A DNA stretch of 63,443 bases, counting the filler, from Reticulomyxa filosa (lineage: Eukaryota; Protista; Foraminifera): the NCBI GenBank assembly GCA_000512085.1. It is 14 parts of 14 records of this genome, joined end to end, with 100 filler letters (N's around TTAATTAATTAA, not from the genome) between each part and the next. Parts side by side here need not be neighbours in the genome. Positions count along the whole stretch, not along the records: positions 60,071 to 62,295 come from ASPP01028219.1; 13 more parts are not named here. The stretch is one strand, 5' to 3'. This document shows, piece after piece, positions 1-63,443 of the stretch. The translations under genes and the position numbers were made by a program. Every line of letters begins with the position of its first letter. Position 1 is the first letter of the stretch. The notes beneath the pieces are model-generated. The model saw only the letters and a list, made by a program, of their open reading frames with translations, was not told the DNA's origin and searched no databases.

Positions 1-3000
1 GTTTTTGCTTCGACAAATGGGACATTTGACTATTCGCAAATTGCTGCTGTGCTACATATACTCCTTCAAACACATATAACAAAATGAATGGCCACAACAC
101 AATGTCACTGGTGCTACGTACATATACCACATTCAATATCTTGCTTTAATTTGTCTATTCTCGTTGCTTGTGTTTATTTCTTCTTTTTTTTTTTCTTCTT
201 TTGTATTCGTCTTCTTTCGTCTGTTTTTTTGATTATTCCTTTTTTTCTTTGTACCTCTATCTTGTTCTTGTTCTTTTTTTTCCATTATATCTTCATTCTT
301 TTCCATTTTATCTTGCATTTCGCTTTCCATTATCTTTTCTTCTTCTGTCTCTTCATCTTTTTCCATGTGCAATTATCGCTGTCTTTTGGAACACGAGTCC
401 AGTGACGCTAAATTTACATCTGGGCCCAGCATAAGTAAAGTACGCTGTCTTCTATTGCGTTTCAAGCATGTCGCACTTTGTTCGCTCATTATATTAGTTG
501 CTGCTACTACAAGCAAGAAAAACACATCAGTTCAAAAACAATTCTTCTCAGGGTCACAATTTTTTCCATTGACTATGTGTTTTGACCAGTGTAAAAGCGA
601 ACTAAAGTTGAAAATTGTTGATATTTTCCAAGCTTACTTCCTTTTACATCGTTTAAATACTTTATAGTGAATTCAAATATCAATGTGACATACAATTTAT
701 CATTTTTATTGTCCTAATGTTCTGCAACATTTGCTCCCTTTAGCAAGTTTTCGTTGAAGCAGAGTATTTAAACTAAAATAAAGAACATCTCCACGAATTT
801 TATTAAGTATTTTTTCCTTAATCATAACAATTTGTACATAAGAGTCATTGTGAGAAAATAAAATTCAGGATTCAGTTATTCTATTATTTGTTGAATCCTT
901 AAAATCAGTTTTGTTTATATATGTATATAATATATAATATAATTAAATTTTTTGCATAAAATCAAATTTGAACATTCAAGAATATGATTTTTGAAACTTA
1001 AAATTTAATTATTATCATTATAGAAAAGTGAAATTCATTATACATAAAGTTTAAGTAAAAATGATATGTGTTGCAATCATTTACAAATTGTTAAATTTGT
1101 GATAATTGAATATGTAGTATTATCATGATTAAAAGCATTTGCCACAATTAATGCATTTTGCTTTTTTTTTAGATAAATAATTGAATCTTTGCATTGTTTG
1201 TTTGATATTAAGTTCTTTTTTTCTTAAGCTTTATGAATCCTTAATTTCGATTTTTATATAATCATGTAGAAAAATGATTTAAAGTATTCTACAAATATAC
1301 ATTATCAATATAACTATTTTTCTAAACAGTACTAAAAGAAAAAAACTATATGTATATATATTATAAGTTTTTTGAAATCTATTAACACGAAAATGTTTTT
1401 AAGGATCTATATACAACTTGTTATGACGACTTATAATTTTGATAATTAAAATTATCAAATTATTTATGCACAAATACTTTGACTGAAGCAAAGTCATAAA
1501 AATGAACATATATAAGAAATTAATGAATGATTGTTTAAATATATTTATAAATTTGTATATATAATAATTGATTGATTATTGTCTTATTATATTGGAAAAG
1601 AGTATATCTTTATTAGACTGCAAAGATGAATTGCTGTTCAATAATTATCAAGATTTGTATGCTGTATGTAATATATAACAATATTTATATATTTATATTT
1701 TATTTGTTTATTTGCGTTATAGTACAAAAAGTCATTCCCAACTTACTAAGACAATTGTCTAAAAAAAAAAAGAAAAAAAAAGAAAATGAAGAAAATAAAT
1801 ATGACAAAGATTGTAATTATTGCAAAAATGATAATGATATAAAGTATTCTACATTATCTTCATCTGAAGAGTTGACAGTTTACGATATTCACCATTATCA
1901 TCTAGTGATAATTTCATGAATAAAGAAAATATTACATTAGAGCCATTATCACTACAATAATTATAACTACAATCATCGCAACAATTGTCATCATTACGAT
2001 CATAACAATCTCCATCATCAATATTATCGTTATTATAATTATTAGCTTTATCATTACCACCAATAGAACAAAAAGAAGAATACGATATTCAATATTAAGT
2101 TCAGATTTGATGAATATATTCATCAAGTGGATATAATGTACAATATTTTATCACAACAAAAATATTCAAATCAAGTACATATTGTGGATTAAATATATGA
2201 TAGCACCTATTGATATACCAATGGGCCAATCAACAATATAACCAATGGATAATCATATTGGAAAATCTATTAGTATGAGCACTGACACATATTTGAAAGT
2301 ATCAACGAATTGAATTTTACTAACATTATTGAAAATGTCACATAAATAATTTTATATTTCTCCACTTCAAGCAAATCATTATCGATAACACGAATACGAT
2401 TTGATGCTGTTGTTGATTACATACTTTAATTTATAAAAATATATAGCCTTTTGTTATGTTATTTCATAAATCAAATAAATTTAAAAGGAAAATGCAATTC
2501 ATATTATCGCCATTATGAAGCAAATTTGTAGTTATCTTGAATATGAGGTTTGTCAAATATTTTTTGCTACATTAGTATCAATGTGTATCGATTCAATATA
2601 TGAAGCATCTGGGCAACAACCATAACAAATAGTATATTTAAGACTTAAAACTTTTGGAAAGCGACTGTTAAAACAAAAAGCACATTTTTGTTAAAAAAAG
2701 AAGAATGTGTAAAATAAATTTTTATTTTTCTAAATGAAATAGAACTAAAAATTGCTTTGCATGCAATTTTTAGTATAATAATCAAGTATTTGAATATTCC
2801 ATATTTTTGGACAAAAAAGGAAATAGTTGTAAAAAAAAAATCCACTTTCAAGTTTTTAAGAAAGAAATCAAAGATTTTGGATTGAAATGTAATTTTTTTG
2901 CACAAAGAAAACATTTGTTGATTTAATTGTTGTTTTGCTTTTTAATGTATTGCAATTGAATATTTTGCAAGTTTCAAATAATATGCATTAAAAAAAATTC

Positions 3001-3431
3001 ATTGTTATTTAATCAGAGTGCAAAATCATGTAAACAAAGCAAAAATCAACTGAACATTAAACAATATTGCATTTCTATCTGAAAGAAAAGAGTCAAAAAT
3101 ACACTCATCATCCTAATTGTGAATCGAACCGTTCGCTTTCGTGTGCTGTTCTTTGCAATTGTGGTGATGGACATTTGTTATGCTTCGAACATCACAAGTT
3201 GCATGTGCATAATCTTATAAAAAAAGTAAATTGTTATTTAGACATTTTACTTGTTTTTTTGTCACAAAGACAAAGAATAAAAACAGCAAATTCTTCGATA
3301 ATTGAACTATTTTTATCATTTTTTGCATGCTTGGACAATATAGCAATCTTAATAATCTTTATAAAAGTTAAACATCACAAAGTACAAATTTAGACGGATT
3401 GCATAAAGTTATACAGAAACTACAAAATATG

Positions 3432-3455
3432 GCTTAGTGCTTAGGGCTTATGGCT
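3432..3455 (+). repeat. Degenerate interstitial (GCTTAGG)n repeat, about 3.5 units
   Basis: GCTTAGT GCTTAGG GCTTATG GCT; same unit as the array at 48831-48865. Confidence 0.6.
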
Positions 3456-3800
3456 AAAGAAATTACGTTAGCCTTTGCAAACGAATGGATCTATAGGTAT
3501 GTCATTCCAGAAACAATTCTATCAGATAATTGCACACAATTTACAGTCAAAATTGCAAAATTTATGTCAGAAATAATGTGGATAAAGCAATTATTTACAT
3601 CATCTTATCATCCACAAACAAATAGAATGCTTGAAAGTTTTTATTGATATTTGAAGGAAAGATTATTGACAATTGCAGTTCGGAATTTGGATTTCTCAAG
3701 TGATGATAAATGGACTTTATTCTTACAAGCAATAGTTGCATCTTACAACACCACACCAAACAAAATATCAATAGTAAGTCCTAATGAATTTATGTGATGA
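3450..3800 (+). pseudogene. Degenerate LTR-retrotransposon (Ty3/Gypsy-like) integrase core (rve) fragment
   Basis: Translation EWIYRYVIPETILSDNCTQF...FTSSYHPQTNRMLESFY*YLKERL...KWTLFLQAIVASYNTTPNK...SPNEFM matches rve motifs WIxRYGxP-ILSDNGxQF, YHPQTNGxxER, W...YNxT...SP. It has in-frame stops and has lost conserved Gly residues. Confidence 0.85.
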
Positions 3801-4064
3801 AAAGTTTTATTTGATACCAGATACAAAACTAAAGTTGTTATCGAATTTATTAAAGTTAGAATGACTTTGGATCGAATTTTATTTTGAGAAAAGGTTTGAA
3901 GCTGCGTAAGATGCCATTAAAAACCCTTGGTACTATACTCATATTTTGCGCAACACCAATGTTACTTTATCGATATGTGTTCAAATACAAGTTGGAGAGG
4001 AATTGCATCAAATCAGAGCATTCTTTTCAATACAGTTTATAATTTATAGTCGATTTTTGATATG

Positions 4065-4164
4065 NNNNNNNNNNNNNNNNNNNNNNNNNNNNNNNNNNNN
4101 NNNNNNNNTTAATTAATTAANNNNNNNNNNNNNNNNNNNNNNNNNNNNNNNNNNNNNNNNNNNN
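4065..4164. other. Artificial contig spacer, first of 13 (others start at 8979, 15456, 17812, 41993, 44495, 46622, 48866, 50635, 55427, 57698, 59971, 62296)
   Basis: Identical 100-bp N44-TTAATTAATTAA-N44 linker with stops in all six frames. Confidence 0.98.
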
Positions 4165-5544
4165 CAAGAGCGTTAATCATAACAAAAAAAAGATATTATT
4201 ATTTATTTACTATTCATTTGTTTTTGCTACACAAAAAAAAAAGGTAAGTAGAGATTTTTACAACAAAAAAAAAGTTCTTTTTAAAACTATATAATTGCTC
4301 ATACAACAAATCAATTCTTGTTTTAATCAATTTAAATATCTATATTATAATTTTTTGTTTTTTTTTATTGCTAGTGTATTTGCAGGTATTTCAAATCTTC
4401 TGTCATTTGGTTTCAAGTAACTGCATCTAATGATTATTACAGTTTTTTTGATAGACTTCAAGACAATGTCAATGAGTGTTCACTCAAAGTCTTAGTGTCG
4501 AATAATTACGCTTGTTAAACTTGTAATTGAAAAACAATGTTTATTTTTGCTTGATAGCTGCGTCCCATGTAAGGGCACGCAATCCCTTTAATTCTTTTGC
4601 GAAATTCTCAAACACATTTTTATAATGCTATTTTATATCTTTTTTCTGAAATGCAAAAAAAACATCACAAAAATGCTAACAACAATTTAGTCTTTTTAAA
4701 ATTGTCCTTTTATCAATAAATTGTAGAAAGTTCTAACCTGTGAAAACTTTATCTCCAATTTTTTTGGAGTAAGAATAAAAGTAACTCTATTTTCTTGTAA
4801 TTGGAACTTATTATTATTTCATTATGTCTTCATTTATTAAGAGTTTGATGAAATATTGTTAAATGTGCAATAAAATAAAATAAAATAAAACTTTTCTCTT
4901 CCACAATTATTCATTTTTAACATTATGATGAAGAGTTTTTTTCTTTATCCAAAAAGTTTGCGTTTAGAAAGGGAAGAACCTAAAACTCTACTTTAGAAAG
5001 TAGTTTTTTTTGGACTATCAATGAAAATGCAACAAAATCTATGTCCATTTTACGATACTTTGCTAAAGTTTGTAAGATTATTTTAAAAATATTCCATCTT
5101 TACAAGGAATCACAAATTGTGGATGTGGAAAATCAATTACAAAATTTTGGATTCAAAAAAGGAAATGACATAATTGTATTACAATATGATAACATTCAGT
5201 TATTAAATGTCAGATGGTAGTCAACAAAAAAGCAATGTATTGGTCAAATATATATGTTTATTTATTGTTGTTAAAAAGCAAATGTATCGAGTAATTTCGA
5301 TAATAAACAGAATGTGAAAAAAGTATCTGCATGTGTAAAATATGATTACATAAATTATTACCACATCCACTACAACGATTTGTTTTTCTTGAAAAAAAGA
5401 CGCAGGAATGAAAAAAAATTCTGCTCCAACTCTGCATCCAGTTTATTGTAATACAAATTAAGTTAATTTTTTTAAGACTGTTCAAAGGGAGGTCGCTCAT
5501 TCCCTTTTTAAACATTTTAATAAGTTCATCAACATTAATATAAC

Positions 5545-6759
5545 ATGGGTAATCAAAACAAAACTTTCTTTCAAAGTTTGAAGGAGTTGCCAATTCCACT
5601 TTTTCAATCTCAATGTGTGGTACACAAACACGAACTACTCATTTGTGAAAGAGCTTGTTATTCTTATCATACAATTAAAAATGAATACAAGTTTATCTGT
5701 GAGTATCCAAGTGATGTCAAATTATCGGGACACTGTGTAGTGAAACTGGTAGACAAGGACAGCAACAAACACAGAAATCAAATTACTTTGTTGTCTTTTG
5801 GTGGAAGTGAATATACAAAAAGACATACATTGATAATGAAATATGTAAGTGTTTGGAGTAATATGTCAAGCAATTCAAACAATCACAATCAATGGGTTCC
5901 TTTCACAGACAATCACAATCATCCAATAATCATTGGAAGAAATAATAGTGATTATCGAGGAGGTCGTGCAGTATTGGTGGAAGCAACAATCATTTGTTAT
6001 TTATCACTTATAGAGATAATAATATTAATGTGTTTGATTTAAATACATTTCAATTTATTAAACATGATACTTTATCAACTCTTTATGAAGTAGCTTTTCA
6101 TTGCTTTGTATCAAATTCAAAAAAAGTACAAAGACGAGAAATAATGAAAACAAATGAAAGAAAAAAATAAACAACATCATCAATTGCTGTTGTTCAAACA
6201 GAATGCAGGGTTATCAATTGAATATGATGAAGATAACAACACTTTTCAATTTCATAAACTACCTGTTTGTGATGATATTGCACCACTTTATTATTATGCA
6301 TATGTGTGTATTAATGATGCCATATTCTTTTTTGGTGGATATAGTAATTTCACTTATTCAAAGTCAGTGCACAAGTATTCAATTCGAGAAAACAAATGGA
6401 TGACATTTCAAAACACATTACCCAATCCATTGTGTCATTGTGCTGCAATATGGAGCGAAGAAGACAATCATATACATATTATTGGAGGACAAGATAATAA
6501 AGGGAAAATAATATCAACTCACATGAAGACCAATGTACGTGTGTGGGATCCTTCACAATTGGTATATGTATATATTTATTTTTGATGAAACACAAATAAA
6601 TTGTATTGCGTAAAACTGATTGACAAATAATACTTAATAAAAAATGAACAGTCAAAAAATGATACAAAATTCATTATCAAATATTTGATTCGAATTTCAG
6701 AAATAAAACTAGGATGGATCGATGATTTTGACAAAATTATTATAAAATACAGTAGATGA
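5545..6759 (+). pseudogene. Kelch-repeat beta-propeller gene (foraminiferan expanded family), frameshifted; last exon carries the GWIDDFDK cassette
   Basis: Motifs LKELPIPLFQSQCV, LLSFGG, AIFFFGGY...SVHKYSIRENKW, IHIIGG. Frame changes near 5973 and 6160. GT-AG intron 6562-6651, then exon SKNDTKFIIKYLIRISEIKLGWIDDFDKIIIKYSR*. Confidence 0.8.
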
Positions 6760-8591
6760 AATAATATTTAACATATATTGAGATAATTAAGATAAATCAT
6801 GTCATCTTTATATATAATTTTGATTTGGTTTTTTTATTTGTGTAAGTTTCATAATCATGAAATTTACCAACTTTTTAAATTAAATTGAAAGATTGGATTA
6901 AAAATATAATTTTTATACGCAGAAAGAAGTTGCGAATTATCTTGTTGTTATTCCCTATTACGGTAGGAACGAAATTTTTCATTATGATACAGTGATTGTG
7001 ATTGTTACGCAAATGTTGCACTTGAGCAACAAAGTACGTTGAAAACATGGAAAAAGATTATTATTCTTATCGAAAAAACAACTCAAAACAAGAAATGCAA
7101 CATATTGGTGGTAATTGAAGAAATAATGTTATTTCATTATTCATGGCAGTGTCGTTGTTCGATGACTATCAATTGATCAAAACAAAAGGAAAAAGGAAAA
7201 TAGAATTTAATTTCATTGATATGAAATCATTGTAATAATATAAACAAATGCATTTCTCCAAATAGAACACCTAAAAAACATTTTACATTTTTTAAAAAGG
7301 TATCATGCCATTATGTGACACAATCAATATTCAACTTTTTCGTAAAAAAATCGTAGTCTTTGTTTCTAAGTCTTATATGATAAATATTTTCAATGAAATT
7401 AAATGATATTTTCCTTTTTTTTTTTTATTTAGATCAGCTGATAGTCATTGAGCACTGTTATAAATAATGAAAAAACAATTGGAAAAAAAAAGTATAGATA
7501 TTCGAAAGAGTACCAATCTATAAACTATCCAAAATTGCATCCAAAGAGACTACAGACAAACGAAATGATAAAATATAATTGGAGAAAGAAACGCATGAAT
7601 TTAAACAAAATAAATCAATGGATATAAATATTGTTTAATTTAATGACAGAACATTGCTTGAGAAAAATAATCTCACATATACAACATATTTATGTGGCCT
7701 TTTATATTTTTTTGAAGAATTTTTTGTTGTTATGTCCAAATTCAAAACACAAACAAAATATCACTTGAGAGGACAATAAAAATACCATTACAAAGTTAAA
7801 CTCTTTTTTTGCAACAACAAGACGAGCTATTAAATCTTTGTTACGAAAAAACCATTTTTTAAGAAATGAAAATCATAAAACAAACGTCCACACAGAATAG
7901 TTGTATTCGTTTTGTTGTGTTATGTGAAACAAATGTGATTAATAGAACAAAATCCCACATTATTTCAAAAAACATTTGATGTCATTAAGTTTTTTAAAGA
8001 AAAAAAGCTCTTCATCATAATAAAGAAAAGAATCATGTTGACCTCGAATGTGAGATTATTACTTAATGTAATCAAGTTATATTTTATTACATGTTGATTT
8101 AATCATTCCTTTTTTTCTTCCAAGTTTTTCAACCAAAACAGAAGGACAAACAAATTCGATTCCATTTTAGAAAATTGTTTGCAAGTGATAACTCTGTTTT
8201 CTACTCCAATTTTACCCATTTGAAGAAATATCAAACACATTTAAAGTTTATAAAAGTTGTGCTAAATTATACTTTTTATTCAACATCGAAATTCCTTTTT
8301 CTTTTCAAACATTCTTTAAAACTACAAAAAAAATTGAACAACTATTTTCAAAGATTTGTTGAAAGCCTTTTGAAAAAAAACTTGTGATGTATGTGCATAC
8401 TCAGCTTTGGGCAAATTCTTTTTAAAAAATTTCTTGTCTTCACTGAAAGAAAAATCATATGTATTGTTAAAATCCATTTTTCATGTTGCCAAAAATATTT
8501 TTAAAAACCCCTTTCATTGCCCTTGAGAAAAAAAAAAGCTCAATATCTTCCATTTTACATCATCAAAAACGATATTAAGAAAAAAAACAAA

Positions 8592-8978
8592 ATGACAACT
8601 CTTAGCAATGAGAAGCAAACTTCAACACAATTAGCATTGGTAAGCTTTATCACAAGCTTTTAGAAAGTTTGTTTCCTTTTTTTGTTTTATTTATTGTATA
8701 TAATTTGATTAAAACAGTCTGAAGAAGAAAGAATTCAAGTAATTGTACATCATTGGATTCGAATATTGAAAATCAAATTAGGATGGATTAATGAATTTGA
8801 TAGACTTGTTGTCAATTATGTTAGTTCATTTATTCTTTCTTTTTTAAAAATAACAATCAAAACATTCCAATATTACTTAACATAGTTGACTGCTGTCTTC
8901 ATGTTTGATACATTTTGTTCATCATCTAAATTACTCAATACATTCACTGGACATACAAGCACTGTGTGGAGTATTGAT
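8592..8978 (+). CDS. WD40-repeat protein, 5' part (3 exons, truncated by contig end)
   Basis: Exon 8592-8639; exon 8718-8819 (SEEERIQVIVHHWIRILKIKLGWINEFDRLVVNY); exon from 8886 (MFDTFCSSSKLLNTFTGHTSTVWSID). Paralogous to 46722-47546. Confidence 0.8.
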
Positions 8979-9079
8979 NNNNNNNNNNNNNNNNNNNNNN
9001 NNNNNNNNNNNNNNNNNNNNNNTTAATTAATTAANNNNNNNNNNNNNNNNNNNNNNNNNNNNNNNNNNNNNNNNNNNNG

Positions 9080-9975
9080 TTGATCGATGAAATCTCGCTG
9101 GCCGAAGACGCCGTGTTGGAGCCATCCAGAACTTTGTTCTTGGCCAAAAAGGGTGGCAATCAGACCGAGGAGATTGTCGCCAATCCATTGTTTCGAATCT
9201 TGAGCACAATGAAAATCGGAGGGAACTTTGGAAAGAAGGAGCTGTCGCCCGCGTTGCGAAATAGATTTACCGAAATATGGGTACCCTCGCTCGTGGAAAG
9301 AGATGAAGATTTGCTGGCCATTATCAAAGAGCGAGCAAGGAATCAAAGCGAATTGATCCACTTTGCGCCGTTGATCATCGATTTTATGAAGTGGATAAAA
9401 TCGCAAAATGAAATCGCCGTTTCGTTGCGAAATATTGTTAGCTGGGTTGACTTTATGATGCACTTTGGCACAAAGCAGTCCCAATCGCAAGCAAATCATA
9501 AGCCTTGGATTCAAGCGTACATTGACGGCGCGCATTTGATCTTTTTGGACGGACTCAGCATTGGCACCACCATTGTCGCATACACGTTCCTCTCATTTGC
9601 GGAAACACGCCATCGATTTTCTGCGTCAGCAATTGAAGGACCAGTCGAACCTGTTTGATATCCACATTGATATCAACGATGAAGAATTGAAAGTAATCGA
9701 AACCAAATCCGAAGTTTGTATGGGCGTCTTTAAAAAAGCACAATTGCATGCAGGAACAGGGACAGAGAATGTAAAGCCTAGTCGATCATTGTCCTATGCT
9801 TAAATGTACCCACAGTCAAACGGAATTTGACGAAGATATTAAGTGCACTGTCTTTACCAAAGGCAATATTGCTCGAGGGCAGTCCGGGCGTGGGCAAAAC
9901 GTCATTGATAGCGGTGTTGGGACACATGATCGGATGTGACGTGGTGCGAGTCAATTTGTCGAAAAAACGGACCTG
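9080..9975 (+). pseudogene. MDN1: Midasin (MDN1/Rea1) AAA-ring fragment, pseudogene
   Basis: DEISLAEDAVLE, GGNFGKKELSPALRNRFTEIWV, FLDGL and ILLEGSPGVGKTSL...VVRVNLS are midasin AAA motifs. Several frameshifts, a deleted RLNSVLE segment and an abrupt end near 9975. Confidence 0.88.
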
Positions 9976-11399
9976 CCGCAGGCCATGGTGATTGGGTCGA
10001 AACCGTGCAAGGTGAAGTCATGGTGAAACACACTTTTGCCTTGGGACTTCAACATAAGGGATATGTCTTCAAGGGAAAAAGATCGACAACAAATATCTCA
10101 ATTCTTGAAACATTGCAACTTGAAAGTTCTTTTTCTATAAGAAAAATAGAACTCAGATTAATGGATGATTGATTTTTTTTTTCATATTTTCTTTTATTGT
10201 TTGGCTGTATTCTACATTCTTCAAATATTTGACCGTAAAAAATCCAACATTACATATAATAATATATCACAAACATTATATAATTCAAGTATACATCATC
10301 TATGGATATCATTGTAATACAATTTACTTTATTTAATATTGTTAATTTTTAGGAATCATCTACTTCATACAAGAGTACCTAAAAAGCTAGTACTTGATTC
10401 CAATAAACTTGTATATTTAGATAATTAAGAAGATGTTTGTAAATATAATATAATAATGGAATTGATGTTTATATTTACCAAACTCGCATTCAAATGATTA
10501 TTTGTAAGTTATTTTGAGATGTCATTGAATAAGATTTAATGGCTCTTTTTATATTAAATAAAATTCTTTTCGAATAATTTATTTTATAATCATCATTGAA
10601 ATAACAATGTTCATTTTTAAGCAACTTATCACTTTCAAAATTTAATTCAAAGAAATTGATAGTGTGAATCACTTCTGCGGAAAGAAAAACAAATAATTTG
10701 TGTTAAACATTCAAAATCGTACATAATAGAAGAAATAGGTTTTCTTCTTGATCGAATATGTAGTGTCCCTTGAATGTATTGACAATGCAACACGAAGATT
10801 GATCTATAATTGAGCAAACATTAATGCAACTTGGTTCATTTTTTATCGTGTTTGTTCAATAAAAAACTAAACTACTTTTTTGGAATCAATCCAATTAATG
10901 TAGAGTTTTTTTGGAGAAGAAATACCACATGCGTGATTGCTATTTTTGTAAAAAAAGTTTATCAATAGATACATAACTTTCATCTTTTACATTATTTCAA
11001 ATTGTTGAATATTTACTGTATAAATTACCAACAAACGAAAATATTCTTCTGTTTCATTTTGCAAATATCTTTTTGTTTGTTTTGAAACTGTAATGAAACA
11101 ATTCAAACAACAATGAAACAGAAGTTAATCTTTGTCAAAAAGTTTTTTCTTTTAACATCCAAAGAAGGCCAAAGTGTTAATGTGCATTGATTAAAAACAT
11201 CAAAATCAACATAAGCAAGGTTTTATATTCTTTTGTGCATTGTATTGTATTGAAATTTAATGTAAATATTTTATTTGAATCAATTGCCATTTCCTACTGC
11301 TTTGGGTGTTTTCCAAAGTGCATTTGTTCCTGTATGCCTTTGACTTGGAGACCGCATTATACATAGTATGTTGAATGGTTTTTTTTTAAAGATAATATG

Positions 11400-14300
11400 T
11401 TATAATATTGACACGCGTGGCAAATTGAACTGGCACGCAGACATTCAACAACGAGTCGTTGGCAGTATTGTCAACATATCTTTTTTTGCGATAACATTAG
11501 GCCATCCATGACATGATACAATACAGTGACTAACGAAATAAAGTACTTAAAGTTCTTTGTCGTGTTCTTGACGATCATCAAACTCGGAATAAACAATTGA
11601 TCCAACCAATCGTAATTTTCTTCTTCTTTTCCTTTCTATTATTTTTTTTCTTCTTTTGTTTATCCAAAGATTGACTTTGTTTCCGTTCAAACTTTATTTG
11701 AACAATGATCACAACAGGACGAGATTCGGTTGGGTCAATGGCATTGGTATCCAAATCTGCCAATGGGACGGCCTCGTTGGATTGAGAGATCATACCGCAA
11801 GGCCATAGGAATATGAGGCAACTCGTTCAATTGTGCAGGATATGCTTTGAAAGGACAGACAGCACTACATTGTTCGATCATATCCATTGCCACCACGAAC
11901 ACAGATTCAACGAATTTTCCAAATTTATATTTGCATTATTGCCTTGAGAATATAGTCGTATAATACATTTATGCATCGATTTCCAACGGACGGAGATGGA
12001 CGATATCCAATTATCCATTTCGAATATCTTGAAAACGACAGCCAAGCGACACACAATCTTCGCGAAACAATGCTAGTCTCAAACTCATTAACACAACTCG
12101 ATAGCCCATTTCGCTTTTTAGATTGGTGAGGATTCCTTGTGAAGAATCAAAAATATATTTTCTCGAACATATGTTCATTTCGACATTGGGTATGTCCATT
12201 ATATTGTTGATGCTATTGGCATTGGCACTGCTATCCTTTGTTTGGACAGCGAGTTGTTGAGCATCCACAAACTGACAGTGGTGTCGTTTCGAATGGAGCA
12301 ATTGGTCGAACACAACAAAATGAGGATATGCAAAAGTCGTTATCGTCACTTGAATGTGTCACCACCTCGACCGAAGTGAATGAGCGAATCTACCACTATC
12401 ACTTGCATTTATGGTAAATGACAAACTGGTGCATATAAGTGTATTATATTACATCAATCACAAGGTCCCTGCTCCTTTTCCTAAGACAAAACAAAGTCCA
12501 ACAGACTCAATAGGCTTCGCATTGGGAGCGACCACAAATAGTCAGCGGCCAGCGAGTTTCGCGTCTCCAAATAATAAAGAAATTTACTGATGCACTGCAT
12601 TCGAACACACTATTCTTGCATCAGATTCCAATCGACGGTGCTGCGATGGTAATTCGAGAGTTGAGACAGTTGTCAATACAATGCTCTGGAAGCAAAGACC
12701 ATCATTATTACATGCACTATTTGTTCGCGCATCAACAGGTGTCATTTGCTCTGACAAAAAGTCGTTGTCACTAACTAATACCACTAATATTCACGTGGTA
12801 TTGGTTCCGTCTTTTTTGGAAAAAGTTAAAAGAGTTGTGAATTCAATGTCGATAACTCCGACAATGGTTCTCCGCCGTATACACTCAATCGCAATTTTTT
12901 GTTTGGCTTTCGCATATTTTGCCTCGACGTCGAACATAATAATGCCACTCATTATTGTCTTTTTTTTAAAAAAGTATCAAACAGACAGTGATATATAATT
13001 TATATCGTTTTTATATGCAAAACGTGTTTTTTCATTTTTCAGTTTGAATGCAAACTATTTTCCTTAAAAAAAAAAAAAAAAGCCAAATTCCTGGCAATTT
13101 CATCACAAAAACGAAAAACGAAAAAAAAAAAAAAAAAGAAACTTCAGGAATTCGTGAGATTGTGATTGGAGAACATCAATTTGACTATTCCAAACGTTTT
13201 GGAAACAGTGAATCGAATATCTCAGCAAGAAGACCAAACAACGTCGAAACAAAACACTGACATTGTCCAATTGGGAGTCGACGGATGTTTCTGATCTTGA
13301 ATGCATTCCACGGCAATATCGATATCCTTCCAATCGACATTGATCCACACTGCATATGCCATATTTGCCAGTGTTCACATGTCCATGTGGATAAGTACAT
13401 TCCTGCTGCAGAGACACTGTCGTACCTGCTTCACGTGCACTGCAGATACTCGATTTACAGATGCGAGTTAGCGCGAATGGGTTTGGCTCCATTTCCAACT
13501 TCCGAGGGTACATCCAGTTGCAAGATTTGGAGCAATGTGATCATATCGACTGGGTAGAGGAATACAAGACTCCAAGTGTTTCGGTACTCACGTTGGCGCT
13601 CAAATTCGATGACCATTGCATGCTTACGTTCACATGTCACTTCAGCCACCAAAATCAATGTTTTATCATCTATTCTTGCTCCCTTCTACAATGTTCTTGG
13701 GCATTGTCTCTTATTTCCTTTTCATTACTATCATGGCTGGCATGCATTCCTGAATTTGAGGCTGGTGATCTTCCAAATGCAGCAGCTTTTCTCCATGTTG
13801 CGACGACATCTGCCAATGTACAGTGATCGCATGTTTGGCACATTCATTCTTTCAGTAGATATGCTTCAGGTCAAGCTTGTCCATAGTCACGCTGCGATTG
13901 AACATGTCGAGACGACGTTCGGCGCCAAAGTACGCCTCGCAACACATTGGACAGACACGAGGCCTGATGCTGGTTCATGCTCGGTCAAAAGAGTGGTTAG
14001 CCGTTGATTCTCAGCGACGATAGATGGAGACGAGTTGAAGCCTGCGATTTCTGTTTTGTCTTGGTCATGATCATCATCGTCTATGTCATCCATCTTCTCA
14101 TCATCATCTTCCATGTGTATTGTGTTGTTCGCAGACTTGGAGTTGCTTCGTCGTATTATTATGATTTGGTGATGGGCCACTTTGTCGATTGTGCAAGCGC
14201 TTATATTGATATACACTGACTTTGATACTTGTGATTCGTGACCAAGGTATCGAGATTTCCAATTTGCGAATAAACCGCTGGTTATTTGCCATGTGTTGTC
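11400..14300 (-). pseudogene. Decayed coding-like region, parent gene unidentified
   Basis: GC is higher than flanks. A chain of short protein-like minus-strand ORFs (13887-14303, 13455-13658, 12584-12784, 12011-12349, 11578-11793) is broken by stops and frameshifts. Confidence 0.35.
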
Positions 14301-14944
14301 CAAGTTTTTTAAATATTATCAACTTTTTTTTTAGGCTAATAGGTGCATGCGCGACGTGAAATTAGTCTTTTTTTTTTCTATTCGAAGAAGGTCAAAGCAA
14401 TAATGCTGGTAATCTATTTCAAAAGATAAACATTTTGCAGAATTGTATTACTTTAAAGAAAAGAAAGTACATATAATTGTTTTGATAAAAAAACTTCGAA
14501 GAAAACACTTTTTGCAATGTTACTAAAAAAAAAAAGGGACAGGAAATTTCGGATAAAAAAATCATAATAGTCAAGTTATGATCAATCAAATGGCCGATTT
14601 CTGTGTAAACACCATGACGCTGTTAGATGAACTTCTGTTGCCCTTGTGTGGCGATGATCGCTTCGTCGTCATGATTTGTACGAAGCGACAGAGAGGAAGC
14701 TAATTTTGATATTTGCAAACGAACAAATAAACTGCTTTCTATTTGCGCATGAAATTAATCAATCAGGAGAAGGCCTTATATGTTTTGATTTGACAGATAG
14801 TATGTATGCAAATCATTGTAACAATGATAATAATAATATGATTGTAAAATGGACAAATATGTCTTGATATTGTGTGCTTTTTTTTTGTGTTTGTACAAGA
14901 AAATAATCAAAGGCCTGACAGATCAGGCAAAAATATAGATACAT

Positions 14945-15455
14945 GTGGAACAGTCTTCTTTGAACAATATATGCACACGCACATGCACATACACATTAAA
15001 CAAAAAAACACATCAAACTGAAAGAACAATTAGATATATTTATGAAACAATCGTTCCAAAGCAAAATGACAAATTTGATCTAACAATGAAATTGATGACT
15101 CATGAAATGGCTAGCAAAATGGATGCTTTGCAAACTAAGATCGACGAATTGGCGAGTCAAAAAGAAGCAACTGCAAAAGAAAATCAAGACAATTTCCAAA
15201 GTTTTGAAAAAGTTGGAAGAAACAAAGGAAGATATCCAAACGTCAATTCGATCCAATTCCAAAGCTTTTTCGGTTTCTTTTATAATTAAGTATATGAAAA
15301 AGGAATGAAAGAATTGCAAGTTGCAATTGGCAACTTTATTGGGATTATGTTATCACTGACGAACTTAAACATAAATATCCAGATTTGATTGAAGATTGGA
15401 GTTGCAATGTTGTGGATTGTTTGATGAATATGAAATCAATTTCATCAAAAAAATG
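14945..15455 (+). pseudogene. Coiled-coil protein fragment, frameshifted
   Basis: EMASKMDALQTKIDELASQKE then KKLEETKEDIQTSIRS in an adjacent frame; truncated by contig end. Confidence 0.3.
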
Positions 15456-15555
15456 NNNNNNNNNNNNNNNNNNNNNNNNNNNNNNNNNNNNNNNNNNNNT
15501 TAATTAATTAANNNNNNNNNNNNNNNNNNNNNNNNNNNNNNNNNNNNNNNNNNNN

Positions 15556-16232
15556 ACACACCGATCCATTCTATATACATATACAAATATGTATATATTT
15601 GTATATGCCATCTGATAAAGGCTCTCAACTCTTTTTTGATGAATTTCATGAATTTCATCTTCGGCAGATATGACACGTTCATTGCTAGTACTTTCATTCC
15701 ACACTTTGTCTGCTTTCTCTCCGTCTTCGCTCACCGTGATTGTGATGCTCGATTGGTACTCTTGATTACTCACTTCGTGCTCTTCATCCAATGTTTTATC
15801 CGTTTCGTACGTGAATGCTTTCTTTTCATTCATCTTTGGAACATTTCATCAAAAAAAAAAAAAAAAGGGGTCTCGTACAAAATGCATCCCCTATAATGAC
15901 TTTTTTTTTTTTTTTTTTTTGTAACACAGTGAATATTAGAAATAAACTCCTGGTAGTCTTTTTTGACTGTATTTCGAGGCCATGTGTGCAATGACACTTA
16001 TGTCTTGGTTATTGCTATGCGTATTCCTCGGCGTATGTGGATTGCTCCCAAATTGTACTTTTTTTGGACTTGTCACCCTTTGCACTCTTGGCTTGTCCGT
16101 CTCCTCGTTCCCGTTATCTATATCCACGTCAATATCATAGTCAAACCCTTCTTCTTCTTGCACACTATTGTCTCCGACGTTCACTGTTATGTCGCTTGGC
16201 TTTGCTGTTTCGGCTTTGTTAGAGTCCTCCAT
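15556..16232 (-). CDS. Hypothetical acidic protein, 5' exons (truncated)
   Basis: Two hydrophilic exons (MEDSNKAETAKPSD..., KAFTYETDKTLDEEH...) separated by an AT-rich intron. Confidence 0.55.
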
Positions 16233-16809
16233 ACTTTACTTAATTCTATTTTATTATTTTATTTTATTTGCTTTTTGCCCTTCTGTTGTTTTGCTTTTCT
16301 TGATTCAACGTAAGAGGATCGATTTCACACTACTCGGGATGCTCCAACCCGATTTCAACACAATAGTGCAGTTTTCCCCTCCTTCCCGAACAAACTATTT
16401 GCTTTAAATCTCTTGTTTCATTCCCGGTACTCTGTATACAACTTCTCCAATTGGATAAAATCCGCTTTGAAATAAAAAGAGCACATAAATCTGTGTGTTC
16501 GTACAGCTTTCTAAAAATGACTCGTTTTGCAGTTTTTTGATAATATACGCGAAGCGTCTATGTAAAATTACGATATGTTATTTAAATGTAATCTCTGTCG
16601 ATATTTTAACTCTAACGTTCTTTGTCTTTTGAGTACGGATACAAAACCCTGACGAGCTACGTTCTAAAAGGGGGAAAAATAAATATAAATATAAATACGC
16701 TGAGAAATGTCATCATTTTTACATAAAAGTTTTTTGTTTATTTTTTTGTTATCGCAGAAAGTTGAGAGTTGTTTCGACGTGACAACATTTGTGACCCTGT
16801 GGATTTGTT

Positions 16810-17772
16810 TTGGTGGTGTGTGTTTCAGTGCTGTGTGGCAGCAAAGACGTTCGCGAAGCAACAGCAAAAAGGTCGCACCATATAAACACAGACTCGTTGG
16901 ACATGGGTTACAACAAGTTGGACAAGCATCTGGAGAGCAAGAGACGACGAGACAAAGCAAATGAAAGACGAAGCGAAGAGGAAGAGCAAGTAGAAGAGGA
17001 ATCACAAACGAATGCGAGAGCAAAGTCAAAGTGGCAGCAAACAGTGGAAGTCGAGCACACGCGAACAAAAAGGAAAAAGCAGTGCATAAAGATGAGATAT
17101 CCAAAGAACGAAAACAGCAAAGAGTTGTATAATCGATTGGTGGAATTGCAAAGAAAGCAACAAAGTGCGAAAATGCCAGTATGCATAGCACGCGTATTAT
17201 CATACGAAGAAAGCGACAATGATTTTTGTTTGATATTTGAAGCCGTGAATGGCAATACGAACAACAATGCAACGACAACAAACGAAGAAGAAGAATTAAT
17301 AACAAGTACTCCCAATGTATTGGAATATTTGAATGAGTATGTAAAAAGTTCGAAGCGATTGAAAGAAGAGGACATAATAGCAATGGTGCAACAAATAATT
17401 GTCATAATAACAACGCTGCATCAACATCGGATTGCGCATTTGCGCGTGGACCCCAATTCGTTTTCGGTGATCAATAAAGGAGGAGGAGGAGGCATTGTGG
17501 TATTGCATCGCTTGGATCAATGCCGTTACGTGTCCGATAATGAATACTATTCTTTGTCGCAATTGCCAATGATCGACCAATGGTGGTGCGTGCCACCGGA
17601 CATAATGATGTCCGACTGCCATCCAAACAGCTTCCAGCATGCCCAGCACACTGCTAGCAAATACAAAGGGATGCAATTGAAAGCTGCCGATATTTATCAT
17701 ATTGGAGTGTTGACCTTTGTTATGTTGCAAGGGTATATGCCAATGTCACTTGAGTTTATTATAAATAAATAA
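16810..17772 (+). CDS. Protein-kinase-fold protein, probable CAMK-like pseudokinase (3' truncated)
   Basis: Kinase subdomains FCLIFE, LKEEDIIAMVQQI..LHQHRIAH, CVPPDI and AADIYHIGVLTFVMLQGY. HRD is HLR and there is no DFG. Confidence 0.75.
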   Translation: MVVCVSVLCGSKDVREATAKRSHHINTDSLDMGYNKLDKHLESKRRRDKANERRSEEEEQVEEESQTNARAKSKWQQTVEVEHTRTKRKKQCIKMRYPKNENSKELYNRLVELQRKQQSAKMPVCIARVLSYEESDNDFCLIFEAVNGNTNNNATTTNEEEELITSTPNVLEYLNEYVKSSKRLKEEDIIAMVQQIIVIITTLHQHRIAHLRVDPNSFSVINKGGGGGIVVLHRLDQCRYVSDNEYYSLSQLPMIDQWWCVPPDIMMSDCHPNSFQHAQHTASKYKGMQLKAADIYHIGVLTFVMLQGYMPMSLEFIINK

Positions 17773-19001
17773 AAATTAAAGAAATAAATAAATTTTTTTT
17801 TTTTTTTTTTTNNNNNNNNNNNNNNNNNNNNNNNNNNNNNNNNNNNNNNNNNNNNTTAATTAATTAANNNNNNNNNNNNNNNNNNNNNNNNNNNNNNNNN
17901 NNNNNNNNNNNAAATACAAAAATCATATTTTATAAAAAGTGTGTTGCATGTAATTACATTTTAAAGTTAAATTTATAATTATATATTTAGAAAAAAAATC
18001 ATTGCCAAAGGCAATATGTATAATTTGTATATTTTTTGTTTTTATTTTTTCTCATAGTCACATAAGTAAGTTAATTAAACATACCCTTTTAACATCTATG
18101 CATCACACTTTTTTTTTTGACAGAATAATAATACAATTAAATCATTTATTGAAATTATTGTAGACAACGATTTCTCTGAAAAACATGTTTGTAAAGTTGT
18201 TACATACAAACGAGACCAGAAATCTTTGGAAATTTTGACATTTCTTATTTAAAAAAAATTTTCTTTACATCACAAAATTACTTTGTTGAACTAGTTCAAG
18301 TTTTTTTAGCAAAGATACCCAATGAAACGTAAACAATAAATAAAGACAATTAAAGCACCTAATGTTTAATAATACATAAAACGGTTTCAAAAATTATAAA
18401 TCAAAAATTTAAAATAAATAACACGTTTGGATTTAAAAAAGTGTTGAAACAAATTTCAAAAGATAAAATAAAAGACTAAAATCAAAACAACATTTAAAAA
18501 CTACACAACTAGTAGTTATTTTTTAAAGTGATTGATTAAATGCTTTTTTTCGTGGAGAAAATCAATCATCCTTATAAAGTGTCGTTTTATGTGCCAACTT
18601 TCTTTTTTATTCTACTGTACAAACAGTTATCAATGCAAAAGCGTGATTATGGAAGTTGACAGTTATCATAAGGCACACTCAAATATTTAATGTTTCAGCA
18701 AATAAATTATTTTGCAAACAATTATCTTGGGTGTTTAATTACTCTTCATATTTTGTTAGTTCATCATATCCAAGTGTATAACGTGAAAAATGAGAAGCAA
18801 TAAAGAAAGTACTTTTTGAAAATTTAAATAGAATTATTTTTTTCTAAAGGATAGTGAAATTGTTCTTCAATATTATGTTTTGTGATCTTTTGGGAACTGA
18901 AATGCATCAAAGTTACTTACGACTTTGAATTTTGAGACAAAACTCAATTATCTTATTTTTCTTAATATTACACTTTTCAACTATCTTCATTTTTATTTAT
19001 G

Positions 19002-20171
19002 TTACCACCAGATATAGATTGCTCCATTATTCGAAGAAGATATAATTTTATTACCATCTGATGAAATATCCACGCTTTGTAAGGAATATCCTTCCAAATT
19101 TTGTATTTCACATCCTGTTCTTGCATCCCACAGTCGGATTGTACCATCTCTTGAACAAGACACAATAGTTTGACCATCTGGAAAATATTTTACATCATTC
19201 ACGTTATCTGAGTGCCCATCCAATATTTTCAATTCATTTCCTGATTCCACATTCCATATTCTGACTGTTTTATCATCTGAACAAGACACAACAAATTTGC
19301 CATCTAAGGAAAATTTTGTGTGATTTATGTAGTTTGAATGCCCTTTTAATTGCTTCAATCTTTCACCCGATTTTGTATTCCATATACCAATTGTATTGTC
19401 AGTTGATGATGATGCAATCTTTTGACCATCTGGTGAAAATTGTACATCTAATACACCACCTGAATGGCCAATCAATACTTTAATCTCATTTCCGGAATCA
19501 ACATCCCATAATCTTATTGTTTTATCTGTTGAACATGATACAATATTTTTGCCGTCTGAGGAAAAGTTGATACCCCATACCCAATCAGAATGTCCTTCTA
19601 ATTTCTTCAATTCTTTTCCTAATTTTACATCCCATAATCGAATTGTATTGTCTCCGGCACCTGAAGCAATAATTTGCCCATTTGGCGAAAATTCTGCGGC
19701 AAGAACCAAACCAGTATGCCCCTTAAAAATTTGAATTTGTTTTCCTGACACAACGTCCCATATTTGAAGTGTTTTATCATCAGATGATGAAACAGCTTTT
19801 TGACCATCTACTGAGAAGCGTATTCTATTTACACTACTCTTATGTTCGTTTAAAAACATCTGCAATTGAAAATGTTTGGCCTGTGTTAGTGTATGAACTA
19901 ATGTTATGTTGGAATACAAACAAACAAAAAACTTAACATATTTGAATACAATTTTATTAAAATCTTTGATCCATCCAAATTTAATATTCAAAATTCTAAC
20001 CCAATTTTGAATAATTATAGTTGTATCGTTTTCTGACTGTTGTTCGTTCATTTGTTAATTTAACCAAACAGTTTGTGTTGATATTAAGAATCTGCTGTAC
20101 ATTTGAGAAGTGTAATCAGAGCTTACCAACTGTGGTGTTGTATCAGTTGGTTCCTTGATAATAATATCCAT
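19002..20171 (-). CDS. WD40-repeat protein (about 7 repeats) with N-terminal GWIxDF cassette
   Basis: Exons 20171-20127, 20036-19938 and 19880-19002 with GT-AG introns. Repeated GH...FSPDG...SxSxDxTIRLWD. Confidence 0.92.
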
Positions 20172-22502
20172 TGTTTTCTTATGAATGAGTTTAAAAAAAA
20201 TTTTGAACTTTGTGAACCTTCTTGATTCAGTTTTTTGAAGGCTTTTTTCTTGACAATTAAAAGACGATATTTTTACTATTTGTATTTTTTGAAAAGAATG
20301 CACCTGCTTTGTCATAATCAAAAGCTATCGATTATCTATTCTTGGTATTTTTTCCAATTGGAATAAAATAAAATATCATTGCTTTACACTCAAGCAATGA
20401 GCACGATTAACAATGAAGACATAAAAAATATATAATAGTCCATTTTGTGGTGAATAAGATCATCAATTGGACAGATTGAAAAATTTCAATTTTGCATCGA
20501 CATTAGCAAATTAAATTTTCTTTCAATTACGACAAACTGTACAAGTTTCTTGACATATTGGGCATTGTTCAGTACCATGTCTGTCTTCTGTCATAGCACT
20601 CGTCATGTTTGATAACTAGAAGTTAAACAATTGTCTTTCTAATCTCTGGTTTGAAAAGAATTGTCGAGATATTTGAAAACTTTGTGGAAACTTGGGTGCA
20701 TAAGTTGGTAAGTGTAATACGACAGATGCTCTTATTGAGAGCGTTTTTCAATAAAACAAAAGTGAATTAGATAAAAGAATAATGATAACAGAAGGAAAGA
20801 AAGCAACAAAAAAAAGTGAGTAGAGTTGTGGAGAAGTTTATCCCACAGGGGATTCCTCAAATCCTTGGATTGATTTCTCTTGCAAAGATTCTTAGTATTT
20901 TGAGAATATATCAGATATACATTTTTTCCCACAAGCTGACAACAAAAATGGACTAAGATTATAACTGTCCTAAATGTACACACCATCAAGAACTTAGATA
21001 CACAAGAATGGCAAAAAGTACTAAGCAAGAAGACAAAAAATTTACTTTTTATACTAAAACTGGAACGAAAATGTTTTCACGTTGTTATAGCCAATATTTT
21101 TAAGTGGTCAACGTTAGAGACTTAACCGTAAAAATGAGATGATTTCTCGAGTAATTTATTGAAGTTTTTGAGGAAAAAATTAATCTTAACATCATTTACT
21201 ACATATTATAACTTTGTTAAAAAAGTTTTGTTTTGAATTATTGATATTGAAACAACTAGATACTACAATATCTAGCAGTATCTGAGAGAATTTTGAAGAG
21301 ACTATATATTTTTTGATATAGTGTTTGATATAATGAATTACGTTCAGTTGTGGACAAATATCCAAAAAATTCTTCCAGAAATTCGCAGTATATTGGACAT
21401 CCTATTGTTCGTAATTAATACTAATAGCGAAATTTTAATAGCTTTGAAGTTTTTCTAAGCAATATCAAGTGTATGGTCCATAAACAAATTATGTATCCTA
21501 AATTATTTAATCTTTTACTAAGATATGACATTGCGATAAGTATCTCAAGATTTTCAACGTATTGTACAAAAATCGTTTTGGTAGCTTCTGAACAATTCAG
21601 ATATGTAATTTTGTACCAATGAAAAATTCAAAATTTTGAATATCATTCCAAACTGGTGTACGTACTAGTTTTGTATAACACTTGAATAATTTTGTACTTG
21701 TTAAAATTGTAGGGAAAGTCCCTATTATAAATCCCCAACTACTAACGGAACGGTGGGACCCCCAGTGGGTTAAAACCCTATTCACAACACAACTCACTTT
21801 TCTCTCGTTGTACTTGTTTCTTTCATTTTAGTTGTTATTATTCTTTTTTAATTTACTTTCTTTTACTGAAGTTGTTCTTTTGGAACTAAGTTCCTTTCGT
21901 ATTACACTTAGTCTTCTCACAAATCCCACAAAATGATATTTCTGAACATTGGTTAAGTGGCTTTATGTGGATAAGTTGCTGTTTGTCTTTCTTGCTACAT
22001 GCATAATGATATCATGCATACTATTCATGAAACTAATCACACAAAAAAACTGAGAAATGCTTTTTATTATTTCGACGACTTTTTATGACTTAGATTGTTT
22101 GGTATATTATCCACTAAAAACTTTTGTGTTCAAAGTTACTTTTTTATTTCATTACTCCTGTAATTTCCATCTTTTTCATTTATTTGTCTTCTTATTCCAC
22201 TTTTACAACTTCTCTCTTCTTAAAAATTGTGTGAGCTATTTTGAATCGCTACGAATTAGAACTGTGTTTCGCGGCATTATAGAAATACGCAAAATATACT
22301 GAAATAAAGCATCACCATCTTATATGTCTGCAGCCTTGGTTTTTCTGTTTTCCGCCAATTGTAAAGAAAGGAGGATTATTTTTAGTAATGACAGAATTGT
22401 CAAGATATCAAAGTTACACAACCTAACAAGTGTTCGTTAGTTTTTTTGAAGTACAACTTTTAAAGACAGAACTAAAACTTGCTAGCGGGGAGCCTTTTAT
22501 TC

Positions 22503-23970
22503 ATGCCGTTGGATCGTTTTAAAGGATGTACAGGAATAGTCCTGTTGGCGATAATAGTATTACTAGCTCTAAATTGGAATCGTGATTGCACATACTTGTG
22601 GAAGGTATTCTGCATACTGACAGTGGTGGACGGACTAGGAGTGTTAGTGCTCTATAAGATTGAAAAAGCGCTCGTCGAATGTTGTTGCAATATATGTTGC
22701 TGTTGCTTCTCGGACAAATATTCAGAGGGGGCAATTCGTTGTAAAATATGTTGTCAAGGGATTGTATTGCATCCGTGGCCTTTTCTGCTTGGTTACAATG
22801 CATACGGTTTTTACTTGTGGACAAGAATGCAATACGACAATTGCGATTCTCGAACAGAAAAATGCTTTTTAGGATATAATATCCTTTTATTGACCTATTC
22901 GCTTTACGTGTGTGTATTTTACTTTAACCGAGTATCGTATCGTCATCGCAAGCACACAATGGACGTCGCTCTACCGGCACAAATCGCTCCCGCAGACCCT
23001 TCTCCTCAAAATGTCTTTCCTGTGGAAGGGGATCCTCGGCAATACCAACAACAACAACAAGATCCTGTTTTGATCGAGGGTCCTGCATCTTTTGCACCGC
23101 CGCCAATGTCCATGCCTTTTACACCGCCAGTAGCTATGTCTTCTTCACCAAGTACTGTACACCTGCTTGTAACACATATATTTATGTAATTATTATGCAT
23201 ATGCTTTTTTTTTCGTGAGTGGGACAATGGTGGCCCTTTTTTGCATGCTATGCGTGTGATCCAAAAATCACAACACATACGCATACATTTGTAACATATT
23301 CGCAATATGCTGTGTTTGTGTCCTTGCAAAAATTCCAAAAAGAGGAAGATGAAATCGAGGTGTCACTGGAAGTAGAAATGGAGCCTCAACCCGTGGCCCC
23401 ACTTCAAAATGAGCCAAGGCCAGCAGAGAGAAACAAACCGAGGATGTCCCATGGACACAGACCGTCTCAAAGTATTTCAATACAACATATCACTAATATT
23501 GAAAGAATGCAATCTGATCCTCGTCTGCATAAAACTCCAGGAGGAGATGATAATACCCCCGCGAATGAAGTGGAAGTCTCGTGGCCCAGCAAATATCTGG
23601 GCTTTGCTCGTCGGCTCAGTAGTGGCATACTTAACATTATAATGGCCACTGATCCGGAATTAGAATGCGCTGTTTGCTGTGATTCCTTTCAATCTGGACA
23701 GGAATTGGCCCAATTAAATTGTGGTCATGTTAGTGTGTCTACTTATATTCATAATGTACATATTGACATCGTTTTTCTTTCTTTCCACATTTTTTTTGTG
23801 TACTGCATGGCCTCTCAAATTATCCTTTTTTCCTGCTGTTTGCACTATCGCAGATGTTTCATAAGAAGTGCGTTGTCGACTGGCTACTTGAAAATGACAA
23901 GGGAGAATGCCCCTATTGTCGAATGGACGTCAAGAATTATACTAAACGTGGGACACCCCCACCTTCGTGA
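22503..23970 (+). CDS. Multi-pass membrane protein with C-terminal RING-H2 finger (putative E3 ligase)
   Basis: N-terminal hydrophobic helices. CAVCCDSF...LNCGH | intron | MFHKKCVVDWL...CPYCR is a C3H2C3 RING; stop at 23968-23970. Confidence 0.85.
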
Positions 23971-24565
23971 AACAAAAAAAGTGCAACAAATAAACCAAAA
24001 AAATCGATCTGACTTTTTAAGGCATATGTCTTGGACGGAATTGTAGGATAACCTTTACATCACAATGCATTCAGTATCGCTTTTGTTTCATTTGGTGTTT
24101 GTTACGTTTTTTGGATTTTTTTTTCTTTTTGTGTCTTTTTATCTGTTTGAAAAGAAAAATACCGAAAATGAAACTAACTCCAAATTCTTTTATCAAATAC
24201 TCTTTTTGTTTAGTGTAAATTTGACAGAATTTTTTTTCTTAATGGTTCTAACAAAAACTAAAAAAGTGGTTCAATTTGTCGTATTAGAAGTTTGAACGTG
24301 CTAAAAATGATTGCAGACAGTTTCTTTGTTGTGCCACAAGAAATGCACATGAGAGATACAGGCAAATTACACATGTTACTTCAAGGTAACAATGATATCA
24401 AAGATCAGTCAATGTGATGATAATATCCCCCAATGCGAACACAACAAAAAACGAACAAAGAAAACAGAAAATTTATTGTTGATACACAATCAATACAAAA
24501 AAAAGCGTGAAATTGAGACAAATAAAAGAAGTGACAGATGTTTTGAAAGAAAGGACAATCACTCT

Positions 24566-27500
24566 TTAATCAACTTCTTCTGGTTGTATTGTCTGGTTGA
24601 GGTCATCTCTTCCAGGCTCATCAGCGTTCATGGACAATGACTCCGTGATTGCTAATAACAAGCGCTCTCTCATTACCTCTTTGCTTGAGTACTTTGGTAA
24701 TTCTAAATGGAAAAAGCATGTGTGAGCTTTTGGTAACTGTTGATCAGGATTGGCAGAGGTCTTTATTACAGGTTTAATCAAAAATCGTAGGCGCAATCGT
24801 GCAAACTCTTCATCATCGTTTGGCAATCTCTCTTGGGCCCATGTAAACCGAATAAACTTGCGCTTGTTTTCTGGTGAAAACTCATTCAAAATTTCCCAGA
24901 ACCATTCAATATACTCGCTGTTGGAATCGATGCTCTTGTCATAAACAGTATGTCGTCTTAACAAATTGACATTAATATCAGGAACGCCACAAATTAATCT
25001 CTCTAATTCTTGCCACGTAAACAATGACAGGATTTGAGTAGGCACGATTTTGTGAATACCTCGGCGGATGCACTCAATGTGTGGTACGTGTTCATTCAAT
25101 CTTGCCTGATAAACCAACGAGACATATTCCCGGCGATTCTCAAAAGTCACAGGGATTTCACTACCGTTGGGTTTCAATTCTACCAACGTCATGTCAGACA
25201 ATGTGGTCATAAAGGTTTCTTTGAAGTCATTTTCAAAGTCTTGTTTTTTTTCAATCGGATAATTCCAGATCTCGTCCAACACTTTGCACAATGCCGTGTC
25301 AATTTCGTACAAATCCTTTCGATCACATTTGAGTCCAACCAATGGTTTCCAAACAAATGCAGGTAAAGACAAGTTCAATTTGACACCAGTGCGCAAGCAC
25401 ATGCCAATTAATTTTCCTAAAAATTCAAACATACCAAATTGTTCCTCTTTCAAATTTGCACTATCTTTGGCGGACTGAATATTCAGACTTTCTCCGACAC
25501 CTTGCTTTGCGTTGCCACTAGTCGCTGTCGCAGACAGTAACAAATTGGGGTGTGATGGACGAATGATATACTTATCTTTATTCAGCAAATCCAACTGTGG
25601 TTTTCGACCATTTGGAGTCAATTGGAACAGATATGATTGCAAAGATTGCAACTCGCTACTTACGTCGCTAAAGTATTGGCGATAAGGGCCAGTATCACCT
25701 TCGACGAATTGGCCAATCAATTCTAATACAAACGTGACAAATGGGTCCGTTCCTTGGGGTTTTGGTGGACGCAATTGTGATTCATCCACGCGCGACAATT
25801 GTTGATATCCAAAGCCGAAATTGGATTCCGTGGCGAAATCTAAAGCTCCAACGGTTGATATTTTGTTTAATAATTTCATTCGATTCATTCGAACTACTGG
25901 TTTCTTTTCGACTGCTTCACACGTCGCGTCCATGATATTTTGCAAGAAATCAGATTTCACTTGCGTGAAGATTAGTCATTGCCGGCGATACACAGCAAGT
26001 GTGCCAACGAAGAGGGCATTTCATAGCGAGATAAATCCACAAAGGCCAATACTTTGGCAATAACTGCATTCAAATATTGGAAGGCGCTGAAACGTAATCT
26101 CAACATTTCAATGGGAGTTTCATCTTTCATTGCAAACAGCTCGCGCAAGCTCGGATCGCTTTGCACTTCTTCCGCCGACACGTGTCTCAAATACATTGGC
26201 TTCAGCTGTTGCAAAGAATAAAAGCCTAACTTCTCTGCGATCGTGGTGCAATATTTCATGAACAGTATATCAAACTGTGGATGCTGACTAATTTTGTTTT
26301 CTTGGAACGCGTATTGTTCGGTCAAAGCAATGTCAAAATTGCTATTGAATCGCTTGGTGCCGTAATGATCATAGCCGTTGGCAAATACCCAATCGAACAC
26401 AAGTTTAGGATTTACCTTGATCAACAACATAAGCACGTCATGTAACTGTTTCCTTGTCAACATTTCGGATGGGTCGTTGATGTCCAATTGTTCACATAGG
26501 GAGGATATCAGTTCTTGCATTTCCTCACTCGGCGAGATTTTCTTGGAAAAGTCCTCTCGCATCATTCCTTCACGCTTAGTTTTTTCTTCTTCTTCTTCTT
26601 CTTCTCCAAATAGTATTTTATCAAACAACTCTGGCCAAGGATTTCGGAGCTGCTCTTTGGAGGCATTCTTGTCCGTGCCATCGACTTCCGAGCCTTTTTC
26701 GGCTATGGTCAAGAACAAATCTTTTAAGAATGCGTCTTTGGCAATATGCGAATCGGGCAATTCTGCAAACGGCACAACTTGCAATTCACTAATAATTGGC
26801 TCAATTACGTAGCGTTCGTCTTTTTTTTCAATGGCATGAGAGGAGGCGTTGGTGGTCGGCACACTCGAACTGCGAATTGGAGGCGACGAGATTTGCGGCA
26901 GTGGGGCCAGCACCTCTTTTTCCAAAAACTCGGATTCCACTCCAGGAGGGGCCTTCACTTGCATTCCATTCATGGACAACAATGCCTGCGACACGTCGTT
27001 GCTGGCATTAGTGACCTCGACAATGGCGAATCGATGGGTTTTTTGCTTGTTGGGAGTTGTGGACGGAGGCATTTCTAAAACTCCGTAAAGTTCGAAAGCG
27101 GACAAGGCCAACACAAAATTGCCGCTGGAATTTGGACCAGTGATAATAATTCGGAATTTATGGAAATATTTATGAGACTGGTCGTCTGGGATCTTCCATT
27201 GCTCCACTTGTCCGCCCTTTTTAAATGCCTCTTCGTTTCGGTGTTCGGATAAGATTTCCCATTTGCTATCGCTGTCGATATCATTGGCCTGATCATTCCT
27301 GCCACTCGAATCTTTTCCCCACAGTGCGTAGCTACTTTCCTGACAACCTTCCAATCGCCAATAGCGCAAAGCGTCGCGATCGCTGTGCGAGTAATGTCGG
27401 AGTTTATAAAACGAAGGACACACTCTTCGCTCTCCAAAATCAAAGACGATGAAGCTGTTGATTTCGGACTTGGTCATCCATCTCGCAGGTTTGCTTCCGT

Positions 27501-30500
27501 AAGAAGCATTGGGTGACTTGCTGCTCGGAGCCAAGTTTTTCACGCGAATGTTGATCAATTTGTCGTCCGATGGATTCTTCCACGGCCCGCCTTTTCCTCC
27601 GGTTCCCAGGAAATACATAATTCCTCTGTCGTCAAACTCTTTCGGGTTTGGTCCTGGATAAAATGATTTTTGGATATACTTTTGGTATCGGGTCACTGGT
27701 TTGCTGGCTTGTGGGTCCGTGCCTAAATGAATGTGTCCGATACATACGCGAGTATCCGATTCAATGCGAGTGACACATTGTCGGATGATATTTTTCACCT
27801 TGTCATCCGGGCCTGGAGGGACATTGTTTATTAAGAACCATTGCTTGCTTGGATCGCTTTCCGCCTTCAATGAGTTCCATGCCGCTTTAAATAGTGTCTC
27901 AATGACGATATTTCTGGATACATTGATATTTCGGAAAAACTCGATTGCTGATGATAACGCCACCATTTGTTGAAGGACTTTGCCTGCGCTCATTCCTTTG
28001 GTATCGCGTTTGGCTTTGGCTTTGATCGGTGGACGACTCGAGCCACACAATCCACACTTATCTTCCTCAAATGGGTTTTTCAATGTACACACAGGGCAAT
28101 CCCATTCTTTCGAGGCCGCGTCTTTGTCGTCCTCTTTGCCGTCGTCTTCTTCTTCGTCTCCTTCTTTGTCATCCGCTCCGCCAAACGAGACTTTCGAGAC
28201 TTGTTTGCAAGAATGCGATCGCAATTTATCTGCTAACACCATCACGTCGATTAGCAATTGGAAGTAGGCTGTCACTTCGCTTACACTTTCGGTGTCAAAC
28301 AAATCGTCGGTGTCGCGACTCAATTGTTTCAATTCTTCCAATCCTTGATCGATCAAGGCCTGCGTGTCTGCATTCATCAAGTCTTGCTTGTGCTTTCTGA
28401 CGAGCGTGTCAATGGTGGCAAGAATTTGGAATGTCAACGAAAGCAAAGCCTGTTTCAATGGAGATACTTGTAATTCCGCCAATTTCCAATGCGTGAATAG
28501 CAATTGGATCATACGCACGCACAAGTGCACGCTGTGCAAATATTCCGAAGCCTCCACATAGCTCTTTATCACCACTGATTGCAGCAAAAAGCGAATCAGC
28601 CAAAAAGATAATCCCAAGTCAGGATGAATGGGGAAAACCTCAAACTCTACCAATGGACACACTTCGGGATATGATAATTTCACCCAACACTCGTGGCTGG
28701 GCACGACCACTGGCAACAATACGTCCTTTGCCATTTGACCTGCAGAGTACGTTTTCACCAAAGACTGGCACGTTTCATCCGAATATATGGCAACGCTATG
28801 AGCTGTCGATTATTCATTGATCACATTATGTTTTTTTTAATTTTTTATTTTTGTCATCAAAACAAAGAACATTAGATGATAGATATCACATAAACACATA
28901 AATACATAAATGCATATATCTGTATATGTATTTATGTATTTATGCGTTTATATGTTTATATGTATATAGCACAGTCAACGCAACTGGAATATTGAGAGCT
29001 CGGTAGCTCTGATGTTCGACTGAATACAATGACTAAGGCGCAAGCTCCGGGCACAGAGACAGCTCTGGAATACGCTCGAAGTTTGCTATCGCATTCACGC
29101 GAGTGTCGATATAAGGTGTGATTGCGACAGAAGTTTGCGGCGATATTTAGACGAAAGTCCAGTTTCTGCATCCATTCGGTGGCCAAATCGATTTCATTCA
29201 GTCCTTCGTTTTGCGCATATTGTTGCAAATTATAATGCAATTGTTCAATGTTTTCTTCATATTCCGACAAAGGCTCTCCCAATCGATTCAACTCTCGCAA
29301 ATGAATGGCTTGCTTTAATGCGGACAAAACAAAGTCGATTGGATCTTGACTCACAGGCAACGAAGATAAAGCAGTGATGGCGGCTGCGTCATTGTCTCGG
29401 TGAATTTGGGTTGAGCCTTTTCTCTTCAAAGTGCGCTTTTGCTGTAACTCCAACATGTTTTTCAAACGGGGCAATGGATTTTCAGGTTGGCAACACAATG
29501 TAAATAATGCCCTTTGCAATGCAAGCAAGACAGCTTTTTCTTCAGTCTCAATCAATGCTTGCAAGCACTCGTGACGACTTAAATATCTCTCCAACCATCC
29601 ACTGAATTTGCTCATATAATAAAAGGGTCGAACACTGCGTAGCACTCGCGATTCAAACCAGTATGCGTTTGTATTGCATTCCAACTCGTTGTAGAATTGA
29701 ACCAAAACACACTCTGAGTCTTTGTCCGTGGATCGCACTCGTCCAACTTGGCCGATGAACTTTTGTATCTGCGATGCATGCGTCAGTGACGATGTCAAGG
29801 CGTACGGGGTTACGTACACGTGTTGTCCTGGTTGAACGTCGTCGTGCATCAACGTTGTCCAATCACGGTCCGTGTCTGGGAACGTCACTCCTTCGGGCAC
29901 TCGGTTGTCACACAACACCCAAGCCACTTGGAACGAGGTCATTTCATCGCCGCTTTGTAAGGGCTTTCGGAATTGCATGGTGTAATCCGCTACTTCAAAA
30001 GGCTGGAAATATCTTCGCAAATGGTCTTGCAATCTCGGCACAATGTGCTTATCGTAGTAACGCAACAAATTGTTTTTATTGTCGCCACTGTCGAGTTTGT
30101 CGTATTGATACAGCGACTGTGAATATACCCATTTCATTTGCGACGCTTGCTCCGGTGTAATGGGACTGTCCATGTCTTGATTACGCAACGTTTGCATTGG
30201 AGCCAATGGGGTCTGCACAAAACATGGCAACATCAGATTTTCAATTTCCCACAAACGATCACGTAAAAGCAATGCTTGTGACATTGCATCTTCCACGTCC
30301 GAACTGGACAATTGACTGCGACGGACATTATTTTGTAATGCGTTTTCCAATAGCAAATGCAGTGCCTTGTCCATAAGAACGGAGCTCAAAGCACTTCGCT
30401 GCGACGACCATAGCAAGGATTCGACAACACCCATCGCACGATAGCGCAACTCACTCAGTATCAAAGATACTTCCTGTTCATTGGTTGTCGTTGTCCTCCT

Positions 30501-33500
30501 TCTTAGCTCCTCCGTCGCTGATGAAATCAATGAGGATCGACTCTTCTTTTTCACAACAATGGGTCCTTCTGCTTTCTTTTCATCTTTTTCCTCTTTCGTT
30601 TCTTCGTCACTATTTTCCCCCCCACAAATTAAAAACATTTTTTTTTTTTTTACTAAAAAAAGATAAGGGATTGATTTTCACATACGCGTGTGACGTGTCC
30701 GCTGGTAAGGTGCTAGAAAATGCCAACATTGGCAAAGGTTTTGACGTTTTTCGAACAAAGTGTAACAGGTTCGCCCATGATTTCTCGGACGAAGACAATG
30801 ACGCGGTTGAAACGTCACAGCGAACAATATCCATTAGTGTGTCAAAGATTTCTGGGTTTTCACTCAAAAGGCCAAAGATAGGCAAAAATTCACTGACAGG
30901 TGTGACGTTTTTGGCACTGATGCGGATGGTGCTTGTTGCATTGCATAGCACATCTCGCTTTTTTTGGAAGACCACATGCAATCGATCATGGAAAGTTGGT
31001 GCTTGTACCACAATTGCTGTCTCCGTCGAGCTGTTTTTGCCGCTTCCTGTTTCGACGCGTACAAAGCCACCACAGCGCAAGGGTTCTCGAAATCCGCCTA
31101 ACACGCATAATGCACCAGTAAATCCTGTCAAATCGTCTTTGCCATTTACAACCTGTGCCAATTGGGAAATGTGTTATCAAAACAAGTCTATACAAAGCAA
31201 AAAAGCACACACACATATATAAATGTAAACACAACTTGAAGTGTCTGGACCAAAATATTTTGTGTGATTTGTTGCCAGTTGGATCGAAAAGTGCCCAACA
31301 AAGTGCTGACTATCGACGTCTGACTCAGGGCCGATATAATACTTGCACTTCGAGTCAAAGTCGGTTGCGAGGGGAAACCAGCTCCGTCGTCCACAGGTGT
31401 CGTAACATCATTGCCAGATACAGCGTTGTTGTTGGCATTGTTATTGTTATATTGCTGCATATTGGACGCGGAAAACGACCTCTTGGAAAGGCCTCCACTG
31501 GTGTTGTCATTGGATGTCGTGGTTTCCTCTTGGCATTGCAGCAGCCATCGCAAGAGTGCAACAATTTCACTGACAACGCTTCGAGCAACATTGGCGCTGA
31601 AAATAAGTTGGGTTTGATTATTCAGCGAATGCTTGGCGCATTTGACATTGGGCTCTTCTCCGTCCATGCTCAAGGAGAGGACGTAGGAGCGCGGCACAAT
31701 ACTCACGGCAATTCCCAATCGCGAAAATTCATGTGCCAATTTGCAGCACTTTTGGAAGTCTCCTTGCGGCAGCAGAATGTAATAGCCTTGCTGTTCAATC
31801 ATTTCGCTGATGCTCATAGCCGTCAGACGTGCACGTAGGATGTGACTCAAGCGGGATTCGTCTCCAATCAAAGGAGCATATCCTTTCGGAATAGGATAGT
31901 AGAAATGATTGACGTCGCAAATGAATGTGCATTTTTCATTTTTTTGCAGTGTAAACGAAGGAAACAGCCCATCTTTGCATCGAACATTGGTGAATGCGAC
32001 TCCAAGTCTTTTCCGTTCAAATAAAACTTCATTTCCTTACGATAACAGTCCAACGCACATCCGATGACATCGCCTTGTTGCCATTTGGCGGTTGTCCAAG
32101 GCTCTTCTTTGCGATGCCATTTGCGACGACGGAAGCCGTCGTAGGCCCAGGAATAAGCGTCGTCGCCGGTGCCCTGTCCGTCTTGTGTGAGATCCATGTT
32201 TGGAGTGGCCCAGCCGATTTGCTTCAGGCCTTGCGTGTCCAAATATACTTCGTAGTACCAGCGTCCTGCACAAAATCCGTAATTGCAAACTGCCGTGGCA
32301 AAGCCGTTTCGGCATTCCAAGCTCCAGCCTCGTTCGGTTTTCGATACGTTCATGCGATCTTTGATTAATCGGATTACGTGTTTGTTATCTACTGCAGCCG
32401 CTTCATTAAACAAAGGATGAGGTTTTTGAATCGCTACTGTCTTTTCGTCGATTTCTTGACTTTGTGAAGCGACTGTCGTTGTCATTGTCGTTGTCGTTGT
32501 CATTGTCGTTGTCGTTGTCGGGACCTTTTCTTGTAACAAAAGTTTTTCCGGGCTTGGCACAGACTCATTCTCCGCGCTTGCGTTTTTCTCTTCCTTTTTA
32601 TCCTCGGTCGTTGTCTGCTTCGTCGGTTCGTCTACGTTCTTTTCCTCCATCTTTTTCTCTTCCACTGCTTGAGATGTCGTTGCACTGGTCACAGATGCAT
32701 CTGGAACAACAACACTTGTCTGAACTTGTTGGGGAGCTGTTTCGTTGCCTTTTGTTCCGCGTTTTCTGGTGCTGCAGTGGCTGTTGTACTTGAGCTTGTA
32801 GTAGTAGCAGTCGTAGTTGTAGTCGTTGTCATTGTCGTTGTTGTTGTTGTAGTTGTAGCGGGCGTATTATCCGTTGTCGTTGTTGTTGGTTTTGGTGCTT
32901 CGAGACTAGCCAACTCTTTTTCTATGGCTTCCTTGATCTCTTTTTCAATTTGCGCAACTTTGAGTTCGGCGGCGGCCTTCTTTTCGTCCTTCTTTTTCTT
33001 CCTTTCTGCGTCTTTTTGTTGCTTTCGCGCCTTTGCAACGGCTTCAGCCGATTTCCAATCGACGATAAATTGTCTTCGCAAATGGTAAGCTCTCTGATTT
33101 TTTTCCGACCACTCTTTTTTATTGAGTTTGTTGTTTCTTGCTAACTTTTTCATTTGTCTTTGGTCTCGAATTTCGTGGCGTTTATTTCGTTCTTGCAATA
33201 TCTTTTGCTTCTCTGCCTCTTGAACTTTTTTCTGTTGACGCAATTCGGTTTGGTATTGCAACAAAATACGAGTGCGCACTTCTTTGCGAATTTCTTCTTT
33301 CTTCTCTTCGATCGTTTTTTCCTTTGGCGCCGCTGCTTTCAATTCCTCCGAGCGTTTTTGCAATAACGCCTCAAAGAAGTTGCGAGTTTGTGGTTTGTCT
33401 GTTGTCGATGCTCCAGGTTTACTGGACGACTTTGTCAATGACCCTTGAGGTTCGTCTGGTGCCTTTGTTATCTCTGTCGAGCTTTGTGTCAGGGGCTGCA

Positions 33501-36500
33501 CTTGCGCTGTACTAGTTTGTGTATTGCTTTGTGTGTTGCTTTGTGTGTTAGTTTGTGTTGCAGTCTGAGCAGGCACCACTTGTGGTTCCGCTGCAGGTTG
33601 AGATTGCGTGGATGGCTGTGACTGGGATTGAGTTTCTGGTTGTGCTTGAGGTTGAACTGCTGGTTGTGATTGAGATTGAGCTGCTGGCTGTGGTTCCACT
33701 GCTGTTTGCGGCTGTGACTGTGACTGTGGTTGTGGTTGTGATTGTGATTGTGGTGGCTCTTGTGGTTGAGTGGATGCACCCGTTTGTGGTGATGAATTCG
33801 AACCAATTTCTACGGTATTGTTTGCAAGAGTCGGTTCATCGCCGCTTGGTGGTTTGTGTTCAGTGACACTCGACTCTAATGATGGTTGGACTTGCGGTTG
33901 CTTTTGCGTGGTTTCCAACGACGAGTTGTTGTTTACAGTCTTGTCTACGTCTTGCACAGCACTCGAAGACGGATTGGATGAAAGTGGCTCGTCTGGTGCA
34001 CGGACTTCCAATTTTTTCTCTTCGTCTTTTTCATCCTTTTGTTCTTTTTGGTCATCTGACTCGGGTTGCTTTGCCTCGACACTGACCGCGCTGACTGTCA
34101 CCACAGTATCTAACGAAGCTGTGTTTGGATCCGCTTGAATGTTCAAAGACACTTGTGAGGACAATTCTGTTGGTGCTTGTGCTTGTGGCTGTTCGGCTTG
34201 TGCTAATGGGACAACTCGTACTTCTGCTTGTATGTCTGTGGATACGATGATATTTGCATTATCAATTACATTGGCATTGGCATTGGTATTAGCATTGGCA
34301 CTGGCATTGGCATTGGCATTGGCATCAGCATCAGCATTAGCACTTGCATTAGCATTAGCATTAGCGCTTGCATTAGCATTAGCATTAGCGCTTGCATTAG
34401 CATTAGCATCAGCATTTGCATTTGCATTTGCAGCTGTACTTGCATTTGCACCTGTATTGTTTGCCGCGTTCTCAGCAGCCAAGGACGCTTGAATGGCGGC
34501 CTCAAGCAAAGCCTCTTCGGACATTCCTTGAGGCTCGAGTTGAGTGCGTCGGAAAAACTCTTGCGATTTCAATTTGGAATAGCTGCAGGCTTCACAGTTT
34601 TCTTCTTCATTTGGATTGGGCGTTCCGCAGATGGCACACATCCATTCTGACGAGGCTTCCTCCGAGGATCGGAATCCTCCCAATCGTTGCGCTTGGGCTC
34701 TACGCACACCACATGCGGCGCACGCTCGGGACCCGGCGGGATTCATGAACGTGCATATGGGACAGCCCCATGGGTCAAAGTTGGCTGCCTCTTGTCGTGG
34801 CGGTCGACCACGTTTACCAACATTTTGTTCGTGTTGAGGTTCTTCTTCAGGTTCATCCGCGGGTGCGTTACTGTTTTTCATTGTCACGTCGACTTCATTT
34901 TTGGGTGCACCATCCTGCGTATCGCGGTTGTCGCGCCTGAGTTTTCTGGCATGTTGGGTAGAATTGGCATCGAGGTTAATGATGGCGAGTTGGACTCACT
35001 CGACTGTTTCCTTTTGTCTGCATTTTGGCTTGCGTCTGTCAATGTTATCTCATTGTCTGTTTGAGTGCTCACCTTTTGTGGCGATGATTGTTGTTGCTGT
35101 TGCTGTTGTTGCTGCTGTTGCTGTTGCTGCTGTTGCTGTTGTTGTTGCTGTTGTTGTTGTTGTTGCTGCAATGGCTGTTGTGGTTGCTGTGGTGATTGTT
35201 GTTGTAATTGCTGTGGTGATTGTTGTGATTGTTGTGATTGTTGTTGTTGTTGTTGTTGGCCTTGATTCACAACTGGAGGGAGATCTGAAGCAATAATGCC
35301 CTTTGGCTCGCTGCCAAAGGATCCAAACTCTTGAGGTGCCTTTGAAACAGAACCAAAGTACTTTACAGGCTTCTCCGTTGTCGCGTTGTCACTTTTTGGT
35401 TTTTCTTCAGTCAACAGATGAGGATTGAAGATCGAATCGGGGTTCGTTTGCGCGGCGGTATTGGTCTGTCCAAACGCAAACAGTCCATTGGGAGCACCCG
35501 TGGCATTATATCCCGTGTTCCCCCACATGGATCCGCCGAACGTGTTGTTACCCCAATCGCCCCAGTGGTTGTTGTAATGTCCTCCGGCATCATAGTAATG
35601 ATTGTGAAATGGCTTGGCGTCGCCCAAAGGTTGTGACCCACTGTTTTCTCTTTTATCGCTATGCATGTGGAAATATCCGGTAGGCACCTGGTCTTCCTTT
35701 TTCTGCAACTCCCCATGTTCCAATAGCATTTCTAAAGGATCTAGTGGAACAGGCACTCCCGGCACCGGTTCTTCGTTGTCAGTGTCGTCATCTGTCCACT
35801 CTTCCTCATCGCTGTCACAAAAGTACATGGCACCTTCTTGCTCTTCTGGCAATAGGAATTCAAATTCGGGTGATAATAATACCTCTTTCCACGTTTTGCT
35901 GCTCTCTTGTCCTTGTGCGACCACGCAAAACTGTCGAGCAGGCAGGTTTCGCGTGCTTGTGGTGGCTGCGGACTGCAATAGCAAACTACTGCGACGTTTG
36001 GACGCGCGCGTGCCTGACACAGATACACGTCTCGACTTTCCTGGATTTGTTTGGTCTTCTTTTTTGTGTTCATTTGCCTCTTTTACTTCATTCATCTCTT
36101 TGGCTTCTTTGGCCTCATTGTCCGTCTTTTCACTTGTAATTGCTTGCGTTGGCTTTTCTTGGATAACTTGAGGAATAGTGTCCGCTTCGACCAAACCAAC
36201 TGAAGATACTCTTCGGAATGCCGCTTGTGCAAACTGAGACACGACCACGTTGGACGCAGCTTCTTCCTTCGACAATGTCTCTGCTTTGCGGTGGATGATT
36301 TCCCCAATCAGCTCGATCCACTTCTTCACAATCAAAGATGGATTAACTAACTTGTTCTTTGACAATACCGGTATGCTCATCGTCGATGGCTCGATCCATG
36401 TCACTAGACGACGGGCAAGCTTCATCGCCAATTGGAACGTGTCCAAGGTGAATATCTCCCAGTTAAAAATAACATGCGACACTAATGGGAACAGTACCTG

Positions 36501-39500
36501 CTTCTCTTCCGTTGTCATATTGCCATGTCCAAATGTCACAAACAATGACAATATATTGCGAACCGAGTGATTGCATTTCGCAAACACCATTTGTTCTGCC
36601 AAGGAATTTCGAGCACTTCAAATTGCACATACACACATACACATGAAACACAAAGAGACAAACAAAAGGAGTTTTCCTTCATTGGATGGCCAGGGACATC
36701 TTTACATAAATGAATAAATAAATAAATATATAATCATACCTGGACATATTGTCCAAAGTGGTTTTCAATAAATTCAACAATGAGCGCGCAATGAAACGAT
36801 GATTTTTGTCGATACGAGTTTTGGTGAGTGCGTTGCTCGTTTGTCTTTGCAAGTTTGGACTTGGTGTCTGTCGCAAACAAGCCACAAGATATGTTACATA
36901 CAATGTTTCGACAAACACACAAAAAAGATACTTTTACATGATCAGTCGGACTCCATGTTAGACATTGATAACATAGCAATTTTAGTGCAGCCCATTGTGT
37001 GGCAAAAAATAATTGCAGCATCACAGGATCTAAACAAAGCAGAGAAGATAAATATTTGCACACATATCACAACAAACAAATTAAAAAAAAAAAAAATGAT
37101 GAAAAAGAAAAGACAAAAGGACAGTAGATAGTACCAATTTTTCGTGCTTTGTCAGAAGGGAGTGTGGTTTTGAATAGATTCAAGTTGGAGGCGAAAGGCG
37201 TAATTTGGAAACGGGTCACTCTGCCTCTCGGAGGGAAACGATAATGTCTTCGTCTGCCAAAACGACTGGAGGCCAATGGATTGACACGTCCGCGGGCTGA
37301 CATGGCTCGATTTTTGGGATCGACGCCGTATTCTTGTTCAAATTTTTGTTGTTTCAATTGTTGCTGTTGCAGATACATTTGCTCGACGTATGCTTCCTCT
37401 TTCACCCAAGGCGGCAAGTTTGGATCGTTAAACACATTTTGTAGAGCCTGGTCGTTTTCGTCTGTTTCTTCCACTTGTTCCTCTTCGACATCTTGGCCCA
37501 CAATCACGCTGATGATCATTTCTTCCAATTTGCCCGTTACTGCTAACTGACGAGCAGCGCCAATTGCCATTGTGTCCAAATCCAAAGTGGCTGGATCAAC
37601 TCCATTTTCCAATGCTTCCTCCGCAAACATTTCTCGCAAATTTAAGATTGCTTGGCGAGTATAGAATTCTCTGTTTTCCTCCAAAAATCTTTCTGGATTG
37701 CTTTTTTTTAAAAAAAAAAAAAAAATAATAAGCCAATTAAAAAAAAAATTTTTTTTTTTTTTTAAAAATACCTGTTAAATGCTTCCAAAATTTTTTTTCT
37801 CTCTTCACTCATTGGTTCTTTGGGTTGTTGTTCGTTGCTTTCTGGCTCTTCCATCTTTGATTTTTTCTTCTGTTTTTTGTGATGCTTTTTGTGTTTTTTC
37901 TTTTTCTTTTCTTGTGTTTGTACCGCGAGGGCTTCGTTTTCTTCAATGACCAGTTTCTTGTCAACGTTTGCTCCGCTGTCGACAACATTGTCAAGAGCAC
38001 TAATTTTCTCTTGCTTCGCTTTCTTTCCTTTTTCGTCTTTTCCATCTCTTTTTCTTCGGTGTTTTCGTTCGTGCTTTGATTTCTGCGATTTTTCACTTTT
38101 GGAATTGGCTTCATTCGCATTGGTCTGACTTTGAACAGGGGCCGTAGACAATGACACCTTGGATGGCTTCCTTTTGATGTCACTCAACGGCTTTGTGTCA
38201 GTGCCTTGTTTTTCGGACGGCGGTAGGCTTAAAAACAATTTATTCAACAGAGCCTCCTCGCTTTGTATCAATTGGAAGATGACGGCCAATAGCCTTTGTT
38301 CTTTGACGATTTCATGCAAATCGGCTTGAAAAGATAGACTGAAGACGTCACTCAATGCCAAGATGCGTGTCAGATAAGGCACTTCTTTGGAGTTGTTATT
38401 TAAAATCAGCGTTTTCAACACACCGACGCACTCTCCAAGTCGCGTTTGCACGGATCGACGTGTGCGTATGTCGCAACAGCCCAATCCGTCAAACAAGTTG
38501 GCAGGACGATTTCTCGGTACCAAAGGACGGTCAAAGGAACGACCTGAATTGCGCAGTGATTCGCTCAGCACGCCAACAAATTGTAATCGGCACGCTTCCA
38601 ACGTGCAGTCGCGCAATAGTTGCGACAGGTATTTCAGACCCATTTGACGATGTAATCCTCGCAATTGCTGCGATCGGGCAGTCGTGATCAAATCATTGGG
38701 GTTCAATCCTTTTTCAATCAGTTGCACGATGCTCTCCAACGGGGACAGCTTTTCGCTGACTGTCAAAGATCTTCGCTGCCAAGACTTCCATTGTTGGTAC
38801 GTGCCAATCCAATTTCGCAATCCTTCTACTCTTTGGGACAATGAGTTGTTGTTTGCCGCAGATGCAAACGGATTGGAATCTTGTGTTGTGTTCTTTGCCA
38901 GCTCTTTTTTTTTCTGTTCCATTTCTGCCAGCAAGCGCTTGTCTCCTTCTTTTTGTTTTGCTGCCGATGCACGAATTTTTTCCGGGGCTTCACTTTGACT
39001 TCGACCCAAATCCAACTGTTTCGATGTTTTTAACATTTGACGAGCAAGCAATTGTTTTTTTTTTTGTTATCCACAAAAAAAAAAAAAAAGTATATGTAGA
39101 AACACACATTGTCATCGTCATCTTCTTCTTCTCCTCGTCGAACTTCGATTTTTATTTCTTTGTTGTGTTGCGTCTGCTGTTGAGGTGTGCACTCGCTCAT
39201 GCTTCGAGTCAGATTCATGTCATCGTCGTCTTCTTCTTCTGCTAGGGGCGAATAGACCGGCCCTTGTTGCTTGTCGTTTGTCAACGGCTTGTCTGTTGCA
39301 TTCGTTTCGTTGTTCAGACTGAGCCTCGGCATTTGTGATTTCGCCGATGAATTGGCCTCGTCGCCTGTCCCGATTGCTTCTGCTGTTGCAGTCGTGGTTG
39401 CATTGGATGGTGTTTTCGATCCAAACAATGGCTCACTGGAATGCGAACTTCGAAACAAAAGCAAGCGCTGACACATGTCTACCACATACTCGGAGATCTG

Positions 39501-41992
39501 AATGAGGCCGTCTTTGGGCGGTTGCTTGCGCTTCAGACATTCCGCAACCTCTTTGATGTACACATTGTAATACAAACGATCGATGGTCTTTGCAATATTG
39601 AAAGGATAAAACGGAGTCTGCTTCAGTCGACACAATTGCTCCAGTTCGTCAATTTTGCTTGGCTCTCCGTATTCTTCCTCAAACAGCACAAATGGAGCTG
39701 TTGGAAATAAGGGTTTTTCTTCTTTTTTTTCCTCTGTGGACGTAGCTGCTTTTTTTTCGTTCTCATCTTTCGCCTCTGTGGCGGCTGTTGTTTGAGCGTT
39801 TTTAGCGCTTTGGCTCTCGGTCGTGTCTTTGCCACTTTCTTCTTTGGATACGTTGGACGTGTTGTCCTTTGGACCACTTTCACTGCTATGGACATCGGCT
39901 ACGTCTGCACCTATGCCTTGTGACTTTTGATGTTGCGTTTGCTTTTCCTTGAAGAGCGCCAGCTTGTCCTCGACTTCTTCGAAGTTGAACCAGTAATTCC
40001 ATTGCTTCAGCTGTTGTGCTGCTGGTTGCATCCATCGTAGGGTCAATGGTTTGATTGCGTTTGCAATGACTCGCGCTCGCTCGGATAAAATACCCAGGTC
40101 GTTGCTGCTTAATTTCTCAATGGTCGTTTTTCGTTTCGGAGAAGCAGCGCTGGACTCGTCCTCTTGACTGTTCGTTGTAATCGTGCTGCTTTGTTGTTGG
40201 CAGTATTGACGAGCGAGACTCGCAATGCCTCCGTGTTTAATCATCGCCGCTTGAATGGAACGTACGGCTCGTTTCCACTCGGACACAAATTTGGGGTTTA
40301 CCATAGGCCGACCTTGGTATTTTTCAAACAATTCGATGAGTGCGTTGGTATGACTCTTTCCTTCAACGTAGTCAAACAGGAATTGCAGGTTCTCTTTCGA
40401 CTCAATCGACACGGTGCGTGGCGGCGACAGTGCAGCGTCAAAGCACAAGTCTTTGCTCCACAAGTGGTCTTCCGTCATGGAAGGGTCTTCCAATCCCAAT
40501 GACAGCAGTCCATTGCATACAATTTTCTTGTTATGTTTGGAGCCATTGACGGGGGATGCCGCTCCTGCTCCTCCACTGCCACCTCCTGTTGTTGCATTGT
40601 CTTTGCTGTCTTCAATTCCGCCATTGGCATGCAAGTCTTTGTGTGTATTCTCCAGATTGTCGATTTCTGCATCGGACGAATATAGATAGGGGTAGAAATC
40701 ACGGTCGTGGGTGGTCAAGGGGTCTCCGCGAATCAAGCTGCCACAATACTTGGCCAGCAGCCCACAGCCAGTGGCGGTCAAATCCATGCACCACGGCAAC
40801 ACACTGGTGACGATGCCTTGTGCGATGACGCGGAAGCCCCAACGGCTGGTGCGATTGCCTTTTCCTCGCTGCGAGCGCGCAGACATGGTAATGGTGACTG
40901 TGTTGGAGGGAATGACAATGCTCGAACGTGGCCAGGACAAGCCGTAGAATGTTCCATTGGGCACCAATTCTTCGGGCGATGCTTGGTCGTCGTAAAACAA
41001 TTGGACTAGGTCCACATTGCTGACAGTGGAGCAGCGCGGATCAAATGTCAGACGTATACTGTCAGCGTGGGGGAAACGCACAGTTTGTCGGAAGATTTGG
41101 ATCCCCGAAGGATACGGGTGCGATGTCTCCAAAATCTGCACTTGTGAGGTCAGCTCTCCTGCAATCTGTTGGACAAATTGATCGTCGTATTTCGAGGCAT
41201 TGGGCAATAATTCGTTGAGCTTGTTCAATTGTTGCAAAAAGTCCCACACGCGAGGGACCAATGATGCCACCAATCCTTTGTCCCCAATGATCTTGTCACT
41301 TCCCAAAGCGGTCAACAATCCGGGAACTAATGACAACAAACTGAGACGCAAGTGCTCGCCGACTGAGTCGCTTTCGCTCTCTTCTTTCTCTGCTGCTTCG
41401 TCGGTCGACTCCAAATTTATGCTTCGTCGCTTCTTTTGGTTTGACACTTCTGCTCTTTTTCCTTTTCAGTACCACTTGCAGATGTAGATACAGGTGTAGG
41501 TGCAGGTGCAGGTGCAGATGCAGCTGCAGTGGCGGCGGTTTCAGTTGCATTGGCAGCTAATTTCTCCTTTTCTATTTTGGATTGGGTCTTGAGATATTCG
41601 ATTTGCTCTTTGACGATACGCGTACATGCAACCAATAAAATCGAAGAAAAATGTAAAAATCGTTCAAAATGACTTTTTTGAGCCTCTTCTGAGTTCCTTT
41701 TCTTTTCTTCATTTGTGTTTGTACTCGAGTTCAGATTTTGATTTGAATTTGGATTTGGATTTGCGTTTGGATTTGCGTTTGGATTTGCATTTGCATTTGC
41801 ATTTGCATTTGTGTTTGTGTTTGTGTTTGCAGATGCCCCGTTTTTGTCCAATGTTATCAACTGCGACTTTAGTATTAAATCCTTTTGCAATCCAGCCAAC
41901 AATTGAATTGCACTTTGTTCGGAAACACTGGTAATATCTTTCAATCCTAACGTATTCTTCTGTTGTACCCATAAATAAATATATATACATAT
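24566..41992 (-). CDS. Giant HECT-domain E3 ubiquitin ligase (HERC/HECTD4-like), multi-exon, 5' truncated
   Basis: C-terminal HECT (GPYRQYF, FEFLGKLIG, LPKAHTCFFHLELPKYS). Three RanBP2/NZF fingers (WxCxxCTxxN, WMCAICGTPN). UIM (SEEALLEAAIQASL). SPRY (GRWYYEV...QIGWAT...GDDAYSWAYDG). HECTD1-like galactose-binding/discoidin domain (YKLRHY...LRYWRLEG). CUB-like domain (ETSHPY...LTFDPRCST...WGFR). Collinear minus-strand ORFs over 17 kb. Confidence 0.9.
34270..34445 (-). repeat. Hexamer repeat encoding an (Asn-Ala)n tract
   Basis: (GCATTA/GCATTG)n; ANANAN in ORF 32689-34887. A similar NA/NT/NP tract lies at about 41745-41830. Confidence 0.9.
35088..35258 (-). repeat. CAA/CAG microsatellite encoding a polyglutamine tract in the HECT gene
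   Basis: (TTG/CTG)n on the + strand; QQQQ...Q in ORF 34884-36602. Confidence 0.9.
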
Positions 41993-53245: not shown

Positions 53246-55271
53246 TCACTCATTGTCGTCCAACACCATATCATCGCTTTCTTCTTCGTCATTATTGTCT
53301 TTGTCAAAGTTACTGTCTTGAGCAATGTCATTATGAAAATTGGAATCTTTGTCGACAAGTTCAAATTTATGTGTATCAAGAAGATGGCGAGATCTGAACA
53401 ATGATTTATTGTCTTCTTCACTTGCTTTATTCTGAGTTGGATTGGAATTAGCTCTGCTGATTCTAATTTCGTCCAAAATTTTTTTGGCCATTTCTTTATC
53501 TTGTGGTGATTGATGTAGTATGCGATTAGCAAAATATTCTGCCTCTTTGAAATTTTTTCCTGCTAAGTGATATTTTGCCAAAAAAAATAATCCCTCGACC
53601 ATTCCAGAGCTTATTAAACAACTATGCGATACTTCGCTTCCATAGATATCATCATTTCGACGAATATATTCTTCATATTTTCTGGCGGCCTTGTTTCATG
53701 TGCAAGCACCAGCTTCTCCATCACATTTTTAAGAAGGGAAAAAAAGACGGTCAAAGGAAAAAAAACGTAACCAAGTCTTCTTCTCCAACATTAGCATACA
53801 GCTTTCCCAAACGGAAGACTGCTAAATTTTCTTGATCTTCGTTTTCCTCCGCACGCTTATAACATTTGATAGCTTGTTCAACTCTCCCTGCTTTTTCATA
53901 ACTTTGGGCCAAAGCACACCACATTCTTGCATCGAATGGGCGCATTTTGCATGCTTTTAAGTGATAGTAAATTGCATACGAATACATTTGAAGTAATTCA
54001 TAGGCCTGTCCCAATCCATACCAAACTCGATAATCATGTGGGTTCGTGTCCATCGCCTTGCTATTAGTTTTTTTTCCCCTCTTTATGTTTACATGCACAA
54101 AATATAACATTATTTTTTTTTTTTCATTTTAATAAGTACCGGTAAGCTTGAATGGCGGCTGCACTATTACGCATTTCAATATATTCATGGCCCATCAGAA
54201 TCCATCCGCTCACAAAATTTGGATTAAGTTTCATTGCTCTATGAAAATACAACACTGCTTTTTCATGCATCCCATACATGCCATAATAATTGCCAATTAT
54301 TGCGCACGTTTCTGGTCGGTACTTTGGTTTGTATATCGTCCATTTTGTTTGGAAAGTTGGAAACCAAACAAACAAGGCAAACCAGACAGCACACAATCTG
54401 AACTTTGTCAAGTTCCATAGCTCGATGTGCTAAAAAGCTAAGTTTTTTCCGTTGTTCTTTGACAAATAAGATATTGGAATAAACGTCCATCAACTCCATC
54501 ACACAAGGGTCCAAACTGATTAAATCCTATTTTTAAAAATTTGTTAACGCTTTTGTGCTGTTTTAATGTATACACTGTATATAATTGTTCTCCCTCCAAA
54601 CTTCGAATATATTCTGTGCATCGTCAAATTTCCTCAAGTTGTATAAAACCAACGCGGTATGGCCTAACAAATGCTGGTTCTGTATTGTCATTTGCACATG
54701 CACATAGCGACAGTACCACAACCATAAACACAAGCACAAAAAAGTGCAATTGAATCAAGGAAAGCCAATATAAAAAAGAAAAAAAAAGTTTAGAAGAAAT
54801 GAACATGCAAGTTCATATGCCTCAACAATAAATAAATATACATATGCATATATATGTATGTGTATATTTATTTATTTATTTATATATATACGTATAGCAC
54901 TCAGATGTTCCAACCTCTGGAATGCTGTTGGACAGTAAGCGAAAGTAGTTAATGACTTCAGCCGGATTATGAAATTCAGTTGTTTCCATCATTACCTCAG
55001 CTGTGAAAAAAGACGTCATCCAATGTGGCTTCAGTTGTTTATTGACATCCATAAACTATTCTTCCCCCCCCCCCATCACAATAATATATATACACATATA
55101 TAACATTTGGGACAACAAATGGACAATGCACTACATACACTCCGTTCATTGTCAATCAATTCAGCCAGCGAACGCCACGCACTCCAATTATAGGGATATG
55201 CATTCACTGCCGAGATCAACACGCTGCGTGCCTTATCATTTTGTTGCAGCTGTCGCAGCACACTTCCGTAT
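53246..55271 (-). CDS. CDC23: Anaphase-promoting complex subunit 8 (CDC23), TPR protein, 5' truncated, multi-exon
   Basis: [69 protein letters not shown]. Confidence 0.93.
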
Positions 55272-56239
55272 CTGTTGCACAATTGCACATGTGTTGCAAT
55301 TATACTATGTTGCAATGAAAACATGGAACTACAATAAAAAGTCTGGAGAGGTTTCTCAAATATTTTGTAGCTTATTATTTTCATTTCCTTTCCCCATCTC
55401 CTTTTCTCTCCTTTTTTTTTTTTTTTNNNNNNNNNNNNNNNNNNNNNNNNNNNNNNNNNNNNNNNNNNNNTTAATTAATTAANNNNNNNNNNNNNNNNNN
55501 NNNNNNNNNNNNNNNNNNNNNNNNNNCATTGGTTGTACATTACAAACTAATAAACATACGTATAAAAAAACTGAACAATTTTGATATACGGATTAATTAA
55601 GTTCCCGCGGCTTCGCAACACATATGTACATATTGAAACAATTTTGAGGAATTTTGAGCATCTACACAAAAAATACGAGTAATATCCTCACGAAAACGTT
55701 TCATCAAAAATAATAATACTCAAAATGGATTCGAGAAATTGTAGAAACGCATACAAATCCGAAACCAAGCTTTTTTTAAGCTATAAAAAATTCTTGATAG
55801 TTTTTCTGATCTAAAAAAAACTCTTTATATTCGCAACGTTTGTCAATGCTTTTTTTGCAATATTCATATGTCTTCCCATCCCAAAACCGTGAGAAACAGT
55901 AGTGGCAAATAACAATCCCAAAATTATAACGCTTTGATTGAATGTTCTGTTTCCCAAAACTCAAGACAATAACTTTTGTTTTTTTGTACCACATCGCTAC
56001 TGTGGCTTTCTTTGATTGATCAAAATTGGCTTTAGTTCACTTTAAGGAGCAGACTGTATGAGATTTTTGTTTTTGGAAAATTGTTTGCCCGAATAATATC
56101 GAGTTTTCATGTTCCTGAATATGAAAAAACTCAAAAACGTTGGAGTGTTGTTTCCTGTGCAAAGGGGTTTGTTAATTGATTTTTTTTTTTGGAACTCATG
56201 CATATAATATTTACTGTTCGTGCGTTTCTGTATGAATCA

Positions 56240-56695
56240 ATCATTGTCAAAATATTACCATTACTGCTGATAAAGACAGATTTAGTCAAAAGGAAACTGA
56301 TGCTATGTTGAAACAAGCAAAACAGTTAGTCGGAGAAGATAAAAAATTAAGAGAGGCAGTCGATGCCAAAAATAAGTTGGAATCGACCTCATATAATTTA
56401 AAAAACGGATTGACCGATGAAAATAAACTTGCGGAGCGTGTTTCTGAAGTCAACAAGGAAACATTGACAAAGGTATCATTATTGTCAAACTTTTTTCCTA
56501 TTTTACAATATTATTATCTAAATAAATGTGTTGCGGACACAACAGACTTGCAATGATGTTATTTCATTGACGGAAGAAAGCACTACTGCAGAACTTGATG
56601 GTCACAAAGACCAGCAACCAACTTTTGATCCAATCGTTCGATCAGTGTTAAAAAATTTCTGTCATAAGCGCACACTGTTGAAGTGGCGCTGGTGA
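56240..56695 (+). pseudogene. HSP70: Isolated HSP70 (BiP-like) C-terminal lid fragment with one intron
   Basis: NITITADKDRFSQKETDAMLKQAKQLVGEDKKLREAVDAKNKLESTSYNLKN versus canonical ITITNDKGRLSxEEIERM...DxxxKExxxAKNxLE. No recognisable upstream HSP70 sequence on the contig. Confidence 0.75.
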
Positions 56696-57847
56696 CATTG
56701 ATTACACTACGGATACTGACAGCACAAATTTGAAAATTTTTTTTTCATAATTTTAAAGCTGAAATGAAAAATATTTGAATGGATGGTTAACTTAATCGTG
56801 TAACTTCGACCTTTCAATATTAAAAATTCATTTTAATCTCATTTTGAAAATTATTTTGGCTGGTAAGAGTATAAGCCTTTTTTCTCCATCAAAACATCAG
56901 CAAAAATATTTTTTGAAGACAAAAAGCATCAGAAACCTTTTTTTTGAATGTTTTATAATGCATACGCACAAAATTTTGCATCGTTTTTATTATGCACACG
57001 TCCAAAATAACATTTTTTTTAAAAAATCCGAAACGCGCTTTCATTGAAGATGTATGCTTCGTAGTGTCACTTTTTTTGTGGGGAGGGACGTGATTACAAG
57101 GAAAAGTATGTTATATTTGTAATGCTATTTAGAAGCAATTTTTAGAAAAGTGATAAAAAAATATTTTTTTAACGCGCTGGCCAGAATTGACGAATACATC
57201 GTAAAATATTTGTTCATTTTTGAACTTTACATCAACATTAAAAAAACGGAAGCAAACATTTTTTTTGACGACTTAATAATTTTTATGCATGAACAAAACT
57301 TCCAACATTAAAATGTCGCATATTTTTTTCTCGTTTGGCCAAACTTTTGCGTGTGCAAAAAAAGTTTTGTGATGAATAGATGAATTTTTTCAAGGCAAAA
57401 AAAATGTGAAATAAACATAAAAACAGCATTTGAAATAATTAGTTACGAGCTAACGTTTTGTTCTCAACGAAAAAACAGATAAATTTTCTTTTTTTATAAA
57501 AAAAACAAGTTTTTTCTTATCCTAAAAATACTTCTATTGCATTTTCTAAAAATTGTTATAACGTAACAACTGGTTAAATTATACTTTTCCAGACCAAAAA
57601 AAAAGTTGCACCACGAAACGTATATCTTCAACCGACGTGCTTTTCGGATTTAAAAAAAAATTATGACAGACATTTTTGGACGCATGCACAAATGAAANNN
57701 NNNNNNNNNNNNNNNNNNNNNNNNNNNNNNNNNNNNNNNNNTTAATTAATTAANNNNNNNNNNNNNNNNNNNNNNNNNNNNNNNNNNNNNNNNNNNNTTT
57801 TTTTTTTTGTTTTAAAATGTTTCACTTTATTTATTTTGTTGCAATTA

Positions 57848-58408
57848 TTAAAAAAAACTCAAAAATAATGGCAAAACTGTTTGTAATTTTTCATCTTGCA
57901 ATTGCGATTGTAACTCTTTGATCAATAAAATAATTTGTCGAATTGATATCAATTGACATGAATTGTCCAAATGAGCTTTCATTTCACTTATTTTCCCTTT
58001 ATAATTGCATTCATTTTCGTGTTCTTCTTTTGGTTGGATCTTTTTCAAAGTGTATTGTCGAGGACATGTTACCAATAAATCTGATACTTGTTGTATCAAA
58101 GATTTATTCTTCACAAATTCACAATGATCGTGTTGTTGAATTGGGCATTTGCTATTGTTTTGCTTCAAGTACATTTGCAAACATTCTTCTCCGGCCAAGT
58201 ACATTTGTTCTGCATTTTCATGCTCATCGCATTGTAATTCCACTGCGTTGTTTGCAACTTGTTTGCAAATGCAGCAGATTAAATGGTTCAATTTCTGTTG
58301 ACTGTTAGTTAACAAAATCCAGTCTTTGTTATAACAGCCATAACCGGAAAATAGTTCTTTTTCATTTTCCACTTTTTTTTCATCACTTTCCATGTTCAAG
58401 GATAACAT
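57848..58408 (-). CDS. RING/TRAF-type zinc-finger protein N-terminus (foraminiferan expanded family), 3' truncated
   Basis: CYNKDWI...ICCICKQVANNAVELQCDEH...GEECL...CPIQQHDHC...LLVTCPRQY...CNYKGK...HLDNSC, followed by coiled coil. Confidence 0.8.
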   Translation of the reverse strand: MLSLNMESDEKKVENEKELFSGYGCYNKDWILLTNSQQKLNHLICCICKQVANNAVELQCDEHENAEQMYLAGEECLQMYLKQNNSKCPIQQHDHCEFVKNKSLIQQVSDLLVTCPRQYTLKKIQPKEEHENECNYKGKISEMKAHLDNSCQLISIRQIILLIKELQSQLQDEKLQTVLPLFLSFF

Positions 58409-60070
58409 TATCTATCCTTTTCTTTGTTATGATTAAGAGTTGTTTTTTTCCAAAAAAAATTGTATTTAAAAAGGGGATAACACGAGACTCTGTTTTTATA
58501 AAGTGGTTAACACTATTGGACATCTTTATTTATTTTTAATTTTCTAAGAAAATAAATGAAAACTACAGCAAAAATTTAATTACTTGCGTTTTTTTTTGGA
58601 AATACCTTGTGAATAAAAATAAAGACGATAATTTGTAAATCATATTTGTTTAATATAACAAAACGAATACAAGTGTAATTTGTAAATGTCTATTTTAAAT
58701 TCCTTGTTATTTCTATTTTCTTAAAAGAGTACTTTAAGAATAGATTAATTTGTTGAAACGAAGATTTAGACAGTTAGTTCAACTCTGTTGCTTGTTCTTT
58801 CAAGTGGTCATTTGTTTGTTTTTCGAATCTGGAGGTTCACATATTCTTCAAAGAGAAAATTGAAAAATAAATAACTCAATTTTTCTTTTTAATTGTTTTT
58901 AACAAAATTACAGGAATAAGCAATTATTGCCAACAGAGTAATTCATCTGTGAAATCTTCAATACACACAAAGAATAAACGATTGAATTGCACAAGTTTTA
59001 CTATTCAGACATTAGTAGGACTTTTTTTAATATCTATTTTGACTATTAATTTCAATATTCTTAGAAGGAAGAATTACATCAAGCAGACAGATAATAATTG
59101 AATCTCCAGGGTAAAAAGGGCTTGAGGATTTTATGTTTAGTCCAGTGTAAAGGTTTTCCAACTCCCCGCAAATGCAAACAGGTGAAAAAGAACAAGAAAT
59201 AATTGTAATTGATTTTTGTGAACTTGTGTTGTTTTTAAATAGAAAATCTTTATAAAAGAGAACTACATCTCTCCATTTTTGTAAAACTAAAAAAAAGAGG
59301 TTTTTTAACAGACTTCAACTCCAAAAATTTTTATTTGAAGTTTTGAGTGCCTATTATTAATAAAATAAAAAAAATGAAGCAAGAACATTGTCTAAAATTA
59401 TTTCTTAAAAACAATAACAACTCTTGTCCAATTCAATCACATGACATTAAATATAATTGGAAAATTAAATAATCATTTAATCAATGAATGCAATTTAAAT
59501 TTAATTAATGAGGTGAATAATGTTCAATTCATTTCCTTTTATTGTAAATTTAAAGATATTAATATTGCGATATTCAATTTCATTTTATAATCATAAATTC
59601 TTTCATTTCAACTGAAAAAGATAAATTTTTTTTAGAATCATTGACAGAAAGCATATATGGTGGTATTAAAACTAGTAAAGTCAAAATTCAAAACATTAAT
59701 TTCGAATAATTATGTTACACAGTATGTGTGGTAACATCCACAAACCATTTATGGTATATTCATGATAGTTATTTCATTGGATTAAGTTTGCTTCAAATAC
59801 GTCAACTCAAAGCCTTTTTTAAAAAGAAGGAAATCATTTGAATCCAAATTGTTTTCTTTTGTTCATCCAAAAATTGATTTTTTTTGAACGTGTAAGATAT
59901 GACAAGTCTTAACTTTTTTACAGAAGAATGTTGCCAATATATAAAAAAATTTTAAAAAACTTTTGAACTGNNNNNNNNNNNNNNNNNNNNNNNNNNNNNN
60001 NNNNNNNNNNNNNNTTAATTAATTAANNNNNNNNNNNNNNNNNNNNNNNNNNNNNNNNNNNNNNNNNNNN

Positions 60071-60289
60071 AATGATGACCCCTTCAATTTCCTCTTTCTT
60101 TTTATAAACCCTGTTGTCAATGATATATTATCCGCCAGTTGATTGAAAAATTCCTTGATAGTCTTTGATATGAAATCTATGTTTCTCATTTATAAGTTCT
60201 CTTATTAGTTAGTTACCTAAGAGAACTTATATTATTTGCCTGATATAGGCCATTCTAATTCCTTTCTTCTCCTTAACTTGACGCGTATG
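60071..60289 (-). mobile_element. IS4-family (IS231-like) left end and transposase N-terminus, truncated by contig end
   Basis: Terminal CATACGCGTCAAGTTAAGG (60289-60271). ATG at 60189 gives MRNIDFISKTIKEFFNQLADNISLTTGFIKRKRKLKGSS, like Wolbachia/Rickettsiales IS4 transposases (EFFN..AD.IS...GFIKRKRKL.GSS). Confidence 0.8.
60191..60231. promoter_or_regulatory. Perfect 14-bp inverted repeat immediately upstream of the IS4 transposase start
   Basis: TATAAGTTCTCTTA-N13-TAAGAGAACTTATA. Confidence 0.7.
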
Positions 60290-60370
60290 CAGCAAAAAAC
60301 TGTCTCATGTTGGATTTGCTTGGTTCCAGAAGATGGGTTAACGCAACACGTGGGAAATTTTGATAGGTTC

Positions 60371-61006
60371 TCAACCGTTTGCCGCTTTCAAAATTTCATT
60401 TATATCTGCATTGCCTAACAATGCTTTTTTGATAATTTCTCTTAAAAAGACTGTATCGCCGGATTCAGCAGAATCAAAATCTGTATTTTCGTATTTTTCT
60501 TGATCAAAATCGGGATCAGTGGTTGCTTCAATTTCCTTTATCCACCACCGAACAATTTTTAGATATACGTCAAAGATAGTACATATATCTTCAACCTTGA
60601 TTGGATGCTTATTATCATCCGCAATTATTGCGAACAACTCATGACCAATATCATTCCTCAAAATATATAAGCGCTCTATTTCATTAAATTCTTCTGCACT
60701 TATCGCGTCAAAATCCCGAAACAATTTTAATGCAGCTCTAAAAGCTTCATTCCCATGCTGGCCATCTTCTCCTTTACCATGTTCTTTGATTAGCTTTTTG
60801 AATTTATCTCCTCGCCGATAGACAATATCGCCTTCTTTAAATTCAATATGACTACAGAAGAATCCTTCGACCTGACCCAAAGTATATTTCTTGAATCTTT
60901 CAAAAAGCATCAACAGCAATCCAGCAAGTATAAGTTGCTCACGAATCTCTGCGCCATCTCCCCCGATGATTCTATTAAGTTTTTTGAATTCGTAGATTTG
61001 AGTCAT
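60371..61006 (-). CDS. Bacterial hypothetical protein, putative HEPN-superfamily RNase (Rx4H)
   Basis: Intronless 211-aa helical-looking ORF with LRNDIGHE (R-N-x3-H) and an upstream FE helix; KIVRWWIKEIE..TDPDFD tail. Confidence 0.6.
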   Translation of the reverse strand: MTQIYEFKKLNRIIGGDGAEIREQLILAGLLLMLFERFKKYTLGQVEGFFCSHIEFKEGDIVYRRGDKFKKLIKEHGKGEDGQHGNEAFRAALKLFRDFDAISAEEFNEIERLYILRNDIGHELFAIIADDNKHPIKVEDICTIFDVYLKIVRWWIKEIEATTDPDFDQEKYENTDFDSAESGDTVFLREIIKKALLGNADINEILKAANG

Positions 61007-61034
61007 AATTCGCTTTAAATTTATTCATGAGTTA

Positions 61035-61872
61035 GGTAGTGTGAACAAAATTTACAAGATTAAGAAGAAGAGGTAACTTCCTTGTATTCAACCAAAGGAG
61101 TTACCCTATGAAACATCACATAAATTCTTATACATGGGAACAGATATTATTATTTTTAAGGCAAGAAAAAAGAATCCATACAAAAGATAGCATCTCTCTA
61201 AGAAAGTTTATCGAGGGTATATGGTATATAGTGCGAAGTGGCTGTCAATGGAGGCTACTACCTGATTGTTATGGCGACTGGAGAGCAGTTCATCGTCGGT
61301 TTAAGAGATGGTCAGATATAGGTATTTGGATGCGATTGATGCAATATGTTGCTGATCCAGATAAAGAAGCAATGATAGTAGATGGAACAATTGTCAGGTC
61401 TCATGCCTGTAGTAGCGGTTATGGCAAGAATAGCCGGGACAACCAGGCTTTAGGCCGCAGTAGAGGAGGATTCAGTACAAAGATCCACACAGTTGTTGAT
61501 GCATTGGGTAACCCATTAAAATTTATCCTGACTGCGGGACAAAGAAACGAAATAACTCAGGCAGAACGATTAATAGGGGTTAACTCCGGCACTACTGTTA
61601 TTGCTGATAAGGGATACGATAGTAATGCTTTTATTGATTTCCTGCAAAGCAAAAAGTGCGCCTATGTTATACTAGGCAGAAAAAACCGTAAAGACAGGCG
61701 TATTATGATCAGCACTTATATAAAGAGCGACATCTGATAGAGTCTTTCTTTGGTAAAATAAAGCATTTCAGGCGCATATTTTCAAGATTTGATAAGACTG
61801 CTCTAACTTTCTTAAGCTTCTTACACTTTGTAGTGGCTCTTTTATGGTTACGTTAATTTTGTTCACACAACC
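61035..61872 (+). mobile_element. Complete IS5-family (IS427-like) insertion sequence, 838 bp, TA target duplication
   Basis: IRL GGTAGTGTGAACAAAATT and IRR (reverse complement) GGTTGTGTGAACAAAATT, each flanked by TA. Confidence 0.92.
61108..61856 (+). CDS. IS5-family DDE transposase with a 1-bp frameshift near 61702
   Basis: SGCQWRLLP..YG.W..V..RF.RW, IVDGTIVRSH, LGRSRGGFSTKIH, VIADKGYDS. The shifted frame continues YDQHLYKERHLIESFFGKIKHFRRIFSRFDK...WLR*. RBS AAGGAG at 61095-61100. Confidence 0.9.
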
Positions 61873-61874
61873 TA

Positions 61875-62110
61875 GGATTAGAATTACAATAAAACATTTG
61901 CACAAAGTTTAAAATAATTGACGCGTATAGAGCATTTTGGATACGAATCCATACATCACGGAACTCCAACATTTCTTCTCTATCACAGGGTATTTTGAAT
62001 ATATCAGTTAATGTTCTGCAAATTGCTATGTTTCTTACCACAAGGAAAATTTTCTCTACTACTTGCACTAGTTGTTTTTTCCGTAGTTATTCAATATTGT
62101 TATCAGGCAT
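61875..62110 (-). pseudogene. Bacterial small ORF, disrupted by an in-frame TAA (62087-62089) and the IS5 insertion
   Basis: ATG 62110 gives MPDNNIE*LRKKQLVQVVEKIFLVVRNIAICR...DVWIRIQNALYASIILNFVQMFYCNSNP, then the IS; it starts 2 bp after the upstream stop. Confidence 0.55.
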
Positions 62111-62112
62111 GA

Positions 62113-62295
62113 TTATTTGGTTTTAGGATATAATATAAATTTATAATATACTTCTTCAAGTATATTCAGCTCATTCTCATCTATATCTTGAAATATTTTT
62201 ATTTTCGCCCGTTGTGAGAATTTTCCCTGATTTTGTTCAAGGAAGCGAATTAATAATGATATTTTAGGTTTTATATCTAAATTATTTAATTGTAC
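62113..62295 (-). CDS. C-terminus of a probable long Fic-family protein (5' truncated)
   Basis: ISLLIRFLEQNQGKFSQRAKIKIFQDIDENELNILEEVY resembles the LLxRFLEQNxGKLSKRAR..EF..L...E...IE tail of large Fic proteins. The Fic motif itself is off-contig. Confidence 0.6.
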   Translation of the reverse strand, partial: VQLNNLDIKPKISLLIRFLEQNQGKFSQRAKIKIFQDIDENELNILEEVYYKFILYPKTK

Positions 62296-62645
62296 NNNNN
62301 NNNNNNNNNNNNNNNNNNNNNNNNNNNNNNNNNNNNNNNTTAATTAATTAANNNNNNNNNNNNNNNNNNNNNNNNNNNNNNNNNNNNNNNNNNNNTGAGA
62401 TATCGTTTTATGCGTTCAGTTTTCTTTGCAACATACTGTGTATTATTGGATGAATTTATATCAATTGTACGTTTACGAATAAGTTCAGATAGCGAGTGAT
62501 GTGTGGATTAAAAAAAAGGGTTGAGCCAAATGGAAGGAGAATAGACAAATATGTAACAACCAAAGTTGCATTTAACGCGATTAAAGCGGACATAAGAATG
62601 AATTTACGGCCAGGTAAAAGCAAGACTAACTGCAAGTATTTTTTT

Positions 62646-62706
62646 AATTTATTTGTTTATTTGTTTATTTATTTGTTTGTTTATTTGTTTGTTTATTTGT
62701 TTGTTT
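62646..62706. repeat. (TTTG/TTTA)n intronic-type microsatellite
   Basis: atttgtttatttgtttatttatttgtttgttt... Confidence 0.7.
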
Positions 62707-63443
62707 CAACAAATCATTGGAAATGGTAAATAATGAACATGCAAATTCATTGAACGACGATTTATATAAACAATTGATGCAATTGAAGGACCGCTATGTC
62801 CAAAATAGTCGTCAAGTTTCGGGCTTTTGCGTTGTATTTGTAAAAAAATGAGTAAAAGGGGAGTAGAGGTAATTGCATAGAAGGGATATTCATGTGATAC
62901 ACTTGATTCACACATAACACAAGACTTAGCTAAGTCAAAATGTCAAACAAAGTATCGAAGCAATCCAGAGTTCTCAGACAAATGGCTTAAAATAAAGACA
63001 AAATATTACATTTTTTTTTTTATCTCACAAATTTTTTTTTATAAAAAAAAAGCTGGTGTATATTCAACATACATAATGCATATACATACATGTAAATATA
63101 TGTTTACTTTGCAGTGATCCAAGATGTAGATACAATTTGTGTGCAATGCAAAATGCAAAAAAGAAAAATGTCAGTTCTATGCAGTCACAAAAAATTATGT
63201 GTACTGTATTTGTTGCATATTATCTAGATTTTCGATCATTGTGTATATACATATATATCATAAAATCATCAAAAAAAAATTCTTCTATCTTTATCGCCTT
63301 TTGCTTTTTTTTTTGAATTATTCTGCATAATCAAGTCAATAGCAATGATAATAATACAGTAGAATGCAAAGTAAAGTTGACACATAAAATGGCACCTTAT
63401 ATAGATGATTGATTTTCTATATGAAAAAACAACATTCAGACCT

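Follow-up and report, generated by a model that had tools for sequence, protein, structure and literature searches.

A predicted HEPN ribonuclease of an unnamed family, encoded on a separate bacterial contig in the Reticulomyxa filosa assembly

The window analysed here is a stretch of 63,443 nucleotides from the Reticulomyxa filosa genome assembly, in which 14 contigs are chained by N-TTAATTAATTAA-N linkers. These linkers and the segment table delimit positions 60071-62295 as a unit of its own, a contig of 2,225 bp with a GC content of 35% to which the rest of the window is unlinked; P0001 is recorded on a contig of 2,225 nt. This unit carries intron-free bacterial genes and IS elements and has eukaryotic contigs on either side. 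The other window contigs contain broken-up eukaryote-type frames, some of which look WD40-, HECT- and COPI-like in translation. Three co-oriented frames occupy the minus strand of the bacterial contig, namely the end of an upstream gene (62113-62295), a middle ORF (61875-62110) and an intact ORF of 211 aa (60371-61006). The original prediction had described three tightly spaced minus-strand genes at these places, and its coordinates were confirmed: the upstream stop codon lies at 62115-62113, the next ATG is at 62110, and the 211-aa ORF is unbroken, with RNDIGH at residues 117-122.

An IS5-family element lies on the plus strand at 61035-61872. Its terminal inverted repeats are identical at 17/18 bases, TA is found on both sides, and its transposase scores 192.6 bits against NF033580, above the cut-off, so that transposase, terminal inverted repeats and target duplication all place it in the IS5 family. 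The transposase starts at 61108 and is broken into two frames near 61701; the two frames together match a single-ORF Legionella transposase, and a copy in sequencing run X1 has no frame shift near 61701. At the other side of the 211-aa gene, positions 60071-60289 on the minus strand hold a truncated IS4-family element, of which only the left end and the initial 39 transposase codons fit before the contig edge. The end at 60289 shares 17/18 bases with the end of an element on a Rickettsia plasmid; the ORF of that plasmid element matches NF033592 below the cut-off, and the IS4 assignment is made from this one end and the 39 codons through that sub-cut-off relative. Run X1 agrees exactly with the flank up to 60290, beyond which it continues into other sequence. 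A contig from run X4 joins the 5' part of the HEPN gene to the IS5 element (60739-61160; 7 differences and 1 gap in 423 nt). Because this contig bridges both, the junction is genuine and predates the divergence from the 98% identical relative. The junction between the IS5 element and the middle ORF is the sole one lacking a bridging contig, and the TA on each flank is slight evidence that the two sides of the element were once joined. A promoter-like site was noticed at the IS end (61045-61018), but an IS-made hybrid promoter for the HEPN gene was rejected since such sites occur at chance level (9 found versus 9.1 expected). One RNA run contained a 259-nt piece of the 211-aa gene, short of a demonstration of transcription.

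The upstream frame is the 3' end of a gene with a tail of about 45 aa resembling the C-terminus of Fic-family proteins. By tblastn, this tail was 36-49% identical to the C-termini of plasmid Fic proteins in 17 records, and it was 73% identical over 45 aa to the Fic-ankyrin protein P0298, a true Fic protein. The original prediction had called the frame a Fic-like tail; the likeness to Fic/Doc (PF02661) covers the C-terminal tail only and the Fic domain region would lie off the contig. Over its 60 residues the frame agrees without a difference (100% identity) with residues 525-584 of P0297. This 590-aa protein comes from a 7,087-nt contig and carries the label Reticulomyxa filosa. P0297 has a DnaJ (J) domain and proline-rich repeats directly ahead of the tail, and neither a Fic domain nor the HPFxxGNGR motif was found in it. 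Since the sequence of the bacterial contig starts with the final residues of the proline repeat preceding the tail, the upstream frame most likely represents another copy, or a variant, of this J-domain and proline-repeat fusion and not a Fic enzyme. The last residues of P0297 differ from those of the upstream frame, and the P0297 record could be a eukaryotic gene model.

The middle ORF is a pseudogene remnant of 81 codons with an internal stop, and it has neither a C-terminal half nor an RX4-6H motif. Because of an in-frame TAA at codon 8 (62089-62087), which had escaped the original prediction, it was broken independently of the IS5 element, whose insertion would have cost it just the last two codons. 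The earlier IS-free reading of its end was correct: with the IS5 element removed, the frame ends in NSNPNS-TGA (TGA at 61027-61025), 18 nt before the ATG of the 211-aa ORF. The short spacer at 61007-61032 (minus strand), which is the 5' region of the HEPN gene, would then hold the last codons of the remnant and its TGA, provided that the IS flanks were once joined. The remnant had been likened, weakly, to the N-terminal half of AbiU2-like HEPN proteins. A Pfam scan gave no hit at E<=1, but in the Atlas the ORF fell near clusters carrying HEPN_AbiU2 (0.94, 206/256 features shared), in which PF18734 is found on 11-26% of members. A 27-member AbiU2 profile was built from 30 loci after three short or stop-bearing proteins were excluded; the ORF scored 11.4 bits against it, a score reached by 0/1000 shuffles, and aligned collinearly from the N-terminus over the first 60-70 residues. 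Against a 17-member Rickettsiales AbiU2 profile it ranked fourth, with 3/500 shuffles higher. These comparisons suggest that the middle ORF is probably the 5' part left over from a defunct AbiU2-type gene; it differs from HEPN_AbiU2 (PF18734) proteins in its nonsense codon and its missing C-terminal half and catalytic motif.

The alignment to AbiU2 does not run past the IS5 element and is therefore no proof that the IS flanks formed one locus. With the element removed, the remnant would be in frame with the ATG of the HEPN gene (264 nt with two stops); an old fusion of the two was rejected, given that the alignment stops at the IS, that close homologues of the 211-aa protein share its Met start and that such a frame is a one-in-three coincidence. 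A word search found no longer homologue of the middle ORF, viral contigs held no homologue, plasmids gave one chance match and no homologue, and 400 Rickettsiales genomes gave weak scattered matches in 27 (best E 0.0015). Eight sequencing runs covered at most 41 bases of the middle ORF or the Fic-like tail, which at a depth of 2-4 is uninformative.

The 211-aa protein belongs to a real and widespread family that has no name and is predicted, from its conserved residues and modelled fold, to be an RNase. There were 138 close homologues among 604 candidates, and a profile search (E<=0.001) collected 708 representatives at 50% clustering; the nearest Atlas clusters have up to 1,070 members and are unnamed. 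Invariant columns in 68 homologues, taken from the 120 close ones listed, include E36, R117, N118, G121, H122, R153, W154, W155 and E158. In a wider set of 108 sequences with a mean identity of 25%, H122 was conserved in 107/107, R117 in 106/107, E36 in 105/107 and N118 in 101/107, so that the arginine and histidine on which the HEPN call had been based are conserved among homologues. W154 and W155 were more than 90% conserved in the wider set and form a family-specific motif. E36 is a conserved acidic residue of the Ex3[KR] type, in which position 40 is K in the 211-aa protein and variable in the family. The 2013 HEPN survey (PMC3710099) gives as marks of the superfamily the RX4-6H motif, a polar residue after the R and an upstream acidic residue; the family has the motif, the polar residue and an N-terminal acidic residue.

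The predicted structure of the 211-aa protein (pLDDT 90.8, pTM 0.86) is a helical bundle with a beta-hairpin at residues 53-64 and extra C-terminal helices. The first three VIA matches were the HEPN-type chains 1wwp (Z 7.2, rmsd 2.9, 103 aligned), the HEPN toxin 8xdj (Z 6.5) and 1jog (Z 6.4), and the top 17 also include 1ylm, 4pqz, 7ae2, 5yep and 2hsb. Some of the rows carry no title; the scores are modest, with none at Z>=8, and the tool warns that Z 7.2 is within chance reach of generic helical bundles. The top six rows in Foldseek were Csm6 at E 0.17-0.77, with no row at E<=0.001. No HEPN family was found for the 211-aa protein itself by Pfam at E<=1 or by PADLOC and NCBIfam at E<=0.1, and a sequence search of solved structures with the family returned Med22 alone (E 0.23). 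Among 108 family members, sub-threshold Pfam matches were mostly to HEPN families (DUF4145 19, Cthe2314 10, HepT-like 9, RiboL-PSP 8). Scans of 108 and 99 relatives gave scattered weak family-library matches, none at a curated cut-off; membership in PDC-S05, Csm6, Cas13 or MtlR was rejected, the matches being weak and scattered. In P0148 the family domain occurs twice in tandem, as expected of an active site made from two copies. Comparison of the gene with the homologue at locus L016 gave a dN of 0.12 and a dS of 1.83, which points to purifying selection on the family over the long run. Taken with the near-invariant R117 and H122, the HEPN-type VIA rows support the earlier assignment, and the 211-aa protein very probably belongs to the HEPN superfamily.

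Neighbourhoods were examined at 58 family loci (15 genome, 43 metagenome, none viral) and at two plasmid loci reached through a distant member, 60 in all, of which 35 had more than 1.2 kb of upstream sequence. A homologue of the Fic-like tail or of the middle ORF was found at 0/58 loci, and an AbiU2 gene stood beside the family gene at 0/60 as judged with small home-built profiles; the three frames therefore do not make up a conserved operon. Conversely, 30 AbiU2 loci held no strong match to the family. The spread is patchy, with the family in 1/401 Rickettsiales genomes and in 2/301 genomes, and searches of viral contigs, phage records and close plasmid matches gave no member. The GC content of the family gene was below that of its locus at 24/24 close and 19/20 distant loci. 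Chosen neighbours were scanned with Pfam (114 and 132 proteins) and PADLOC (91 proteins). Homologues do occur near defence genes, as the original prediction had anticipated: AbiJ and a serine recombinase (L017), Shedu (L047), a type IIG RM gene (L008), HEC-09 and a resolvase (L026), HerA (L003), PDC-S11 and a relaxase (L004) and ParE (L005) were found. Other toxin-antitoxin genes lie near the family gene at L001, L009 and L046, and integrases and IS elements elsewhere; L016, L027 and L031 have housekeeping genes only. The defence association drawn from these tallies is suggestive only. A nucleotidyltransferase antitoxin gene was found neither on the contig nor among the 114 and 132 neighbour proteins, and a nucleotidyltransferase gene lay near one locus only (L092, three genes upstream). 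The family gene mostly stands alone, frequently with mobile or defence genes in its vicinity.

An all-against-all search of 1,013 flanking peptides, with duplicated loci and common families (ABC ATPase, dehydrogenase, resolvase, integrase) set aside, left a single shared neighbour, a 150-173-aa protein with an RNxLxH motif encoded directly upstream of the family gene in L002, L013, L025 and L032. The gap between the two genes is a few nt in L002 and L025, and the partner is present in both main clades of a quick family tree. At L004 a different RX4H gene abuts the family gene. A second RX4H gene therefore stands directly upstream at 5/40 loci, four of them from one family, the 40 being those left after removal of 7 duplicates and of loci with less than 500 nt upstream; L032 was tallied from the flanking-peptide search, the tally of RX4H neighbours having chosen another frame there. 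The RNxLxH partner is faintly related to the 211-aa family (hhalign probability 18%), shows no likeness to the middle ORF, and occurs without the family gene in 4/4 plasmid loci opened of the 7 found.

The type VII toxins HepT/MntA (8xdj, 7ae2, 5yep) resemble the 211-aa protein at Z 5.4-6.5 over about 105 residues and share the RX4H motif, but at 10-13% identity; the 211-aa protein is about 70 residues longer, with the beta-hairpin and the WW helices, and the nucleotidyltransferase gene that adjoins the toxin in MNT-HEPN systems is absent from this contig. Solo HEPN defence proteins are already known. One of them, HepS of the Salmonella prophage Gifsy-1, is described in PMC13043305 as a self-inhibited, partnerless single-domain HEPN protein that cleaves tRNAs upon binding of a phage tail protein. 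By that description, HepS has in common with the 211-aa protein a single HEPN domain, the R-x4-H spacing and the lack of a conserved partner or antitoxin gene; it differs in being often on prophages, where the 211-aa family was not found in viral collections. Searched with the family profile at E<=10, the PDB sequences, a set that may lack the HepS entry, yielded no HEPN chain, and the profile gave no match in the LT2 Gifsy-1 record, in which hepS itself was not identified. Table 1 of the HEPN survey (PMC3710099) has an entry for the family Bxe_C0808, described there as 'in operon with AbiU2'. Going by this description, it is like the 211-aa family in having a HEPN domain, a conserved motif, no Pfam name and the kind of AbiU2 operon that the layout in the window suggests, but differs in that 0/60 of our family loci have AbiU2. 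The 211-aa family may be the Bxe_C0808 family already listed, a term that our literature search found in that paper only. It could also be named in the supplements on the four HEPN-bearing DefensePredictor systems (PMC13092281) or in those of the HepS paper. A text search of the literature, which cannot find families by sequence, returned no description of it.

Considering all these data, we lean towards the reading that the contig is a separate bacterial one, probably from a symbiont, that the intact gene encodes a predicted HEPN RNase likely to act as a solo abortive-infection toxin, and that the 'Fic' end and the middle ORF, both broken, probably came in separately. By analogy with known HEPN biology (PMC3710099, PMC13043305), the R117-x4-H122 motifs of two copies of the 211-aa protein would come together as one active site and, with no antitoxin gene alongside, the protein would be self-inhibited until a phage product or stress released it. 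The trigger would then lead to cleavage of host RNA, with tRNA the usual target, and to cell arrest. The beta-hairpin (53-64) and the acidic C-terminal helices with the WW motif are candidate sensor or lock elements. The gene would move horizontally as a single low-GC unit, and at this locus it lies between two IS elements amid decaying genes. If the family is active in defence, it adds one more system, whose trigger is probably new; with 708 representatives and no Pfam, NCBIfam or PADLOC profile, it is invisible to current defence annotation.

The same protein could have the HEPN fold and work outside defence, in RNA processing, as a stress regulator or MtlR-like binder, or be a selfish passenger. 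The weak MtlR likeness, the copies amid housekeeping genes and the failure to find copies in phages fit such a role, but the near-invariant catalytic motif speaks against it, and the patchy distribution, low GC and shifting neighbours are more in keeping with conflict genes than with core regulators; we consider it unlikely. We would give similarly little credence to a two-HEPN module with an exchangeable upstream partner, acting as hetero-oligomer or as toxin and inhibitor, of which the decayed AbiU2-type gene would be the local example. The RNxLxH family upstream at four loci in both clades, the abutting RX4H gene at L004, the short gaps at L002 and L025, the Bxe_C0808 entry in Table 1 of PMC3710099 and the AbiU2-like remnant ending 18 nt ahead of the family ATG all favour it. 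Against this, 35/40 loci have no such neighbour, the partner stands without the family gene in every plasmid locus opened, the remnant is not of the partner family, AbiU2 and the 211-aa family were not found together in either direction, no run joins the remnant to the IS5 element, and HEPN genes accumulate in defence islands anyway. In its most specific form, which we hold to be a long shot, the 211-aa family would be the constant half of an undescribed defence module in which a distant upstream HEPN protein (of the L002/L013/L025/L032 type, the L004 type or AbiU2) forms a mixed active site with it or restrains the RNase, a role otherwise taken by a conventional antitoxin; such a pair would have been carried by an intracellular symbiont until it decayed. 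If true, a HEPN-HEPN partnership would be a new way of controlling an RNase toxin.

That Fic, small ORF and HEPN gene formed a single defence or toxin-antitoxin operon under dismantling by IS elements, as originally proposed, is largely refuted. Co-orientation and tight spacing had suggested it, and PMC3710099 mentions Fic/Doc genes near another HEPN family, PrrC/RloC. But the only protein identical to the upstream frame is without a Fic domain, no Fic co-occurrence was seen in 58 loci, an outcome that the original prediction had itself named as grounds for refutation, and, although two IS elements are indeed present, the middle ORF was already dead by its nonsense codon and the IS5 junction is common to the 98% identical relative. 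It is equally hard to credit that the contig is a chimera or assembly artefact: it is short, it ends at a repeat and inside an IS, and the apparent second copy of its right end in P0297 differs in its last residues, yet the independent X4 contig spans the HEPN gene and the IS5 element and run X1 agrees with the flank downstream of the HEPN gene.

The locus itself is an ordinary remnant riddled with IS elements. The source of the contig is probably a host-associated bacterium or symbiont, and it serves as an example of bacterial genes standing under a eukaryote's name in protein databases. According to PMC10847448, a Rickettsiales (Midichloriaceae) bacterium was co-sequenced with Reticulomyxa filosa, and this bacterium is the putative source of the contig. 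The only plasmid match of the IS4 end, a Rickettsia element, speaks for a Rickettsiales origin; the best plasmid match of the IS5 element, in Legionella (54%), the single Rickettsiales genome with the HEPN family and near-identical pieces in wastewater, sludge and root metagenomes speak against it.

The window copy of the 211-aa gene may be decaying or losing function. At residue 95 it has L in place of W (W95L), which is W in 64/67 close homologues and in 95/107 of the wider set, and near-identical alleles in runs X1 and X2 carry W. Of the differences between the window copy and these alleles, 8/11 are non-silent, about the neutral expectation. The copy in the one Rickettsiales genome with the family, a Rickettsiaceae genome, is interrupted by a stop. 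Together with this stopped copy, the few sites above, from low-depth contigs, hint at relaxed selection.

The family of the intact 211-aa HEPN gene is also found in mobile and intracellular settings. A mobile island (L004:1388-9707) carries NikA with a relaxase, a metallo-beta-lactamase-fold gene, a gene with the RX4H motif spacing, the family gene, T5orf172 and PDC-S11, one after another. The only copy found in Rickettsiales (L001:6995-7633) is interrupted by TAG, flanked by recO and parC, and adjoined by a BrnA-like antitoxin gene. Another homologue, P0123, is 46% identical and named from a Rickettsiella endosymbiont, therefore the family reached another intracellular bacterial lineage. In P0148 (375 aa, cluster of 3), the family domain is duplicated in tandem within a single chain, and the motif regions of both copies are altered.

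Over the HEPN gene's 3' flank (window 60290-60384), sequencing run X1, which holds a near-identical allele, is identical until the point where the window enters the end of the IS4-family element; from there X1 runs on into unrelated sequence, an apparent empty site. Directly upstream of the IS4 transposase start lies a palindromic stretch, TAAGTTCTCTTA ... TAAGAGAACTTA (window 60190-60230), which is possibly regulatory.

Among true Fic proteins, the nearest relative of the window's Fic tail is P0298, a 645-aa protein with an intact HPFEDGNGR motif and C-terminal ankyrin repeats. The tail (window 62116-62295, minus strand) also matches P0297, a 590-aa protein assigned in the database to a eukaryote, in which a J domain and proline-rich repeats are joined to a Fic C-terminal tail. 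This tail looks like a graft, and the P0297 gene like a shuffled one of bacterial effector type; it apparently exists in two variants.

A second unnamed family, in which RNxLxH and FG..Q..E are invariant, is encoded at L002:6506-6955, L013:1548-2021, L025:1621-2139 and L032:5287-5745 and had no match in Pfam or NCBIfam. It is present alone on plasmids of Sinorhizobium, Pantoea and Tenderia, where transposases adjoin the gene in two cases.

Elsewhere in the window, a 24-kb eukaryotic contig (17912-41992) carries on its minus strand a very large gene that is broken into many pieces and has, at its end, what we take from the translation to be a HECT-like ubiquitin ligase domain.
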